Source: a phage. Taken from it: a stretch of DNA of 64,000 nt. The stretch lies in assembly GCA_014161675.1 (NCBI GenBank), contig GCA_014161675.1_4760.1. One strand, written 5' to 3'. The notes below the pieces were generated by a model. That model had not been told where the DNA came from. It was given only the letters and a program-made list of their open reading frames with translations, and did no database searches. This document shows, piece by piece, positions 1 through 64,000 of the stretch. Positions within the stretch are counted from its first letter, which is position 1. The number at the start of each line of letters is the position of its first letter. The position numbers and the translations under genes are program-made.

Positions 1-237
1 ACCGGATTGAGTTTCAAACACTTTAAGATGGCATAGAGAGCCTAAAAACTTTTCACCCTCTTCTGGTATAAACGGAACATAGACACGAGAATATAAGATA
101 GTGCTATGCAGTTTATCACGAGGAACGGCATTAGGCAGATCGTAGAACTCCTGCAATTTTTCAATGCGGTCTAGTGTATCCTCAGTGAATTTAACCGCCG
201 CATATGTACCTTTAACGGATTCTCTAAACGGGGTCAT
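1..237 (-). CDS. Partial CDS (N-terminal part; gene continues beyond window start): 2H-phosphoesterase-like protein in the position of T4 57B
   Basis: Open frame runs off the left edge; ATG at 235-237 preceded by GGAGG; N-terminus contains an HSTIL (H-x-T/S) motif typical of LigT/2H phosphoesterases. Confidence 0.45.
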   Translation of the reverse strand, partial: MTPFRESVKGTYAAVKFTEDTLDRIEKLQEFYDLPNAVPRDKLHSTILYSRVYVPFIPEEGEKFLGSLCHLKVFETQSG

Positions 238-239
238 AA

Positions 240-497
240 TCAAGCCTCCGTGATCAGTTCTACTTCCTCTTCTGCGGCTTCGTCTTTAGGGAGAAGTGCT
301 TTCACTTCTTCGACAATAGCATCAAGGGAAACAGTGCCGTTTTCGTCTGGCTGAATACCCAGAATGCGTACCAGTTCCATCAATACACGCTCACGATCTT
401 TCAGTTGACCTTCTAAGAATGCGGCCTTTTCTTGAGTGTCAAACAGACGTACTTTCAGGACATTAATCATTTGTTCATGCTGATTGGACATATTCAC
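240..497 (-). CDS. 57A: Small acidic coiled-coil protein, positional equivalent of T4 gp57A (tail-fibre assembly chaperone)
   Basis: 85 aa ORF immediately downstream of gene 1 on the same strand, as in T4; size and charge pattern fit. Confidence 0.5.
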   Translation of the reverse strand: MNMSNQHEQMINVLKVRLFDTQEKAAFLEGQLKDRERVLMELVRILGIQPDENGTVSLDAIVEEVKALLPKDEAAEEEVELITEA

Positions 498-523
498 ATC
501 TCCTACTTGTTGATAACTTTTTA

Positions 524-1180
524 TTAAATGTTCGCGAGAATCGCGCTTTCAAATTCTTCTAATGTACCATTATTTATGATAATGGTTTCACCGTCAATAG
601 GCAAAATTCCTTTTTCGGTGGAGTGAGTCGATACAATACCAGTATCACGCTGAATATGCAACACCTTAGCACCCATAGCACGCATGAGAGCAATTTCAAT
701 AGGCTGACGCACATCAACCACTACAAAATACCCTTCTTCATTTTTGCGCTTCATAAACTCATCCACAAAGAGATTACACCAATAAAGCGGATTGATCAAG
801 TTAACCATTATATCAGTACCGAGAGTGGTTAACATGAGACGAATAGACCAGACGTTATTATGTTTTTCGCCGATCTCATTAACGACCTTGTAAATCTCAG
901 CCAGACGATCACAAGTAAAGGAACTACCGCCATACTTCGAATCTAGCATAAGCAGACACTGAATAAACCACTTATGCGCGGTATAGGTATCAATACCTAG
1001 ATCGGCTTCTCTGTCACGCCCTAACCCGTCAAAGTCAAGATAAGTCAGACCTAAGTCTGGTTGACATTCGCATAAGATTTCTTTGATCGGTGCTGCCAGT
1101 TGATAACTATGCCCATCAATTATTAACGCGGCAGTGTCTTTTCCTACTCGCTTTTTACCACAAAGTGCAATCAATTTCAT
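524..1180 (-). CDS. 1: Deoxynucleoside monophosphate kinase (gp1)
   Basis: N-terminus MKLIALCGKKRVGKDT (P-loop GxxxxGKD/T) closely resembles T4 gp1 MKLIFLSGVKRSGKDT; position next to gene 3. Confidence 0.85.
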   Translation of the reverse strand: MKLIALCGKKRVGKDTAALIIDGHSYQLAAPIKEILCECQPDLGLTYLDFDGLGRDREADLGIDTYTAHKWFIQCLLMLDSKYGGSSFTCDRLAEIYKVVNEIGEKHNNVWSIRLMLTTLGTDIMVNLINPLYWCNLFVDEFMKRKNEEGYFVVVDVRQPIEIALMRAMGAKVLHIQRDTGIVSTHSTEKGILPIDGETIIINNGTLEEFESAILANI

Positions 1181-1195
1181 TATATAAGCCTCTTA

Positions 1196-1786
1196 TTACT
1201 TTCTAAAAGCAGGGTGCATAGCTTTAATACCTTCCACCCGCTGACGATCCGCCGCCTGAATTGCTGGGCGAGGAACGATCAGTTGACCATCACGTTCAAT
1301 GCTCATTGTTTTAAAGGGAAGAATTGCAGTACACACCAGAGATTCATGCATATCATCGGTGTATGTTAACTCAAGTTCCCCCAATTGTGAACACCAACAA
1401 CCATAAAAGTTAAAAGTGCACACAATGTTACGTCGTTCGTTGTCCATCATGTGAACTTGAACGGCTTCCGGCATTGAATCCTTCCACGCAGTGGAGTTAC
1501 CGTTATTGTAGTCTACTATAGAAAGCATCCATGTGTAAAGGTTTAGATAGCTTTCCAAATGCTCATCGACAATAAACCGGACTACCAACGGGTCAAACTC
1601 CACATGACTAGACGGATAATCAGCGACCGCCAAACCATATTGACCAGCAACTTGCTTAGTAGGTGGAATGGTTATAGCAGGAAGTGTAACACCTTGAGCA
1701 TTTAAAGTAAAGCCTTTTGTTAGTTGTCCATCTGGAATATTGATCTGCCAGTTGCTAGGGTTAGCATAGTTAAAGAGATTAGACAT
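1196..1786 (-). CDS. 3: Tail completion / sheath stabilizer protein (gp3)
   Basis: 196 aa ORF between gene 1 and gene 2 as in T4; GAGGA RBS upstream. Confidence 0.7.
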   Translation of the reverse strand: MSNLFNYANPSNWQINIPDGQLTKGFTLNAQGVTLPAITIPPTKQVAGQYGLAVADYPSSHVEFDPLVVRFIVDEHLESYLNLYTWMLSIVDYNNGNSTAWKDSMPEAVQVHMMDNERRNIVCTFNFYGCWCSQLGELELTYTDDMHESLVCTAILPFKTMSIERDGQLIVPRPAIQAADRQRVEGIKAMHPAFRK

Positions 1787-1863
1787 TACTGATTCCTCAA
1801 ATGAAAATATTTATTAACAATTGTCGCTTTGCGACGTGCCGTAGGCACTGACTACTTTTTAAC

Positions 1864-1905
1864 CGAAACAAATTTTTATTATTCTAAAGATCTTTCTTCG
1901 TTTTG
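1864..1905. repeat. Intergenic repeat copy A (between gene 3 and ORF 1976)
   Basis: CGAAACAAATTTTTATTATTCTAAAGATCTTTCTTCGTTTTG; contains the palindrome AAAGATCTTT. Confidence 0.6.
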
Positions 1906-1975
1906 GTTATGTTTTAACCAATAACTATATTTTTATACAGTAATAAATAAAACGGGTACTATACGAGGACTTCTT

Positions 1976-2230
1976 ATGACAGAAGACATTTTGTTAAAAC
2001 TCTATGATCGTCTGGATAACGAATTGGCAACATTGCGGGGTGAAGTTCTCTATTTGTCTAAATGCAATACAGATCTGCTTAAGCAGATTGCAGAAAGGGA
2101 TGATCAAATAAAATCCCTTTCAGGTGCATTACGTGATCGCGACAAGGCATTAGAGATTTTACAGCGTGTTACCAATAAGGAAGAATTAAAAGACTTCTTA
2201 CATGGTTATGCTCATGCTATCGATCTATAA
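1976..2230 (+). CDS. Hypothetical small coiled-coil protein (no T4 counterpart at this position)
   Basis: 84 aa ORF on the strand opposite flanking genes 3 and 2; GAGGA RBS 7 nt upstream of ATG; heptad-like leucine pattern. Confidence 0.5.
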   Translation: MTEDILLKLYDRLDNELATLRGEVLYLSKCNTDLLKQIAERDDQIKSLSGALRDRDKALEILQRVTNKEELKDFLHGYAHAIDL

Positions 2231-2235
2231 TAAAA

Positions 2236-2254
2236 AGCCCGTCAATGACGGGCT
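2236..2254. terminator. Bidirectional stem-loop terminator between ORF 1976..2230 and gene 2
   Basis: AGCCCGT-caatg-ACGGGCT hairpin; A-run upstream gives a U-run on the minus transcript. Confidence 0.6.
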
Positions 2255-2259
2255 TAATG

Positions 2260-3081
2260 TTATGCATCCTTCCAAACTTTCCTTGCGTCGTATTTCTTGC
2301 CTTTTGACATAAACTGATATGTAGGCATATAGATAATATTGCTCCAGTCTTTCGGGCTAATCTCAACAAGTTTTGTTTTAATGTGTCCCGGTAGATATGC
2401 TTTGATCATGTGATCACTTCCACGCATACCTTTTACATCGCTCCATTTGATTTTTAAGCGTGTTTTATTGCTCAATGTAGGAGTAGATGCATATTGCTTT
2501 AAAAGTGCTTCCAGAAACTGCTGACGGGCTTTAGGCGTTACATAGTGTAAGTTAAGACCCAACATTACAGTATTACCCGCCTTTGTCTTAGAATCACCCA
2601 GACAAATGATCAGCGGGAAAACATCCCAATATGGCAAAGTGTCTTTATACTTCGCATCATACATAAATGTATAGATTCGCCCTACTTGCGGTTTTACAAT
2701 CTGGTGTCCCTTTATTCCCGCTTTTATTGTTTTAGTAAACCACTCCTGTGATTTTTCTTTAGGACGACTCTTTGATACAGCACGCATAGACGCACGAAAA
2801 TCATTAATCATCATCATTGCGCGTTGCTGCTTATTGAGACCCTTTGCACTTTTCCCTTTTAGTTTTTCAACTTCTATTGCTGTTTTAATTTCGCTGGCAT
2901 AACGAGACATACTTTTAGTGAAAGTCGCATAGGCTATTCCCTTAGAATCTGCAAATGCTTTAGCTGTCATTCCTTTGGCTTTTGCTTTCGCAAATTCTAC
3001 ACCCAATTCGACCCACTGTTTAGACTTTCGTTTTTGGGGAGACGGCTTTTCGTCTTCGGTGATTATTTCAAATACGCTCAT
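2260..3081 (-). CDS. 2: DNA end protector protein (gp2)
   Basis: 273 aa, same size and position as T4 gp2 (3-2-4 order); basic N-terminal region. Confidence 0.8.
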   Translation of the reverse strand: MSVFEIITEDEKPSPQKRKSKQWVELGVEFAKAKAKGMTAKAFADSKGIAYATFTKSMSRYASEIKTAIEVEKLKGKSAKGLNKQQRAMMMINDFRASMRAVSKSRPKEKSQEWFTKTIKAGIKGHQIVKPQVGRIYTFMYDAKYKDTLPYWDVFPLIICLGDSKTKAGNTVMLGLNLHYVTPKARQQFLEALLKQYASTPTLSNKTRLKIKWSDVKGMRGSDHMIKAYLPGHIKTKLVEISPKDWSNIIYMPTYQFMSKGKKYDARKVWKDA

Positions 3082-3092
3082 AATATTATCCT

Positions 3093-3566
3093 CTATTTGT
3101 TAAGCCCTTTAAAGCCAAACACTTTCTTTAATGCATGTTCGGTTATGATCTTAAACTCCATGTTATGCTTTTGGCATAATTTCACGGCAGCTAACCATTT
3201 TTCAGTATTTTTTGTGTACGTCCATACTTCATGCATATATCGTTGCTTTGTCTTCGCGGTCATTCTTTTTGGCTTTTCCGGTGGCCTTGTCTCTTTAGCT
3301 GGTTTAACTTCCCATAAATGCTCCTTGCCATCATCAAACTTAACGTAAAAATCCATAAAGTATCTGTGTCTTTTCCCGTCTGTTGATGACTCATAAGGAA
3401 TTACTACGGTCTCAGATCCCCATTTTGCAACTCTAGGATTGCGGTCTAGCCACTGCATGATCCATCTTTCCCAGCTTGAACGGTATGTGATCTTACGTAT
3501 ATCCCCTTTATACTTTTCCTTATTCTCAGGAACATACTTGCCCTTATAAGTGTTAGATCCTCCCAT
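3093..3566 (-). CDS. 4: Head completion protein (gp4)
   Basis: 157 aa ORF between gene 2 and divergently transcribed gene 53 as in T4. Confidence 0.8.
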   Translation of the reverse strand: MGGSNTYKGKYVPENKEKYKGDIRKITYRSSWERWIMQWLDRNPRVAKWGSETVVIPYESSTDGKRHRYFMDFYVKFDDGKEHLWEVKPAKETRPPEKPKRMTAKTKQRYMHEVWTYTKNTEKWLAAVKLCQKHNMEFKIITEHALKKVFGFKGLNK

Positions 3567-3581
3567 TTTAGCACCCTTTAT

Positions 3582-3589
3582 TATAAATA
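3582..3589 (+). promoter_or_regulatory. T4-type late promoter (TATAAATA) for gene 53 / gene 5 operon
   Basis: Exact TATAAATA ~30 nt upstream of gene 53 ATG, embedded in an inverted repeat (AGCACCCT...AGGGTGCT). Confidence 0.6.
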
Positions 3590-3621
3590 CATAATACTAT
3601 TTATCAATTGAGGGTGCTAAA

Positions 3622-4176
3622 ATGCTCTTTTCTTTCTTCCCTGCCATTGAATACAACGGCAAGATGATTACTGACATTGTGCGCAATTACCGCGCATATT
3701 TCAACGCAATAATTTCCGATTATAACATACAAACATATTACATTCAAGGTAGTCCACGACCGGAACAAGTTGCATATGAAGTATACGGAAACCAACAACT
3801 TTATTGGATCTTGCTGATGCTTAATGACGTATACGATCCGTTCCATGACTGGATCACCGATCAAGAGACAGCATATGAATCAGCCGAACAACGATATGCA
3901 AACGTAGGAGGAAATCAAGTATTATACCACGTTGATATTGACGGAAACAAGTATTGGAATCTTACCGAATATCCGAAAGGATCAAGCAATTGGTATGATA
4001 AAGGGGATATTCATCATCGTCATTTGCAGTTTCAAGGTGCACTATCGGCAGTAGACACACTGGAAGATGCGATCCTCCGCAATGAGGAACGACGCAAGAT
4101 CAAGATCATAGATCCTACACAAATTAAACAATTTATTAACGCATTCATTCGAGAAATGGAAAAGGCTGATGTGTAA
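3622..4176 (+). CDS. 53: Baseplate wedge protein gp53
   Basis: Strong similarity to T4 gp53 (MLF(S/T)FF..IEY..., YYI(Q/K)GSPRPE, QLYW(I/V)LLM.ND.YDP motifs). Confidence 0.9.
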   Translation: MLFSFFPAIEYNGKMITDIVRNYRAYFNAIISDYNIQTYYIQGSPRPEQVAYEVYGNQQLYWILLMLNDVYDPFHDWITDQETAYESAEQRYANVGGNQVLYHVDIDGNKYWNLTEYPKGSSNWYDKGDIHHRHLQFQGALSAVDTLEDAILRNEERRKIKIIDPTQIKQFINAFIREMEKADV

Positions 4177-4187
4177 GGTGATTAATT

Positions 4188-5987
4188 ATGCTAATGTTTA
4201 ATAACTCCGTTAAATGGTTTACCGGAATTGTAGAAAACAGGGAAGACCCATTAATGCTGGGGCGTGTTCAGGTTAGGATTCATGGTATACATCCCTCGCT
4301 ATCCGCGCACGGTGACATTCAAGGTCTTCCAACCGAAGATCTATTATGGATTACGCCAGTACAAGATATTACAAGCGCGGCGATCTCCGGTATCGGTCAA
4401 AGCCCTACTGGTATTGTTGAAGGTTCAATGGTATTTGGTTTGGCTTTAGATGAACGTTATTTAAACTGCGTTATTCTTGGTACTATTGCCGGACAATATA
4501 CAGAGAAACCACTCACTACAGAGGGTTTTTGTGACCCTTCTGGTGCATATCCTCGTTATATTGGTAATGATGTTAATATTCTTGCTCGTGGCGGTATTAA
4601 CCCAGAAACCGGACAAACAACAAAACCTGATAGTGTCTATATTCGAGATGAAAACACTGGAGTTGCAGTAAATCCAGACGACGAGCCATTAGACCAAATT
4701 CCGGTTGATGATAATCCTGATTTTACAATAGAAAAAATGCTGCGGGGCGATGAGGGATATCGCGAGAAATGGTATCTTGATTCAGAAGGATATCCGACAA
4801 TAGGCATCGGGCATTTGATCATTTATAAGAAAACCAGTGATCTTGGTATTATCAATAATGAACTTTCTAAGCTGGTAGGGCGTGAAGTTACAAACGGAAG
4901 ACTTACCGCCGAAGAAGTTAGTAAAGTATTTGCTGACGATATAGAAAAGACTCGTCGTGATATGCGCAAACATCCACGAATTGCACCTGTCTATAATAAA
5001 TGTAATGCCTCACGTCGTATGGCATTAGAAAATATGGCGTTTCAAATGGGTGTTGGTGGATTGGGTAAATTTAAGAATAGTCTTGCTGCGATGTTAGCGG
5101 AAGAATGGAAACAAGCCTATGATGGATTACGTCAATCGGTATGGGCTAACCAAACTCCAGGACGCTCCAGCCGTGTTTCTAAAATTATTTTAACTGGTAA
5201 CTTAGAATCATATGGCGTAATTGCTCCAAAGAAAGAGGAATCAATTTCTGATGATCCGCGAGCACGTTTAAGAAATGCCCGTATTGCGGCCTATAAGACG
5301 CAGAGAGCAGAAGAAGACCCAGAAGCACCGTTTACCCCACAAGACACACGAATCATGTTTAAAGAGCCTAAGAGTTCGTATTCTGCAAGGTATCCTTATA
5401 ACCATGTGTACGAGTCAGAGAGCGGTCATATTATCGAGATTGATGATACTCCTTCTCATGAGCGATATCATCGTAAACATCCTTCTGGTACATTTGAAGA
5501 AACCAGACCGGACGGAACGAGGGTAGAAAAGATTGAAGGCGATGATTATCTGATCGTTAAACAAGGCCGGAAAGTAAACGTTAAGGGTAATTTGCAAGTT
5601 GTTGTTGAAGGTGACGCGCAAGTTTATTATATGGGTAATGTGATGCAAACCGTTGATGGTAACGTCACGGAATTTATTCGTGGTAATGTTAATCAGACCG
5701 TTGAGGGTACAGCTAATATGCATGTTGTAGGTGATGTTACCGCTCAGCTTGACGCTAATTTAACGGCTAACGTCAAGGGTAATGCTGAATTAATGATCGA
5801 GGGTAACACTACCGAAACAATTAAAGGTAACTATGATTTAACCGTTGAGGGTAATTTTAATATGACCGTCAATGGCACGAAATCAGATCAGGTTAATGGT
5901 GACTGGTCCCGTAATTGTGGTGCAAGCGTTAAAGATATTGCATCTGGTACAGTTAAAATTGATGGTAGCCGTATTGATCTTGGGTGA
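4188..5987 (+). CDS. 5: Baseplate hub / cell-puncturing spike with lysozyme domain (gp5)
   Basis: Internal T4-lysozyme-like segment (EGYPTIGIGHLI) and C-terminal VxGxxxxx octapeptide beta-helix repeats. Confidence 0.9.
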   Translation: MLMFNNSVKWFTGIVENREDPLMLGRVQVRIHGIHPSLSAHGDIQGLPTEDLLWITPVQDITSAAISGIGQSPTGIVEGSMVFGLALDERYLNCVILGTIAGQYTEKPLTTEGFCDPSGAYPRYIGNDVNILARGGINPETGQTTKPDSVYIRDENTGVAVNPDDEPLDQIPVDDNPDFTIEKMLRGDEGYREKWYLDSEGYPTIGIGHLIIYKKTSDLGIINNELSKLVGREVTNGRLTAEEVSKVFADDIEKTRRDMRKHPRIAPVYNKCNASRRMALENMAFQMGVGGLGKFKNSLAAMLAEEWKQAYDGLRQSVWANQTPGRSSRVSKIILTGNLESYGVIAPKKEESISDDPRARLRNARIAAYKTQRAEEDPEAPFTPQDTRIMFKEPKSSYSARYPYNHVYESESGHIIEIDDTPSHERYHRKHPSGTFEETRPDGTRVEKIEGDDYLIVKQGRKVNVKGNLQVVVEGDAQVYYMGNVMQTVDGNVTEFIRGNVNQTVEGTANMHVVGDVTAQLDANLTANVKGNAELMIEGNTTETIKGNYDLTVEGNFNMTVNGTKSDQVNGDWSRNCGASVKDIASGTVKIDGSRIDLG

Positions 5988-5995
5988 GGTAACTA

Positions 5996-6562
5996 ATGGT
6001 TGAAATTCTTCCGATGAGTTCAAAATTGGAGGATATCAGCGAGCGAGAAATCTTTGAGGTGGTGTTCTCTTATAAAGCAACGCCACCGGATGCAAATACC
6101 ACATACACGATTAAAGAGTTTAAGATCAGCGAGTATCGCCCTAATAAGGGCGTTACCGTTGAAGAAACTAAAATATCTGGTGAGTATCGGGATAGTTTTT
6201 CGCTTGGCGCGGATTCTCTTAAATATATAACGAAAGATCGAATTAAAAAATCTGCCGGAAGTTTTGATGATTTACCAGATCCAACTACCGCAGATCTATA
6301 TTATTTTAACGCTCCTACACGTCTACAGGAGGTTTATACTTATAAAGTAACCCTAACCTATATCCAATCTGTTTCAGAGTCTTCTGGTGGTTCTGGTGAA
6401 GGAAATATTGGTGGTTCCAATAGCCGAGAGGGTGCTGGTGAAACTAATCCGCCTCCGGTAGTAACCGAGCACACAATAGAGAAAGTTTATACTCAAACCG
6501 TTTTTGGAAATTGGGATGTGTGGAGTAAACAGTTAAGAGATTATGTACATAGGGGTGTTTAA
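5996..6562 (+). CDS. 5.1: Hypothetical protein in gp5.1 position
   Basis: 188 aa ORF between gene 5 and the PAAR gene as in T4. Confidence 0.55.
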
Positions 6563-6855
6563 TGGCTGGATTATCCTACGATAAAGCTAAAACTACAGGG
6601 CACGGAAACTACCCACCTACGGTAATTAATGCAACTCAATCTAAGGTATTTGTTGAGGGTATCCCTGTATTAGTCGAAGGAGACCCAATTACACCACATA
6701 CAAAAACAACAAAGCCTTATGATACACACGGGGGAACTACGGTCGCCAGTACCCCGAAAGTATTTGTTACCGGAAAGAAAGCAATTCAAATGGCAGATCG
6801 TATTAGCTGTGGCGATACCGTCGCTATGGCATCACCGAAGGTATTCATAAAATGA
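6562..6855 (+). CDS. 5.4: PAAR-repeat spike tip protein (gp5.4)
   Basis: 97 aa, same size as T4 gp5.4, with repeated PKVF(V/I) motifs and conserved His/Cys. Confidence 0.8.
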
Positions 6856-8756
6856 CAAAGCAAAAGATTACACAAATTCCTGATATTTTTAATGCTGCTA
6901 CATTCGATGAAATTAAAAGCGCATTAACAGACTGGATGAGAAACCAGGAAGAATTTAAAGATTTTGATTTTAATGGTGCTGGTATTAACGTATTGATGGA
7001 CTTGCTCGCATATAACACTCTGTATATTCAGCAATTCGCTAACGCCGCGCTATATGAATCTTTTATCAGAACGGCAATTAAGCGTAGTTCAGTTGTTCAA
7101 GCCGCGCAAGATTTAGGATATTTGCCAGCAAGTAAAACTAGTGCATCGACTACAATTATGTTGCACGTAACACATCCTCGAAATCCGGCAAGTATTCGAA
7201 TCCCACGAGGAACTAAATTTATTGCAAGTGTGGATCGCCAGACTTCTTACCCGTTTGTGACTACAGAAGACGTTGTGAGCGTTTTAGGTTCAAATGGTTT
7301 ATATACGCCTATGCTTAAAGTCGCACAAGGTCGTATTGTTCGTACAGAAATGTTATTTGATCCGAAGAAACAAATTCTGATCCGCGATCCTGATATTGAC
7401 CGCGCTCAGGTTAAGTTGTGGGTAGATGGTGCTGAATGGAAAGACTGGACGCGAGAAAGTATTGTTAATGCAACTGGCGCTAGTAATATTTTCTATATGC
7501 GTGAAACCGTAGACGGACATACTGAAATTTTCTTTGGTGAGGGTGAATCAACTTTATCTGCCGCTGGCGGTGCACTGGAAGCAAATTATATTGGTGGACT
7601 TAAGCCGTCAACTGGTGCTAATATTGTTATCGAATATATCAGCACTAAAGGCGCGGAAGCAAACGGTTCAGTTAATTTCACATACGCGGATACATTGGCA
7701 TCAATTTCTATTGTTAAAATTATTGAGAATCCGACAAATGATCGTGATTATGTCGGTGCAGATGGTGGTGGTGATCCTGAATCAATCGAACGTATCCGTG
7801 AACTTGCTCCGGTAATGCGTGAATCTCAGCGTCGTTGTGTGACTGCTTCCGACTATGAGGCTTTTGTGTCTAGCCGTTTTGGTAGTATTGTTCAGGCGGT
7901 ACAATGTTTCACCGACCGAGAAAAACCGGGTTATGCTTTTGTTGCTGTTAAGCCTAAATCTGGCTTGCGCTTGACAACCGTTCAAAAAGAAGATATGCGG
8001 GATTATCTGGCAAAATATAACCTTGCCCCTATCACGCCGAGCATCATTGACCCTAACTATCTGTATATTAAACAGAATATTAAAGTTTCCTATTCAATCA
8101 ACGACTTGTCAGAATCAGAGCAGTGGTTGCGCGGTGCGGTTATTGATCAGATTGATGCATATTATACCGACGAAGTGGAAATTTTTAACCAGACATTTAG
8201 TAAGTCTAAAATGCTTGCTCGTATTGACAAAGCTGATGTATCTGTGATAGGTTCTAGTGCAGAAATCGAGATGGTGCGAGAGATCGACAACTTCTATAAA
8301 GCACCGATGGCGGGAATCAAGTTTTTAAACCAGTATAAGAGCGGAATCAAGTCTAGTTCATTCAACTTCGAAAAGGACGACAAGCAATATCCGATCCATT
8401 ATGTAAGTACAGAAATGAACAAAGAATCCGGTTTAGCTAAATTGCTGGTTGGACCTTTCCCTGTTGATTCTACAATCGCTTTACCGCACTATTCCGGCAC
8501 TGATTTTGATAAAGAGGTTATTGACGGGGCGGACCTATACTTTGAGGTTGGAGAGGTTCAGCATTATGACGACCTTATTTCATGGGATCTGGGTAAACTG
8601 AATATCAATAGCGATCGCTTTACTGGTTCATATATTGAGTTGACAGCTAAACCGATTGCTGATAACATCTTTACTAAAGACGGTTCTTTGATCGTGTTTG
8701 AAAACGATCTCCGTCCTCAGTACACAACTATTAGTCTGGAGGCAATTGCTCAATGA
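6852..8756 (+). CDS. 6: Baseplate wedge protein gp6
   Basis: 634 aa ORF in conserved position, start overlaps 5.4 stop. Confidence 0.85.
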
Positions 8757-11700
8757 TTAAAGCGCCTAGTGTAACTAGCTTGACAATAGAAAAATTGTCT
8801 GCTAATCAGGCGTATATCACATGGGATGACGTAGGCGAAAACTTCTTTTATTTTGTGGAGTTAGCCGAAACCAGAACACGAGACGGGGAGATCATCCCCG
8901 TCGATGAGTTAAGCTGGGTAAACCTGGGATATACTGCCGACCAAAACTGGTTTGAGGATAAAAACCTTTTTCCAGAATATTATTACAAGTTTCGTGTAGC
9001 AGTAGCCGCAGAAGGATTTGAACAAAGTAAATGGGTTGAAACAGAAGAGTTTCAGACATTTAAAACAAACGCATATAATTTTTCTATGATGCGAGAGTTC
9101 AACCTTGCAAACGAGTTTATAAAGGAAAAATTTACATACGATAATCGAGAGTATGTCAAGTTTAATACTGACCTGATTCAAGCATCATTAATGAAGGAAG
9201 ATTTTGTCTTTAGTCCTGAATATGCAAACATGACAAATATCTCAAACTACATTGTAGTGGATGAGAACTTTCATGAAATACAGGATCACATAGAAAAAGT
9301 TTGTACTGATATAAACCGCACTATGTTAGCGGAAATGAACGGTGTTTTGTACCTTTTCGAACGGTTCCAGCCGATCGTGAAAGTGTCAAATGATAAAGGC
9401 CAATCATGGAAAGCATACAAGGCTTTTAATGACCGTGTAGGCAATCCGGTTTCCCGTACATGCGTTTATCAGTCTAAAACCACTACTTACGTTTTAGGAT
9501 ATGACCGAATCTTTTACGGACGACAAGCGAGCGATACTCGATGGAGCGCGGACGATGTTCGATTTAGTGATGATACGATCACTTTTGCAAAGGTCGGTGA
9601 CGAAAACGATTTAGGCTTTGACGTTGAGGTCTTTGGTGTATTTTCCAGATTAACAGGTGATACCACAAAATACGCCGAAGCTATGGCGTGTAGTGATGAC
9701 TATTTGTGGGTTGGTGCTAAAGATGTTATTCGCAGGATTCGTCTTAAGAATACTCCTGTTGATACCGTACAGGGTTCGCCTACGTTTGGAGAAAAAATAT
9801 TCGATCCTGATGTTATCCGAGTAACAGGAAATGATAAAGCTGTCATTCAGAAAATGGATGTGATCGACGGTAAATTGCTTGTATTTGTTACGGGTGAAGT
9901 TAAACAGCGTTATCAAGATCCAACTAAACCAGAAAACGTTGTTCCGTCAGATGATGCGGGTGTATACTTAATAGGGAGTGATGGTCTGTCTTTTCAGAGA
10001 GTATTTGGCAACACTCCGCAGGAAAGGGAATATATTCAGCATGGGTTCAGTAATATGTCAACCAATGGTGATGAGGTGTTCATAAGCCATTATAATCATC
10101 ACTTCGAAAGCATTTTACCTGATCCAGAAACTGCCGAGAAATATGAATTGGGCGAAGCTGTAAAATATTCTCAGGAGCCAACTTATCTAACTGATAAGAA
10201 AATACATCAAACTACTTTCAGAGCAAGTTATGATGATTTGCGTATTTGGGAGTTAGGACCGCAAGCGTATTATAACGAGGCTGATTATACATGGATGCGT
10301 CGAAACGGTGTCCGTGTGTGGATCACAAATGATAATCGCCCGTTGGTTGTTTATCCAGAGGTTATCTATACTCAAGAAGTTGATACGTCTGGCATTCTTG
10401 ACCAAAATAGGGTCAACCGAGAAGTTTATGATAAAGGGACCGTGACCTGTTATCTTAACAATGTTAAATTTGAAGGATTCAAACAATATGCATCCGGTGT
10501 AATGTTCCATAAAAACACAGGAGAGATCATAGGATTCTATCAATTTAATTATCGTGTTCGTGATCAGGTTGGTGTATATTGGAAACCTACAAATGTAGCA
10601 TTTGTTGCTGAATTGCAAAATCAGGTTCGAGAGGTTCCCTGGGTTCCGGTTCACTACGATCGAGAGCAAGATCCAGATTTGCGGCCTTTACTGAATAAGA
10701 TGACCCCTGATAGCTTTTTACTTGAGAACGAAAATTTCAGAAAATTCTCTGAATATTATCTGCAATTCTTAAGCGATGGTTCAGGAACATATTATAATAA
10801 ACTAAAAAATCTGATTAAAAACAAATATCCACGCGAGAAAGATGCATATGAGTATCTTTGGTCAGAGATGAACAAACGAAACATCTATGCAGATAAAAAC
10901 AAGCGAGATGCGGTAGTAAGATTCTTTGAATCCCGCAAATCAGATTTTTATTCCACTAAGGGCGTGGAGGCTTCTTATAAGTTCTTGTTTAAGTTACTTT
11001 ATAATGAAGATGTGGAAATTGAGGTTGAATCACAAGCCGGACTAGAGTATGATATTGTTGTTAGTTCAACGAACATTGACGAGGATATCGTAGGTCGCAC
11101 GATTTATACTCCAACCGGACGGGCTAACGTGACGTATCTTGAAAGGGAATATGAAGGTGGTCGCCTACGCTGGCGAGTAACCATTCATAACCTGATCGGG
11201 CGGTTCGAAGAAGGTCAAGTGATCAAATCAGAGAAAACAGCGTTTGAAGGGATGATCCTTGTTGGTGTACGTGGTAAAGAGTTGTTGAGTAGTTCAATCG
11301 ACTATATCAACCGCTCACGAAGCCAATACACCATGAAGATTAAAAGTGCATTGCCAGTTTCGCGCTATGCAAATGATGTAATGCGATTCGTTCATCCTGT
11401 CGGCTTTGGGTTTATCGGTGTTACCCTGCTTACAATGTTCATTAACAGCGGGTTAAGCATGAAGCACACCGAGACTATAATTCAATCTCTGAAAAATTAT
11501 AAGTTTGACAGCGGATTGCCTAGCGTGTATCCTGATCGGGTGGCAGACCTTGACGTTGACGGAAACATTAAGAAAGACCCGCTTACCGGAAAAGCATTAT
11601 ATTTGACTTCACCTTTAATTGGTGAAGAATTTCCGGTTCCTCCTGAATATGATCAGGAGAACAGCGAATTGTTCCACGGACTTAAAGCAAGCGAACGAAG

Positions 11701-11839
11701 ATTTGCAATGAGTCCACTGTTTGACCAGTCGGCGGTAACATTCTCTATGTTCCGTGAACTTGTAGATAAACGGTTGAAGGATAATATAGGGAATCCACGC
11801 GATCCGAAGAATCCGACACAGAGGAAAATTAATGGCTAA
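8753..11839 (+). CDS. 7: Baseplate wedge initiator gp7
   Basis: 1028 aa (T4 gp7 ~1032 aa), overlapping start with gene 6 stop. Confidence 0.85.
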   Translation: MIKAPSVTSLTIEKLSANQAYITWDDVGENFFYFVELAETRTRDGEIIPVDELSWVNLGYTADQNWFEDKNLFPEYYYKFRVAVAAEGFEQSKWVETEEFQTFKTNAYNFSMMREFNLANEFIKEKFTYDNREYVKFNTDLIQASLMKEDFVFSPEYANMTNISNYIVVDENFHEIQDHIEKVCTDINRTMLAEMNGVLYLFERFQPIVKVSNDKGQSWKAYKAFNDRVGNPVSRTCVYQSKTTTYVLGYDRIFYGRQASDTRWSADDVRFSDDTITFAKVGDENDLGFDVEVFGVFSRLTGDTTKYAEAMACSDDYLWVGAKDVIRRIRLKNTPVDTVQGSPTFGEKIFDPDVIRVTGNDKAVIQKMDVIDGKLLVFVTGEVKQRYQDPTKPENVVPSDDAGVYLIGSDGLSFQRVFGNTPQEREYIQHGFSNMSTNGDEVFISHYNHHFESILPDPETAEKYELGEAVKYSQEPTYLTDKKIHQTTFRASYDDLRIWELGPQAYYNEADYTWMRRNGVRVWITNDNRPLVVYPEVIYTQEVDTSGILDQNRVNREVYDKGTVTCYLNNVKFEGFKQYASGVMFHKNTGEIIGFYQFNYRVRDQVGVYWKPTNVAFVAELQNQVREVPWVPVHYDREQDPDLRPLLNKMTPDSFLLENENFRKFSEYYLQFLSDGSGTYYNKLKNLIKNKYPREKDAYEYLWSEMNKRNIYADKNKRDAVVRFFESRKSDFYSTKGVEASYKFLFKLLYNEDVEIEVESQAGLEYDIVVSSTNIDEDIVGRTIYTPTGRANVTYLEREYEGGRLRWRVTIHNLIGRFEEGQVIKSEKTAFEGMILVGVRGKELLSSSIDYINRSRSQYTMKIKSALPVSRYANDVMRFVHPVGFGFIGVTLLTMFINSGLSMKHTETIIQSLKNYKFDSGLPSVYPDRVADLDVDGNIKKDPLTGKALYLTSPLIGEEFPVPPEYDQENSELFHGLKASERRFAMSPLFDQSAVTFSMFRELVDKRLKDNIGNPRDPKNPTQRKING

Positions 11840-12827
11840 TGAAAATAGTGTGATCTATCGCTCAATCATTACTAGTAAATTCAGAACGGAAAAACTTCTG
11901 AATTTCTATAATTCTGTAGGCGATGAGGCAAATCAAATTACAATTTATGGAACGTTTGGACGTTCGGAGCCGTGGTCAGAAAACGAAAAAGAGGTGGGCT
12001 TTGCCCCACCTTATCCGACCGATTCAACGGCTGGTGTTGTTGACATGTGGACCCATATGATGGGGGCGGTTAAGATTAACAAATCACTTCTTGATGCGGT
12101 TATCCCTCGTAAAGATTGGGGTGATACCGGACAGGATAACCCGCGCACATTCTTTATCAATGACATTGTTGTTGTCAACTCAGCACCATATAACAGAACT
12201 GATGTTGGTAGCGGCTGGATGGTGTATCGCGTAACCGATGTTCCTGATCGCGGTTACTGCTCGATTTCAAGCATTGACGCTAAAGTAGAGTGTTTGAAGT
12301 TGGGCGGAAAGTGGACCCCCACTCATGAATCAATTGCGCCACCTGTAGGAAAGGGCGATTCTATTGATATGGGTGATGGGTATCGTTGGGAATATCTGTA
12401 CACAATTCCACCTGATGCGGCGATCAACCGTTGCACCAATGAACATATTGTTGTACCGTTCCCCGATGAACTGCGACAAGATCCGGCGCGTTGGGGTTAT
12501 GACAATGTGATCACCTGGTATAATGACTATAATCTGCTTTATCGGCTGAAAGTAGTAACTTTGCGTTTTCAGGCTTATATGGACTCTGCGCAATTCCCAA
12601 CTACCGCGTTAGTGGGTAATACTGGTTTCCGTCAGTTAAGCATTATCCTTAACCCATTGGAAAAGAAAGCACGCCCTAGCGATCCAGACGTTAAAGCGGT
12701 CAAAGATAAGTACCGACCGCAAGACTTAGAGCCACACTCAGGCGAAATGATCTACATGGAAAACCGACAACCTATCGTTCGGTCATTAGATCAAACAGAA
12801 CTTGTTTCTGTATTGTTTGAGTTCTAA
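11832..12827 (+). CDS. 8: Baseplate wedge protein gp8
   Basis: 331 aa (T4 gp8 ~334 aa), conserved order. Confidence 0.85.
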   Translation: MANENSVIYRSIITSKFRTEKLLNFYNSVGDEANQITIYGTFGRSEPWSENEKEVGFAPPYPTDSTAGVVDMWTHMMGAVKINKSLLDAVIPRKDWGDTGQDNPRTFFINDIVVVNSAPYNRTDVGSGWMVYRVTDVPDRGYCSISSIDAKVECLKLGGKWTPTHESIAPPVGKGDSIDMGDGYRWEYLYTIPPDAAINRCTNEHIVVPFPDELRQDPARWGYDNVITWYNDYNLLYRLKVVTLRFQAYMDSAQFPTTALVGNTGFRQLSIILNPLEKKARPSDPDVKAVKDKYRPQDLEPHSGEMIYMENRQPIVRSLDQTELVSVLFEF

Positions 12828-12840
12828 GTGTATGATTTAA

Positions 12841-12869
12841 AAGCCAATTCGAGAGAGTTGGCTTTTTCT
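12841..12869 (+). terminator. Rho-independent terminator after gene 8
   Basis: AAGCCAA-loop-TTGGCTT hairpin followed by TTTTT. Confidence 0.6.
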
Positions 12870-12879
12870 ATTTTGGGTG

Positions 12880-12907
12880 TTGACAATCTTGTCTGATAAG
12901 GTATAAT
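12880..12907 (+). promoter_or_regulatory. Sigma70-type (phage early-like) promoter
   Basis: TTGACA, 16-nt spacer, TATAAT; about 30 nt upstream of ORF 12937. Confidence 0.65.
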
Positions 12908-12936
12908 GATCACATCTAAACAACGGAGGATAAATT

Positions 12937-13194
12937 ATGGCACGTCGTAAATTTACAGATAATTGTGAAGCAATTCAGGTATCCCCTTGCGGTTGGGATG
13001 TGATCGCGAACGGTGAAAAGATCGGAGAGATCATCGATCATACTCATTCATCACTAGCCGATTACACCGATGAACTATGGGAGGGTATCAACTTCATGAA
13101 TGACACTAAACGATTCAAGACTATCGACGAAGCTATCTATTTTGTGTATAATCCAACTTTCGGTATGTGGGGTAATAGAAAATGGCACGCGTAA
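12937..13194 (+). CDS. Hypothetical protein (inserted cassette between genes 8 and 9)
   Basis: 85 aa ORF with GGAGG RBS; no T4 counterpart at this site. Confidence 0.55.
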   Translation: MARRKFTDNCEAIQVSPCGWDVIANGEKIGEIIDHTHSSLADYTDELWEGINFMNDTKRFKTIDEAIYFVYNPTFGMWGNRKWHA

Positions 13195-13514
13195 ATATTA
13201 AATTGCATTACACAATGAATAAAGCTAAGTTCCCAATGCAAAAGCATTACTATGGTCTACGTGCACAAGATCCTAAACTCTATGGTACTCATTGGTTTTG
13301 TAAACATGATAACCAATGGCACACATACGAAGAAATGCACGAGATGATGAAACAGGGTATTGAATTTAGTTATTCTAATTATGACCATCGTATAACTTGC
13401 ATTCGAAAATTGAAACGATGGATTCGTAAGAATCCGCAATTTAAAAACTTTGTGTTCTTTATGTCTCATGTTTATTTGGGGCATAGCGTTACCGTCACAG
13501 CAAAGGTTAAATAA
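13182..13514 (+). CDS. Hypothetical protein (inserted cassette)
   Basis: 110 aa ORF, overlapping start/stop with neighbours. Confidence 0.5.
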   Translation: MARVNIKLHYTMNKAKFPMQKHYYGLRAQDPKLYGTHWFCKHDNQWHTYEEMHEMMKQGIEFSYSNYDHRITCIRKLKRWIRKNPQFKNFVFFMSHVYLGHSVTVTAKVK

Positions 13515-14353
13515 TGGCACGACTTTCTAAACAAGAACAAAAATTACACGATCGGGTGATGGAGTTGATTAATTCAGATCGCCCATTGACATATGAAGAA
13601 AAAGAATTTTGCTATAATAACTATCATGGCGATGGTCTAGGCGGTTCAGGTGCATTCTTTACCCCAGAAGGGCTTGCATGGGATTTTACCATCGATGCAC
13701 ATTGCACAGGAAAAGTATTAGATCTTTGTGCTGGGATCGGTCGCTTATCTTTTTGTATGTTACATCGTTGTAAGCCAGAAAAGATCGTATGCGTCGAACT
13801 CAATCCAGAATTTGCGCGGATTGGCAAGAGACTATTACCGGAGGCAGAATGGATCACCAGCGATGTATTCGAATTTGAGTCAAACGAAAAATTCGATGTG
13901 GTGATCAGCAATCCACCTTTCGGGAAAATCAATACAACCGACACAAAGGATGTATTTGAGTACACTGGCGGTGAGTTTGAATTTAAGGTTATGACATTAG
14001 GCCAGAAGTTTGCCGATGTAGGTTATTTTATTGTTCCTTCTGGTTCCGCTGGTTTTGCTTATTCCGGCAGACCTTATTATGACGGGACCATGAAGTCTAA
14101 TAAATATCTAAAATGGAGCAAACAAACTGGTTTGGTGACTTATGCCGGATGTGGGATCGATACATCAATCTATCGCGATGAATGGCATAGTACAAACGTT
14201 TTAACAGAAGTGGTTGAGGTTCGGTATTACGAGAAAGAAGCCGTAGAAGCGCCTAAAACACGTCCTAACGAACAAATAGAAGAAAGTAAGGAGATTACCT
14301 TACCGAAACAGGAAAGCGAGTCTGGGACGCTCTCAGATTTGTTTGACATTTAA
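13514..14353 (+). CDS. Putative SAM-dependent N6-adenine DNA methyltransferase (gamma-class-like)
   Basis: Motif order FFTP (motif X), VLDLCAGIGRLS (motif I), VISNPPFG (motif IV NPPF). Confidence 0.6.
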   Translation: MARLSKQEQKLHDRVMELINSDRPLTYEEKEFCYNNYHGDGLGGSGAFFTPEGLAWDFTIDAHCTGKVLDLCAGIGRLSFCMLHRCKPEKIVCVELNPEFARIGKRLLPEAEWITSDVFEFESNEKFDVVISNPPFGKINTTDTKDVFEYTGGEFEFKVMTLGQKFADVGYFIVPSGSAGFAYSGRPYYDGTMKSNKYLKWSKQTGLVTYAGCGIDTSIYRDEWHSTNVLTEVVEVRYYEKEAVEAPKTRPNEQIEESKEITLPKQESESGTLSDLFDI

Positions 14354-14358
14354 TTATA

Positions 14359-14384
14359 AGCCGTCCTTGTGGGCGGCTTTTTTG
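14359..14384 (+). terminator. Rho-independent terminator after methyltransferase cassette
   Basis: AGCCGTCC-ttgt-GGGCGGCT hairpin followed by TTTTTT. Confidence 0.65.
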
Positions 14385-14393
14385 TATGTATTT

Positions 14394-14401
14394 TATAAAT
14401 A
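14394..14401 (+). promoter_or_regulatory. T4-type late promoter (TATAAATA) for gene 9
   Basis: Exact TATAAATA 28 nt upstream of gene 9 ATG. Confidence 0.6.
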
Positions 14402-14428
14402 ATACATCATAACATGAGGAATTAAACA

Positions 14429-15283
14429 ATGGCACAAGTTCCAAAGAAAAGAATAGACACAGGTACTGTCGGCAATCCATCGACTGGCGATATCTTATAT
14501 GATGGCGGTAATAAAATTAACGATAACTTTGATTCAATATATGACGCATTTGCTGATCAGAGGTTTAAAGACGTAGACCACGGCGTGGGAAGAATGGTTA
14601 TTCATGCAACCGGATACTATCAGAAGCATCCACGTCAAAGCTACGCGGGTTCCGCTGTTGAGATTGGGAGTCTACACGATATCGATACAACTCAAGGCGC
14701 ACTTATTGCTATTCTACCTAAAGCAAAGGTCGGCGAGGGTGTTGTATTCATAAATAGTAACGGTAGCCTTTCAACGACGACACCTCTCAATATTCGAACT
14801 CAAGCAGGTGATTCTATTAGCGGTTATTCCGGTGATGCTACAATAACACAACCATTTTCAAAAGTCACTGTTTGGTGTACTGCCGTTGAAGGTAGTCGCG
14901 TAACATGGCGATTGGGTATCGAAAGTATGTTTACCGATACAACAACGCCATTAGATAAAACAGTTAACGTAACTGGAGTAGCAACAAACGTTGCTATTGC
15001 CGCAAAAACAGAATACGTTTCCATCAAATTATTAACTACCGCTAGCAATACATCCGGTTCAAAAATGCGTTCAAGTGAAACGCTACTGATGATTGATTCT
15101 AAAGCCGGAAAAGTTTATGCGACGGAATATGCAGTTTTGCAGAAGACAGAAGATGAACTATACACGGTTCGTTATTTCATCGGTTCCGGCGATAAAGTAT
15201 ATGCAGAGTATAAGGCTACTGGCGAAAATATTCGTTTAGCAGTTAAAGCCGTAGACACTATTAAAATCGGGGTTGCTACATGA
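14429..15283 (+). CDS. 9: Baseplate wedge / long tail fibre connector gp9
   Basis: 284 aa (T4 gp9 288 aa), conserved order 9-10-11-12. Confidence 0.8.
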   Translation: MAQVPKKRIDTGTVGNPSTGDILYDGGNKINDNFDSIYDAFADQRFKDVDHGVGRMVIHATGYYQKHPRQSYAGSAVEIGSLHDIDTTQGALIAILPKAKVGEGVVFINSNGSLSTTTPLNIRTQAGDSISGYSGDATITQPFSKVTVWCTAVEGSRVTWRLGIESMFTDTTTPLDKTVNVTGVATNVAIAAKTEYVSIKLLTTASNTSGSKMRSSETLLMIDSKAGKVYATEYAVLQKTEDELYTVRYFIGSGDKVYAEYKATGENIRLAVKAVDTIKIGVAT

Positions 15284-17082
15284 AACAATTAATTAATATC
15301 GGTAACGTTGTTGATGACGGTACAGGTGATTATCTAAGAAAAGGCGGTCAAAAGATTAATGACAACTTTTCTGAACTTTATACTAAGCTGGGGGATGGTG
15401 ATATCCCTCATGCATCCGGCGCGTGGAAAACTCACACACAACCAGTATTAAAACCAAATTTTGGTGATGCATGGGCGATTAATACAACGAACAACGCTGT
15501 TTCTGTTGAATTGCCTAAAGGAAGCGCGAGTGATTATAATAAAACAATTAAACTTCGTGATGTTTGGCGCTCATGGGCTGCACATAACGTAACGTTGAAG
15601 CCAGCACAAGGTGATACCATTAAGGGATCTCCAATCGACCGTGAGTTGTATAAAGATTTCATGGATGTTGAATTGGTTTATTGTGCGCCCGGACGTTGGG
15701 AATATGTCGAAAATAAACGAGTAGATACTATCACCACTTCCGATTTAAGCACAGTCGCTAAGGAAGTTTATATTGCAACCGAAGGACAAACAGACTTCCC
15801 TAATGTGTTTGGTTCCAATACTTACAATATTCGAAATGTTGAAGTGTATTATCGCGGTAACTTGCTTTATTATGGCAAGGATTTAACCGATGATTCTAAC
15901 TATGGTTCAATCGGTGAAAACGGTGATATTGTTCCTCTGGACGGTAAAAGCATTAAATTACGCTTCCCTTGTTCGGCGGGTGATACCATTCAAATCATCA
16001 CTTATATGGACGGTATCGCATCCTTCCGGTCAAGCTATATTACTCATACAATCCGCGTTTATGAAACAGGAATGACCACTTTTGAATCCATCCCTGGTGA
16101 AGTTTGGGTCGGTGAACTTGCTAATAAGAAAGAGTTTACTAATGCTGAATTAGGCGTAAGTAAGCGAGATCTTATTAATCCAAATTCATTTGAATTGCTG
16201 ATCAACGGCACACAAATGATTAAAGCGGGTGATGCGGATTTACCTTCCTTTATTTGTGAAGGTGCTGACGGTGAAACGGAAGAAACCTGCGTACTTGCTG
16301 GCGGTCAATGGGTGGAATCTGGTGAAGATTATTCATTAATGTTTGACGAAAACAGCGTGGTGACTGGTATTAAATTATCTAAAGCACTAGATAACAGAGA
16401 CACTATCACAATTCGCTGGTTTAATAATGATATCGGAACATTAATGGAATGGGACGGTGTAGGCGGTATTAAAGAAAAAGCAGATAAAATCTATCTTAAT
16501 AACGAAGATGAAGTTACTCTGACAAATCGAATTGAATATACCGATTTCCAGAATCCAAGCCAAGCAACTAAACGCCCAATGGAAGATTATACAGGTCGTG
16601 TGATGGATATATATTCCATCTTTGATATTTTCCATCCTATAGGCACAATTTATGAAAACGCGCATAACCCAGCTAACCCGGCGACATATATGGGAATTGG
16701 TACATGGGTACGTTATGCGGAAGGAGAATTTCTGGCTGGTTGGTCTTCTGACGCAAGCGATCAAAACTTCGCACTAAACAACAACGATCTTGATACACAT
16801 GGTCAACCTACACACACCGCAGGTGGTAACGGTGGTGATGTTGCATACCAGATCAAGAAAAATATGATTCCTGAATTACAGAGCAACGATCGAGTTCTTG
16901 TAAAAGATGATAACGGAAATATTATTATCGGTGGTTGTCAGGTAGACCCTGATGCAGTAGGTCCAGCGTTTACCAAATATCGAGAAGATAATGTTAAGGT
17001 TAATCAGGGAAATACCGATCCATCAATGATGGGTATTCTTCCTCCATACAGAACTGTCTATCGTTGGCTAAGGGTAGGTTAA
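15280..17082 (+). CDS. 10: Baseplate wedge / short tail fibre attachment protein gp10
   Basis: 600 aa (T4 gp10 602 aa). Confidence 0.8.
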   Translation: MKQLINIGNVVDDGTGDYLRKGGQKINDNFSELYTKLGDGDIPHASGAWKTHTQPVLKPNFGDAWAINTTNNAVSVELPKGSASDYNKTIKLRDVWRSWAAHNVTLKPAQGDTIKGSPIDRELYKDFMDVELVYCAPGRWEYVENKRVDTITTSDLSTVAKEVYIATEGQTDFPNVFGSNTYNIRNVEVYYRGNLLYYGKDLTDDSNYGSIGENGDIVPLDGKSIKLRFPCSAGDTIQIITYMDGIASFRSSYITHTIRVYETGMTTFESIPGEVWVGELANKKEFTNAELGVSKRDLINPNSFELLINGTQMIKAGDADLPSFICEGADGETEETCVLAGGQWVESGEDYSLMFDENSVVTGIKLSKALDNRDTITIRWFNNDIGTLMEWDGVGGIKEKADKIYLNNEDEVTLTNRIEYTDFQNPSQATKRPMEDYTGRVMDIYSIFDIFHPIGTIYENAHNPANPATYMGIGTWVRYAEGEFLAGWSSDASDQNFALNNNDLDTHGQPTHTAGGNGGDVAYQIKKNMIPELQSNDRVLVKDDNGNIIIGGCQVDPDAVGPAFTKYREDNVKVNQGNTDPSMMGILPPYRTVYRWLRVG

Positions 17083-17083
17083 T

Positions 17084-17728
17084 ATGATTTCTAAAACACG
17101 TTCAAAAGCTAGTGTATTTTCCAGCGATGCGGCGTTTATTTCATACGATCCAGGATCGAAAGATCCTGTTATCGGTGGTTCTCGTCCAATTGGTGGCGTT
17201 AATGTCGATCAATCAAGAAAAGGTTCCTATGTAAACAACGTTCAATCTGCAATTGATGACCTTTATTCATTGTCAATGATCCGAATTGGTGATGTGTTGG
17301 TTACAACCGACTCAACTCCACCACAAGCCGCAGGACAGATTGAAACTCTGTCATTTTCTGGTTCTGTTAACAATCAGCATAATCCAGACGCAAACAAAGT
17401 ATTAATTGATGTTTTGGGTTATCCATTTATTGTTGATGTTGGGTCTTCCGGCGTTTCTCTATGTGAGAAAGTAACGGAAAAATTTACCGAACTAATGAAT
17501 AAAAACATTATGTTCAAAGAAGTAAAAAGAAAAGGAAGTAGCAACGACCAATTAGAAATTCATTATATCGATTCTCTTGAACACCCACCAACCGATATTA
17601 ACAAGTACGGAATTACAATCACAGGAAATGTTGATTCTCCTGCTCGTGTTGGTTATGGTTCATGGTCTCGAATGGGTACAGAAGAGAAATTTGGAACTAC
17701 CCTATATTATTTCAAACGTATTGCATAA
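17084..17728 (+). CDS. 11: Baseplate wedge protein gp11
   Basis: 214 aa (T4 gp11 219 aa). Confidence 0.8.
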   Translation: MISKTRSKASVFSSDAAFISYDPGSKDPVIGGSRPIGGVNVDQSRKGSYVNNVQSAIDDLYSLSMIRIGDVLVTTDSTPPQAAGQIETLSFSGSVNNQHNPDANKVLIDVLGYPFIVDVGSSGVSLCEKVTEKFTELMNKNIMFKEVKRKGSSNDQLEIHYIDSLEHPPTDINKYGITITGNVDSPARVGYGSWSRMGTEEKFGTTLYYFKRIA

Positions 17729-17739
17729 GGTGATGTATA

Positions 17740-19140
17740 ATGGCAAACAATACTATTAACCATGTAAAAGACGATGCTCAATACGTCAAGTTTAACCCTG
17801 TAAATGATTGGCCTCAAAGCATTACCAACGTACAAGCGGCTTTAGCCGCTATTAATGGCTTTGCCGTAAATGGATTACCGGACGCTACGGAAGATACAGC
17901 CGGGATCGCTGCAATCGCAACTCAGGAAGAAGTAAACGACGGCACTGTAGACAATAAGATCGTGACTCCAAAAACACTAGCTGTTAAAATGTCACGTCCA
18001 GATGCTACAAAAGAAGTAAAAGGCATTACCCGATTTGCCACGATGGAAGAATCGCTGCAAGAGAGCAACGAGAACATGGCAATCGGTCCAGACACACTAA
18101 ACCATTACTTCACCACTAAAAAGGCGTCAGAGAGCGTTCAGGGGACTATTAAGATATGTTCTCTTGAGGCGGCAAAGATTGGCAGTGATGACACAATGGC
18201 AGTAACACCGAAAAAGATGCACACTGCCATTGCACAGATTGTGCCGGGATTAATTCCAGATCAAAACACAGCAACCGAAAGCGCACAGGGTTTAGTTCAG
18301 TTAGCAACTAATGCGCAGGTTTTACAAGGCCAGATTCGAGAAGGTTTTGCAATTAGCCCTTATGCATTTGCAAATGCTCGCGCCAATGAGAATCAGGCGG
18401 GTACTGTTAAGATCGCCAGCCAGTCACAGATGAATGCTGGTTCAGATGATACTGTAGTTGTTTCTGCTAAGAAGTTTGCAAGCACTAAGGCAACAACGTC
18501 TCAATACGGCATTGTTAAACTACGAGACACCGTAGGAAGTGAGGCTAACGCTGCACTATCAGCAAATGCTAAGGTTCTTCCTAGCACTGGCGGTACGGTA
18601 AGCGGAAACGTCTATAAAGGTTCAAACTCAGACGGCAACCAGTTTGTTACTAAAAATGAATTAGCGAATCACGCAATGCCAATTGGTGGTATTATCCTTT
18701 CTGGATTCAATGCCGATCGAGGTGACTTTCTGATCTGTAATGGTCGTTCACTGAATAAAAATCAATATCCGCAATTATTTTCTGCGATTGGTTATACCTT
18801 TGGTGGTTCAGGTGACAATTTTAATCTTCCTGATATGCGCGGTTTAGTTGCTCGTGGTTGCGATCATGGAAGAAACCTTGATCCAGGTCGTCGATTTGGT
18901 TCTTATCAAGAAGACGCAATGCAGAGAATTACTGGTAAATTCCCTGTAGCTGACCGCTGGCGCGGTTGGTATGGTGGCGCATTTACTGCACAGCGCGGTC
19001 AATGGAGCACGAACTATAAAAACGGTGGTGGTGATGATTGGGGTTCTACTGTTAACTTTGATTCAGGAAGATCCGTAAGAACGGCTAACGAGACTCGCGT
19101 CAAGAGTCTGGCATTAAACTATATCATAAGGGTGCGCTAA
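17740..19140 (+). CDS. 12: Short tail fibre protein gp12
   Basis: 466 aa fibrous protein with repeated (T/S)xx(V/A)KxA-type segments, between genes 11 and wac. Confidence 0.75.
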   Translation: MANNTINHVKDDAQYVKFNPVNDWPQSITNVQAALAAINGFAVNGLPDATEDTAGIAAIATQEEVNDGTVDNKIVTPKTLAVKMSRPDATKEVKGITRFATMEESLQESNENMAIGPDTLNHYFTTKKASESVQGTIKICSLEAAKIGSDDTMAVTPKKMHTAIAQIVPGLIPDQNTATESAQGLVQLATNAQVLQGQIREGFAISPYAFANARANENQAGTVKIASQSQMNAGSDDTVVVSAKKFASTKATTSQYGIVKLRDTVGSEANAALSANAKVLPSTGGTVSGNVYKGSNSDGNQFVTKNELANHAMPIGGIILSGFNADRGDFLICNGRSLNKNQYPQLFSAIGYTFGGSGDNFNLPDMRGLVARGCDHGRNLDPGRRFGSYQEDAMQRITGKFPVADRWRGWYGGAFTAQRGQWSTNYKNGGGDDWGSTVNFDSGRSVRTANETRVKSLALNYIIRVR

Positions 19141-20909
19141 TGATTGAACAATTAAACATCCACGAGATCCCACATGTTGACGGTGTACCAAGCGAAGGAC
19201 AGCACCGTATTAACTGGATCAAGAATGGCGAATGTTTAAGCGCAGCAACGACACAGACTGGCAATGACGGGACGCTTAACCGCGCCCCGGTTGCAATTCA
19301 AGAAAACGTTGCACGCGTAAACGAAAACGCAAAATCAACCGTCGCTAAAGTTAACGAGGTTGTAACGGCGGTTAACGATATTAAAACAACTTTAGGGGTA
19401 ATTTCTGACGGAAGTATCATTGATGTGGTTAACCAGACTGTCGCAAAAGTTGAATCCGTCGAAGATAACTTAGGAGAAACAGCAAGAACTCTACAAACAA
19501 CGGTAGACGCTGTATCAGAACTTAACATCAAGATTGGTGATCGCCCCGCTGCCGATCCTAGCACAAGAACAATCTATGATGACATTTCTTTCATCAAACA
19601 AGAAATGGGTTCTTATCCTAACTTTAATATCAATGGTTCCCCTGATGCTGGCAGTTCCGGTTCTGGCATCAAATACCGAGTTATTCAGAATACCGCAGCA
19701 TTAAATGACCACGGTCGCCGAATCATTCAGCTTGAAAACGACTGGCAAGATTCTGACGTCGGCGAGTTAACAAAACAAGTTAACAAAATGCGCAGTGAGA
19801 TCGGCGACACGTCTCTTGCAACACAAGAAAATGTGTATGTTCGTCTCCGCACCAACGCAAGAAACATTGCTAACTTATCAAACGAAGTTCTAGAAGTCAA
19901 GAAAGCAATTTTGTTTGATTCAATCCCTGATATCGGGACTAAAGTCACTACGCTGGGAACTAATTATGAACGTCTAAACAATGATGTTAATGGTGTAGAT
20001 TCCGGTATTCGTCCTCGTCTTCTGGCTGTCGAGAATAAGATCGGAACGCCTCAATCGGCTGGAAGCATTGACTATCGATTAACCAACACAGAGCGAGAAT
20101 TTTTAGATCTTAAACAGGTTGTTGGTGTAAGCGGTGCTGACGGTTTGCGCGGTGAAGTTGTTCGACTTTCCAATGAGATTGGCACTGACAGCGATCGACA
20201 TACTCTAGCCGGACGTATTAAAGTTGTAGAAAACACTCAGGGTCGGTTAGAAGCAAGCGTACAGGACATGGAACAGATTGTAGGTGATCGCGAATCAGGT
20301 TTGACCGCTGGCGTTATTAAACTATCAAGTGATATCTATGGCGATGATGGTTCAGAAGATCCATTTACTCAGAAAGGCGTGATTAAAATCGTCAAAGAGC
20401 TACAAACATCTAACGGAAACAAAGTAGATGATGTACCTGATGACGGTTTCCATTATCTGCGTAAGCGCGGAGAATGGGTGCAAGTTGCATATGCTGCTGG
20501 AGCATTTAAAAATACCGCAGATATTACGGTTGAGCTGGACGAACAGGATGTTTATAAACCGATTCCGCTTAACGACATGGCGGAAGAAGTTAATGCGCGT
20601 CAAATGGTGAAAAGTGAATCTGTTATTACCGTTCAGGACAAAGGTTTATTCCGTTGTGTATTCCGTTGTGATGTACAAGCTCAACATAATGCAACATTCA
20701 TTGTTGCGATTTTCAAAAATGGACAGATGGTACATGAAGCGAAAAATGGTCATTACGGAACAGACGAATTGATCAGCTATTCTACCAGTGCTTTCCTAAA
20801 TATTGAAACGGGAGATCAGATTAACATCCGTATTAAGGGTGTATCTGCCGAAGCAGTAGCACAGCCAGTACAAATTAAAGAGTTCCTCTTTGGGATTTCT
20901 CCGGTATAA
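19140..20909 (+). CDS. wac: Fibritin (neck whiskers, wac) with extra C-terminal domain
   Basis: Long heptad coiled-coil region; foldon-like DGFHYLRKRGEWVQV (T4 foldon DGQAYVRKDGEWV) followed by ~137 additional residues. Confidence 0.8.
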   Translation: MIEQLNIHEIPHVDGVPSEGQHRINWIKNGECLSAATTQTGNDGTLNRAPVAIQENVARVNENAKSTVAKVNEVVTAVNDIKTTLGVISDGSIIDVVNQTVAKVESVEDNLGETARTLQTTVDAVSELNIKIGDRPAADPSTRTIYDDISFIKQEMGSYPNFNINGSPDAGSSGSGIKYRVIQNTAALNDHGRRIIQLENDWQDSDVGELTKQVNKMRSEIGDTSLATQENVYVRLRTNARNIANLSNEVLEVKKAILFDSIPDIGTKVTTLGTNYERLNNDVNGVDSGIRPRLLAVENKIGTPQSAGSIDYRLTNTEREFLDLKQVVGVSGADGLRGEVVRLSNEIGTDSDRHTLAGRIKVVENTQGRLEASVQDMEQIVGDRESGLTAGVIKLSSDIYGDDGSEDPFTQKGVIKIVKELQTSNGNKVDDVPDDGFHYLRKRGEWVQVAYAAGAFKNTADITVELDEQDVYKPIPLNDMAEEVNARQMVKSESVITVQDKGLFRCVFRCDVQAQHNATFIVAIFKNGQMVHEAKNGHYGTDELISYSTSAFLNIETGDQINIRIKGVSAEAVAQPVQIKEFLFGISPV

Positions 20910-20917
20910 GAAATTAA

Positions 20918-20938
20918 AGGGGCGTTAAGCCCCTTTTT
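20918..20938 (+). terminator. Rho-independent terminator after wac
   Basis: AGGGGC-gttaa-GCCCCT hairpin followed by TTTTT. Confidence 0.65.
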
Positions 20939-20955
20939 CGTTTATAGGTGATATT

Positions 20956-21888
20956 ATGTCAGGATATGTAACCAATAACCCAAGAGAATTAAAAGACGCT
21001 ATTCTGCGTCGTTTAGGCGCACCAGTAATTAACGTAGAAGTAACAGAAGACCAGATTTACGATTGTATTCAGAGAGCATTAGAACTCTATGGGGAATATC
21101 ATTTCGATGGTGTGAATAAAGGATATAAAGTATTTCGTGTTAGTGCCGAGCAAGCGCAACACGGGGTATTTGATTTAAGCGATTCTGGAGTATTCGCAGT
21201 AACTAAAATAATTCGAACAAACGTAGGTAGCGCGGCTACGATGGATGGTACTGCCGTTTATCCGTGGTTTACTGACTTTCTGTTGGGTTTAGCTGGTGTA
21301 AATGGCGGTTTAGGATCTGGCTGTAGTAAATTTTATGGTCCAAATGCAATGGGTGGTGATCTAGGATATTTCGAACAGCTTATGAGCTATCGAGCCACTA
21401 TGCAAAATATGCTCAATCCGCTGCCAGATTATTGGTATAACAGCGCAAACGGACAACTTAAGATAACAGGAAACTTCCGAGAAGGTGATCTCATTGTTGT
21501 TGAATTATATGTTAAAAGCTATGTAGACGTTCCTGATATGATCGGCGCGGTTGCTGGTTATGCTCATGCTGGAGGATGTTCTACCGCTGGAGGGATTAGC
21601 GCCGTTTATGATAATCCAACTGCTGGTTTAAGCGGGATTGTTGCTGGCATGGGACCGATCAGTGAGAACAAGCAGGGCGCATATAATAACCGTTGGGTTA
21701 AAGACATGGCAACCGCTTTCACTAAGGAGGTGTGGGGGTCTATCATGGCTAAACATCAAGGTCTGCAATTACCCGGCGGTGTCACTGTTGATGGTATCCG
21801 AATCATTGAAGAAGCACGCGCCGACATTGAGAAATTGCGACAAGAACTAGAATTATTAGATCCTCCGTTCGGCATCCTCATGATTTGA
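20956..21888 (+). CDS. 13: Neck protein gp13
   Basis: 310 aa (T4 gp13 309 aa). Confidence 0.8.
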
Positions 21889-21924
21889 TTTATTGGGGGA
21901 GTATTCCCCCATTTGGAGTAACAT

Positions 21925-22665
21925 ATGTTTAACAACACTCTTTTTGCTCGCCTTGAATCGCAAAAGGATTATGAGAATACACGACAAACAGAGATTCTTA
22001 ATCCTTATGTGAACTTTCACAAATATACAAATACTCAGACGTTAGCCGACGTTATGGTCGCCGAAGCTATTCAGATGCGAGGTGTAGAATTATATTACAT
22101 CCCTCGTGAATTTGTCAAACCAGATATGATCTTTGGTGAGGATGTTCAAAGCAAATTTACTAAAGCATGGAAATTTGCGGCGTATATTAACTCATTTGAT
22201 GGGTATGAAGGAGCGGGTAATTTCTTCTCTAGTTTCGGGTATCAAGCTAATGATGAATTAACTTTTACGGTTAACCCCAACCTATTCAAACATCAAGTAG
22301 ATGATCAAGAGCCAAAATCAGGTGACTTAATTTATATTCCGATGAGTAATGATTTATTTGAAATTAATTACGTTGAGCCATATCAGCCGTTTTTTCAGGC
22401 TGGCAAAAATGCCATGCGTAAAATTATTGCAGAGAAATTCGTGTATAGCGGTGAGGAATTGCGACCAGAATTACAACGCAATGAGGGAATTAATGTTGAT
22501 GAGTTTGCGGATCTGGATCTTGCACCGATCACTAATCTGGACGGGTTAACAGATATCAACCTAGATCAGTACAAAGAAGATAAGCAATTCAGAAGCGAAG
22601 GACAAGATTTTATTGATCCGTTTGATCCTATTAATGGCAAGGGTTCACCTTTCGCCGATTTTTGA
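21925..22665 (+). CDS. 14: Neck protein gp14
   Basis: 246 aa, conserved order 13-14-15. Confidence 0.8.
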
Positions 22666-23525
22666 TAAATACTCATAAACAAGGGGGTCAAATGTTCGGT
22701 TGGCACTATAATTCGTCAATTAGACGGTATATTGTATTGCTGGGTAATTTATTCTCCGGTGTACAAATTAAAAGGGTGCGTAGCGACGGTGAGCGTTTTA
22801 TTAAAGTTCCTATCACCTACGCAAAGAAAGAAAAATTCATGATGAGTCTGGACAAATATAACAATATCTCAAGTGAGGAAGACGTAGCAAAGGTAGAAAC
22901 TATTTTACCGCGTATGTGTCTTTCTTTGATTGATATGACATACGCCCAGAACTTTAAAACAAATATTGCAAATAAGACAGTACCAAAATATACGGCTGAT
23001 GGAATCAGGAGCGTAACACAATATAATCCTGTACCATATAAGTTTACTTTCGAGTTAGGGATTTATACGCGTAACGAAGATGATATGTTTCAGATAATTG
23101 AACAGATTCTTCCTTACTTCCAGCCTCATTTTAACTGTAAGATTAAAGAACTACACGGTAATGATGTATGGATTGATCGAGATATTCAGGTCACAATTAG
23201 TTCTATTACTCCAGATGAACAGGTAGGAGAAGATAAGTTTTCTCGTCGTCGTCTTGAGTGGACCATTATGTTCGAATTTATCGGGTTTATATATCCTCCA
23301 GCTACCGACGTTAAGGGGGAAATTAGAACGATTTATCTTGATTTTCATGCCAATTCTCGTGAATTGAATCCTAGCGGTAATTTTGAATCCGTGGATCACG
23401 AGGTCGTTAAACGTGACGTCGAGCAAGATGATTGGGACGGAACTATCAAAGAATCATATTCTAGTGATATTCCAATACCAGTTGCACCGACCCCACCGGG
23501 TCCACGTATTGTAAGAGAATTTTAA
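22662..23525 (+). CDS. 15: Tail sheath stabilizer / tail terminator gp15
   Basis: 287 aa, overlapping start with gene 14 stop. Confidence 0.8.
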
Positions 23526-23538
23526 GAGGTAATTTATT

Positions 23539-27141
<3,603 letters not shown>

Positions 27142-27172
27142 CGATAATGCATAAAAAGATGAGGAAATTCTA

Positions 27173-29176
27173 ATGACTCTATTATCACCGGGTTTCGAAA
27201 CGAAAGAAACTACTCTCTCCACTACCATTGTGCAATCTGCGACTGGTCGCGCGGCACTGGTGGGTAAATTCCAATGGGGTCCAGCTTTCCAAATTGTTCA
27301 AGTAACTAATGAAGTTGAATTAGTTAATAAATTTGGTCAGCCGGATAATAACACCGCAGACTATTTCATTAGCGGGGCTAACTTCCTCCAGTACGGTAAT
27401 GATCTGCGTGTTGTTCGCGTATTGAATAAAGAAAAAGCGAAAAACGCAACTGCCCTAGCTGGTAACATCGAGTTTGAAATCACAAACGAAGGTTCAAACT
27501 ATGAAGTAGGTGATACCATCAAGATTAAACATAACCGTCAAGATATTGAAACGGCTGGTAAAGTAACTAAAGTTGATGGTGATGGTAAAGTTAAGGGCGT
27601 ATTTATCCCAACTGGTAAAATTATCGCTCACGCTAAAGCAATCGGTGTATATCCAGAACTTGATGGCGGTTGGACGGCAGAGTTCACTTCTTCGTCAGGT
27701 AACGGTAGTGCGGCGCTGTCAGTGACTAAAATTGTTACTGATTCCGGTCTTCTGTTAACGGATCTGGAAACTTCCCGCGCCAATATCACAAATCAAACTT
27801 TCTTGACTAAACTCCAGAAGTATGATATGCCAGCGGTAAGTGCAATCTATGCTGGTGAGATCGGCAACTCTCTGGAAGTTGAAATTCTGGCACGTAGCGC
27901 GTTCAGTGGCGCGGTAGCACCTGAATTAACCATGTATCCGTTCGGCGGAACTCGTGCCGCAGCACGCAACCTGATTCCATATGCACCGCAGAATGATAAT
28001 CAATATGCATTTATTGTTCGTCGCGATGGTGTTGTGGTAGAATCCTATGTACTGTCTACTCTGAAAGGGGATAAAGACGTATACGGCAATTCTATCTACA
28101 TGGACGACTTCTTTGCTCGTGGTTCTAGCCAGTACATCTATGCAACCGCTCAAGGATGGGTAGATGGTTTCAGTGGTATTATCTCTCTTGCTGGTGGTGT
28201 TTCTGCTAACGAAGCAACGACTGCTGGTGTTGGTGCTGATCCGTTCATCGGTGCGATGATGCAAGGTTGGGATCTGTTTGCTGAACGAGAATCTATTCAC
28301 GTAAACCTGTTGATCGCTGGTGCATGTGCTGGCGAAGGCGATGCGTTCTCTACCGTACAGAAACATGCTGTTTCCATCGGTGATGAGCGTCAGGATTGCT
28401 TAGTAATGGTTTCTCCGCCGCGTAGCACTGTTGTTAATATTCCGGTGACTACCGCAATTGATAACCTGATTGCATGGCGCGAAGGTTCAGGAAACTATAA
28501 TGAAAACAACATGAACATTAATACCACTTACGCTGTTATTGATGGTAACTACAAATATCAGTATGACAAATACAACGACGTAAACCGTTGGGTTCCGTTG
28601 GCTGCTGATATTGCTGGTCTGTGCGCTCGTACTGATGCTGTATCCCAGCCGTGGATGAGTCCGGCAGGTTATAACCGTGGTCAGATCATGAACGTGGTTA
28701 AACTGGCAATTGAGCCTCGCAAAGCGCACCGCGATCGTCTGTATCAGGCCGCAATTAACCCGGTGATCGGTGCTGGTGGTGAAGGGTTTATCTTGATGGG
28801 TGATAAAACCGCTACGACTGTTCCTAGCCCGTTTGACCGCATTAACGTTCGTCGTCTGTTTAACATGCTGAAAAAGAATATCGGCGATTCAAGCAAATAC
28901 AAACTGTTTGAAAACAATGATAACTTTACTCGCGCTTCCTTCCGTATGGAGGTTTCGCAATATCTCAGCACGATTCGCTCTCTGGGTGGAATTTATGACT
29001 TCCGAGTACAATGCGACACCACGAATAACACGCCGGATGTAATTGATCGTAACGAATTTGTTGCTAGTATGTTCATCAAACCAGCAAAATCGATCAACTA
29101 TATCATGCTCAATTTCACTGCTGTTGCAACTGGTTCTGATTTTGACGAAATTATCGGTCCAGCTAACCAGGCATAA
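27173..29176 (+). CDS. 18: Tail sheath protein gp18
   Basis: 667 aa (T4 gp18 659 aa), follows terminase as in T4. Confidence 0.9.
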   Translation: MTLLSPGFETKETTLSTTIVQSATGRAALVGKFQWGPAFQIVQVTNEVELVNKFGQPDNNTADYFISGANFLQYGNDLRVVRVLNKEKAKNATALAGNIEFEITNEGSNYEVGDTIKIKHNRQDIETAGKVTKVDGDGKVKGVFIPTGKIIAHAKAIGVYPELDGGWTAEFTSSSGNGSAALSVTKIVTDSGLLLTDLETSRANITNQTFLTKLQKYDMPAVSAIYAGEIGNSLEVEILARSAFSGAVAPELTMYPFGGTRAAARNLIPYAPQNDNQYAFIVRRDGVVVESYVLSTLKGDKDVYGNSIYMDDFFARGSSQYIYATAQGWVDGFSGIISLAGGVSANEATTAGVGADPFIGAMMQGWDLFAERESIHVNLLIAGACAGEGDAFSTVQKHAVSIGDERQDCLVMVSPPRSTVVNIPVTTAIDNLIAWREGSGNYNENNMNINTTYAVIDGNYKYQYDKYNDVNRWVPLAADIAGLCARTDAVSQPWMSPAGYNRGQIMNVVKLAIEPRKAHRDRLYQAAINPVIGAGGEGFILMGDKTATTVPSPFDRINVRRLFNMLKKNIGDSSKYKLFENNDNFTRASFRMEVSQYLSTIRSLGGIYDFRVQCDTTNNTPDVIDRNEFVASMFIKPAKSINYIMLNFTAVATGSDFDEIIGPANQA

Positions 29177-29209
29177 TCAGTAAATTAGCATAGATTAAAA
29201 GTTAAATCA

Positions 29210-29230
29210 AGCGGGGAGAAAATCCCCGCT
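29210..29230 (+). terminator. Stem-loop (attenuator/terminator-like) between genes 18 and 19
   Basis: AGCGGGGA-gaaaa-TCCCCGCT, 8-bp GC-rich stem. Confidence 0.5.
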
Positions 29231-29249
29231 CTATTAAGGAATATCAATT

Positions 29250-29744
29250 ATGGCACTCGATTTGAATGATATTACACGCGGTTTCGAGTCTGGCGATTTT
29301 GCTCGTCCTAACCTGTTTGAAGTTGAGATCCCGTATCTGGGGCAAAACTTTAAGCTGATGTGTAAGGCTGCGACTGTCCCGGCTGCTACCGTAGAAAAAA
29401 TTGCTATAGGCTATCAAAACCGTAAAATTAACATCGCTGGCGACCGTGTATACGACGACTGGACCATCACTGTATTCAACGATGACGCACACAAGATCCG
29501 TGATGCTATCGTTGCATGGAGCGATCAGACACACGGCACTGGTTCGGCGATCACGGGTGCAACTCCTGCACAATATAAGAAACAAGCTATTGTTCGTCAA
29601 CTTAACCGTAACACCGAATCAACTAGCGAAAAAACATTGTACGGTATTTTCCCGACCAACGTTGGTGAAGTAACCCTCGATTGGGAACAAAACAACGAAG
29701 TTGAAACGTTTGAAGTTACTTTTGCTATCGATTGGGTAGAATAA
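29250..29744 (+). CDS. 19: Tail tube protein gp19
   Basis: 164 aa (T4 gp19 163 aa). Confidence 0.9.
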   Translation: MALDLNDITRGFESGDFARPNLFEVEIPYLGQNFKLMCKAATVPAATVEKIAIGYQNRKINIAGDRVYDDWTITVFNDDAHKIRDAIVAWSDQTHGTGSAITGATPAQYKKQAIVRQLNRNTESTSEKTLYGIFPTNVGEVTLDWEQNNEVETFEVTFAIDWVE

Positions 29745-29756
29745 ATATATTATCAT

Positions 29757-29775
29757 GCGGGGAGAAGTTCCCCGC
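29757..29775 (+). terminator. Stem-loop between genes 19 and 20, near-copy of the one upstream of gene 19
   Basis: GCGGGGA-gaag-TTCCCCGC. Confidence 0.5.
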
Positions 29776-29802
29776 CTAATTTCTCCCAATTCGAGGTGAA
29801 TA

Positions 29803-31368
29803 ATGTTTAGTAGATTAAAAATGCTTGCGCGTTGGGCTGATTTTGACAACGACAAATACGAAGAACAAATTAAAGATAAAGCAGAGTCTATCGCCGCACC
29901 TAAAAACAATGATGGTGCTACGGAAGTAGAAATTAACGATAATTCACCTGCTAGCTCGTGGAACTCTCTTACCCAGCAATTTTACAGCACCGACCAGAAA
30001 ATCAGCACAACTAAGCAATTAGTTAACACATATCGCGGTTTGATGAATAACCATGAAGTCGAAAACGCTGTACAAAATATCGTTAACGATGCGATTGTAT
30101 TTGAAGAAGGTCATGAAGTTGTTTCATTAAATCTTGAGGCGACTGGCTTTAGTGAATCTGTAAAAGAGCGCATTCATGAAGAATTTAAAGATCTTTTAAA
30201 CACTATCCAGTTTGATAAGCGTGGTCAGGATATGTTCCGTCGCTGGTATGTCGATTCTCGTATTTTCTTCCATAAAATCATCGGCAAAAATCCAAAAGAT
30301 GGTATCGTAGAATTACGCCAGCTTGACCCACGAAATCTTGAATATGTTCGCGAGATCATTACAGAAGACACACCGGAAGGTAAAATTTATAAAGCAACGA
30401 AAGAATATTTCATTTACACTGTAGGCAATAGCTCTTATTGCGCGGGTGGTCAAGTATTCTCTCCCAATAGTCGCGTTAAAATCCCGCGTAGTGCTATTAC
30501 ATACGCTCACAGCGGCTTGATGGATTGCGATGATAAATATATCATTGGTTATTTGCATCGGGCTGTTAAGCCAGCAAACCAGCTTAAATTGTTGGAAGAC
30601 GCAATGGTCGTTTATCGTATCACGCGTGCACCGGAACGCCGAGTGTTCTTTATTGATACCGGAAACATGAACAACCGCAAGGCTGCACAGCACATGAACT
30701 CAGTGGCACAGTCTTTTAAAAACCGCGTTGTTTATGATGCATCGACTGGTAAACTTAAAAACCAGCAAGCAAATCTATCAATGACAGAGGACTACTGGTT
30801 ACAGCGTCGAGATGGTAAAGCAATCACCGACGTTACTACTTTACCCGGTGCATCCGGTATGAGTGATATCGATGATATTCGCTACTTTAACCGTAAATTG
30901 TATGAAGCGTTGCGTGTACCATTGTCACGCAGTAATCTCTCCGATGCTAATATGGTGATCGGTGGTGACGGTTCAGAAATTACTCGCGATGAGTTGGAAT
31001 TTTCGAAATTCATTAGAACTCTGCAATCACAGTTTTCGGAAGTATTGCGCGATCCTCTGAAATATAATCTGATTCTCAAAAATGTAATTACGGAAGACGA
31101 TTGGGATCGTGAAATAAATAATATCAAGGTGGTTTTCCATCGGGACTCTTATTATACAGAAGTTAAAGACGCGGAAATTTTAGAACGTCGAATCGGTCTA
31201 ATCGAACGTATTACACCTTACATTGGTAAATATTTCTCTAACCAGACAGTGATGCGTGACATTCTGAAATATACCGATGACCAGATGGACACCGAGAAGA
31301 AACAGATCGAAGAAGAAGCGAACGATCCGCGCTTTAAACAAACTCCCGATGAAATAGAGGATTTTTAA
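29803..31368 (+). CDS. 20: Portal vertex protein gp20
   Basis: 521 aa; long identical stretches with T4 gp20 (e.g. HFRRWYVDSRIFFHKII, IIGYLHRAVKPANQLKLLEDA, MTEDYWLQRRDGKA). Confidence 0.95.
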   Translation: MFSRLKMLARWADFDNDKYEEQIKDKAESIAAPKNNDGATEVEINDNSPASSWNSLTQQFYSTDQKISTTKQLVNTYRGLMNNHEVENAVQNIVNDAIVFEEGHEVVSLNLEATGFSESVKERIHEEFKDLLNTIQFDKRGQDMFRRWYVDSRIFFHKIIGKNPKDGIVELRQLDPRNLEYVREIITEDTPEGKIYKATKEYFIYTVGNSSYCAGGQVFSPNSRVKIPRSAITYAHSGLMDCDDKYIIGYLHRAVKPANQLKLLEDAMVVYRITRAPERRVFFIDTGNMNNRKAAQHMNSVAQSFKNRVVYDASTGKLKNQQANLSMTEDYWLQRRDGKAITDVTTLPGASGMSDIDDIRYFNRKLYEALRVPLSRSNLSDANMVIGGDGSEITRDELEFSKFIRTLQSQFSEVLRDPLKYNLILKNVITEDDWDREINNIKVVFHRDSYYTEVKDAEILERRIGLIERITPYIGKYFSNQTVMRDILKYTDDQMDTEKKQIEEEANDPRFKQTPDEIEDF

Positions 31369-31608
31369 ATGAAACAATTTATCGAAGCAATTAAAACTCG
31401 CGATCTAACGCTGATCGAAAAAGAATTTGATAAGATCATGGAGGCTAAAAAAGCCCAGATCATCGAATCCCAGCGTGTCGAAATCGCATCCAGTATCATG
31501 ATCGAAGGTGAAGAAGAAAAAGACCGCGATGATGAAGATATGGAAGATGAGGACGACGAAGACGAAGAACACAAAGACGATAAAAAAGACAAAGAAGACG
31601 ACGAATAA
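31369..31608 (+). CDS. 67: Prohead core protein gp67
   Basis: 79 aa with highly acidic C-terminal tail, position after gene 20. Confidence 0.75.
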   Translation: MKQFIEAIKTRDLTLIEKEFDKIMEAKKAQIIESQRVEIASSIMIEGEEEKDRDDEDMEDEDDEDEEHKDDKKDKEDDE

Positions 31609-31620
31609 TAGGAAGCCAAC

Positions 31621-32028
31621 ATGATTAAAGATTTTACTCCTAAAGCTGACTTAGAAACTTTTCTGCCGGAAGCACAGGAAAAATTGGACATGTTGGCTAT
31701 GTTTGAGTCAGAAGAACTATTGAAAATCGTTGAAGGTATCTCCGAGGATGAGCCGGAACTGGCGGTAGCAATGCTGTCTATCATCGACGGAATTACTGTA
31801 AATGAAGCAATGGTTAAACATGTAAACGCACGCGGGGAAGTTGCACGTAAGAAAGATCGCAAAACCCGTGAGCGCAATGCTTACATGACTACTGGCCTAA
31901 GCAAAGCTAAACGCCGTCAAATTGCCCGTCGTGCTGCAAAAACCAAACGTGCAAATCCATCTATCGAACGTCATGCGGAACGTAAGCGCAAAAAAGCAAT
32001 GCGTAAACGTAAGGCGTTAGGATTATAA
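31621..32028 (+). CDS. 68: Prohead core protein gp68
   Basis: 135 aa, basic C-terminus, conserved position. Confidence 0.75.
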   Translation: MIKDFTPKADLETFLPEAQEKLDMLAMFESEELLKIVEGISEDEPELAVAMLSIIDGITVNEAMVKHVNARGEVARKKDRKTRERNAYMTTGLSKAKRRQIARRAAKTKRANPSIERHAERKRKKAMRKRKALGL

Positions 32029-32039
32029 CAGGAAACAAC

Positions 32040-32735
32040 ATGGAAAAGAACGAATTACTGATCGAACAATGGGGCGTTCCTTGTGCTCGCGGTAGTTCGT
32101 CATTGCTTGAATCATTTGATGATAAGGCTACAGGAAATCTCTATATTCAAGGGATTTTCCTGCAAGCCGAAACAGTAAACCGCAATAAACGCTGGTATCC
32201 TCGCAGTGTTCTAGAAAATGCGGTTACTAAATACATACATGAACAAGTTGAGACACATCAAGCTCTAGGCGAACTTAATCACCCAGCAAGAGCAATGCCA
32301 GATCCATCTAATGCTTGCATCATAATTGAAAAATTATGGTGGGAAGGTAATAACGTGATGGGTAAAGCCCGTGTTATTGAAGGGGATAAAGGCGCAGGTG
32401 ATAAACTTGCTGCACTGATTCGCGCTGGCTGGATTCCTGGCGTTTCCTCCCGTGGGTTGGGTCGGTTGAAAGACTCTGGTCGCGGATACAATATTGTACA
32501 GGAAGGTTTTGTGTTGACGGTTGGTGTTGATGTTGTATGGGGTCCGAGCGCACCAGATGCGTGGGTAACTCCTGTGGTTGAGTCAACGGATAGCGATTCT
32601 AGCGCGTCAGACGCACCAGAAAGCGATAAAACCGAAAAAGTGACTAACCCTACAGCCTCACAACAAAACATCGTAGAATCGAATAATAGCGCGTTTATGG
32701 CGCTCGCAGAAGCGTTATCTAAACGCTATAAATAA
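32040..32735 (+). CDS. 21: Prohead core protease gp21
   Basis: 231 aa, conserved position between 68 and 22. Confidence 0.8.
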   Translation: MEKNELLIEQWGVPCARGSSSLLESFDDKATGNLYIQGIFLQAETVNRNKRWYPRSVLENAVTKYIHEQVETHQALGELNHPARAMPDPSNACIIIEKLWWEGNNVMGKARVIEGDKGAGDKLAALIRAGWIPGVSSRGLGRLKDSGRGYNIVQEGFVLTVGVDVVWGPSAPDAWVTPVVESTDSDSSASDAPESDKTEKVTNPTASQQNIVESNNSAFMALAEALSKRYK

Positions 32736-32766
32736 TAACGTCGTTATCAACAAGAAGGTTATAACC

Positions 32767-33561
32767 ATGCTTAAAGAAATGCTGCTCGAAGAAGCAAAAC
32801 AGATCACCGTAGACGTTGCTCTCGATGACCTGTTTGAATCCGTCGAACTGTCGCCGGAAGTAAAAGAAAATTTTGGTACTATCTACGCTCAGGCGGTAAA
32901 AGCTAATGCTGTTGCTCTGGCAGAAAGCCACATTGAAAAAATCGCCGCTAAAGCCGATGAACTGGTAGAATCAAAGGTCGAAGAAGCACGCACCGAGATT
33001 GAAACCAAACTGTACGAAGATGCAGATAAATTCCTGAATCACTTAGGCGCTAAATGGCTGGCAGAAAATAAAGAAGCCGTCACCCGTAATATTAAAGCGG
33101 ATCTGTGCGAATCCCTGATTGGTTCTCTGAAAGATGTTTTCGTTACTCACAATGTTGTAGTACCGGAAGAATCTGTAGACGTTGTTGCTGAACTTGACGA
33201 AGCACTCAAAGAAGAAAAAGAAAAAACCTCTGAACTCTTTGATGCCAAACTGCAACTTGAAAGCGAAATTCGTGGCATGAAGCGCGAACAAGCGATCAAT
33301 GAAAGCACTCGTGATCTTTCCGATACTCAGAAAGAAAAAGTAACCGCGCTGATTGAAGGTCTGGAATATAGCGAAACTTTCGATAAGAAATTAACTGCAA
33401 TTGTCGAAATGGTTGCTAAGAAAGAAGACAAACCAGCGAAGATTGAAGAATCACTAAATACTGATGCCGACAAGCTGAATGTTATTGCAGAAGCTGTCGA
33501 AGAATCAGAGAAAAAAGCAACTGTAGATTCCGGCGTATCTCGCTACCTGAATTTCATCTAA
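32767..33561 (+). CDS. 22: Prohead core scaffold protein gp22
   Basis: 264 aa, Glu/Lys-rich coiled-coil protein (T4 gp22 269 aa). Confidence 0.8.
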   Translation: MLKEMLLEEAKQITVDVALDDLFESVELSPEVKENFGTIYAQAVKANAVALAESHIEKIAAKADELVESKVEEARTEIETKLYEDADKFLNHLGAKWLAENKEAVTRNIKADLCESLIGSLKDVFVTHNVVVPEESVDVVAELDEALKEEKEKTSELFDAKLQLESEIRGMKREQAINESTRDLSDTQKEKVTALIEGLEYSETFDKKLTAIVEMVAKKEDKPAKIEESLNTDADKLNVIAEAVEESEKKATVDSGVSRYLNFI

Positions 33562-33619
33562 TGCAATTCAAATCTACTAATAAATACTTTAGGTTAACAA
33601 CAAACAAGGTTTAAAGAAC

Positions 33620-35206
33620 ATGAAAACTACCAAAGAACTGATGGAAAAATGGTCCCCGCTGCTGGAGAACGAAAAACTGCCGGAAATCGCAACTGCGTCT
33701 AAGCAGAAACTGGTTGCTAAAATTCTGGAATCTCAGGAAGCGGATTTTGCTGTAGACCCGATCTATAAGGATGAAAAAGTTGTTGAAGCATTCGGTGGCT
33801 TTATCGCAGAAGCCGAAGTTGCTGGCGACCACGGTTATGACGCATCTCAGATCGCGGCTGGTCAGACCACTGGTGCAATCACTAACGTAGGTCCGGCTGT
33901 TATCGGTATGGTTCGCCGTGCTATTCCTAACCTGATCGCATTTGATATTTGTGGCGTTCAGCCGATGAGCACTCCGACTAGCCAGATCTTTGCAATCCGT
34001 TCTGTATACGGTGGCGATCCGCTGAAATCCGGTGCTCGCGAAGCATTCCATCCGATGTATGCACCTGATGCGTTCCATAGCTCTCTTGCTGCTAAAGAGG
34101 CAACTGTAGGTTCACCAACTGGTACTGCATTCGCTAAACTAACTCTCAATAATCAGATTGAAGCAGGTGATATTGTACACCACACCTTCGCAGAAACTGG
34201 TATTGCATATCTGCAAAACGTTACCTCAGATGCAGTAACCCCAGCCAAAGCTGGCAGCGAGTCAGAAGATGAAGTTGTCATGAAGCTGATGGAAGAAGGT
34301 AAACTGGCTGAAATCGCTTTCGGTATGGCTACTTCCATTGCCGAAATTCAGGAAGGCTTTAACGGTTCCAGCAATAACCCGTGGGCTGAAATGTCAATGC
34401 GTATTGACAAACAGGTTGTTGAAGCGAAATCTCGCCAACTGAAAGCTCGTTATTCTATCGAAGTTGCGCAGGATCTGCGTGCTGTACACGGTATGGATGC
34501 TGACGCCGAACTGAATGCTATCCTGGCTAACGAAGTTCTGCTTGAAATCAACCGCGAAATCGTTGATGTGATCAACTTTACCGCTCAGGTTGGTAAGACT
34601 GGTATGACTCAGACCGTTGGTTCTAAAGCTGGTGTATTTGACCTGCAAGACCCGATCGATACTCGCGGTGCTCGTTGGGCTGGTGAATCCTTCAAATCTC
34701 TGATCTACCAGATCGACAAAGAAGCTGCTGAAATCGCTCGTCAGACTGGTCGCGGTGCTGGTAACTTTGTTATCGCTTCCCGTAACGTTGTAAACATTCT
34801 GGCTTCTGCTGATCAGGGTATCAGTCTTGCTATGCAGGGTGCTGCAAAAGGTCTGAATACCGACACCACTAAAGCTGTTTTCGCTGGTGTTCTGGCTGGT
34901 AAGTACAAAGTATTCATCGACCAGTATGCTCGTCAGGACTACTTCACCGTAGGTTACAAAGGCGACAACGAAATGGATGCTGGTATCTACTATGCTCCGT
35001 ATGTTGCTCTGACTCCGCTGCGTGCAACTGATCCGCAGTCTTTCCACCCGGTTCTGGGCTTCAAGACTCGCTACGGCATCGGTATTAACCCGTTTGCAGA
35101 CAGCAAATCCCAGGCACCGTCCGCTCGCATCACCTCCGGTATGTTGAGCAAAGACAGCGTAGGTAAAAACGCATACTTCCGTCGTGTATGGGTTAAAGGT
35201 TGCTAA
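33620..35206 (+). CDS. 23: Major capsid protein gp23
   Basis: 528 aa; long identical blocks with T4 gp23 (VRRAIPNLIAFDICGVQPM, EAKSRQLKA.YSIE.AQDLRAVHGMDADAEL, DAGIYYAPYVALTPLR). Confidence 0.95.
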   Translation: MKTTKELMEKWSPLLENEKLPEIATASKQKLVAKILESQEADFAVDPIYKDEKVVEAFGGFIAEAEVAGDHGYDASQIAAGQTTGAITNVGPAVIGMVRRAIPNLIAFDICGVQPMSTPTSQIFAIRSVYGGDPLKSGAREAFHPMYAPDAFHSSLAAKEATVGSPTGTAFAKLTLNNQIEAGDIVHHTFAETGIAYLQNVTSDAVTPAKAGSESEDEVVMKLMEEGKLAEIAFGMATSIAEIQEGFNGSSNNPWAEMSMRIDKQVVEAKSRQLKARYSIEVAQDLRAVHGMDADAELNAILANEVLLEINREIVDVINFTAQVGKTGMTQTVGSKAGVFDLQDPIDTRGARWAGESFKSLIYQIDKEAAEIARQTGRGAGNFVIASRNVVNILASADQGISLAMQGAAKGLNTDTTKAVFAGVLAGKYKVFIDQYARQDYFTVGYKGDNEMDAGIYYAPYVALTPLRATDPQSFHPVLGFKTRYGIGINPFADSKSQAPSARITSGMLSKDSVGKNAYFRRVWVKGC

Positions 35207-35290
35207 TATAAGCCATTCCTGAAAACTCCTGTCGGGTGCAATGCCCGACTTATCATAAACCTTATGACAGTGTAAAGTGTTAATTCCAAA

Positions 35291-35320
35291 GGGAAGACTC
35301 GAAAGGGTCTTCCCTTTTTG
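35291..35320 (+). terminator. Rho-independent terminator after gene 23 (second of two tandem hairpins)
   Basis: GGGAAGAC-tcgaaag-GGTCTTCCC followed by TTTTTG; a weaker hairpin GTCGGG-tgcaat-GCCCGAC lies at 35231-35249. Confidence 0.7.
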
Positions 35321-35705
35321 CGTATTATAACCCGTTATAAATAAGGTTGCAAGCCTATATTCTATTGGGAGCGAAAATAGATACACACAACAAAGACAGG
35401 AAGATGCAGAACATCGGTGGGTTGCGATCCTAAATCCGGTGGCTATGATATGTGATTGATTTTGATGCTGGATTTATTAAAACACAACAAACAATTCCAC
35501 CAATTTTCGTAGTAACTGCATGGCAAAGGGACCAATGAATGAAATGAGCGTTCATGTTGATATTGGGTCGGATCTATTTGATAGATATACAAGATCTGGT
35601 GTATGCCGACCTTGTTATGACATTCCATTGTGACGCTAGCGGTAATTTTTGGTTTTGGTACGCTGTTCCCCGAATTAACCCAAAATTCTCCATAAGGAGG
35701 AATGC

Positions 35706-35858
35706 ATGAGTAAGAAAGAAAACAGCTATGTTATGACTCGTAAGGAATACAACGAATTGATGTTAGCATTAGCTTATGCAATTATTCGTTCTGATCATGC
35801 AATTAATCTGGTAAACAAAGTTAACCGTAGCGTTGATAATGTTTCTAGGAAGAAGTAA
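35706..35858 (+). CDS. Hypothetical small protein (50 aa) between genes 23 and 24
   Basis: ATG preceded by strong AAGGAGG RBS at 35693-35699; below the 60-aa ORF-track cutoff. Confidence 0.4.
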   Translation: MSKKENSYVMTRKEYNELMLALAYAIIRSDHAINLVNKVNRSVDNVSRKK

Positions 35859-35897
35859 GTTTATTTTTGGAATCCTTTGGATTCCTTTTTCTTTTTG

Positions 35898-35905
35898 TAT
35901 AAATA
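35898..35905 (+). promoter_or_regulatory. T4-type late promoter (TATAAATA) for gene 24
   Basis: Exact TATAAATA ~38 nt upstream of the preferred gene 24 ATG at 35943. Confidence 0.55.
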
Positions 35906-35942
35906 TGATATATCCATTAAGGCAAATACAGGATTCATAAAC

Positions 35943-37184
35943 ATGACTCATATTTTTACTGAACTGTTGCGGGAATCTACTTCCTCAGTAGCTAACCAGA
36001 CAGCGCGACCGCAACTATTATCATTAACTCGCGCGGTAAACAACCTGATTTTCTCTGATCTGGTAGCAATCCAGCCAACGGATCAACCAGTATCTGCATT
36101 GTACGGCCTACGTTATCTTAATCGTGATGGTCAGATGACTTTCCGAACTGCTGCGACCTACGGTGGCGCGGCTGGTGATCGCACAGAGATTGAAGAGTTT
36201 TCAAAAGAAAAATCTTATGACGAAGGCGCACTGTTCAAATCAGACGATGTTGTATACGAAGTTGTGACCGCTGGTACAGTCGGTGAAGATGCCGAAACTC
36301 CAGAAGCTGCAATCTTTAAAGGCGTAATGACAAACAAAATTCGTTTCTATAGCGATTGTGCATCGGTAGAATACTTTGAAGATAAAAACACCGAAATTTC
36401 GTCTACCTCTATGCAGTTTGACAAGTGGCAAGTTAATGTAGGTTCTCGTAAACTGAAAACCTCGTTCACGACCGAATTGATGCAGGATCTTGAGGCAAGC
36501 CAAATCAACTCTGAAAACTCTGTAATTGATCTTCTGGCTACTGTTGCTTCCGAAGAGATCAACAAAGATATTATTCAGAAGTTGATCACTGTATCATCTC
36601 GCTATAAAATTAAAGGGATCACCCCTGATGGCGTACTTTCTCTCGTTAGCGTTCAGGATGCACCAACACAAGCGCGTGAACTTTACCGCTATGCTTGCGA
36701 AATGAGCAATCAAATGTTGCGGACTTCCTCCTTTGCTGGTACATACGTTTTGGCGTCTTCTCGCGTGGTTGGCCTCCTGCAATCTACCGGATGGATGGAA
36801 GAAACCGACAATGCTCTAAGCGAAGGTCGTCTACGTTGCGGTCTGGAAGTGTACGCAGACACGACGACACCTTTCGATTATATGCTCGTTGGTTGTAAGC
36901 ACATGATCGGTGATATGGAGAGTGTAGGTTCTCTGTTCTACTCCCCATATACAGAAGCCGACGGCGCTGGCGCGTATAAGAGCGTAATTGACCCTAATAG
37001 CTTCCAGCATCATGTAGCTATTATGAATCGTTATTCACTATCTGTCAACCCATACACATCAAAAGTTGATCAGGAAGAACACCAGGTCATCAAGGGTGAC
37101 GATTGGGGTAAAATGGCTGGACGTTCAGAAATGTCCTACATTTTAGGAATCGAACTGCCACCGCTTGAGATTGACAACGCTTAA
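35943..37184 (+). CDS. 24: Capsid vertex protein gp24
   Basis: gp23-paralogous vertex protein in conserved position; start placed at MTHIFTELL (35943) downstream of the late promoter rather than the ORF-track start 35877. Confidence 0.85.
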   Translation: MTHIFTELLRESTSSVANQTARPQLLSLTRAVNNLIFSDLVAIQPTDQPVSALYGLRYLNRDGQMTFRTAATYGGAAGDRTEIEEFSKEKSYDEGALFKSDDVVYEVVTAGTVGEDAETPEAAIFKGVMTNKIRFYSDCASVEYFEDKNTEISSTSMQFDKWQVNVGSRKLKTSFTTELMQDLEASQINSENSVIDLLATVASEEINKDIIQKLITVSSRYKIKGITPDGVLSLVSVQDAPTQARELYRYACEMSNQMLRTSSFAGTYVLASSRVVGLLQSTGWMEETDNALSEGRLRCGLEVYADTTTPFDYMLVGCKHMIGDMESVGSLFYSPYTEADGAGAYKSVIDPNSFQHHVAIMNRYSLSVNPYTSKVDQEEHQVIKGDDWGKMAGRSEMSYILGIELPPLEIDNA

Positions 37185-37772
37185 CTAAATATCTAACCAA
37201 GACAAGTCAGATCCGCCCAAGATTTTTTCGACGGCGGATCTATTTTCTTGATGATATAAGTTAAAACATGGTATCCCATGTCTACGGGCAACATAAACAG
37301 CAATTCGAGTTCCTCCCGAAACGATTCCATTAACTTCTTTCGCCCAAAATAACACACAATCTACAGGATCATCAAGTGTCTCACCTAAAACTTGAGCAAC
37401 ATTTCTAGAAAACAGATTTTGCATGTATAACGGTATAGAACGAGGATTATCATAAACTTGTTCTAATTCATCCATCGCCAGATTTTTTTGTTCTAAGGTT
37501 TGCCATGCAATCACATCATGACCGTTATGCTTGTGGTCATAAAACTTCCAATTTGGAATGAAAATTTTTCTATAATCTGGATCGTAATATTTCATGAAAG
37601 CATTGTCCATACCGTAAGCCCCTCCAGAATGCGCTACAACGCGATTTTCTGACAATACCCTCCCAATGGTACTAGCCATTATCAAAATGTCGCTAGGCGC
37701 TTTTCTAGAGCCTATTAAAGCACATCTACGAAGTGGTTTTACTCCAAATAGATCTTGTAACTGGTCAAACAT
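37185..37772 (-). CDS. DprA/Smf-like Rossmann-fold (SLOG-type) protein; occupies the position of T4 rnlB but is unrelated to RNA ligase
   Basis: ALIGSR...VVAHSGGAYGMDNAF and SRN...IVSGGTRIAVYVARRHGIPCFNL resemble DprA motifs (GxR, SGxAxGID, RNR, SGS..TA..A...G.PV). Confidence 0.5.
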   Translation of the reverse strand: MFDQLQDLFGVKPLRRCALIGSRKAPSDILIMASTIGRVLSENRVVAHSGGAYGMDNAFMKYYDPDYRKIFIPNWKFYDHKHNGHDVIAWQTLEQKNLAMDELEQVYDNPRSIPLYMQNLFSRNVAQVLGETLDDPVDCVLFWAKEVNGIVSGGTRIAVYVARRHGIPCFNLYHQENRSAVEKILGGSDLSWLDI

Positions 37773-37892
37773 AATATTTCCTCCATAGAAAGCAATATCA
37801 TACTACAAGTTAATAACAAATACAAGTATCCGCGTAGCGGAAGCGAGCACAGCGAGCAATAAAACACTTCCAGTAATTGATTAATAAATGTT

Positions 37893-37950
37893 CGAAACAA
37901 ATTTTTATTATTCTATAAGATAAGTCTTCGTTTTGATCATAATTTAATCA
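37893..37950. repeat. Intergenic repeat copy B (shares both ends with copy A at 1864..1905)
   Basis: CGAAACAAATTTTTATTATTCTA...CTTCGTTTTG; see also copy C. Confidence 0.6.
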
Positions 37951-38060
37951 TACATGTAAAAACTACACAAAAGGATATCGCTTCGCGAACTCCTACGGAG
38001 TATAACATTTGTGTTACAATATGTAGTGATTAATAATTAACCAAAGATACATTTTCTATG

Positions 38061-38100
38061 TTCTAAAGATCTTTCTTCGTTTTGATCATAATTTAATCAA
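38061..38100. repeat. Intergenic repeat copy C
   Basis: TTCTAAAGATCTTTCTTCGTTTTG identical to copy A core (1883..1905), followed by ATCATAATTTAATCA as in copy B. Confidence 0.6.
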
Positions 38101-38151
38101 ACAGTATTAATATTGTGCACATGTAAACTAAAATTATGTCAATAATAGATA

Positions 38152-38178
38152 CAAAAAAGCCGCCCCGAAGGACGGCTA
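38152..38178 (-). terminator. Rho-independent terminator (minus strand) downstream of ORF 38186..38623
   Basis: Minus-strand AGCCGTCC-uucg-GGGCGGCU followed by U-run. Confidence 0.6.
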
Positions 38179-38185
38179 ATGTTAA

Positions 38186-38623
38186 TTATTTGTTGATAAC
38201 GATCTGATTTCGGCGAATGGTAACATTACTCTTAGAGATGATCAGATCATCCGGCACTACGTTAGTTTTGTATGGTTGGAAGCGAACAAGCATCTGATTG
38301 CGTTTAGACCCTTCCTTAATCTTGATTTCCATCTGGATATTGTTGCCTACGTGAGCAACCGCAATTTCACCTTTATTCTCATAGACCCACTTGCTGGTAA
38401 CGTCTCCAGCAAAAGCCTTAATAACTTGCAATGCTTCGTCGTATGCGGTAGAGCTGTGAACTTTCAGAAGGCCAGCCGTAGCAAGACGGGAGCAGGTGAT
38501 CGCCGGAGATTGCCAAACATCAACATTAATTTGCTCAATCAGAGTAACACCGCCCTGATCAACTGCTTTGAATGCTTCGAACATTGCCTTTTTCATTGCT
38601 ACGTGGTTTTTACGGAATTTCAT
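38186..38623 (-). CDS. Hypothetical protein
   Basis: 145 aa ORF, no recognisable motif. Confidence 0.5.
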   Translation of the reverse strand: MKFRKNHVAMKKAMFEAFKAVDQGGVTLIEQINVDVWQSPAITCSRLATAGLLKVHSSTAYDEALQVIKAFAGDVTSKWVYENKGEIAVAHVGNNIQMEIKIKEGSKRNQMLVRFQPYKTNVVPDDLIISKSNVTIRRNQIVINK

Positions 38624-38669
38624 AATTATTCACCTCTATTGATTAGTTATTCAGAATATTAATTACAAA

Positions 38670-38945
38670 TCAGGACATTGCCCGTTTGAATGCGTCCATT
38701 ATAACAGTGTTATTTGGCATGTCAACACGTTTTTGAACTTTATTTTTAAATTTTTTGTTGATGTGGTGTTTACGATAAACAACCTTTTCACGATTGGCGT
38801 AAGACTCTCGTGCATCTTTTACCATCAACCATGCCTTAGCCGCATCTTGTCCGCTGATCCCGCCAATCTTCTTAGCAATATCAACAAAATTAAGACCGTG
38901 GTCTTCGCGTAGCATGTAAACCATTAACGCTGTTTTCTTGTCCAT
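38670..38945 (-). CDS. Hypothetical small protein, possible helix-turn-helix
   Basis: 91 aa, basic C-terminus; segment LNFVDIAKKIGGISGQDAAKAW is HTH-like. Confidence 0.45.
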   Translation of the reverse strand: MDKKTALMVYMLREDHGLNFVDIAKKIGGISGQDAAKAWLMVKDARESYANREKVVYRKHHINKKFKNKVQKRVDMPNNTVIMDAFKRAMS

Positions 38946-39142
38946 TACTTCGCCTCATTGACGATTAACAGGATAGTGATCAGTACCGGAAACTGGATCA
39001 TGACAGTACCAAAAAACCGGATAAACGCATTTTCTGACTTCCACACATGACATGCGACTAGCTGATAGACCATTGTTGCAACCAAAGCCAGAAAATACAT
39101 CTCGATTGGTGCTTCTTTGATCAATCGTACAATCTCATTCAT
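38945..39142 (-). CDS. Small predicted membrane protein
   Basis: 65 aa with two hydrophobic helices. Confidence 0.45.
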   Translation of the reverse strand: MNEIVRLIKEAPIEMYFLALVATMVYQLVACHVWKSENAFIRFFGTVMIQFPVLITILLIVNEAK

Positions 39143-39262
39143 ACTTCACCTCATACATTCATAAACACAACAACGAATAGGACAGTAACAGTTATTAAAG
39201 CCATTTTCAACCCCATATTCATAATATTTTCCTCATAAGGTAACGCCCTGTTGATGTGTGCC

Positions 39263-39290
39263 ATTATAAGCCACTAAATCACACTGTCAA
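39263..39290 (-). promoter_or_regulatory. Sigma70-type promoter (minus strand) downstream of hoc terminator
   Basis: Minus-strand TTGACA, 16-nt spacer, TATAAT. Confidence 0.55.
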
Positions 39291-39300
39291 GCACTAAAAA

Positions 39301-39327
39301 CAAAAAAGCCACCCCGAAGGATGGCTG
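39301..39327 (-). terminator. Rho-independent terminator (minus strand) after hoc
   Basis: Minus-strand AGCCATCC-uucg-GGGUGGCU followed by U-run; near-copy of the terminators at 38152 and 14359. Confidence 0.65.
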
Positions 39328-39337
39328 ATAGATTTCA

Positions 39338-40552
39338 TTAAGCAGGATGCGTTTCACGAATGCGTAGAACTCGATCTAACGTCTCTCGGTCCAGTTTATG
39401 TAACTCTTTGGACTGATACATGAAACCATTGCGAGATTCCATGCAAGTGCAATCACTATATTTTTCTTCCGCTGCCGCGATTGTCTCCAGATCTTTGGCG
39501 TACTTGCTGGTTGAATAAACTTCTCGGTTACGCCACTCTAACCCAGCCTCATTGAATTTAACAATCTCGTCAAATACCCACCATCCAATGTAGATAAATG
39601 AAGTTTTGCGCCACGGGATCGGGTGTACGTAACGAAACATTTTAACAACTTCCATTGAACATTTTCTACTTGTACTTGTTGCAACTTCTACTGTTTCATC
39701 TTCGATCTGTTGATATAGTTTAGCAACACACCAGAATTTGGCTGTGTCATCGTAAGTAGCACTCTCTTTGAACAGATGACCGTCTGGAGTGATAGAAAAT
39801 CCTTCCAGTGCTTCGCCAACCTCACTACCGATCAGAGTCGGTGACGGTTGCCCTTCGCGCTGCAAATACCAGTTATGTTTGATCGTCAATTCAGGCATAC
39901 CGCTAGAATCGCCTACAATGTTCTCTGACACAACATAATTAAGTAAGATCTCATTACCTAGTGCCACGGTCTTTGATTCCACCACATCCTGATCTACGTT
40001 CATTGTTGCCAGCATGATTTTAGTCGATGCGCTAGCGGCTGAATCTTCCGACTCACCCCACACTTTTACAGTATACACGCCGTTTTTATCTGCTGTAAAT
40101 TCTTGGATCGTAATATCCTTTTTTGTGTCTATAACGTCATCGCCCTTACTCCAACTATAATGTAGTTCATAGTTGTCTGATGGAGTCTTCCCACCCGAAA
40201 ATTTTACTGTTGCATGTAATTCTACGTTTGTTTGTGATGATACGTAGAAATGCTGCGGTTCGGTGATATTTACGATTAATTCAGCTTCTTCCATGAGGAA
40301 AACTTCAGATTCTACTGATGTCATCGTATCGGTATCCTGTACCGTTACTTTATAGCTACCCGCATTTTCACTTGTTGCGTCTGCTACAGTTAGCGTAGCT
40401 GTGCTATTTTCATGCGGTTGGTCGTCTTTTGTCCATGTATATGTCAAATTGCTGGGTAATGGTTCGTCACCCGCTACAGTCGCCGTTAAGGTGAAACCAT
40501 CTCCAGCAAGAAAACATCTTTTGTCAGATTTAATTGATACTGTGAAAGTCAT
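39338..40552 (-). CDS. hoc: Outer capsid decoration protein Hoc (Ig-like domains + capsid-binding C-terminus)
   Basis: Starts MTFTV as T4 Hoc; repeated Ig-like segments (TYTWTKDD...AGSYKVTV); C-terminal YVHPIPWR...IYIGWWV.DEI...ESRNG matches T4 Hoc capsid-binding region. Confidence 0.85.
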   Translation of the reverse strand: MTFTVSIKSDKRCFLAGDGFTLTATVAGDEPLPSNLTYTWTKDDQPHENSTATLTVADATSENAGSYKVTVQDTDTMTSVESEVFLMEEAELIVNITEPQHFYVSSQTNVELHATVKFSGGKTPSDNYELHYSWSKGDDVIDTKKDITIQEFTADKNGVYTVKVWGESEDSAASASTKIMLATMNVDQDVVESKTVALGNEILLNYVVSENIVGDSSGMPELTIKHNWYLQREGQPSPTLIGSEVGEALEGFSITPDGHLFKESATYDDTAKFWCVAKLYQQIEDETVEVATSTSRKCSMEVVKMFRYVHPIPWRKTSFIYIGWWVFDEIVKFNEAGLEWRNREVYSTSKYAKDLETIAAAEEKYSDCTCMESRNGFMYQSKELHKLDRETLDRVLRIRETHPA

Positions 40553-40721
40553 ATAAAGCCACTCCCATAGAAAATCCGAATTTAATTAATTGAAATAGTT
40601 GATTGCCATCAACCAGATAACCATTGCGAGATTCCAATACATGAGTATTAGAATAGTGATGCAACGAGGCCGAAATAGTATCGATCTCGTCTGGGTATTT
40701 GTTCTGTTTGATGTAATACAT
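40530..40721 (-). CDS. Small ORF resembling the Hoc C-terminal segment (partial duplication)
   Basis: KYPDEIDTISASLHHYSNTHVLESRNGYL parallels Hoc KYAKDLETIAAAEEKYSDCTCMESRNGFM; shares an exact 18-nt DNA match AACCATTGCGAGATTCCA with the hoc 3' end. Confidence 0.35.
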   Translation of the reverse strand: MYYIKQNKYPDEIDTISASLHHYSNTHVLESRNGYLVDGNQLFQLIKFGFSMGVALYDFHSIN

Positions 40722-40817
40722 TGATTTTGTTAGACATGTAGTATCCTCTTTTTAATTGCATAACGGAACTACAATTAAAATTATAACAAATATTTCACAA
40801 CTTTTATCACCCAAAAA

Positions 40818-41543
40818 TTACTTGAGTGTGTGGAATTGGCTGTGTTTAGTCTCTCGCACCTTGACAGACCCATCGCGTTTGATATAATAGATCAGTGACT
40901 TGAGGGTGTCGTGTACATACGCGTGCGGGAAACGCTCTGGATACTTCTTCCAATCTGGAGTATTAACGATCCAGTCGAAAATCCACCACGGGCAGGAGTA
41001 GTAACCACGACCGCCACCGATCAAGCAAATGGTCGGACGGAAGCCAGTAAGATCGCAAAATGAATCAGTGTCATGTGCTGGGGAACGATGCTCTGCTTCG
41101 TTAGAGAAAATGTTGGCTACCGGAGATTCCACTTTAACTTCCGGTGCTTCTTCAACATCTGACTTAACTTCTTCGACCACTGGTTCAACTGCCGGAGATT
41201 CTTCTTTTGTTTCTTCAATGACGATCTCAGGTTCTTTCATTGCTTCAACCAGAGACGGATCAACTTCGTCGAATACCACTTTATCATCTGCGGTGTCTGC
41301 TGCCAGAATAAGATCGTTAATACTGGTTCCTTCTGCCGGAGTTTCTTCTTCCATTTCGGAAGCCAGTTTAGTTAATTCTGTTTCTACGAACTCGATCATG
41401 TTCTCTAGCGAGAGCGTCTTTTTGACCTTTATATCAAATTGTTTTGCGTAGTCCGCTAATTCTGTTTTAGCGGCTTTCTGTGATTCTTTGTCGTCGGACG
41501 CCGCAATAGCGCGGAGTTCTTCGAAATATTCTTTATCAAACAT
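40818..41543 (-). CDS. inh: Putative inhibitor of prohead protease (Inh-like), acidic internal protein
   Basis: 241 aa acidic protein immediately upstream of hoc on the same strand, as in T4. Confidence 0.55.
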   Translation of the reverse strand: MFDKEYFEELRAIAASDDKESQKAAKTELADYAKQFDIKVKKTLSLENMIEFVETELTKLASEMEEETPAEGTSINDLILAADTADDKVVFDEVDPSLVEAMKEPEIVIEETKEESPAVEPVVEEVKSDVEEAPEVKVESPVANIFSNEAEHRSPAHDTDSFCDLTGFRPTICLIGGGRGYYSCPWWIFDWIVNTPDWKKYPERFPHAYVHDTLKSLIYYIKRDGSVKVRETKHSQFHTLK

Positions 41544-41570
41544 GTTATTCTCCTGATTGGGGGGTGTTTG

Positions 41571-41578
41571 TATAAATA
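41571..41578 (+). promoter_or_regulatory. T4-type late promoter (TATAAATA) for uvsW
   Basis: Exact TATAAATA ~37 nt upstream of uvsW ATG. Confidence 0.55.
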
Positions 41579-41614
41579 TTTGTATACTGTATTTATTGAG
41601 TGAGGCTATTCGCT

Positions 41615-43117
41615 ATGCAAGATATTAAAATTCACTTTCTGAACTACTCCCATGTTCAAATTGAATGTAGCGATTCAATTTTATTAGAAATGCGAGATTA
41701 TTTTAGTTTTGAAGTCGAGGGAGCGCGGTTTCAAAAAAGATTTAAGTATGGTGGATGGGATGGGCGTATTCGTCTTTTAGATTACAACGGAAAGCTGCCA
41801 ATCGGCCTAACTAAAACCGTGGGAATCTTCGCTAAAAATATGGGCTATAGCGTATGGGTAGATCCTCGCTTATTCGAAAAAGAACAAGTTACAGAAGAAG
41901 AAATTACAAAATGGTGTAATGACTTAGAATTATATTCCGGTGCTAACAGGATCACCCCGCATTGGTATCAATCAAAGGCCGTCTTTGAAGGTATTCATCA
42001 TAAACGCCGTATGTTAGTTTTGCCTACGTCCGCTGGTAAATCTGCGATTGCTTGTATGTTGTCTCGTTGGTACTTAGAGAACTACGAAGGGAAAGTGTTG
42101 ATCATCGTTCCTACCACGTCGCTAGTGCTGCAAATGCGTGATGACTTTGTTGATTATCGCCAGTTTCCTTATGAAGCAATTCATACTATCATGAGCGGTA
42201 CTAGTAAACACGTAGGTGATCGCCTGATCGTTGTTAGTACGTGGCAATCTGCATGTAAACAACCTCGTGAGTGGTTCCAACAATTCGGGATGGTTATTGT
42301 TGACGAATGTCATAAAGCCACTGCTAAAAACCTGCTAAACATCGTTACTGATATGGATCATTGCCAATTTAAGATCGGCATGACTGGTTCCCCTCGTGAC
42401 GGGAAAGCTAACATGATGCAGTATGTCGGGCTTTTCGGTGATATTTCTAAGATCGTGAGTATTGACCGCCTGATGGAAGAAGGCCAGGTGACAAAACTGA
42501 AAATTAACTGTCTTTTCCTTCGTTATACCGATGAGGAATGTAGCGCGGTTAAGGGGCGAGAATATGCGGAAGAGATCAAGTATATTACGTCTAACCCACG
42601 ACGAAATAAGTTTGCTTGTAATTTGGCGCTAAAACTCGCTAAGAAGGGCGAAAACGTATTCCTGATGTTCCGCAATACTAAGCACGGAAAACTTATGTAT
42701 GACGCGTTACAGAAGGTACACGACAAGGTTTATTATATTGACGGTGGAGTTAAGACAGAAGAACGTGATGAATTTAAGAAAATGGCGGAGGGTGACACCG
42801 GGATCATTTGTGTTGCGTCTTATGGTGTGTTCTCTACTGGTGTTTCAATTAAGAATTTGCACCATGTTATTTTCGGTCATCCAGTGAAGGAATCAACTAT
42901 CGTTCGTCAGAGTATCGGTCGTGCATTGCGCAAACATGGTTCTAAGGATATTGCAACGGTCTGGGATCTTATAGATCATCTGGCGGTGAAGACAAAGAGC
43001 AAGAATGCTAAGAAACAGTTTAGTCACCTTAATTATGCTCTTAAACATGCCCTTGAAAGAATAAAAATTTACAACACCGACCGATTTGAATATGTCACGA
43101 AAACCATCGAGATTTAA
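41615..43117 (+). CDS. uvsW: UvsW DNA/RNA helicase (SF2)
   Basis: Strong similarity to T4 UvsW N-terminus (IK(I/V)HF..(Y/F)SHV.I.C..S...E(M/L)RD(Y/F)FSFE); PTSAGKS Walker A, VDECH Walker B; ATG 41615 preferred over GTG 41600. Confidence 0.9.
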   Translation: MQDIKIHFLNYSHVQIECSDSILLEMRDYFSFEVEGARFQKRFKYGGWDGRIRLLDYNGKLPIGLTKTVGIFAKNMGYSVWVDPRLFEKEQVTEEEITKWCNDLELYSGANRITPHWYQSKAVFEGIHHKRRMLVLPTSAGKSAIACMLSRWYLENYEGKVLIIVPTTSLVLQMRDDFVDYRQFPYEAIHTIMSGTSKHVGDRLIVVSTWQSACKQPREWFQQFGMVIVDECHKATAKNLLNIVTDMDHCQFKIGMTGSPRDGKANMMQYVGLFGDISKIVSIDRLMEEGQVTKLKINCLFLRYTDEECSAVKGREYAEEIKYITSNPRRNKFACNLALKLAKKGENVFLMFRNTKHGKLMYDALQKVHDKVYYIDGGVKTEERDEFKKMAEGDTGIICVASYGVFSTGVSIKNLHHVIFGHPVKESTIVRQSIGRALRKHGSKDIATVWDLIDHLAVKTKSKNAKKQFSHLNYALKHALERIKIYNTDRFEYVTKTIEI

Positions 43118-43122
43118 TAAAT

Positions 43123-43147
43123 AGGGGCTTTAATGCCCCTTTATTCT
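43123..43147 (+). terminator. Rho-independent terminator after uvsW
   Basis: AGGGGC-tttaat-GCCCCT followed by TTATTCT. Confidence 0.55.
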
Positions 43148-43160
43148 ACGGAGATTAAAA

Positions 43161-43397
43161 ATGATTAGCTTTAAACGTTTTTTGGTTGAGGCCGCTATTG
43201 ACGGTTTCATGCGTAAGATTTATTCTTGTAATACTATCGAGGGATTAAATGAACTTGAGGCATATTATGAGAAGCGCAAGAAAGAAACAGAATTGAAACC
43301 TGCTGATGATATTTCGATCCGTGATGCCATCGCTGGACGCCGTAAGCAACTGGAAGCGGACAACGAGCCGGAAGAGGAGCCGGAAGAGGATTTTTAA
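43161..43397 (+). CDS. uvsW.1: UvsW.1-like small acidic protein
   Basis: 78 aa ORF directly downstream of uvsW (T4 UvsW.1 ~76 aa). Confidence 0.7.
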   Translation: MISFKRFLVEAAIDGFMRKIYSCNTIEGLNELEAYYEKRKKETELKPADDISIRDAIAGRRKQLEADNEPEEEPEEDF

Positions 43398-43408
43398 GAT
43401 ATAAAAAA

Positions 43409-43427
43409 GCCCCATCATTGATGGGGC
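43409..43427 (-). terminator. Stem-loop terminator (mainly minus strand, end of uvsY transcription unit)
   Basis: GCCCCATCA-t-TGATGGGGC palindrome with A-run upstream (U-run on minus transcript). Confidence 0.55.
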
Positions 43428-43460
43428 AAAATAAACCAATTAAAATCGGTTATCAACAAA

Positions 43461-43637
43461 TTACATTAACAGCATTGTTTGCTCTACGAGTTGTTCTTGT
43501 TCTTCGCCGTTCGCATCTTCACTAATCGAACGTTCTGTTACTAGCTGTAAGCAGTAGCCAGTGTGAACAACGCCGTTTTCTGTCTGGACGGATAACGCAT
43601 CCTCGACAGGTTGTTTACAACAAATACAGATTTTCAT
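43461..43637 (-). CDS. Small Cys-rich protein (58 aa), positional equivalent of T4 uvsY.-2
   Basis: ATG 43635-43637 (minus) preceded by AGGAGG; MKICICCKQP... ; below ORF-track cutoff. Confidence 0.45.
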   Translation of the reverse strand: MKICICCKQPVEDALSVQTENGVVHTGYCLQLVTERSISEDANGEEQEQLVEQTMLLM

Positions 43638-43658
43638 AAAAATTCCTCCTGCATGTAT

Positions 43659-44066
43659 TTAGCGACCAGATTCCAGCATACGCAATTCTATAGCATTCTT
43701 GATCGCAAAGCCACGAGATTTAACGATATCAAGTGCGCGACCAGCAAAATCCATTACCATCTGGTAATATGCAATTTTCGTATCAAGCGGTAAGATCTCG
43801 TCGTCTGCTGCCATGACAACTTTCAATTCTGATTTCTCATATTCAGCACGACACCAGTCATCACTACGGTTAGTGTAAAAATCAAGACGATTTTTCATAG
43901 CCTTTTTCTTTTTAGCCTCAAGAGCAATCGTCTCTCTTTTCGCCTCGCTGTAAATCCTTAACCACTTTGAGTATACTACCGGATTATTCAGCGCCTCCCA
44001 TTGCAACTTAGTCGCATCGATCTTCATGTCAGCTTCTAATTGTTCTTTCAAATCGTTTAGGTCCAT
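43659..44066 (-). CDS. uvsY: UvsY recombination mediator protein
   Basis: 135 aa; KLQ(W/Y)EA.NN, YSKWL, SEL/MK...AD, KSRGFAIK motifs shared with T4 UvsY. Confidence 0.9.
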   Translation of the reverse strand: MDLNDLKEQLEADMKIDATKLQWEALNNPVVYSKWLRIYSEAKRETIALEAKKKKAMKNRLDFYTNRSDDWCRAEYEKSELKVVMAADDEILPLDTKIAYYQMVMDFAGRALDIVKSRGFAIKNAIELRMLESGR

Positions 44067-44113
44067 AATATCCCCTTATTCACACTAAGACCTATATCAT
44101 ATCACACACAAAA

Positions 44114-44500
44114 TCACTTTGCAAGTCTTATGCGTAGTTGTTCAAGATCATCTGGGTTATCTATTACTGAAAAGTAGATTGATACTATGATTGAGTTATC
44201 GTCGTACTGCGGAGTTACTTCTACTGTCAGGTTTCGGACCCGTGGTTCATAGTTTCGGATCGCCTCATTGATGTTTTTTGATAAGGTATCCACCGTCAGT
44301 GGGTTCATGTTCTCAAACAAAGATTTATTGAGATCGCATCCAAACAGTGGATCAAATGGACGAGATCCCTTGCGAGTAGTCACGATCAGTAGAATAGAAT
44401 CCTTAACCGCTTTAATCCCTATGTTCTTTTTAACGTCGTTATTCCACGATCTGGATATATTGAGATCCAAATCAGTATACATCTGATTAATAGTTGCCAT
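44114..44500 (-). CDS. 25: Baseplate wedge protein gp25
   Basis: TTRKGSRPFDP.FGCDL, RNYEPR and FSVIDNPDD.EQ blocks shared with T4 gp25; start taken at internal Met (MATINQ...) by analogy with T4 MANINK. Confidence 0.9.
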   Translation of the reverse strand: MATINQMYTDLDLNISRSWNNDVKKNIGIKAVKDSILLIVTTRKGSRPFDPLFGCDLNKSLFENMNPLTVDTLSKNINEAIRNYEPRVRNLTVEVTPQYDDNSIIVSIYFSVIDNPDDLEQLRIRLAK

Positions 44501-44508
44501 GTTATACC

Positions 44509-45138
44509 TCAAAGAATTTTAAGGAAACTGGATAGACCTGATAATGAATATACACCAGATTCCCCGCATTCGCACTTGATCGGTACTGCCAGCGTGATTT
44601 GATTTCTTGTTAGCTCGTCGATCACTTCTTCCACTTTATCCGTGGTAAGCATATCCAGCACGCGGTCAAAGTCCTGTGCGTTCAGGTCGTCTATATTGAA
44701 TTGCTGATCGCCGATCACGATATATTCGATACATGCAATTACCATCTGCATAATATCAACATCTTCTGTAAACTTAGGTTGACGAAACTTGATTTTTACT
44801 TGTCCTAAGTCTAGAATATATGGTTCAACTTCTGGTATCTGTGTGCGTGAAACATCAAGAGAGTATACTTTCTCTTTATTGCATACACCACACACCCAAG
44901 TAGCATCAATTTTCATCTTATTGAGGCTGTGACACCATAAGAGAAGAAAAATATATTCTGCTTCGCATTTCTCTAGCTCTAATGCATTGATCCCCGTACA
45001 TTCATGTATGATCTCTATAACAACCTCTGACAGCTTGCCAGTCTCTTTTGCTGCTACCAGTTTTTGAAATTCGCCGAAGGTGAAAGCACGGGCGTGTATC
45101 AACTTTTCGCCTAATTGGATCTTGAAAAAGTATTGCAT
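44509..45138 (-). CDS. 26: Baseplate hub protein gp26
   Basis: 209 aa (T4 gp26 208 aa), conserved position upstream of gene 25. Confidence 0.75.
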   Translation of the reverse strand: MQYFFKIQLGEKLIHARAFTFGEFQKLVAAKETGKLSEVVIEIIHECTGINALELEKCEAEYIFLLLWCHSLNKMKIDATWVCGVCNKEKVYSLDVSRTQIPEVEPYILDLGQVKIKFRQPKFTEDVDIMQMVIACIEYIVIGDQQFNIDDLNAQDFDRVLDMLTTDKVEEVIDELTRNQITLAVPIKCECGESGVYSLSGLSSFLKIL

Positions 45139-45180
45139 AATAAAACACCCTTTATAAACACATAGAATTATTTAGTATTT

Positions 45181-45188
45181 TATAAATA
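45181..45188 (+). promoter_or_regulatory. T4-type late promoter (TATAAATA) for gene 51
   Basis: Exact TATAAATA 21 nt upstream of gene 51 ATG in the divergent 26/51 region. Confidence 0.6.
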
Positions 45189-45208
45189 CCCGAAAGGGGG
45201 ATTATACC

Positions 45209-45979
45209 ATGAATATTATCCGAATAAAACTACCGGAAGGTGTGCAGAGATTTAAACCATTCACGGTAAAAGATTATAGAGATTTCCTTCTGGTGTCAAC
45301 TGAAATTAAGATGAATCCAGAAGAAGAACAAACGATTCTTGATGAGCTATTAGAAGAAATATATCCAGACGTAGATCCGGCATTTCGTGAATATATTTTC
45401 CTGAATGTCTTTACTAGTTCAATTGGTAAAACTAAGATACCGCTTTGTTTTACTTGCCCGACTTGCAACAAAGAAAGAAGAATGTTGCTTAACTTACAGG
45501 TTGAAGCACTAAAACCAATCGTTCTAGAGGCCGCAGGGCTTAAAATAACTTTCCGGTATGTTAAACCATCAACCGACTATGCAAAAACGTTTCTGGATGC
45601 GATAGAGCGTGTATCTGATGGTATTAATGACTATCTATGGACTGAATTGCCGGAAGAAGTTAGAGAACAGGTTATCGATTCAATCTCATTTTCTGAATTT
45701 GAAGAAGTTGTTAAGCAGATGCACACAATCAAGATCGAACAAAAGATATCTTGTTGTGAGAGTCATGACCTGAAATACATAGGTCTTCTTCCATTATTCA
45801 AATTGTTGTTGAATCCAGATGAGTTATTCATCTTTTATCGAATAAACCATCTATTGGCAAAATCAAATTATTCTATCAGTGATCTTATGGACATGTTACC
45901 CGTCGAGAGAAACATTGCACTGACACTGGTCGAGAAAGACGTAAAAGAGGCAAACAATGCAAAGAACGGGGTTTCCTAA
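45209..45979 (+). CDS. 51: Baseplate hub assembly catalyst gp51
   Basis: 256 aa with CxxC...C pairs, conserved position. Confidence 0.75.
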   Translation: MNIIRIKLPEGVQRFKPFTVKDYRDFLLVSTEIKMNPEEEQTILDELLEEIYPDVDPAFREYIFLNVFTSSIGKTKIPLCFTCPTCNKERRMLLNLQVEALKPIVLEAAGLKITFRYVKPSTDYAKTFLDAIERVSDGINDYLWTELPEEVREQVIDSISFSEFEEVVKQMHTIKIEQKISCCESHDLKYIGLLPLFKLLLNPDELFIFYRINHLLAKSNYSISDLMDMLPVERNIALTLVEKDVKEANNAKNGVS

Positions 45980-47066
45980 TGTCTCAATAAAACTTTATCA
46001 GGATTATGAGGCATTTCTAAATCATCGCTTTATAGAATTGGGTGCTACCTTTGTTACAATGACTCTGCGTGATTCGATTCGTGGGGTGAACGAAGGATTG
46101 TTGCAATTCTATGATAATAAGGCGATGCATACAAAATTAAACGGGAGAGAGATCATTCAGATTTCGCTATCCACTGCTAATACAGATGAAGTGTTTAACC
46201 GAATCTATGGGATCTCTCATAGTAATGTAACAATTGACCAAAAATCCGACAACATTTTAACATTCCAGTTAAAGAGCTATCACGAATCATTAAACCTTAA
46301 ATTTTCTCGCTCATTGACAAATAACGCGGTTAATAACGTAACTAGCATGATTGATGCCATCTATAAGGAAGTTCCTTTATGGAAACCTACTATAAAGGGT
46401 GATAACGTTGTTATTCCTCGTTGTCCGTGGGTTAGTACCATAAATGACTATATGGATTTTGTGAGGGCATACGGGCAAAGCGTAGAAACCGAGTCTTTCG
46501 TGTATTGCTGGGAAGATTTTGATGGTATAACGATCGCTGGACACGATACAATATTAAAAAATGAGCCAATACCAGCTATAATCTGTGAGCCTAGACTCAT
46601 GGGGCAGTTTATTGATATGTCGCCTAATCTGATGGTTTTTAATTTCGAGTGGCAGACTAAGAGCAATGCTAAAGTTAAAAATTCATTTAGCAATGTGACA
46701 TACACAACTATTGATTTTGTTACTAAGCAGTATAATAAAATTATTGTTGGTAATGGGGATAACATTGCACACTTTGCTCATGGTGGCGCTTATGGCGATT
46801 TAACTTATAAGAATGCGTTTTTGGAAGGTTCTAAACTTGCCACAATAGAACAATATGATTCATATGCTACCGCCGTGTGTCACGGTAATTTTTCGTTGCG
46901 CCCCGGTATGGTTATTCGATTCTTTGATGAGAAGCAACAAGCACGCAATGATTTTATTGTTGACGAAGTTGTGCATGAAATTAGCCGAGAGCAATCATTA
47001 ACTCACCTGTATATGATCGGTAACAGCGAAGAATTGCAGGAAGTCAAATTTGAAGGTAAGATATAA
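45957..47066 (+). CDS. 27: Baseplate hub protein gp27
   Basis: 369 aa, conserved order 51-27-28-29. Confidence 0.8.
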   Translation: MQRTGFPNVSIKLYQDYEAFLNHRFIELGATFVTMTLRDSIRGVNEGLLQFYDNKAMHTKLNGREIIQISLSTANTDEVFNRIYGISHSNVTIDQKSDNILTFQLKSYHESLNLKFSRSLTNNAVNNVTSMIDAIYKEVPLWKPTIKGDNVVIPRCPWVSTINDYMDFVRAYGQSVETESFVYCWEDFDGITIAGHDTILKNEPIPAIICEPRLMGQFIDMSPNLMVFNFEWQTKSNAKVKNSFSNVTYTTIDFVTKQYNKIIVGNGDNIAHFAHGGAYGDLTYKNAFLEGSKLATIEQYDSYATAVCHGNFSLRPGMVIRFFDEKQQARNDFIVDEVVHEISREQSLTHLYMIGNSEELQEVKFEGKI

Positions 47067-47584
47067 TGACAGAAACTAAACCTATGTTAAAATTTGTTGT
47101 TCCTGTAAAAAAATTAGAGATAAACGGGAAACATATCAAGATCCCAAAAATGGGGATTAAGCAACATCGATTATTAAAAGATGTTCGTAGCTGTGATGAA
47201 ACATTAAAGATTCTTCTTGATTCAATCTGTCCTGGGTTAAACGCTGCCGAGTCTGAATTGGTTATGCTTAACCTTTGTGCGTTTAATGGTAAGTGTCTGG
47301 AAGAAAAAGATGGTCTTAAGCTGTCTGATGTGTATATTTGTACAGAGACTGAATTTACTTTAAATGGTAAAGTCTTTAAATTTAAAAATCCAATGTATAC
47401 TTCTGACCCCATTATCGATGACGCTGATTTCTTGAGTCATCATTATCACGATCCTAGTGTAGACTTCCATGATTTCCCAGCTTTTATTATGGATTGGGCT
47501 ACAGGATTAAGAAAAACTATTGCACTGGATACACCGGAAGGTACTATCTATGGTGGAATTAACATATTGGATCGCCTATCATGA
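47066..47584 (+). CDS. 28: Baseplate hub distal protein gp28
   Basis: 172 aa (T4 gp28 177 aa). Confidence 0.75.
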   Translation: MTETKPMLKFVVPVKKLEINGKHIKIPKMGIKQHRLLKDVRSCDETLKILLDSICPGLNAAESELVMLNLCAFNGKCLEEKDGLKLSDVYICTETEFTLNGKVFKFKNPMYTSDPIIDDADFLSHHYHDPSVDFHDFPAFIMDWATGLRKTIALDTPEGTIYGGINILDRLS

Positions 47585-49314
47585 ATGACGCATTAACATC
47601 ATTTCGCGGGATGCGCAAGGAAGCGGAAGAAACCCCGATTGATAAACTTAACAAATTAGATAAACTTGATTCTATTGATAATTTGCAAGCCGCTACCGAA
47701 TTGGTGGCGGAGACAGTAGAACAAAAATCTAATGAAGTTGTTGGTGCGGTAGAGGATAACACCGCAGCCAATGAATTGACGGCAGAAAATACACAATCTA
47801 CCGCTGGCAATACCCAAAAAACTTATGAAGAATTGCAAAAACTCAATAATTTCTCTTCTCAGATGAATGAGAAATTACGTGGTTTTGGTGTTATGATGGA
47901 ACGTAGATTTGGTGTTGTCAGTAAAATGGCTAGCGGTATTGGTGCGATTGAAGAAGCACTGAAAAAACCGGAACAACCGCAAACAATGCCATCACCTCAG
48001 CCAGTTTTGCCTACTGTACCGGAACAGCCTAATAATGACAACTATCAAGGTCTTCCAAAGAAAAAACCAGATGTTGAGGAACGGAAGAAAAAGAACGCCG
48101 CAGATAAGCGCAATGCGGATTCTATGGAAAATCTTCTTAAAGTTGTTCGTGGAGGATTTAAAGAAACCATAGGTATCTCTAATAAGGTCTTAGGGATGTT
48201 ATTTAAGATCACCTTGACCGCTATGGCAGAAGCCGCAAAATGGGGCGCTATTTTGATGGGTATTGTTTTTGCCATTGATACCCTTATGATTCATTTCAGA
48301 TATTGGAGTGATTTATTCGAAACAAAATTTGATGAATTTATGGATAAGGCCGGAGAATGGGCTGGACCAATTAGCGATATCTTAACCACGATTCGTCAAG
48401 TTCGAGATTATTGGTCTAAAGGCGAATATGGAGAATTAATTAAATCTCTTGTTATGGGTATTGGTGATGCATTCTATAAAACCTTTATCCAACTTGATCG
48501 AATTATCACTACTGGTATTGCTAAAATTCTTCGCATGATCCCCGGTATGGGTGATTATGCCGATAAGTTAGAATACGGTGCTTTAAAGTCTGCTGTTGCT
48601 AAAGGCTATAAGCCAAATGAAAGAGAACTCGAATTAATGGATAAGGTCGAGTCTGAACACGAAGAAGACAAATATGGAGAGCGCACAGGATGGACAGGAA
48701 AAGCCCGTGATATTGGCGAAGCTATTGGGGATTCTATTAAGGATAAAGTTAACGAAGGTCTTGTTAGTCTGGGCTGGAGAGATCAAAAGGATGTTGACGC
48801 AGAGAAACGACAAGAAGAATTAAAACGCGGGGAATACAAGTCTGTTTCTGCTGAACAACGATCTGCTAGTCGTAAACTTAAAATTAAAAGCGAGGGAGCG
48901 ATCAATAATATTAATGAAGTTATGGAGAATTTGAGCGGTGACTATGACAAAGAAAGAATGGAAGAGTTGAAAAAGGATATTGATGTTTACCGTGAGCAAG
49001 TTCAAGATCCTACATTAGTTGAAAGTGATCGTTCTCAGTTAGAGCGTCTTATTGAAAAATTTGATGAGATGTATGCTGATAAAACTAAGGGTGTGGTTCC
49101 AACCAAACCTGTTCCTGCAACTGAAACGGAAACAGCAAAACAAGCGGAACGTACTGAACAAATGCAGAAACAAGCTGCAATCCAGCAACAAACGACAAAT
49201 CAGACCTCAAACGTAAATAATACACAAATTGTAACAAACAATAGAACTATTAAACAGGGTGCACCAACAACTAGAATTGATGCCCCCGGTACAATTAATA
49301 TGGGGAACTTTTAA
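47581..49314 (+). CDS. 29: Tail tube length determinant / tape measure gp29
   Basis: 577 aa (T4 gp29 590 aa), internal hydrophobic segment and Gln-rich C-terminus. Confidence 0.8.
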   Translation: MNDALTSFRGMRKEAEETPIDKLNKLDKLDSIDNLQAATELVAETVEQKSNEVVGAVEDNTAANELTAENTQSTAGNTQKTYEELQKLNNFSSQMNEKLRGFGVMMERRFGVVSKMASGIGAIEEALKKPEQPQTMPSPQPVLPTVPEQPNNDNYQGLPKKKPDVEERKKKNAADKRNADSMENLLKVVRGGFKETIGISNKVLGMLFKITLTAMAEAAKWGAILMGIVFAIDTLMIHFRYWSDLFETKFDEFMDKAGEWAGPISDILTTIRQVRDYWSKGEYGELIKSLVMGIGDAFYKTFIQLDRIITTGIAKILRMIPGMGDYADKLEYGALKSAVAKGYKPNERELELMDKVESEHEEDKYGERTGWTGKARDIGEAIGDSIKDKVNEGLVSLGWRDQKDVDAEKRQEELKRGEYKSVSAEQRSASRKLKIKSEGAINNINEVMENLSGDYDKERMEELKKDIDVYREQVQDPTLVESDRSQLERLIEKFDEMYADKTKGVVPTKPVPATETETAKQAERTEQMQKQAAIQQQTTNQTSNVNNTQIVTNNRTIKQGAPTTRIDAPGTINMGNF

Positions 49315-50372
49315 TGAAAATTAGTGTTATCAATGATGCCGTTGATAGCTTTAAAGCGGGGGTTAAAACCTCCGCTGGTTTTACCTCAAAAAATAAAGGG
49401 AAAACATTAACCGCTCAATTCCCCGCTGAACGTGCTAGCGGTAATGATGCTAGCGGTTATTATATCAACGACTTATATAATAATGGTCTGTTATTCACTG
49501 CATACGATTATACATCTCGTACTACTGGATCGTTGCGTGATTTCAGGAAAAAGAAAAATGTTGCTAGCGGTTTTGGCGGTAGCGTTAATATCGCTGGTTT
49601 TGATTTAAATTTGGGTGGGAGAAATGCTGCATTTGACCGAGAGGCAATTGCTAATATTCTTCTTCCTCGTAGTCAATCTGACGTTGACGCTGCCAGCCAT
49701 AAGTTTAATGATGTTGGTGAATCTGTTATTTCTCGCGGCGGTGGTACTTTAGGCGGTGCTCTTTCTAATATGGCATCTACTGCCGTTTTTGGTGGTATCG
49801 AAAGTATTACTGGTGGATACCTTGCCGATCACGGTGAACAGATTTATAATACTGCGCGAAGCATGTATGCGGGTGCTGACGCACGAACGAAAAACTACGT
49901 ATGGCATCTAACCCCACGTAGTATTGAAGACCTTCGCAATATTCTGATCATATACGAAACGTTTTTAGAATTGTCTTATGGTTCTAGTGGTATTTCCAGC
50001 ACCGCAAAAGAATTAAAAGCGGAAGTTGATGCGTGGTATAAAAATACACTATTGAGAAAATCCACTCCAGAGGAAGCGAAGAGAAATGATACTCTGTTTG
50101 AAGGGATCACCGATTTTCTATCAAACGTAATTACTGTATCTAACCCGACAATATGGATGATCTCTAACTTCGGCAAGCGTACATCGTTTGAAGGGCGTAG
50201 CGATGCATTTGGTCCCGCTCAGATCTCAAGTGTGCGTCTGGACAAGTCGCCTGATGGTAAGTTTAATGGCCTTGCTATTTCTCCTAACTTGCCGAGTACC
50301 TTTGTTCTGGAAGTAACATTTAGAGAGATCTTGACACTTTCCCGTGGTACTATATTTGGGAGTGCGGCATAA
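49314..50372 (+). CDS. 48: Baseplate-tail tube junction protein gp48
   Basis: 352 aa (T4 gp48 364 aa). Confidence 0.8.
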   Translation: MKISVINDAVDSFKAGVKTSAGFTSKNKGKTLTAQFPAERASGNDASGYYINDLYNNGLLFTAYDYTSRTTGSLRDFRKKKNVASGFGGSVNIAGFDLNLGGRNAAFDREAIANILLPRSQSDVDAASHKFNDVGESVISRGGGTLGGALSNMASTAVFGGIESITGGYLADHGEQIYNTARSMYAGADARTKNYVWHLTPRSIEDLRNILIIYETFLELSYGSSGISSTAKELKAEVDAWYKNTLLRKSTPEEAKRNDTLFEGITDFLSNVITVSNPTIWMISNFGKRTSFEGRSDAFGPAQISSVRLDKSPDGKFNGLAISPNLPSTFVLEVTFREILTLSRGTIFGSAA

Positions 50373-51304
50373 TGTTTGATTTAAATGACTTTAACGAACA
50401 AGCCGCTAACCTTGACTTTCAGCGATCTAACTTATTCAGCGTGGCATTTGCCACCACTCCAAGTAATAAGACACAAGCGATCCTAGAAAGTATGGGTGGT
50501 GCGGTATATGATATTATACCAAATGCATTAAATGACTATTTCGGGATTACTCGTGGTGATTATACTGACGCATTAACAAATCTTGCTGTACAGGGTGTTA
50601 GGCGTGCTGTTGATTCATCTGGTGTCAAAAAGTATCTTTTAGGTGCAATGTCATCCCGCGTAGTTCAATCTCTTCTGGGGCAATTTGATGTTGGTACGTA
50701 TGCTCTTGACTGGTTCAATATGGCATATAAGACAAGCGGTCTTCTGGTGTATGCTGTTAAGGTTCCAGAAAACAGATTGAATTATGAAATGGACCGTAAC
50801 CACAATGCGCCAAACATTCGAATTACCGGACGTGATTTTGATCCGCTTGTATTGAGCTTTAGAATGGACTCTAGCGCATCAAACTATAGAGCAATGCAGG
50901 ATTGGGTTAACTCAGTAGAAGACCCCGTTACAGGGCTTCGTGCGCTTCCTGTTGACGTTGAAGCAGATATTCAGGTCAACTTACATAACCGAATGGGAGT
51001 TCCTCACACGATCATGATGTTTAATGGTTGTGTTCCTGTTGGTGTGAGTGCACCGGAATTAAACTATGAAAACAACAACGAAATCACAACATTCGATGTT
51101 ACTTTCGCATATCGTTCTATGCAAACTGGTGCTGTAGGAGAGCAAGCCGCGCGAGAATGGATTGAGGATAAGGCAATAAACGCAATAACAAACACTTTCG
51201 GCAATAATTTACTTGATAGTGGGTTATCTGCTGCTGGTAATGCTTTATCGCGTCTAAATGGCGTTGGTGGGCGTGTGGTGAATACTGTCACTAACTGGTT
51301 CTGA
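50372..51304 (+). CDS. 54: Baseplate-tail tube initiator gp54
   Basis: 310 aa (T4 gp54 320 aa); gp19-like C-terminal FDVTFAYRS. Confidence 0.8.
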   Translation: MFDLNDFNEQAANLDFQRSNLFSVAFATTPSNKTQAILESMGGAVYDIIPNALNDYFGITRGDYTDALTNLAVQGVRRAVDSSGVKKYLLGAMSSRVVQSLLGQFDVGTYALDWFNMAYKTSGLLVYAVKVPENRLNYEMDRNHNAPNIRITGRDFDPLVLSFRMDSSASNYRAMQDWVNSVEDPVTGLRALPVDVEADIQVNLHNRMGVPHTIMMFNGCVPVGVSAPELNYENNNEITTFDVTFAYRSMQTGAVGEQAAREWIEDKAINAITNTFGNNLLDSGLSAAGNALSRLNGVGGRVVNTVTNWF

Positions 51305-51312
51305 TAAGCGAA

Positions 51313-51340
51313 AGGCGGGGATTATCCCCGCCTTTTTATT
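51313..51340. terminator. Bidirectional rho-independent terminator between gene 54 and minus-strand lipoprotein gene
   Basis: AGGCGGGGA-tta-TCCCCGCCT followed by TTTTTATTTT. Confidence 0.7.
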
Positions 51341-51821
51341 TTGCTAAATCATTGCAATATTTTAGTGCCTTAGTTTGAAATTCTGCGCTGTTAAGTTCTT
51401 CATAACGGTCATAATCACCGTTTAATGCTGCCTTTCTTGCTTCTTGCTCTATCTGCATGTCAGACATGATAATACAGCGATCCCGTGCTTTCATCTTCTC
51501 AAGTTGTATAGACTCTTCTTTCTGCTTGCGCAATTCTTCTTGACGCTTCTTTTCTTCTTGTGCTTTCTCTTCCCGCGCTTCTTTGATTGCATCCTTGAAC
51601 ATCTGCGTTTGTGGTTCTAAACCAACTTTAACGCGATCCACGTCTCGACGTTCCATTTTAGAAATAAAGCACGATTCGATCTGATCATCACTTGCATATG
51701 CTGCTTTACATTCACGAAGCAAGAAAACCGGATCTGATTTAGCATTCATCATAGCTTCCATGTTGGCACAACCAGTAAGCATGAATGCAGCCGCAAGACC
51801 AATCAGTTTAATCATTTTCAT
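51336..51821 (-). CDS. Predicted lipoprotein with coiled-coil region
   Basis: Signal peptide with lipobox LTGC; Glu/Lys-rich helical middle; start overlaps upstream ART gene stop (ATGA). Confidence 0.6.
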   Translation of the reverse strand: MKMIKLIGLAAAFMLTGCANMEAMMNAKSDPVFLLRECKAAYASDDQIESCFISKMERRDVDRVKVGLEPQTQMFKDAIKEAREEKAQEEKKRQEELRKQKEESIQLEKMKARDRCIIMSDMQIEQEARKAALNGDYDRYEELNSAEFQTKALKYCNDLAK

Positions 51822-52642
51822 TTAGTCACCTCACCGAAAATTGTAAATTGTCTACGATTCTCATCACCGAAAGATTCTACTACGTCGTTTACCTTGACGC
51901 AAGTCCCGCGCGGTAAAATTACTTCACATTCGCAAGGATTCCATGCAATTGACCCAACAACAAAACCTTTATGATCTTTTACGTCAATTACCCATGATAC
52001 ATTACAAGAATGTTGCATCTTTCCGGTCATTGATTCATATCGATTCTCACAATAAAGGCTAGTGCTGTTTGATAACCATCCTCCAAAGATGATCGGTGTC
52101 ATGCTGGTAGATACAAAGTTTTTAAAGGTAAACTCCTTATCTTCAATGATACGCTCTATTGTCTGAATGTCAAGATGTTGACCGCGATAAAGAGTACCGT
52201 TTAACTTTTCGGTTTTATCCATGACGCAATCCATCAAATCGACAATCTCTGATATCTCATCGGTCATGTCTTCTTCCCCTAAGAGAGCACCATTTACCCA
52301 TTCGTATTGCTCAGACACATAATCACAGATTGCATTATATTCTGCTGGGGTTATGTTGTTATGTTTGTAATGTTTGAATACATTATCTCCAAAGTCTTCG
52401 GAGTGTACTTCATACATCACATTAATGATTTTCTTGACAAATCCATAATCTTGTGTCTCACGCTCAAGGAAGCGGATAACCTTCACATAATCATCAAAGT
52501 TAATCTGATCGCTGATCATCTCAGTGATCATGTAACCATTAATACCCTCAATGTCATATGTTTCGATGTAATTATCCATACGTTCCATCATTGATTCGCG
52601 TGATTCTTCCGAAAGACGAAAATCCTGTAATTTCTTGAACAT
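51818..52642 (-). CDS. Putative mono-ADP-ribosyltransferase (Alt/Mod-like R-S-E type)
   Basis: LYRGQ (Arg), FVSTSMTP (STS) and ECEVILPRG (catalytic Glu) in the same order and spacing as the alt catalytic domain. Confidence 0.65.
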   Translation of the reverse strand: MFKKLQDFRLSEESRESMMERMDNYIETYDIEGINGYMITEMISDQINFDDYVKVIRFLERETQDYGFVKKIINVMYEVHSEDFGDNVFKHYKHNNITPAEYNAICDYVSEQYEWVNGALLGEEDMTDEISEIVDLMDCVMDKTEKLNGTLYRGQHLDIQTIERIIEDKEFTFKNFVSTSMTPIIFGGWLSNSTSLYCENRYESMTGKMQHSCNVSWVIDVKDHKGFVVGSIAWNPCECEVILPRGTCVKVNDVVESFGDENRRQFTIFGEVTK

Positions 52643-52721
52643 TTTAAACCTCCCATATAACAGAAAACGGGGGCTAGTATAAAACTAGTCCCCGTTTGAG
52701 TCAACCATTATTTCTTAAAAA

Positions 52722-54773
52722 TTACATTTTAAATTTATCTGGCATTGCGTCTACAGATACCAGATCAGCGATAAGCTGACGTAGAGTTGCCTTATCTGCT
52801 TTCTTACGTTCGGTTTTAGCTTCGCTAATGAAGCTGGAGAAAGACAGGTCAGAAGCAGGTTTAATAACACCTTCACGGATGAATGCATCACCGTCCGCGA
52901 TCATCTCGCCAGATTCTTGTAATGCTGCCAGTTCATTTTTGTTCATAATATGTGCCTCAATGTAATAAGTTTCTTGTGAATCCGTCGATGCCGTAGCACG
53001 AGTTACCGTATCAAAGGATAACACAACACCGCGAGGAAGTAAAATCTCGCATTCTTTGTAAGCAAATGCTTTGTTACCTACTGGCAATACAGGGATGTTT
53101 TCCGCGCCAGCAATGGAGAAAGCAACATTAGCGCCACCTTCACCGCGAGAGCCAGCCATAGAGTCAACACCAGCAACGGCACTAGCCACGTTTGCATTCC
53201 AGCCGCCAAAAATGTTAGGTGCAAGGGAAGTGCTCACATAGTTTTTAAAGTAAAACGCTTTTTGCTTACGTGCAGTTTCCCACATTTGCGACCGGAAGTC
53301 CATACCACGATACAGAATAGTACCCGGATCAAGTTTAACGCCATAGTTGGAGAAGGCATTATCCAGTGCATCGCACATCTTGACCAATTCTTCTGGATCT
53401 GCGATGCCTTCAAACTCTTCCAGCTTACGGTCGGTTAGGAAGTTGTTCATATTGATGTATGCTGCATCGGCATATTCGCTCAACACAAAACCTTCCGCGC
53501 CTGGCAGATCAAGATCAATATCTGCCATCATTTCACCCATGTTGCTAGCAATTGCTTCAAACATACCGGAGGCAACATTACGTAGGGCATCGGTTTTAAT
53601 CTGGGTGATATGACTACGCAGCATTTCAGCTTTTACATCTGCTGGCATAGACTGGTCTACTCGATCCATTGCCAGGGCGGTGATCTTGTTTTCGAATACT
53701 TCCTCGCTCATGATTTCTTTTAAGCGTTTGACCGAGGCTGCGATAACTTCCGCAGACAATGGATCATATTGATCCTGAACTTTTACCAGTTCGCTTACTG
53801 CGTATTTTGCATCGGCTTCGCTTTCAAAAATAGTACGCATGAAACCATAGCGAGTGATAATATCACTTGTCCAGTCATTCAGAGAACGAGCGGTTGAACG
53901 TTCTAAGGCTTGACGGTCAATCAGAGTATTAAACTGTTTCTTAGGTTCTGCTTCGGTGATATCTTCTTCCGGTTTAAGATTAATTTTTTCTGGATGATTC
54001 ACATAGTCGCTGTTATAGGTCGCTTGAGTTTTCAGCATTTCTTCTTTAGTCAAACGAGATTTAGCCGCTACGCGTTGTTCTGCTTCCGCGTTTCGTTCTT
54101 CTTCTGACACAAGACTAGCCGCATATGCCTCATCTTTAGTCAGAGATTCACCAGTAGCCTTAGATACCCAGCGATCACCTAAATCACTTTCTACTTTAGT
54201 GAACAAGGATTCATCAAGTTTAATCCCTTTAATCTTATCAATCGCCATCCCGCGACGCTTGACAACAACTAAAGCGATCTTTTTGCTGGTCATTACTTCC
54301 TGCTGGAATACTTCAAACTTCGGTGTACGACGCACCAAACGCTCTATAACGCGCTTAACCAGTTCGGTCTTACCTTTCATGCGGGATACGTTAAAACGGA
54401 ACATAACAGCGTCTAATTGCGCTTTACGGGCTGTTTCCATAACCACATCAAAAGCACTTGACATAACTGCAATCGGGTTATCGCCTAGACCATTTTTAAG
54501 CTGTACAATACGACCGCTTTTGTTCATTTCGCACAGTACAACATGTGCGGTCTTGTCACCCATACGAATGATTTTAGGTGTTTTGTTGGTGAAGTTACAA
54601 AGACGGACAATCACATCTTTATCGCGTGTCTGTACTGCAAAAAGCTGTTTAGGATTCTGCTTAGGCTTTAAGCACTGTACCGGAGCAATCCTGCCAAAGT
54701 TTTCTTCCTCTTCCGTCAACAGCCATTTCTCGAAAGATTCAATCATTAGATCGTCGATTTCTAAGTTAAACAT
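52722..54773 (-). CDS. alt: ADP-ribosyltransferase Alt (packaged RNAP-modifying enzyme)
   Basis: 683 aa (T4 Alt 682 aa); catalytic LYRGMDF, YVSTSLAP, ECEILLPRG motifs; position next to gene 54. Confidence 0.8.
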   Translation of the reverse strand: MFNLEIDDLMIESFEKWLLTEEEENFGRIAPVQCLKPKQNPKQLFAVQTRDKDVIVRLCNFTNKTPKIIRMGDKTAHVVLCEMNKSGRIVQLKNGLGDNPIAVMSSAFDVVMETARKAQLDAVMFRFNVSRMKGKTELVKRVIERLVRRTPKFEVFQQEVMTSKKIALVVVKRRGMAIDKIKGIKLDESLFTKVESDLGDRWVSKATGESLTKDEAYAASLVSEEERNAEAEQRVAAKSRLTKEEMLKTQATYNSDYVNHPEKINLKPEEDITEAEPKKQFNTLIDRQALERSTARSLNDWTSDIITRYGFMRTIFESEADAKYAVSELVKVQDQYDPLSAEVIAASVKRLKEIMSEEVFENKITALAMDRVDQSMPADVKAEMLRSHITQIKTDALRNVASGMFEAIASNMGEMMADIDLDLPGAEGFVLSEYADAAYINMNNFLTDRKLEEFEGIADPEELVKMCDALDNAFSNYGVKLDPGTILYRGMDFRSQMWETARKQKAFYFKNYVSTSLAPNIFGGWNANVASAVAGVDSMAGSRGEGGANVAFSIAGAENIPVLPVGNKAFAYKECEILLPRGVVLSFDTVTRATASTDSQETYYIEAHIMNKNELAALQESGEMIADGDAFIREGVIKPASDLSFSSFISEAKTERKKADKATLRQLIADLVSVDAMPDKFKM

Positions 54774-54812
54774 TTTATATCCTCTAGTTGATAACCTATA
54801 AACCTATATTTA

Positions 54813-54838
54813 TGAAAAAGGGGCTTAACGCCCCCCCC
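54813..54838 (-). terminator. Rho-independent terminator (minus strand) after ORF 54844..55056
   Basis: Minus-strand GGGGCG-uuaag-CCCC followed by UUUUUC; same module as 20918 (+) and 58840 (-). Confidence 0.6.
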
Positions 54839-54843
54839 ATTTA

Positions 54844-55056
54844 TTATAATGCACCATCGAGCAATTGCTCTAAGGTGTATCCTGAATAGTCTTTTTCAAT
54901 CAGGGTATATTTTCCTACTCGTTTAATCCAGCCACGCATTTCAACGTATTCTGCGTAGTTGATGGTGCGCGTTGTTCCATCTTCCAGTAATGCAGTACCG
55001 ATTTCGTTAATGCGGTCATAAGTTACGTCGGTAATGATGATTTCGATGTTAGCCAT
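54844..55056 (-). CDS. Hypothetical small protein
   Basis: 70 aa ORF with promoter cassette upstream. Confidence 0.5.
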   Translation of the reverse strand: MANIEIIITDVTYDRINEIGTALLEDGTTRTINYAEYVEMRGWIKRVGKYTLIEKDYSGYTLEQLLDGAL

Positions 55057-55092
55057 TTGATACTCCTTAGTAGTTCGTTTCGGTATGGGTGT

Positions 55093-55121
55093 ATTATGAT
55101 ATACACCATCTGTTATGTCAA
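55093..55121 (-). promoter_or_regulatory. Sigma70-type promoter cassette (minus strand)
   Basis: Minus-strand TTGACA-17-CATAAT, followed by ...CCGAAACGAACT..AGGAGTATCAAATG. Confidence 0.6.
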
Positions 55122-55127
55122 CAACTT

Positions 55128-55307
55128 TTAGAACATTTTTGAAATTAATTCTGCTTTGATTTCGCAGAGAACATCTAAAGATTTCTCGTCACCCGCTTTT
55201 GCTGCTTCTGCTTGCATTTTTGAAATGGCTTCAATGTCAGTGCAATTATAAGCCGCTTGAACTTTAGCGATTGCGATGATTGCCGATTCGATGGTTAAGT
55301 GTTTCAT
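55128..55307 (-). CDS. Hypothetical small protein (59 aa)
   Basis: ATG preceded by AGGAGAATCAAAC; below ORF-track cutoff. Confidence 0.45.
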   Translation of the reverse strand: MKHLTIESAIIAIAKVQAAYNCTDIEAISKMQAEAAKAGDEKSLDVLCEIKAELISKMF

Positions 55308-55339
55308 GTTTGATTCTCCTTTCGTTTCGGTATGTGTGT

Positions 55340-55368
55340 AGTATAGGGGATCACCGATCCCCTGTCAA
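55340..55368 (-). promoter_or_regulatory. Sigma70-type promoter cassette with palindromic spacer (minus strand)
   Basis: Minus-strand TTGACA-GGGGATCGGTGATCCCC-TATACT. Confidence 0.65.
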
Positions 55369-55376
55369 CAACTTTT

Positions 55377-55895
55377 TTAGTTATTTTTTAATTGCTCATC
55401 TTGCAATAGGGCAATCACATGCTGGCGATGTTCTTCCGATTGAGGCACACCGAAAAAGTTTGTTTTGTAGAAATACTCTAATCGGTCTTCTCGTGTGCTC
55501 TCTTCCATCATGATCGCGGGTAGTCCGAGATTTCGGAAACGTCGCTTTTCTGCTGGCGTAAAATCACTGTAATACAACATAGAATCATCATTACCAGCAA
55601 TGCTAAACTCATCCTTCATAAAGGAGAATATTGCGTTTAAACGCTGTTTACCGTCCACGATTTCGATCTCATAGCGAGAGCCATCATCAATCTTAGCCAT
55701 TGCGATAGCACCAACCGGAAAATCATTAATCAGGTTTTCGATAAACATACGTTTGTTTTCTGTGTCCCATACTAAAGGACGCTGATAATCTGGGTTCATG
55801 TTGATATAGCCATCTTCTAACCACGCCTCATAAACAGAGATTACAAAGTTTTTAGTATTGGTATAGTAACGGCGTTTAGGTGTTAAACGGTTCAT
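55377..55895 (-). CDS. DUF262/ParB-like (GmrSD N-terminal-type) domain protein
   Basis: DYQRPLVWD ... FPVGAIAM ... DGKQRL match the DUF262 signatures ((D/E)YQR..VW and DGQQR); start placed at MNRLTPKRR (RBS AGGAGA) rather than ORF-track start 55931. Confidence 0.55.
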   Translation of the reverse strand: MNRLTPKRRYYTNTKNFVISVYEAWLEDGYINMNPDYQRPLVWDTENKRMFIENLINDFPVGAIAMAKIDDGSRYEIEIVDGKQRLNAIFSFMKDEFSIAGNDDSMLYYSDFTPAEKRRFRNLGLPAIMMEESTREDRLEYFYKTNFFGVPQSEEHRQHVIALLQDEQLKNN

Positions 55896-55896
55896 G

Positions 55897-56229
55897 TTAT
55901 AGTCTCCTGAATGGATCATCACGTAAATCAATATCTTTTAAGAACTCATCCCATGAATGGCGGATATTGTTCTTAATTCTCCAGATAAGAGCAGGGATTG
56001 AACGCTCTCCCATCTGGAAGTATGGATCATATGATCCGTATGCCCAATATGCTACTACAATTCCACAATCAGCGCAATAGTATTCTATTTCACTTGCTGG
56101 CGACCAAAGTCCATCAATATGATCGGTGATCTTGCTTTCGATGTTATGGCTATGACAATCAGGGCAACGGATGCAATGACCTTGTTTATCGTAATTTGAC
56201 GTTAGCGAATACTTAAACAATCTCATCAT
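55897..56229 (-). CDS. Zinc-ribbon protein
   Basis: 110 aa with CIRCPDC ... CADC (two CxxC pairs); start overlaps upstream gene stop. Confidence 0.5.
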   Translation of the reverse strand: MMRLFKYSLTSNYDKQGHCIRCPDCHSHNIESKITDHIDGLWSPASEIEYYCADCGIVVAYWAYGSYDPYFQMGERSIPALIWRIKNNIRHSWDEFLKDIDLRDDPFRRL

Positions 56230-56942
56230 AGATCCTTATTTGCTTCAAATACTGCCTTTGCGAATCCTCGCGGGGTAAGTGACCTGATAGTCTTTGTTTT
56301 CGTTCCTTTCCCGCCTAGCTTAGAATGCTGTTTACTGTACCCTTTATTAATCTGCAACGGTTTCTTTTCTGGCATTATAAAGCCTTGTCCGGTCCATAAG
56401 CAAGTCTTTTTCGGGTACATATCACGGGCGGCGATATACTCAGGAAAAGTAGGATGTTTATCATCTTCCGGCAAATAACCGCCATATTCCCACGGGTGGA
56501 ACATGTAATCAGGCTTACGCCACATGCTAGAGATAACGCTTACAGGATTCTCTATCATGTAGGGAACTCCTAGCCATTCACCCAAATAAGCGGTTATTTT
56601 AGCTGCCCTTACATCATGAACTTGAATCAATGGTCCTTGTTCTCGTTTCTTTCGTTCAAAGTGTGCAGCGCCACTAACAGCTAAATTGGTGCACGGTGGG
56701 AATGCAAAGATAATATCCGGTTTCCCCCATTCAAGGTCCATTGCTCTTTCCAGCCAATTCAAATCAATCCAGGTGTTTACATAGGTAATGTTTGGATGTT
56801 CAAATCTGGTATTATACTTTTTGTATGTGCCGTGGTCGCCATCATCAGCATTAAAGCAGATCACCTTATGACCTGCTTTAGCCCATTCTAGCCCCATTAT
56901 CCCCGATCCGTCAAAGTTACAGAATATTAATTTTTGTTTCAT
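56226..56942 (-). CDS. Compact C5-cytosine methyltransferase-like protein
   Basis: Motif I-like FCNFDGSGIMG, motif IV-like FPPC(T), motif VI-like MIENP, C-terminal RSLTPRGFAKA resembling motif IX; only 238 aa with almost no target-recognition region. Confidence 0.5.
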   Translation of the reverse strand: MKQKLIFCNFDGSGIMGLEWAKAGHKVICFNADDGDHGTYKKYNTRFEHPNITYVNTWIDLNWLERAMDLEWGKPDIIFAFPPCTNLAVSGAAHFERKKREQGPLIQVHDVRAAKITAYLGEWLGVPYMIENPVSVISSMWRKPDYMFHPWEYGGYLPEDDKHPTFPEYIAARDMYPKKTCLWTGQGFIMPEKKPLQINKGYSKQHSKLGGKGTKTKTIRSLTPRGFAKAVFEANKDL

Positions 56943-57184
56943 ATACGCCCCTTTAATCCAACACAGATTTTAGAAGGTTCTTTGCCGTGCCACATTAAGT
57001 AAAGTCCGTTAATGCGGCCTTGTTTTGTATATGATTCTTTTCTGATCTTCTTATAGTGTCGTGTTTCCTCAACTGATTGTTTAGAATACCAATCATAAAG
57101 GAAGAGGCACAAAGGCCAACCATTAGCGGCCTTAATGCAGTTATTAAGAAATTCCTTATTGCGTTTAATTAATTTTCTTTTCAC
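56939..57184 (-). CDS. Hypothetical small basic protein
   Basis: 81 aa, start/stop overlap with neighbours (operon). Confidence 0.45.
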   Translation of the reverse strand: MKRKLIKRNKEFLNNCIKAANGWPLCLFLYDWYSKQSVEETRHYKKIRKESYTKQGRINGLYLMWHGKEPSKICVGLKGRI

Positions 57185-57432
57185 GCTGCCCCCATTGGTT
57201 TGATAGTAACAGAATCTAAAAGACCTTTGTTAGCCAGTTCGCGGCAAGTTTTCAGATCCGCAACTTCCCAGCCAGCCGCAATCAGGTTATCAATCAGGCT
57301 GTTAGCAACTTCTTCGCTCATGAAAGAGCACTGTTTGCCGATGGTGTAGCGTACACGCTGTAATTTCAGTTTACGGAAGCCTTTAACGTTCAGGTCTTTA
57401 GCGATTTTCTTTGCGGTTTCGATGTTAGCCAT
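57181..57432 (-). CDS. Hypothetical small protein (first gene of 5-gene operon)
   Basis: 83 aa, promoter cassette immediately upstream. Confidence 0.5.
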   Translation of the reverse strand: MANIETAKKIAKDLNVKGFRKLKLQRVRYTIGKQCSFMSEEVANSLIDNLIAAGWEVADLKTCRELANKGLLDSVTIKPMGAA

Positions 57433-57472
57433 TGTTTGATTCTCCTAAGTGGTATCTCGTCTTGATGGTTGT

Positions 57473-57501
57473 ATTGTAGGGGAGTTATCCTCCCCTGTCA
57501 A
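57473..57501 (-). promoter_or_regulatory. Sigma70-type promoter cassette with palindromic spacer (minus strand)
   Basis: Minus-strand TTGACA-GGGGAGGATAACTCCCC-TACAAT then AGGAGAATCAAACAATG. Confidence 0.6.
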
Positions 57502-57515
57502 CACTTTTTATAAAA

Positions 57516-57683
57516 TTATTTGTTAATTTCTGGTGCGTTGCTAGGATAGTAACCTTCTTTAACTCCGAGGTATTTCGCAACCATCCCTACAATCTTCTGT
57601 GCTACTACAATGTCAAATTTCAGATAATCTTCGCCGTGGGTTTCAATGATATATGCTTCACATGCTGCTTTAGTCTCGAACAT
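57516..57683 (-). CDS. Hypothetical small protein (55 aa), paralog of 60774..60941
   Basis: MFETKAACEAYIIETHGEDYLKFDIVVAQKIVGMVAKYLGVKEGYYPSNAPEINK; ~85% DNA identity to the second copy. Confidence 0.5.
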   Translation of the reverse strand: MFETKAACEAYIIETHGEDYLKFDIVVAQKIVGMVAKYLGVKEGYYPSNAPEINK

Positions 57684-57716
57684 TTTGATTCTCCTATTTC
57701 GTTTCGGTATGTGTGT

Positions 57717-57745
57717 ATTATAGGGGATCTCCTGATCCCCGTCAA
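57717..57745 (-). promoter_or_regulatory. Sigma70-type promoter cassette (minus strand)
   Basis: Minus-strand TTGACG-17-TATAAT with palindromic GGGGATC...GATCCCC spacer. Confidence 0.6.
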
Positions 57746-57759
57746 CAACTTTTTTAAAA

Positions 57760-58041
57760 TTATTCGTGATTAGTTTCGATGTTGTGCATTTTGCACCAGT
57801 TCAGCCAATCACCCAGATCCTGATAGCTAATGCTTTTATCTGCTGCCATCGTTTTTGTCTTGATACCCATATGTGCGTTATGAGTAAGCATTTTTACAGT
57901 GAACTCAATTTTATCACCTTTAGCTTTAACATCAACCAGTTTGGTCCACTGGCTACCAGCGCCGCGAATGTTCATACCAACGATGTTTCCGATGTATGCT
58001 TCTTTGTTTTTCAGGATTTCGGTTGCTTTGATGAATTTCAT
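57760..58041 (-). CDS. Hypothetical small protein
   Basis: 93 aa ORF with own promoter cassette. Confidence 0.5.
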   Translation of the reverse strand: MKFIKATEILKNKEAYIGNIVGMNIRGAGSQWTKLVDVKAKGDKIEFTVKMLTHNAHMGIKTKTMAADKSISYQDLGDWLNWCKMHNIETNHE

Positions 58042-58074
58042 TTTTGATTCTCCAGTTCGTTTCGGTATGTGTGT

Positions 58075-58103
58075 ATTATGCTATGTTCTTACTTTGGTGT
58101 CAA
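58075..58103 (-). promoter_or_regulatory. Sigma70-type promoter cassette (minus strand)
   Basis: Minus-strand TTGACA-17-CATAAT. Confidence 0.55.
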
Positions 58104-58111
58104 CAACTTTT

Positions 58112-58381
58112 TTAGATATTTTCAGAAATAAATTTTAAAACTTGACGTAAATGTTTCTCATCTTTGATGGTAGCCGGAAGTTCTTCTTTTACTTCCTGTG
58201 CAAGATAGATATTTCCGTTCCAAGTGAAAGATCCGTCTTCGTTTACGCGATAGCTGAACATCCACTCGCAATCATTTTCGATTTCATATACACACAGAAG
58301 GGTGTAATCGTTAAAGCTATTGATTTCAAGGTCGAAGCCGTGACGTTTTGCAAAGTTGGTAGTGGTTTTAGTCAGTGTCAT
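58112..58381 (-). CDS. Hypothetical small protein
   Basis: 89 aa ORF with own promoter cassette. Confidence 0.5.
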   Translation of the reverse strand: MTLTKTTTNFAKRHGFDLEINSFNDYTLLCVYEIENDCEWMFSYRVNEDGSFTWNGNIYLAQEVKEELPATIKDEKHLRQVLKFISENI

Positions 58382-58421
58382 TGTTTGATTCTCCTAAGTG
58401 GTATCTCGTTTCGATGTGTGT

Positions 58422-58450
58422 ATTATGCTATAGGCCGGATCTGGTGTCAA
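58422..58450 (-). promoter_or_regulatory. Sigma70-type promoter cassette (minus strand)
   Basis: Minus-strand TTGACA-17-CATAAT. Confidence 0.55.
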
Positions 58451-58467
58451 CAACTTTTTTAAAAATT

Positions 58468-58492
58468 TGGGCAATAAAAAGCCGACACTAAG
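58468..58492 (-). terminator. Rho-independent terminator (minus strand) after ORF 58507..58815
   Basis: Minus-strand AGCCGACC-uuag-UGUCGGCU followed by UUUUAUUG. Confidence 0.55.
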
Positions 58493-58506
58493 GTCGGCTA
58501 ATAAAA

Positions 58507-58815
58507 TCATTTAGACAAATAATCATTCTGTGCAATCCGGTCAGCATGTTCCGGCGTTACGTCAATCGCAATCACTTTAACGCGTGCTTTCTTGCGACCT
58601 GGGTTTTCTCGTAACCAGTGCTCATGACCGTGAACATTTTTATACTGCGATGCTTCTTCGAAGGTACGGATCGGACCTGGGTAATCAGCGTAAAGGATCT
58701 CTAGATCTTCGGTGATGTAAAAATATACATCGTAATTGCTGTTCTCTAGCTTAAGCAGAGACTTTCGGAACATTGGGAGATTTTCGCGGGTAAATTCAAA
58801 GATATTATCTTTCAT
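58507..58815 (-). CDS. HxHW-family small protein, paralog A1
   Basis: 102 aa; YFYITEDLEI ... HGHEHW ... VIAIDV shared with five paralogs. Confidence 0.55.
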   Translation of the reverse strand: MKDNIFEFTRENLPMFRKSLLKLENSNYDVYFYITEDLEILYADYPGPIRTFEEASQYKNVHGHEHWLRENPGRKKARVKVIAIDVTPEHADRIAQNDYLSK

Positions 58816-58839
58816 AGTATTATCCTCAATAGTTGGATG

Positions 58840-58860
58840 AAAAGGGGGCTTAACGCCCCC
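58840..58860 (-). terminator. Rho-independent terminator (minus strand) after ORF 58866..59153
   Basis: Minus-strand GGGGGCG-uuaag-CCCCC followed by UUUUCA. Confidence 0.55.
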
Positions 58861-58865
58861 ATATA

Positions 58866-59153
58866 TTAAAACAGCCCTTCCTGTACACCGTAGTAGAGTT
58901 CGTCACTGATAATTTCATTAATGCGACGGTGTGCATATTCCTGATTTGCGAAGTTGTCAGCAAGTTCTACTTTAGTTTCGCCGTCATGAGTCCATTTAGT
59001 GATAACTTTACCATCTGCAAATTTGAAGTTGAACTCTTTAGCTACTGCATCGCGTACCAGACGTGCGAACTTGTTGTTACGGATTGCATTGTCTGTTTCG
59101 TTTGCAGCGTGAGCAAATTTGTTAACTTTCAGAGTGATAGTAATGTATGCCAT
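58866..59153 (-). CDS. Hypothetical small protein
   Basis: 95 aa ORF with own promoter cassette. Confidence 0.5.
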   Translation of the reverse strand: MAYITITLKVNKFAHAANETDNAIRNNKFARLVRDAVAKEFNFKFADGKVITKWTHDGETKVELADNFANQEYAHRRINEIISDELYYGVQEGLF

Positions 59154-59199
59154 AATTTGATTCTCCTAGTTAGAAAGTGTATATCGTTTCGATGGGGAT

Positions 59200-59228
59200 A
59201 TTATGCTATATCCCCGATCCGGTGTCAA
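59200..59228 (-). promoter_or_regulatory. Sigma70-type promoter cassette (minus strand)
   Basis: Minus-strand TTGACA-17-CATAAT with CCGGATCGGGGA...TCCCC palindromic spacer. Confidence 0.55.
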
Positions 59229-59234
59229 CACTTT

Positions 59235-59528
59235 TTATAAAATAATTTTTTGATATTTTTCTATGATGTTCGTGTAAGTCACATCAACCGCTAGCACCGT
59301 TGCTTCGAATCCACCGTTTAGCCAATGGCTATGATCATGATCGTGAAAGAAACCTAGACCAGTACGAAGACCTTCTTTATATTCTGCGCGTACATTCAGT
59401 TTGTCGTCGATAAACAGATAAAACCATGAATTTTTACTAGGATTGATGATACAACCTTTCAGATTAGGGAGAATATCACGACTAAGAATAAACTTATCAC
59501 CTACTTTGAACATAATATTAGTCCTCAC
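59235..59528 (-). CDS. HxHW-family small protein, paralog A2
   Basis: FYLFIDDKLNV ... HDHDHSHW ... VLAVDV. Confidence 0.55.
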   Translation of the reverse strand: MRTNIMFKVGDKFILSRDILPNLKGCIINPSKNSWFYLFIDDKLNVRAEYKEGLRTGLGFFHDHDHSHWLNGGFEATVLAVDVTYTNIIEKYQKIIL

Positions 59529-59838
59529 TTATAAGGTCAAACCAATTGTTTTTCGCATAATGCTTAATGCGTGCTTGATCTGCTTCCGCTGGTGATAGAT
59601 TCCATGCAACCACTACAACTTCTGACGCATCGTCATCCGTTTCTGATACCCAATGATTGTGATTCATACAGTTATTTGCTATCGAGTGAGCAAATGATTT
59701 CATCACTGGAGACGTATAATCATAGTAACGGATTTTCAGATTTTCATCAACGTACAAATAGATCGTATAAGGTTTATATTCAGTAACCAGTAACAGACAG
59801 TTACGCAATTCTGGGAAAATATTTTTAGTTAATTTCAT
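59518..59838 (-). CDS. HxHW-family small protein, paralog A3
   Basis: IYLYVDENLKI ... NHNHW ... VVVVAWNL. Confidence 0.5.
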   Translation of the reverse strand: MKLTKNIFPELRNCLLLVTEYKPYTIYLYVDENLKIRYYDYTSPVMKSFAHSIANNCMNHNHWVSETDDDASEVVVVAWNLSPAEADQARIKHYAKNNWFDLISED

Positions 59839-60052
59839 ATTCTAGTTCTCCGTAATACACGGTAATCCATTTTTCTTCATACTTTGTATCTTTCCAACAC
59901 ACAATCCCGTTTACTGTGCAATCTTTGGAATTGACGAATGATTCATATTGTTCTGCATCTTCCATCATTGCATGAGCGGTCTTTTCATCGAATATATCGC
60001 AGATCGCTTTATATGCTCGATAATCTTTAAATTTGCTCATAATTAAGACCAC
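59825..60052 (-). CDS. Hypothetical small protein, paralog B1
   Basis: MSKFKDYRAYKAI...MMEDAEQ...GIVCWK shared with B2. Confidence 0.5.
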   Translation of the reverse strand: MVLIMSKFKDYRAYKAICDIFDEKTAHAMMEDAEQYESFVNSKDCTVNGIVCWKDTKYEEKWITVYYGELEYEIN

Positions 60053-60258
60053 TCAAGAGTTTTTGAAAACACATCTATCCATTGTTGAGTATATGCGGTT
60101 TCTTTCCATGATACAATACCAGTCGAATAATGGTTTTTGTTTCCAGAAAAGGACGGGCATTTTGAGGCATCTTCCATCATCTTTTCGGCGAACTCTGGTG
60201 CGTATACTCGCAGGATCTGTTGATATGCTTTGTATTCTTTAAATTTGCTCATAATCAT
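60043..60258 (-). CDS. Hypothetical small protein, paralog B2 (tandem duplicate of B1)
   Basis: MSKFKEYKAYQQI...MMEDASK...GIVSWK. Confidence 0.5.
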   Translation of the reverse strand: MIMSKFKEYKAYQQILRVYAPEFAEKMMEDASKCPSFSGNKNHYSTGIVSWKETAYTQQWIDVFSKTLEWS

Positions 60259-60517
60259 TCACTACCTTATCAGCTTCTTTTGTTGTTTTTACATCAACTG
60301 CGATAACTCGTAAAGGTTCGTCATGGTTCCACCAGTGGTCATGAATATCAGCTTGTGATTTATCACCAAAGGAATCACGAATATCATTTTTACATTTATA
60401 GCTAATGTGACCTTCATAGTCAACATAAAGGTAATTATCGAAAATCGGCGTTTTTAAGATCATACCGAAAAATCTTTCTTTGTGTGTCTTATCCAGCGTT
60501 GCAGTAATTCGCATCAT
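60239..60517 (-). CDS. HxHW-family small protein, paralog A4
   Basis: YLYVDYEGHI ... IHDHW ... VIAVDV. Confidence 0.55.
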   Translation of the reverse strand: MMRITATLDKTHKERFFGMILKTPIFDNYLYVDYEGHISYKCKNDIRDSFGDKSQADIHDHWWNHDEPLRVIAVDVKTTKEADKVVNDYEQI

Positions 60518-60529
60518 AATATATTCCTC

Positions 60530-60709
60530 TTAGAAAGGGATGGTCATTTCTTGAGCTTGTACGTTCTCGTTAGGATTAAACTTCATCCAGCCGATATTGT
60601 CTACCAGCATATGCACATTTTTATCATATCCTACGTGGGTAGTCAATACTGTATGTGCTTTACCTTCAATGATGAGTTCCATGTACTTCTGAACTTCGAT
60701 AGCTTTCAT
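60530..60709 (-). CDS. Hypothetical small protein (59 aa)
   Basis: ATG preceded by AGGAGAATCAAA and a promoter cassette; below ORF-track cutoff. Confidence 0.4.
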   Translation of the reverse strand: MKAIEVQKYMELIIEGKAHTVLTTHVGYDKNVHMLVDNIGWMKFNPNENVQAQEMTIPF

Positions 60710-60741
60710 TTTGATTCTCCGTTTGTTGTCTTGATGGGAGT

Positions 60742-60770
60742 ATCTTACTACTCCCTTTAATCATTGTCAA
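60742..60770 (-). promoter_or_regulatory. Sigma70-type promoter cassette (weaker -10)
   Basis: Minus-strand TTGACA-17-TAAGAT with GGGAG...CTCCC palindromic spacer. Confidence 0.45.
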
Positions 60771-60773
60771 CTA

Positions 60774-60941
60774 TTATTTGTTAATTTCTGGTGCGTTGCT
60801 CGGATAGTAACCTTCTTTAACACCCAGATATTTTGCGACCATTCCGGTGATCTTCTGTGCTACTACGATATCGAATTTCAGGTAATCTTCACCGTGGTTT
60901 GCTACAATGTATGCTTCGCATTCTGCTTTAGTCTGGAACAT
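60774..60941 (-). CDS. Hypothetical small protein (55 aa), paralog of 57516..57683
   Basis: MFQTKAECEAYIVANHGEDYLKFDIVVAQKITGMVAKYLGVKEGYYPSNAPEINK; start taken at internal Met supported by RBS and by the paralog. Confidence 0.5.
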   Translation of the reverse strand: MFQTKAECEAYIVANHGEDYLKFDIVVAQKITGMVAKYLGVKEGYYPSNAPEINK

Positions 60942-60974
60942 TTTTATTCTCCCATATCTCGTTGGTATGTGTGC

Positions 60975-61003
60975 ATTATAGGGGATCACCGATCCCCTGT
61001 CAA
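60975..61003 (-). promoter_or_regulatory. Sigma70-type promoter cassette with palindromic spacer
   Basis: Minus-strand TTGACA-GGGGATCGGTGATCCCC-TATAAT. Confidence 0.65.
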
Positions 61004-61008
61004 CAACT

Positions 61009-61302
61009 TTATAATGCTTTATATGCGTATTTCATAAATTTGTCTGCCACTTCATTGGCATGTTCAGATTCTACGCCTGATTCGAGAACAATAGCTAGGT
61101 CGGTTTCGTCATTCCCGCCGTACCAATGATTTGATGTTCGATTTTTTTCAATTGGAAATTGGTCACTTTTATCTGTGCGACAAAATACATCTAAATGCTC
61201 GTCGATGTAAAAGATCCAATCTTCATAAAGAATAACGGTATTAGCCAGATTTTTATTGCCTTCAACGAAAGGTTCGGCTACAAACAAATTAGTATGTTCC
61301 AT
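61009..61302 (-). CDS. HxHW-family small protein, paralog A5 (divergent)
   Basis: WIFYIDEHLDV ... SNHW ... AIVLES. Confidence 0.45.
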   Translation of the reverse strand: MEHTNLFVAEPFVEGNKNLANTVILYEDWIFYIDEHLDVFCRTDKSDQFPIEKNRTSNHWYGGNDETDLAIVLESGVESEHANEVADKFMKYAYKAL

Positions 61303-61359
61303 AGTATTTTCCTCAATTTGTGGGAGAGTATTGCCCCTCCCGATGTCTGTTATATTACA

Positions 61360-61680
61360 TTACACAAAATGGCGTTTCAATGCTTCTTTTGCGGTTCCGC
61401 TAAGACTTTCGATCTCGCCTGGCATAACATCAACTGCCAGAACTTCTACAACATCCTCTGACCCCAACCAGTGAGTATGACCTTTGTAGAACTTGATAAC
61501 CAGACTACCTTCCTCATCCCATTTAACGCTATCGCTAGCCCACCACACATCACCGTCGATAAAGTTGATGTAAAGCACACTACGCCACATTGAATTAATT
61601 ACTTTCAATACTGCGCCTTTCATATCTTCCACGGTGTGGTCTTCCATTTTGAAGACCTCGCCTACCTGAACTTTTGCCAT
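61360..61680 (-). CDS. HxHW-family small protein, paralog A6
   Basis: LYINFIDGDV ... GHTHW ... VLAVDV. Confidence 0.55.
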   Translation of the reverse strand: MAKVQVGEVFKMEDHTVEDMKGAVLKVINSMWRSVLYINFIDGDVWWASDSVKWDEEGSLVIKFYKGHTHWLGSEDVVEVLAVDVMPGEIESLSGTAKEALKRHFV

Positions 61681-61697
61681 TTAGTCACCTCTCTTTA

Positions 61698-61877
61698 TTA
61701 CATAACAATCACGCCAGCCGTTGAAAGTTGATGTTTCAACTGAGCATTTTCTGCTACTGTCAAATCAATGATTTCTTGTGACGCTGCAATCATATAGCCA
61801 TTGGTGATATTGTTTTGCATCAGTTCAATGGTTTCTTCGTTGTAGCGGATTTTAGCGATGATTTCGTTGAAGTTCAT
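61698..61877 (-). CDS. Hypothetical small protein (59 aa)
   Basis: ATG preceded by AGGAGAATCAAAC and promoter cassette; below ORF-track cutoff. Confidence 0.4.
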   Translation of the reverse strand: MNFNEIIAKIRYNEETIELMQNNITNGYMIAASQEIIDLTVAENAQLKHQLSTAGVIVM

Positions 61878-61911
61878 GTTTGATTCTCCTAGTTCGTTTC
61901 GGTATGTGTGT

Positions 61912-61940
61912 AGTATAGGGGATCACCGATCCCCTGTCAA
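61912..61940 (-). promoter_or_regulatory. Sigma70-type promoter cassette with palindromic spacer
   Basis: Minus-strand TTGACA-GGGGATCGGTGATCCCC-TATACT; identical to the cassette at 55340..55368. Confidence 0.65.
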
Positions 61941-61952
61941 CAACTTTTTGAA

Positions 61953-62429
61953 TTATTTTTCTTGATGCTCGCGATCGTACTTTTCGAAATAAAATTCTAC
62001 TGGCTGGTCGTGGATTGACAGCAAGCCAAAGCGTTTAGCCGCTCGCAATCCCATATTGCGCTGAATGTACTTCTGGAAGTTCTCGCGTATACACTTACGC
62101 CAGGATTCTAAGCCCATGCAGCTTTTATAAAGATTGCATTGCACACACGCCGGATTCATGTTATCAAGTATATCATGCTCCGGTTTATGCATTCCTACAA
62201 CCTTATACTTCCACGATCCATCATCATTACGGGCAATTCGTCCATTTTCATCATAGACTACCTTTGAGCGTCGCAATACTGGTTTGATGTGGTCTGCGTG
62301 CCAGCGATCCCCTAGTTCCTCGCCACAATAGGCACAACGTCCACCATATTTCATTTTCAGGATCTGGCGTTGATCTTTCTTTGACAATTTTTTAGGTTTA
62401 GGGGCTTTCGCCCCTTCATTATCACACAT
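61953..62429 (-). CDS. HNH endonuclease (free-standing, putative homing endonuclease)
   Basis: CAYCGEEL...WHADHIKPV...NMNPACVQCNLYK (Cys pairs flanking H-x-D-H and Asn); start overlaps the ligase stop. Confidence 0.7.
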   Translation of the reverse strand: MCDNEGAKAPKPKKLSKKDQRQILKMKYGGRCAYCGEELGDRWHADHIKPVLRRSKVVYDENGRIARNDDGSWKYKVVGMHKPEHDILDNMNPACVQCNLYKSCMGLESWRKCIRENFQKYIQRNMGLRAAKRFGLLSIHDQPVEFYFEKYDREHQEK

Positions 62430-63924
62430 CGAATACCTCTTTTACTGTATTTGCAGTGGTCTTGTCGTAGCGAATACGTTTGATGATTGGGAGAAATAAA
62501 GAGAACTCCGGTTCATCTTCTTTACGTGATTTGCTGCGGATATACCCGTTGCATGTCATCTCAATGACTTTGCCAACCAGGTTATGACGGTCAGCCCATA
62601 ACATTTCTCGGTCGAGTTCATTTCGACGAACGAACGGAATTACACGTTCAGTACCATCATCACCTTTTTCGGTTGTAGTGTCGGTTAATCCCGATCCGGT
62701 GTTAGTCATCATTCGTCCGCACGCACTACGGACAGTAAAACCGCCTACCTTATTGGGGTCTTTACTATGCGGATATACGTCAACAATTTCCGCGTCGAAG
62801 TCAATCACTTCTTTAAATTTAACCTGATCTTTACTACGGCGATCTTCAAATACACCATGTAAATTTTTAAGGATAATACCTTCTAAGCCCATGTTGACAT
62901 AACGATGATATACTTCGCGAGCTTCATCGATATTGTTAACTACAGTATTTTCGATTATCTGAACACGAGGATCGTTAAGTTCTTCAACAATCTGTTTTAG
63001 TTCTTCGAATCGATCTTTATATTGCTTCGTTGCTTTCTCGTTTCCATAATACACATCACGGTCGATAACATCCCAGACAGTGTAAACAATACATTGGGCT
63101 TCTTCTTTTGGAATAGTTCCTTTAAGTGATTTGTTGAGGATACCATTTCCGGTCTGACGATCTGCAACAACGGATTCTTTCACTGCTTCCGCTACTGGCG
63201 TTAATGGCATTTCCTCTTCTTCAAATATCCATGACAGAGTACCATCATAAACGCTCTCAACGAAGTTCTGCGCTGGTGTTTGCGAAAGGGTAGGCATATA
63301 TACCAATTCGCCATCTAGAACAATTCCACGGCCTCGTAGACGCTCTAAAACCGCAAACAAATCATCAAGCCCTTGATAGGTATTACCTGAGCGGGTATAG
63401 ATTGCTAATGTTTCCCCGTCAATATCAGCCATACCACGAGCGCCATCGCTTTTAAGTTGTGCATACGCCGGATACTTGATATTAGCAATAGTCTTATCAG
63501 AACATGACGATGCAAGGTGGCACGGCTGCTGGGGGATCAGTTTCTTCCATACCTTGTTTGCAGTGGTAGCTGAACAGCCGCATTCCAGATCACGATTCAG
63601 GACCATCATTGCAACTTTAGCATCATCCTCTGACAAGCAAGTCAGAGTATCGGTAACTAGCTGTAATGCTGCATTACCAGTTACTTGACGCGTGGCAAGT
63701 TTATTTTTAAAGACCTGTAATGCACCGGATAAAGATAATACAGACGAATAGCGAGATGGTTTATCGTATTTCTTTACGCCAAACGTAACCTGTTTGCAAT
63801 ATGCCAGATAAAAGCATTCTTTCAGCGTTTCATTGCTCGCGGATTCTTTCAGAATCTTTTCTTTCAGCGATGTTTTGTCTGTTGCTGCAAGCTGATTAAT
63901 GATATTAAGAATTGACATTTTCAC
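62422..63924 (-). CDS. 30: ATP-dependent DNA ligase (gp30)
   Basis: Adenylation motif KSDGAR (T4 KADGAR); further identical blocks with T4 ligase (LVYH/M, GIANKSLKGTI..EAQC, GLEGIILKN, KFKEVIDVD). Confidence 0.9.
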   Translation of the reverse strand: MKMSILNIINQLAATDKTSLKEKILKESASNETLKECFYLAYCKQVTFGVKKYDKPSRYSSVLSLSGALQVFKNKLATRQVTGNAALQLVTDTLTCLSEDDAKVAMMVLNRDLECGCSATTANKVWKKLIPQQPCHLASSCSDKTIANIKYPAYAQLKSDGARGMADIDGETLAIYTRSGNTYQGLDDLFAVLERLRGRGIVLDGELVYMPTLSQTPAQNFVESVYDGTLSWIFEEEEMPLTPVAEAVKESVVADRQTGNGILNKSLKGTIPKEEAQCIVYTVWDVIDRDVYYGNEKATKQYKDRFEELKQIVEELNDPRVQIIENTVVNNIDEAREVYHRYVNMGLEGIILKNLHGVFEDRRSKDQVKFKEVIDFDAEIVDVYPHSKDPNKVGGFTVRSACGRMMTNTGSGLTDTTTEKGDDGTERVIPFVRRNELDREMLWADRHNLVGKVIEMTCNGYIRSKSRKEDEPEFSLFLPIIKRIRYDKTTANTVKEVFDV

Positions 63925-64000
63925 CTCGTTTTGTTAAACGTTCACGAATATCATTGAGGATACTACAAAATTCCGATTCAGTCAATATAGTCTTTAACGG
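63905..64000 (-). CDS. Partial CDS (C-terminal 31 codons; gene starts beyond window end), unknown product
   Basis: Open frame entering from the right edge, stop at 63905-63907, overlapping the ligase start by ~20 nt. Confidence 0.3.
   Translation of the reverse strand, partial: PLKTILTESEFCSILNDIRERLTKRGENVNS

Follow-up and report, generated by a model that had tools for sequence, protein, structure and literature searches.

Independently distributed accessory genes probably share one early transcription unit in a Krischvirus: an orphan Dcm-like methyltransferase and a separate nuclease-less ParB/DUF262 protein

The early unit and its flanking cassettes

PeSLs are the promoter-early stem-loop cassettes of phages RB49 and phi1 (Arbiol et al. 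2010, PMC2839356; PMC4122927). They act as early promoters, terminators and recombination sites (PMC2839356; PMC4122927), and PeSL-mediated shuffling has been demonstrated at the RB49 ORF190/191 junction (PMC2839356). The compact Dcm of phage K42 triggers retron Ec86. It makes 5-methylcytosine on the msDNA of this retron, as seen by LC-MS, needs a CCTGG site and methylates msDNA when expressed by itself; its residues K175/K176 were mutated solely within a quadruple mutant (bioRxiv 10.1101/2023.08.16.553469). For DUF262 domains, three motifs have been defined (PMC12065111).

The window analysed here is a stretch of 64,000 nucleotides of phage DNA (contig GCA_014161675.1_4760.1). It contains a block of five genes, probably transcribed as a single early unit, which belongs to a Krischvirus (an RB49-like coliphage) and lies in the variable alt-to-ligase (gp30) region. 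The first-pass annotation had described five packed minus-strand ORFs of 83, 81, 238, 110 and 173 aa. All five are present in the sequence and the first four lengths stand, but the last protein has 172 aa. Translation of its gene begins with the ATG at 55895, in agreement with the GEC-3S and RB49 annotations, and the codon at 55898-55896 is AAC, which is no start codon.

Table 1. Features of the five-gene block; genes 1 to 5 correspond to RB49 ORFs 190, 189.1, 189, 188 and 187.
Feature	Position in window	Strand	Description or best match
Upstream PeSL cassette	57473..57501	-	Early sigma-70-type promoter, G+C stem-loop between -35 and -10
Gene 1, 83 aa, RB49p190 homolog	57181..57432	-	phrog_14908, E 5e-59
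Gene 2, 81 aa, GTG start, RB49p189.1 homolog	56939..57184	-	phrog_7065, E 5e-38
Gene 3, 238 aa, RB49p189 homolog, Dcm-like C5-cytosine methyltransferase	56226..56942	-	phrog_757, E 2e-90
Gene 4, 110 aa, RB49p188 homolog, putative zinc ribbon	55897..56229	-	phrog_2993, E 5e-34
Gene 5, 172 aa, RB49p187 homolog, ParB/DUF262 domain	55377..55895	-	Pfam PF03235
Downstream PeSL cassette	55340..55368	-	TTGACA-17-TATACT; promoter of the next gene (59 aa)

The ORFs are real and not due to chance, since genes of the block match PHROGs at E values from 5e-34 to 2e-90, the block is 95-99% identical across 59 Krischvirus records, and homologs with 28-64% identity are found in other phages. As read from the sequence, genes 1 and 2 overlap at GTGA, genes 2 and 3 join at ATGA, genes 3 and 4 overlap at ATGA, and genes 4 and 5 abut at TAA-C-ATG. 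On this layout, the five genes are predicted to be co-transcribed and translationally coupled.

Both ends of the block carry promoter cassettes, as previously annotated. The upstream one (57501..57473) reads TTGACA-GGGGAGGATAACTCCCC-TACAAT and the downstream one (55368..55340) TTGACA-GGGGATCGGTGATCCCC-TATACT, each with a 17-nt spacer and 11/12 promoter positions. Both have the -35 TTGACA, a G+C stem-loop in the spacer and the -10 hexamer, followed by a Shine-Dalgarno sequence and ATG. The strict PeSL pattern occurs 5 times in the window, with 0 copies expected. The block itself was said to be free of such cassettes, and none is found there at 11/12; the single 10/12 match (56914..56885) is at chance level. 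Both flanking promoters are annotated in GEC-3S as well, the upstream one at the same place.

In comparison with the RB49/phi1 PeSLs, the genus and the architecture are the same and there is no difference of substance. The upstream cassette is that of the RB49 ORF190/191 junction, the site of mapped mini-circle recombination (PMC2839356), and the window resembles phi1 in that ORF192 is absent. The upstream cassette would drive the five-gene unit, and the stem-loop of the downstream one would probably terminate its transcript.

The compact methyltransferase and its probable target

Gene 3 is an orphan, compact, DNMT3-like and Dcm-like C5-cytosine DNA methyltransferase. Its fold is that of a class I methyltransferase, arranged as in C5-methyltransferases, and its key residues are F10/G12/G14 in motif I, the catalytic Cys84 (PPC), Glu131 (ENP) and Lys178/Lys179. 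The first-pass annotation had called the protein C5-methyltransferase-like, with almost no room for a target-recognition domain, and quoted the motifs FCNFDGSGIMG, FPPC, MIENP and RSLTPRGFAKA, together with DYQRPLVWD and DGKQRL for gene 5. Every one of these motifs was found, fold and motifs bear out the superfamily membership, and the recognition region is indeed minimal.

The alignment of the gene 3 family has FxGSG, PPCT, ENP and RSLxxRG invariant. Across 45 homologs, this holds for F10, G12, S13 and G14 in motif I, P82-P83-C84-T85 in motif IV and E131-N132-P133 in motif VI. Motif I needs the 238-aa start, while many database records use a 223-aa start. Motif VIII (QxRxR) is not seen in the alignment; an invariant K178 and T180 (KKT) lie on the equivalent strand, and KKT may substitute for it. 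Motifs IX and X appear to be merged.

A Pfam search had been proposed to support this assignment. The match to PF00145 stays under the gathering threshold (14.4 bits, cut-off 22, E 0.027) and covers the N-terminal third only. Of the 45 family members, 7 reach PF00145 at E <=0.01, the best at 1.3e-6, and none of the 45 hits a different Pfam family. PDB chain sequences searched with the protein and its family profile gave no match, and NCBIfam has no model matching either this protein or the gene 5 protein. With hhalign, the family profile aligned to the canonical RB43 methylase in motif IV alone and without significance (probability 2%), a weak test given the single-sequence template. The enzyme family is not new, being widely annotated as Dcm or DNA methyltransferase. 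It comprises more than 7300 homolog clusters of ~230 aa and occurs in 1582 of 50,697 phage records (~3%), as well as in every Krischvirus.

The nearest characterised relative is the Dcm of K42/KarlJaspers. The KarlJaspers (Bas06) protein is 55% identical to gene 3 over the full length (E 1e-91; 236 and 238 aa), and the catalytic residues C82/E128/K175/K176 align with C84/E131/K178/K179. Both are orphan phage genes with a DNMT3A-like predicted fold. In contrast, K42/KarlJaspers belong to the Drexlerviridae and the phage studied here to the Straboviridae, and the genomic contexts differ. Furthermore, the short loop before LGGK is GYSKQHSKLGGK in the Krischvirus protein and DNPGWAKTGGK in the K42 protein; since this is the predicted target-reading loop, the specificity of gene 3 may differ from that of K42 Dcm.

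Other methyltransferases are more distant. The DNMT3A/DNMT3B catalytic domains share 13-17% identity with gene 3, a kinship at the superfamily level only. Unlike this compact protein, DNMT3 has ~280 aa, forms an oligomer with DNMT3L and reads CpG. E. coli Dcm/M.EcoRII (PF00145) and gene 3 both have motifs I, IV and VI in canonical order; their chemistry would be the same and the CCWGG target is probably common to both. Gene 3 is about half the size of this canonical type and is not an ortholog of the host Dcm.

Gene 3 would most likely use SAM, with Cys84 as nucleophile and Glu131 in proton handling, and produce 5-methylcytosine. The K42/KarlJaspers homolog suggests CCWGG in phage DNA as the probable methylation target, and gene 3 probably protects these sites. 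Methylation of CCWGG would guard against EcoRII-type restriction, whether host Dcm is present or not. This gives a concrete predicted function, that of a probable CCWGG guard, to a gene found in every Krischvirus and in ~3% of sequenced phages. We also infer that the Krischvirus enzyme could trigger the retron. If gene 3 is Dcm-like as assigned, retron systems of the Ec86 type may be able to sense Krischviruses.

Among 48 short palindromes counted in the window, CCWGG shows the strongest depletion, with 24 sites against 54 to 80 expected. Decay by deamination was considered as a cause and rejected: CTTGG/CCAAG occur 7 times against 30 expected. As the deamination products are not enriched, restriction avoidance is the likelier cause.

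In most descriptions the DNA of Krischviruses is unmodified, and these phages serve as unmodified controls. HPLC/MS of Krischvirus TB34 DNA detected no modified nucleosides (PMC13390438), and RB49 DNA is cut by HpaII and NheI (PMC4041780). Both results are compatible with a rare CCWGG mark, but do not prove it.

Gene 3 might also be something other than a plain DNA 5-methylcytosine enzyme, acting on RNA (Dnmt2-like), with another cofactor in CmoX-like carboxymethylation, or in a cryptic cytosine hypermodification such as the glucosyl-hydroxymethylcytosine reported for Krischvirus SAP. We consider this unlikely: the 55%-identical K42 family member makes 5-methylcytosine on DNA, and the block has no CmoA, CmoY or glycosyltransferase partner. 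Moreover, none of 2113 bases of the operon differs between TB34 (unmodified) and SAP (modified DNA). Because the sequences are identical, the operon cannot explain the difference in modification between these phages, and it was rejected as the source of SAP DNA modification. What differs between them in the 3-kb region is the downstream PeSL cassette, tandemly duplicated (79 bp) in SAP.

A separate observation concerns the host. RB49 grows on E. coli B (PMC4041780), and BL21(DE3), an E. coli B derivative, carries retron Ec86 (bioRxiv 10.1101/2023.08.16.553469). This growth is puzzling if the gene 3 enzyme behaves like K42 Dcm.

The stand-alone ParB/DUF262 protein

The last ORF had been described as DUF262/ParB-like, and it holds a genuine DUF262/GmrSD_N domain with a ParB/Srx fold. 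Here the Pfam search gave a clear answer, with PF03235 at 73.2 bits (cut-off 33.2, E 4e-20). The AF2 structure model is compact (pLDDT 94.4), with Foldseek matches to ParB, Noc, PadC, BrxU, Srx, KorB, Osa and SspE. The motifs QRxxxW, DGKQR and NxxG are present, and Q39, R40, W44, D82-G83-K84-Q85-R86, N147 and G150 are invariant in 35 homologs. The DUF262 domain fills the protein, which ends at residue 172. Sequence and model indicate that gene 5 is a minimal stand-alone ParB/DUF262 domain, predicted to bind NTP.

This domain has PF03235, QRxxxW, DGxQR, a third motif and the ParB/Srx fold in common with the N-terminal DUF262 of GmrSD/BrxU, SspE, DndB and Menshen NsnA. In GmrSD/BrxU it is accompanied by a DUF1524/HNH nuclease; the neighbours of gene 5 are instead the PeSL cassette with its 59-aa gene and the zinc ribbon. 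A DUF1524 or HNH nuclease is absent from the protein and from the adjoining genes, the protein has no ParBDB helical DNA-binding domain, and no ABC ATPase or effector gene was found within the block. Lacking a nuclease, ParBDB and an adjacent partner nuclease or ATPase, gene 5 is not a GmrSD, SspE or Menshen system.

The short length raises the question of a functionless, decaying remnant of a full-length GmrSD-type gene. Of the 417 positions of phrog_1583, gene 5 covers just the 183 at the N-terminus, and it ends directly at a PeSL cassette, a known recombination site, as a remnant might. We regard this as highly improbable, since equally short homologs with 28-56% identity keep the invariant motif residues, the model is compact and confident, and orthologs persist in several T4-like genera (Krischvirus, RB43-like, KP15/KP27-like and Karamvirus).

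Gene 5 would act apart from the methyltransferase, and our preferred, tentative view is that of an NTP-dependent binder or decoy used in conflicts of the phage with its host or with other phages. More specifically, there is a minority chance that it is an anti-defence decoy or dominant-negative subunit, independent of the methyltransferase, which pairs with, or competes for the ligand of, the host ParB-DUF262 sensors GmrSD/BrxU, Menshen NsnA, Dazbog, PD-T4-2 or SspE/DndB and thereby blocks them. Its NTP-binding motifs are intact while the nuclease and DNA-binding domains are missing, and it belongs to an early operon. Short stand-alone proteins of its kind form a large clade (448 representatives at E <=1e-10), and nearly all of the best 150 of these 448 have <=300 aa. 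The best match in the defence libraries is PADLOC NsnA (E 1e-20, model positions 47-188 of 385), and host GmrS/GmrSD doublets include ParB_n-only partner genes (PMC12373910). On the other hand, unmodified TB34 is already immune to BrxU (PMC13390438), which leaves no obvious need for an anti-GmrSD role, and our literature searches found no characterised phage stand-alone DUF262 protein.

A wider proposal would make the mini-DUF262 proteins a class of counter-defence or inter-phage competition factors. As a nuclease-less NTP switch of cytosine-DNA T4-like phages, they would either poison host DUF262 sensors (GmrSD/BrxU, Menshen, Dazbog, SspE) or, when hydroxymethylcytosine phages co-infect, mark the modified DNA of these phages. 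We consider this rather doubtful. Still bolder is the notion that gene 5 might read the 5-methylcytosine laid by the neighbouring Dcm-like enzyme, to which the comparison of genomes lends no support.

Coupling and shuffling of the accessory genes

The first-pass annotation had suggested a coupled modification or anti-defence module. The loci compared outside Krischvirus do not support this. Of 79 viral methyltransferase loci outside Krischvirus, not one has a counterpart of gene 1, 2, 4 or 5 within 4 kb. Likewise, 0 of 78 non-Krischvirus mini-DUF262 loci have any of genes 1 to 4; at the tblastn threshold behind these counts (E 1e-3), small partners that have diverged strongly could escape detection. 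The phage distributions of the five genes are disjoint, each gene having its own range.

In RB43 and KP27, the upstream neighbour of the DUF262 ortholog is unrelated to the block. The 112-aa and 107-aa genes at this position were considered as zinc-ribbon homologs and rejected (E 0.39 and 8). The KP27 304-aa gene downstream of the ortholog matches no Pfam domain, and no hidden nuclease partner was found there.

The block could still form one machine for modification or anti-defence, with target recognition for the methyltransferase coming, for example, from the DUF262 NTPase or the zinc ribbon. Co-transcription, with the ATGA and TAA-C-ATG junctions, would suit such a machine. So would the very small recognition region of the methyltransferase and the sensing of modified DNA by DUF262 domains in GmrSD and SspE (PMC12065111). 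In 56 of 64 Krischvirus records the five genes stand in the same order, which could mark function, not recent common ancestry; since these records are 95-99% identical, the shared order carries little weight. K42 Dcm methylates msDNA alone (bioRxiv 10.1101/2023.08.16.553469), which also speaks against a need for partners, as do the absence of co-occurrence elsewhere and the unrelated neighbours in RB43 and KP27. One machine is therefore quite unlikely.

The genomes compared suggest that the block is not a conserved multi-gene system, as its components do not co-occur across unrelated genomes. We favour, as the probable reading, one Krischvirus early unit of independently distributed accessory genes, with an orphan Dcm-like methyltransferase and a separate nuclease-less ParB/DUF262 domain. 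The lineage would have strung these genes together into a single early unit. In T4-like variable regions, tight operon packing thus does not imply functional coupling.

Genes 1, 2 and 4 are small accessory proteins. In the case of gene 4, the cysteine pattern CxxCxxC ... CxxC and a match to the Pfam TFIIB zinc ribbon (E 5.6e-4, under the cut-off) make it a putative zinc ribbon, with homologs in JenP1-like siphoviruses and FelixO1-like phages. Gene 2 has homologs of 34-38% identity in Dhakavirus, T5-like and Karamvirus phages; it is cleanly missing from one Krischvirus contig (L086) and appears to be dispensable. Lastly, gene 1 is found by tblastn in 57 phage records, all of them Krischvirus, and has a weak PADLOC match to the C-terminal part of RT_UG35 (E 2.6e-5).

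Layout and boundaries of the block

The five-gene packing and the flanking cassettes are as described in the first-pass annotation, bar one correction. All five minus-strand ORFs were found, and the last one encodes 172 aa from the ATG at 55895, not 173 aa; the same start is annotated in GEC-3S and RB49. The junctions are GTGA (83/81 aa), ATGA (81/238 aa), ATGA (238/110 aa) and TAA-C-ATG (110/172 aa), which, as read from the sequence, is a classic arrangement for translational coupling. Many database records call gene 3 from Met16 (223 aa), a start that drops the invariant motif I for SAM binding (F10-G14). The 238-aa start is supported by the ATGA overlap and by the conserved residues 1-15.

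Coordinates of the block, its surroundings and related genes (window positions unless a locus or accession is named)
Feature	Coordinates	Strand	Detail
Gene 1	57181..57432	-	83 aa
Gene 2	56939..57184	-	81 aa
Gene 3	56226..56942	-	238 aa, C5-methyltransferase-like
Gene 4	55897..56229	-	110 aa, putative zinc ribbon
Gene 5	55377..55895	-	172 aa, DUF262
Upstream PeSL	57501..57473	-	TTGACA-GGGGAGGATAACTCCCC-TACAAT
Downstream PeSL	55368..55340	-	TTGACA-GGGGATCGGTGATCCCC-TATACT
55-aa gene	57516..57683		directly upstream of operon
alt	52722..54773		one side of block
DNA ligase gp30	62422..63924		other side of block
KarlJaspers dcm-like gene	MZ501090 40087..40797		236 aa
Mini-DUF262 ortholog, RB43	L084 3971..4507
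Mini-DUF262 ortholog, KP27	L085 3980..4507

The promoter-early stem-loop (PeSL) cassettes on both sides are real, with the strict pattern occurring 5 times in the window and 0 times in 100 shuffles. As claimed, there is no internal promoter cassette; the best candidate inside the block is a 10/12 promoter-like match (56914..56885). Across the scanned stretch, such matches show no excess over shuffled sequence (13 vs 10.1). PeSL elements are known from RB49 and phi1, where they serve as early promoters and as sites of recombination by which gene cassettes are shuffled (PMC2839356, PMC4122927). The cassette on the upstream side corresponds to the ORF190/191 junction of RB49, where a mini-circle crossover was mapped by Arbiol et al. 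(PMC2839356).

The block lies in the alt-gp30 interval, a variable region rich in small early genes. Its 3-kb region shares 97.6-98.7% identity with RB49, Phi1, GEC-3S, TB34, SAP and some 55 further Krischvirus genomes, and the five genes correspond to p190, p189.1, p189, p188 and p187 of RB49. Several other Krischviruses have 430-600-bp insertions within this stretch. RB49 itself carries ORF192, the PeSL mini-circle cassette that Arbiol et al. investigated (PMC2839356), between the homologs of window positions 57683 and 57760 (comparison locus L171, 2959..3435); it is absent from the window, as in phi1. The block is best explained as one early transcription unit, bounded by PeSL elements and made up of shuffled accessory genes, including a predicted orphan Dcm-like C5-methyltransferase and a predicted stand-alone DUF262 NTP-binding protein.

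The 55-aa gene has a second copy, about 90% identical, some 3.3 kb further upstream near 60.8 kb (seen in comparison loci L001, 8796..8960, and L004, 2..166). Both copies adjoin PeSL cassettes.

Association of the five genes

The block had been tentatively interpreted as a coupled modification or anti-defence module. The homology part of this interpretation stood and could be sharpened, but the coupling is not supported. Among 80 viral loci fetched from the methyltransferase alignment, none of the 79 non-Krischvirus ones has the 83-aa, 81-aa, zinc-ribbon or DUF262 protein within 4 kb of the methyltransferase (tblastn). Recurrent neighbours there are Dam-like methylases, nin-region genes and unrelated small ORFs. 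From the DUF262 alignment 80 loci were fetched, with a partner gene at 0 of 78 non-Krischvirus loci (tblastn and an HMM of the methyltransferase family). The ranges of the genes are also separate: the 83-aa gene is found in Krischvirus only, the 81-aa gene in Dhakavirus, T5-like phages and Karamvirus, and the zinc ribbon in JenP1-like and FelixO1-like phages. A zinc-ribbon homolog upstream of the DUF262 ortholog in RB43 and KP27 was considered and rejected, the upstream genes being unrelated.

Furthermore, in a Krischvirus metagenomic contig (L086, 2730..3673) the 81-aa gene is exactly gone, and the stop of the 83-aa gene overlaps a GTG start of the methyltransferase. In this contig the N-terminus of the 83-aa gene also differs, as do the genes upstream of it. 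The MK-x-KLI start shared by the 81-aa gene and the methyltransferase may have guided this deletion. Conserved order in Krischvirus says little here, as those genomes share 95-99% identity.

For the 83-aa protein, PADLOC gave a weak similarity (E 2.6e-5) to residues 722-785 of its UG35 model, a defence-associated reverse transcriptase.

The Dcm-like methyltransferase and CCWGG sites

At superfamily level, the 238-aa protein was correctly read as a C5-methyltransferase with hardly any recognition domain, although the Pfam threshold is missed (DNA_methylase, E 0.027, 14.4 bits, cut-off 22, N-terminal third only). PADLOC MTase_II matches at E 7e-4 and PHROG 757 “DNA methyltransferase” over the full length at E 2e-90. 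An identical protein is recorded as “putative methyltransferase [Shigella phage Sf20]”. The family has more than 7300 clusters of proteins of about 230 aa and is present in 1582 of 50,697 phage records, among them Drexlerviridae, Dhillonvirus, Webervirus, Vequintavirinae, phi92-like, 9NA-like, T5-like and lambdoid phages.

The superfamily call rests on motifs, Pfam matches among members, and fold. In 45 homologs (56-64% identity), invariant residues include F10/G12/S13/G14 of motif I, P82-P83-C84-T85 of motif IV, E131-N132-P133 of motif VI and R220-S221-L222/R225-G226; no canonical QxRxR motif VIII was seen in the alignment. PF00145 is the sole Pfam family matched by members (7/45, best E 1.3e-6). 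The AlphaFold model is confident (pLDDT 90.9), and its best 25 Foldseek matches are all DNMT3A/B (E ~1e-7).

A relative is characterised in a preprint on retron Ec86 (bioRxiv 10.1101/2023.08.16.553469). Every escape mutation of phage K42, which is 95.4% identical to KarlJaspers (Bas06), mapped to a 711-bp gene for a “Dcm-like C5 cytosine methyltransferase” or to the sequence immediately before it. The protein by itself produced 5mC on retron msDNA (LC-MS), and defence required a CCTGG site of the msDNA. Its AlphaFold model was aligned to DNMT3A, and C82, E128, K175 and K176 were mutated. In a full-length alignment, KarlJaspers Dcm and the window's protein share 55% identity (E 1e-91), and these four residues correspond to C84, E131, K178 and K179; the variable short loop ahead of the invariant LGGK differs. 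Given this identity and the matching residues, we place the Krischvirus protein, by homology, in a family for which 5mC activity on DNA has been demonstrated and CCWGG is the apparent target. For the Krischvirus enzyme itself, we infer CCWGG specificity from this relative.

HPLC/MS detected no modified nucleosides in TB34 DNA (PMC13390438), and HpaII and NheI cut RB49 DNA (PMC4041780); neither result probes CCWGG. This site is rare, with 24 copies in 64 kb (e.g. 56769..56773, inside the methyltransferase gene) against 54 +/- 6.8 expected from dinucleotide shuffles and 79.7 from a maximal-order Markov model (observed/expected 0.30, z -6.2). It is the most depleted of 48 short palindromes scored, followed by AGCT and GGCC. 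Deamination decay was rejected as the cause. Since its products CTTGG/CCAAG are not enriched, we read the depletion as probable restriction avoidance. A phage that both encodes a CCWGG methylase and avoids the site may be answering one EcoRII-type pressure in two ways.

RB49 is routinely propagated on E. coli B (PMC4041780), whose derivative BL21(DE3) naturally harbours retron Ec86, triggered by K42 Dcm (bioRxiv 10.1101/2023.08.16.553469). Either the Krischvirus enzyme has another specificity, or the phage evades the retron.

As for SAP, glucosyl-hydroxymethylcytosine DNA is reported, for which no pathway is known (PMC13390438). SAP is 99.96% identical to unmodified TB34, and in the five-gene operon 0 of 2113 bases differ. 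There is a 1-base indel further upstream, and in SAP the PeSL that directly follows the DUF262 gene is duplicated in tandem (79 bp; L003 1808..1957; window ~55310..55376).

The mini-DUF262 protein

By homology the methyltransferase is of an established type, and one of its relatives is characterised; the remaining novelty rests with the 172-aa protein. Its DUF262 assignment was borne out by Pfam GmrSD_N (PF03235, E 4e-20, far over the cut-off). In the defence library the best match is Menshen NsnA (E 1e-20), then PD-T4-2_A. The three DUF262 motifs, as defined in PMC12065111, are invariant in 35 homologs (Q39-R40...W44, D82-G83-K84-Q85-R86, N147..G150). The confident model (pLDDT 94.4) matches ParB, Noc, PadC, BrxU, sulfiredoxin, KorB, Osa and SspE. 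The domain occupies the entire protein, with no DUF1524/HNH nuclease or helical ParBDB domain in it and no nuclease or ATPase gene adjacent, which rules out a GmrSD, SspE or Menshen system.

In an exhaustive HMMER search, 6165 representatives reached E 1e-3 and 448 reached E 1e-10. Of the top-ranking 150, nearly all are no longer than 300 aa. Stand-alone mini-DUF262 proteins are thus a real clade and no truncation. We found no study on a stand-alone phage DUF262 protein.

Orthologs 35-38% identical are present in RB43/RB16/Lw1, KP15/KP27-like phages, Karamvirus and related T4-like phages, and none was seen in hydroxymethylcytosine T-evens among the matches listed. Krischvirus lacks T4's hydroxymethylcytosine pathway, as presumably does RB43, and we take RB43-like, KP15/KP27-like and Karamvirus-type phages to have cytosine DNA. 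Some Klebsiella phage records name the ortholog ‘DefenseFinder protein’.

Follow-up and report, generated by a model that had tools for sequence, protein, structure and literature searches.

Six small ORFs between gene 30 and alt of a Krischvirus phage form one paralogous family with a His-x-His-Trp motif

Genes at the locus

The window, a 64,000-nucleotide stretch of phage DNA, belongs to a Krischvirus, a T4-type coliphage like RB49 and phi1. Six minus-strand ORFs, all present where the initial annotation had placed them, lie between the DNA ligase gene (gene 30) and alt in a non-core hyperplastic region. They are referred to as F1 to F6 and, after their shared motif, as HxHW genes. F1 (58507-58815; orthologue of phi1 ORF197) encodes 102 aa with HEHW at residues 64-67 (58615-58626) and matches phrog_9345. 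F2 (59235-59513; ORF199) encodes 92 aa from its ATG, carries HSHW (59322-59333) within HDHDHSHW and matches phrog_17255. F3 (59518-59838; ORF200) encodes 106 aa with HNHW at 59650-59661 (phrog_9345), and F4 (60239-60517; ORF203) encodes 92 aa with HDHW at 60332-60343 (phrog_15972). F5 (61009-61302; ORF206; 97 aa) has SNHW at 61123-61134, the first His being lost in this allele. F6 (61360-61680; ORF208) encodes 106 aa with HTHW at 61468-61479 (phrog_16486). The ORF of F2 spans 59235-59528, but its GTG at 59528 falls inside the Shine-Dalgarno sequence; translation probably starts from the ATG at 59513, preceded by GAGGA. A good Shine-Dalgarno sequence was present for each of the six genes. Proteins of the family have 84-114 aa and are soluble and mostly acidic (pI 4.5-6.9, negative GRAVY).

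Just upstream of F3, ORF202 (60043-60252) and ORF201 (59825-60040) form a tandem paralogue pair on the minus strand (59825-60252; phrog_8471). Further duplicates beside the HxHW genes are ORF191/205 and this ORF201/202 pair. Another ORF beside the cluster (61953-62429) matched PF01844. ORF207 and ORF210 of phi1 are missing from the window.

In phi1, ORF185-ORF212 between alt and gene 30 constitute a hyperplastic region rich in PeSL (promoter-early-stem-loop) elements and ORFan genes (Arbiol et al. 2010, PMC2839356; Comeau et al. 2014, PMC4122927). The window holds the same region, full of the same PeSL cassettes and with the same type of presence/absence variation of cassettes.

Promoters and terminators

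All elements described here lie on the minus strand. A PeSL early promoter as defined in PMC2839356 (61912-61940; TTGACA-17-TATACT, with a GGGGATC..GATCCCC stem in the spacer) is located upstream of ORF209-F6-F5. Directly downstream of F5, the PeSL206/205 promoter (60975-61003; TTGACA-17-TATAAT, 12/12 match) drives ORF205; fused to lacZ, the homologous element reached about 13,000 Miller units and proved to be a strong promoter (PMC2839356). A promoter-like site recognised by its consensus match (60742-60770; TTGACA-17-TAAGAT) precedes ORF204-F4-ORF202-ORF201-F3-F2, and a further PeSL promoter (59200-59228; TTGACA-17-CATAAT) precedes ORF198 and F1. Between ORF198 and F1 there is a GC-rich hairpin with T-run (58844-58860), attenuator- or terminator-like, and Ec_Makalu_003 has an annotated terminator at the corresponding position. 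A second terminator-like hairpin follows F1 (58480-58499).

PeSL copies in or beside the cluster are found at about 58403, 59179, 60956 and 61893. Only the ORF198-F1 unit has PeSLs on both sides; the remaining copies are in shared transcription units. F2, F3, F4, F5 and F6 are inside multi-gene units, unlike single cassettes with PeSLs on either side. No late promoter (TATAAATA) was found on the coding strand of the HxHW region. The sigma-70-type PeSL promoters, the location in the hyperplastic gene 30-alt region and the strength of the PeSL206/205 homologue (PMC2839356) support the earlier proposal of an accessory region with promoters of the early type. Judged from promoter type, the data fit early expression of the HxHW genes.

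Homology of the six genes

Profiles were built from five copies at a time and searched against the 334 window ORFs of at least 40 aa. The omitted copy was the top non-training match in 6/6 cases, with E-values of 1.8e-14 (F1), 2.9e-8 (F2), 8.4e-12 (F3), 4.2e-6 (F4), 9.9e-5 (F5) and 8.5e-7 (F6); the best unrelated window ORF had E >= 0.047. The weakest subgroup, F5/ORF206, joined all others in hhalign profile-profile comparison with 98.3% probability (E 1.1e-14). By Foldseek, models of the paralogues matched one another in BFVD. The six-member paralogous family with a His-x-His-Trp core postulated from the motifs is therefore upheld by both leave-one-out profiles and hhalign. That the six ORFs are unrelated and their short motifs alike by chance, as the absence of significant BLASTP matches between some pairs (F5 matches none of the other five pairwise) could suggest, is extremely improbable given leave-one-out E-values of 2e-14 to 1e-4 against noise at E >= 0.05, the hhalign result for F5 (E 1e-14), the Foldseek matches and the same topology predicted from independent alignments. 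No seventh member was detected by profile search among the 334 ORFs of the window or in a complete related genome.

Each window protein matched its own PHROG with E-values of 1e-48 to 4e-71. PHROGs keeps phrog_9345, 17255, 15972, 15965 and 16486 as five separate families, all of them function-unknown, linked merely by weak cross-matches (E 8e-5 to 9e-3), whereas they are joined as one here. Likewise, PMC2839356 treats the genes as individual ORFans and does not use the words 'paralog' or 'gene family'. Sequence comparison identifies phi1 ORF197, 199, 200, 203, 206 and 208 as anciently diverged paralogues of one family.

Conserved motif and predicted fold

All histidine motifs named in the initial annotation (HGHEHW, HDHDHSHW, NHNHW, IHDHW, SNHW, GHTHW) were found. 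The C-terminal (V/I)(L/I)A(V/I)DV strand that it also listed as common holds strictly in four of the six copies; F3 has VVAWNL and F5 VLESGV at this place. In the six-way alignment the invariant columns were M1, H66, W67 and V81 (F1 numbering). Across 24-26 diverse members, H66 and W67 were invariant, and at least 90% had H64. The commonest F5 allele (SNHW) and P0087 lack the first His, so a two-His site cannot be a requirement for every member. As far as the alignments indicate, the truly invariant part of the motif is His-Trp only.

An AlphaFold2 (AF2) model of F1 reached pLDDT 84 and pTM 0.79, and an independent AF2 model of F5 (pLDDT 84.6) showed the same order of elements. An alignment led by P0088, a tandem fusion, was left out of structure prediction; in it, single-domain members were split across both halves. 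The predicted common fold has five beta-strands and a C-terminal helix, with the His-x-His-Trp segment in the connection of strands 4 and 5. The F1 model places this motif in a loop or short helix, not in a beta-strand. Asp, Glu and Asn make up 37% of residues near the motif vs 22% elsewhere. His is slightly enriched there (3.6% vs 1.9%), which is marginal at p = 0.05 with sequences counted that are not independent. Several paralogues carry extra His around the motif (HGHEHW, HDHDHSHW, HDHWWNHDH). In the 'AVDV' strand and the 'YIDE' turn, the conserved Asp/Asn seem to serve structure (as helix N-cap and hairpin turn, respectively) rather than to bind metal.

Distribution, selection and variation

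Among 1.84 billion representative proteins, about 20 true clusters of HxHW homologues were identified. In 50,697 phage records the family occurred in Krischvirus only, and all word-indexed matches (85/85) were orthologues. Searches of IMG/VR with single divergent members found nothing. Three long, repetitive proteins from the exhaustive search (P0098, P0101, P0102) were discarded as spurious, the match being limited to one hairpin-length stretch. The family is thus restricted to Krischvirus-like phages. One complete genome of a relative has six copies, no more and no fewer, and each of them lies between gene 30 and alt.

The initial annotation took the family to be diversifying rapidly, in a pattern that fits an arms race; the genome comparison does not support this. 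Between 10 Krischvirus genomes, orthologues were 88-97% identical with pooled dN/dS of 0.10-0.24 (0.19, 0.16, 0.23, 0.14, 0.24 and 0.10 for F1 to F6), and no structural segment exceeded 0.30. The HxHW segment was the most constrained part (dN/dS 0.07). All six genes were intact in 10/10 genomes compared, and by these measures all six copies are kept intact by purifying selection. In a divergent relative, orthologues of the F3, F4 and F6 subfamilies were found at 38-48% identity; the large divergence between paralogues is therefore old. F3, F4 and F6 together with the linked ORF209 and ORF204 keep their order in this relative, the order being partly conserved.

The plasticity that does occur consists of allele or cassette replacement, loop indels and gene fusions. 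For F4, phi1 and L016/L017 carry another allele class, about 56% identical, and F5 has two allele classes. In the F6 of related phages, loop indels of -6 and +4 aa are located immediately upstream of the motif. F2 is replaced in L016/L017. L018, a relative with a ligase 72% identical, has two HxHW copies only, and therefore six are not needed in every lineage. Frameshifted HxHW copies occur in JSE and kvi.

Two natural fusions were found, both known from single short metagenomic contigs (L002, L015): P0088 is a tandem fusion of two HxHW domains, and in L015 a single ORF of 260 aa joins ORF202-like, ORF201-like and F3-like domains. An ORF201/202-like gene is found in L003 directly before an F3-like gene. 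ORF201 and ORF202 are thus candidate partners of the family.

Searches for function

The initial statement that function cannot be assigned from sequence still holds after Pfam, NCBIfam, PHROGs, PDB and fold searches, which gave no named function. Scans of the six proteins and 26 diverse members against Pfam, NCBIfam and PHROGs yielded no consistent named family; single weak matches of one or two members to PROCT, TTL, T4_Y03C, Cupin_2 and MSC_0621 epsilon were below cut-off and were attributed to chance. Profile searches of PDB sequences returned nothing at E <= 10. Significant matches in BFVD were family members only, plus two marginal uncharacterised proteins from Pseudoalteromonas phage pYD6-A and Escherichia phage Henu7. 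Among solved proteins, including anti-defence proteins (PDB to April 2026), no structural relatives were found. Searches of the literature on RB49/Krischvirus anti-defence or early genes and on RB49 locus names turned up nothing on the HxHW genes.

His-x-His motifs occur in the histidine triad of HIT proteins and, as His-Phe-His-Trp, in the zinc site of alpha-carbonic anhydrase. The HxHW family resembles both in the local His-x-His(-Trp) string, which F1 and F2 extend to His-x-His-x-His, but its domain has about 95 aa, no conserved third His and no Pfam, NCBIfam or PDB match. Membership in the HIT superfamily was rejected for lack of any profile or fold match, and the alpha-carbonic-anhydrase zinc site because there is no third invariant His, 84-114 aa compare with a fold of roughly 260 aa, and neither sequence nor fold matched. 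HNH endonucleases were likewise discarded: PF01844 matched no HxHW member, and H-N-H is contiguous here. A KOW/SH3-like barrel ('KOW2-KOW3 domains of Spt5' is the source label on P0072) was dropped, as neither a profile nor a structural match qualified.

Possible roles

T-even early anti-defence and host-takeover proteins include signal sponges and enzyme inhibitors. By analogy, the HxHW proteins may be of this kind, which they resemble in small size, early promoters, accessory location, narrow range and acidity; they have no structural similarity to those with solved structures. We propose that HxHW proteins are made immediately after infection and serve as cytoplasmic host-directed effector or adaptor modules in host takeover or counter-defence. 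They would act as pairs or as larger assemblies, both among themselves and together with ORF201/202 proteins, as the P0088 tandem fusion and the ORF202-like/ORF201-like/F3-like fusion suggest. The His-x-His(-Trp) segment would form a common functional site, in which HxH would most plausibly bind either a ligand that carries phosphate or a divalent cation, the cation site being shared by subunits or completed by acidic residues close by. Paralogue-specific loops flanking the motif and the C-terminal helix could direct each copy to its own target; a distinct role per paralogue is suggested by the order that the F3, F4 and F6 subfamilies keep with ORF209 and ORF204 in the divergent relative. Taken jointly, early host-directed modules in assemblies and a putative HxH(-W) ligand site are the best explanation for these old Krischvirus paralogues, with a probability of roughly 0.3. 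A more specific version is rather unlikely: a previously unseen small fold forming homo- or hetero-oligomers with a shared His-lined metal or nucleotide pocket, the six specialised copies, some together with ORF201/202, each neutralising a different immune system or immune signal of the host within the first minutes after infection.

It is about as probable that His-x-His-Trp is only a structural keystone, with Trp in the core and His capping or hydrogen-bonding the loop, and that the proteins contain no metal and act on host proteins as stoichiometric binders or inhibitors, with all specificity and activity residing in variable surfaces. His-Trp alone is strictly invariant, the major F5 allele lacks the first His, the other conserved residues belong to the hydrophobic core or to turns, and likeness to a known metalloprotein or enzyme fold is absent. 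Many phage inhibitor proteins are small and acidic, as are the HxHW proteins. However, such a role accords poorly with the first His being kept by 90% or more of the diverse members and with the motif being most constrained (dN/dS 0.07), and it leaves the extra His stacking (HGHEHW, HDHDHSHW, HDHWWNHDH) unexplained.

That the proteins are very small enzymes dependent on His, such as dimeric phosphodiesterases or hydrolases degrading a host immune nucleotide signal or nucleic acid with one His-x-His per subunit in a shared site, is improbable. The conserved His-x-His in an acidic loop, the early expression context and the tandem-domain P0088, which suggests two domains acting together, would suit such enzymes. 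2H and HIT enzymes use paired or clustered His motifs, an analogy that offers a lead only. Yet similarity in sequence or fold to HIT, 2H, metallo-beta-lactamase, HNH or other enzyme families was not found, the domain is very small with few invariant polar residues, and six long-kept paralogues with a His-deficient major allele would be unusual for a single catalytic activity.

The genes could further be selfish or near-neutral ORFan cargo, multiplied and shuffled by PeSL-mediated recombination and devoid of a host-directed function of their own. PeSL mini-circle shuffling has been described for the region that holds them (PMC2839356), the neighbouring duplicates ORF191/205 and ORF201/202 and the frameshifted copies in JSE and kvi are in line with it, and copy composition varies between genomes. 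This is nevertheless very unlikely, as all six copies are under purifying selection and intact in 10/10 genomes, the divergent relative retains subfamilies at 38-48% identity and part of their order, and only some copies are in direct contact with a PeSL.

Small early 'ORFan' genes without an assigned role number in the hundreds in T4-type phages, and recent work keeps uncovering counter-defence and host-takeover functions among them. Six of these ORFans are grouped here into one family, which has a conserved motif and is under purifying selection; its fold, predicted with confidence, has no solved relative, and natural fusions point to partner proteins. If nothing host-directed is found, the HxHW genes stay an ordinary lineage-specific ORFan family. 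As a set they are well-defined and easily cloned targets for defence-system screens, pull-downs and structure determination. They also qualify the picture of PeSL shuffling: the gene content of Krischvirus hyperplastic regions is in part an old retained paralogue array, not only a collection of recently acquired cassettes.

One paralogous family

Pairwise BLASTP between the six minus-strand ORFs (F1 to F6, numbered by rising window coordinate) linked only some pairs, and F5 was linked to none. At the level of sequence, profile methods were decisive for homology. For leave-one-out analysis, a profile from any five copies was run against the full set of 334 window ORFs (40 aa or longer). The omitted copy was the top non-training ORF every time (E 1.8e-14 to 9.9e-5), and the best unrelated window ORF had an E-value of at least 0.047. 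For F5 with its relatives, the weakest subgroup, alignment to the rest of the family gave an hhalign probability of 98.3% (E 1.1e-14). Chance similarity of the six ORFs is excluded by these profile E-values and the hhalign score, and the initial annotation, which had proposed a six-member paralogous family on the minus strand, was right on both counts. No seventh copy was found by profile search of the 334 window ORFs. The complete ELT3 genome (163.5 kb) contains exactly six copies, all within the same single region.

Over 26 diverse members, the motif core reads [H]-[NDEST]-H-W. The last two residues never vary (F1 residues 66-67 in the six-way alignment), and at least 90% of members have the first His. 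The H-x-H-W motif described earlier was confirmed in this form, with only H-W invariant.

Locus, gene identity and expression

The 4-kb stretch around F1-F6 shows 94-96.5% DNA identity to Krischvirus genomes (ELT3, JEP8, ECD7, RB49 and phi1-like phages). It was matched by 59 phage records, 51 of which cover at least 80% of its length. In annotated relatives, one flank of the region holds DNA ligase (gene 30) next to an HNH gene, and the other flank the Alt ADP-ribosyltransferase; all genes in between are labelled 'hypothetical'. In phi1 nomenclature, the six minus-strand genes are ORF197 (F1, 58507-58815), ORF199 (F2), ORF200 (F3, 59518-59838), ORF203 (F4), ORF206 (F5) and ORF208 (F6). In each of them, the ATG is preceded at 6-9 nt by a Shine-Dalgarno sequence. 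F2 most likely starts at the 59513 ATG (92 aa), since a GTG at 59528 falls inside the Shine-Dalgarno sequence of that ATG. In the window, the HNH-type endonuclease gene (61953-62429, 158 aa, PF01844, phrog_2118) and the end of the ligase gene overlap. On the opposite side of the cluster lies a 238-aa ORF (56226-56942), whose counterparts in relatives carry the annotation C-5 cytosine (Dcm-like) DNA methyltransferase.

An intergenic repeat of ~65 nt occurs at least nine times in the region (55074-55141, 55321-55388, 57454-57521, 57698-57765, 58056-58123, 58403-58470, 59179-59242, 60956-61023 and 61893-61960). It carries TTGACA-17-TATAAT-like hexamers, and in several copies the spacer holds a GGGGATC...GATCCCC stem. 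This repeat is the promoter-early-stem-loop (PeSL) cassette already reported from RB49 and phi1 (PMC2839356). In that work, PeSL206/205, the element directly downstream of F5, proved to be a strong promoter, and a different PeSL acted as a terminator (PMC2839356). Likely transcription units are ORF209-F6-F5 from the PeSL at 61940, ORF204-F4-ORF202-ORF201-F3-F2 from a promoter-like site at 60770, and ORF198-hairpin-F1-terminator from the PeSL at 59228. No T4-type late promoter was found on the coding strand of the region. From this absence and the PeSL promoters, early expression of F1-F6 is inferred on good grounds. The repeats also give spurious plus-strand ORFs with alike C-termini (58151-58462 and 58929-59240).

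Distribution and database matches

From 5.8 billion proteins, word-indexed profile searching recovered 85 clusters; each is a 69-99% identical orthologue of one of F1-F6, most come from ~165-kb contigs, and none has an assigned protein name. Among 1.84 billion representatives, an exhaustive search with HMMER returned only 23 clusters at E ≤ 1e-3. Three of these were rejected as spurious (long repetitive proteins with a match limited to one hairpin-length stretch). Divergent metagenomic members, searched by tblastn against 50,697 phage records, matched Krischvirus only. Pfam and NCBIfam have no model covering the family, and PHROGs divides it among five families of unknown function. No function can be transferred by homology, in agreement with the earlier statement that none can be assigned from sequence. 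The family belongs with other lineage-specific families of early ORFans in the hyperplastic regions of T4-type phages.

Predicted structure and natural fusions

For structure prediction, F1 was modelled by AlphaFold2 using a 24-sequence alignment. The model is confident (pLDDT 84, pTM 0.79) and starts with a short strand and a short helix, followed by three strands (residues 19-45). HEHW is located on a short helix (residues 64-68) that comes after a loop of lower confidence (residues 46-63); strand five (residues 78-84) and then a C-terminal helix (residues 88-100) complete the model. Among solved structures, the predicted fold has no relative. Foldseek gave marginal matches (E 0.04 and 0.08, TM 0.45-0.60) to two uncharacterised BFVD proteins of unrelated phages, M4SRW3 (Pseudoalteromonas phage pYD6-A, 87 aa) and A0A5B8RLJ1 (Escherichia phage Henu7, 111 aa), which may be remote structural relatives or noise.

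Two natural fusions were found, each known from one short contig. P0088 (203 aa), encoded at 823-1434 of the divergent Krischvirus-like metagenomic contig L002, consists of two HxHW domains in tandem, both nearest to F2 (28-29% identity). Its gene lies in an order similar to that of the window: ORF209-like (67% identity), F6-like (48%), ORF204-like (54%), the fusion, F4-like (38%) and F3-like (43%). On contig L015, a single 260-aa ORF (318-1100) joins ORF202-like, ORF201-like and F3-like domains, whose window counterparts are adjacent separate genes (60043-60252, 59825-60040 and 59518-59838). ORF201 and ORF202 are tandem paralogues (phrog_8471), both without assigned function. On contig L003, an ORF201/202-like gene (95-331) lies directly ahead of an F3-like gene. 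By Rosetta-stone reasoning, the two fusions suggest pairwise action of family members and a partnership of F3 with the ORF201/202 proteins.

Selection and age of the paralogues

For selection analysis, orthologues of the six family genes and of 13 neighbouring genes were taken from nine other Krischvirus genomes. F1-F6 were all intact in every compared genome. Pooled Nei-Gojobori dN/dS was 0.19, 0.16, 0.23, 0.14, 0.24 and 0.10 for F1 to F6, as crude estimates that ignore recombination and in which single selected sites are undetectable. Neighbouring genes span 0.00-0.25, and the family values fall inside that span, toward its upper end. Pooled over the family by structural segment, the HxHW segment was most constrained (0.07), followed by the sheet (0.11) and by the loops and C-terminal helix (0.18-0.30); no segment came near 1.

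Identity between paralogues is low (20-31%). Since subfamily orthologues stand in similar order on the divergent contig L002, the paralogue subfamilies predate that split, and their low identity is a matter of age, not of ongoing fast divergence. The description of the family as rapidly diversifying was not borne out, with orthologue dN/dS at 0.10-0.24 and paralogue divergence being old.

Alleles and gene losses

F5 occurs in two allele classes that are 69% identical to each other. The window class (8/10 genomes, the window and seven others) reads TSNHW (with SNHW at 61123-61134 in the window) and ESGV. The minority allele of phi1 and JK32 instead shows T-H-N-H-W and ASDV, as in the family consensus. 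By comparison of SNHW with HNHW, the commonest F5 allele has lost the first conserved His. A second F4 allele (~56% identity) is present in phi1, and F6 shows indels of -6 and +4 aa directly ahead of the motif. F1 or F5 is frameshifted or truncated in some isolates (proteins P0084, phage JSE; P0074, phage kvi, kvi_65; and P0085), so single copies can be lost.

Possible mode of action

In the main reading, of low confidence (roughly 0.3), F1-F6 would be early cytoplasmic effector or adaptor modules acting as homo- or hetero-oligomers, with the His-x-His(-Trp) segment as a shared functional site, probably for a divalent cation or phosphate ligand. Target specificity would come from the flanking loops and C-terminal helix, which differ among paralogues. 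This is argued for by the extreme motif constraint, extra His and Asp/Glu/Asn enrichment around the motif, the fusions, the retention of separate subfamilies over long times and the early accessory setting. Against it stand the dispensable first His of the major F5 allele, the marginal His enrichment and other conserved polar residues that look structural. The main rival, also tentative, takes His-Trp as only a folding keystone and the proteins as metal-free binders. That a new metal- or ligand-binding fold is deployed as a six-fold counter-defence battery is unlikely. An enzymatic reading is improbable and lacks any fold or sequence support. Neutral shuffled cargo is very improbable given purifying selection and universal retention.

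The genes are already known as hypothetical proteins deposited in dozens of genomes, and the region type is well studied. The PeSL-defining paper (PMC2839356) nowhere mentions paralogues or gene families, and a literature search found no paper on the F1-F6 genes themselves. Modestly new are the joining of six ORFans from five PHROGs into one family with a defined motif, a predicted fold without solved relative, fusions as leads to partner proteins, and an evolutionary picture of old, selected paralogues with cassette replacement.

Cassette replacement and indels

Two 170-kb Krischvirus contigs (L016 and L017, 96% ligase identity) carry six copies each. In place of the F3-F2 pair stand two divergent paralogues resembling F3, with 47% and 58% identity to it (L016:9651-10327 and L017:4437-5113), and their F4 is the phi1-type allele (~56% identity). 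This is cassette or allele replacement inside an otherwise near-identical genome. A relative at greater distance (ligase 72% identical) carries just two copies, both F5-like and still between ligase and alt.

The window is without ORF207 (63 aa, between F5 and F6; site 61303-61359), present in phi1, ELT3, kaaroe and others, and without ORF210 (103 aa, between ORF209 and the HNH gene; site 61878-61952), present in phi1, kaaroe and others. No remnant of either was detected in the window by blastn, and the absences look like the cassette-type indels attributed to PeSL recombination. A 238-nt direct duplication (57515-57752 and 60773-61010, 84% identical) spans the 55-aa ORF191/ORF205 pair (phrog_8009) and the adjoining PeSL, and is much younger than the HxHW family duplications.
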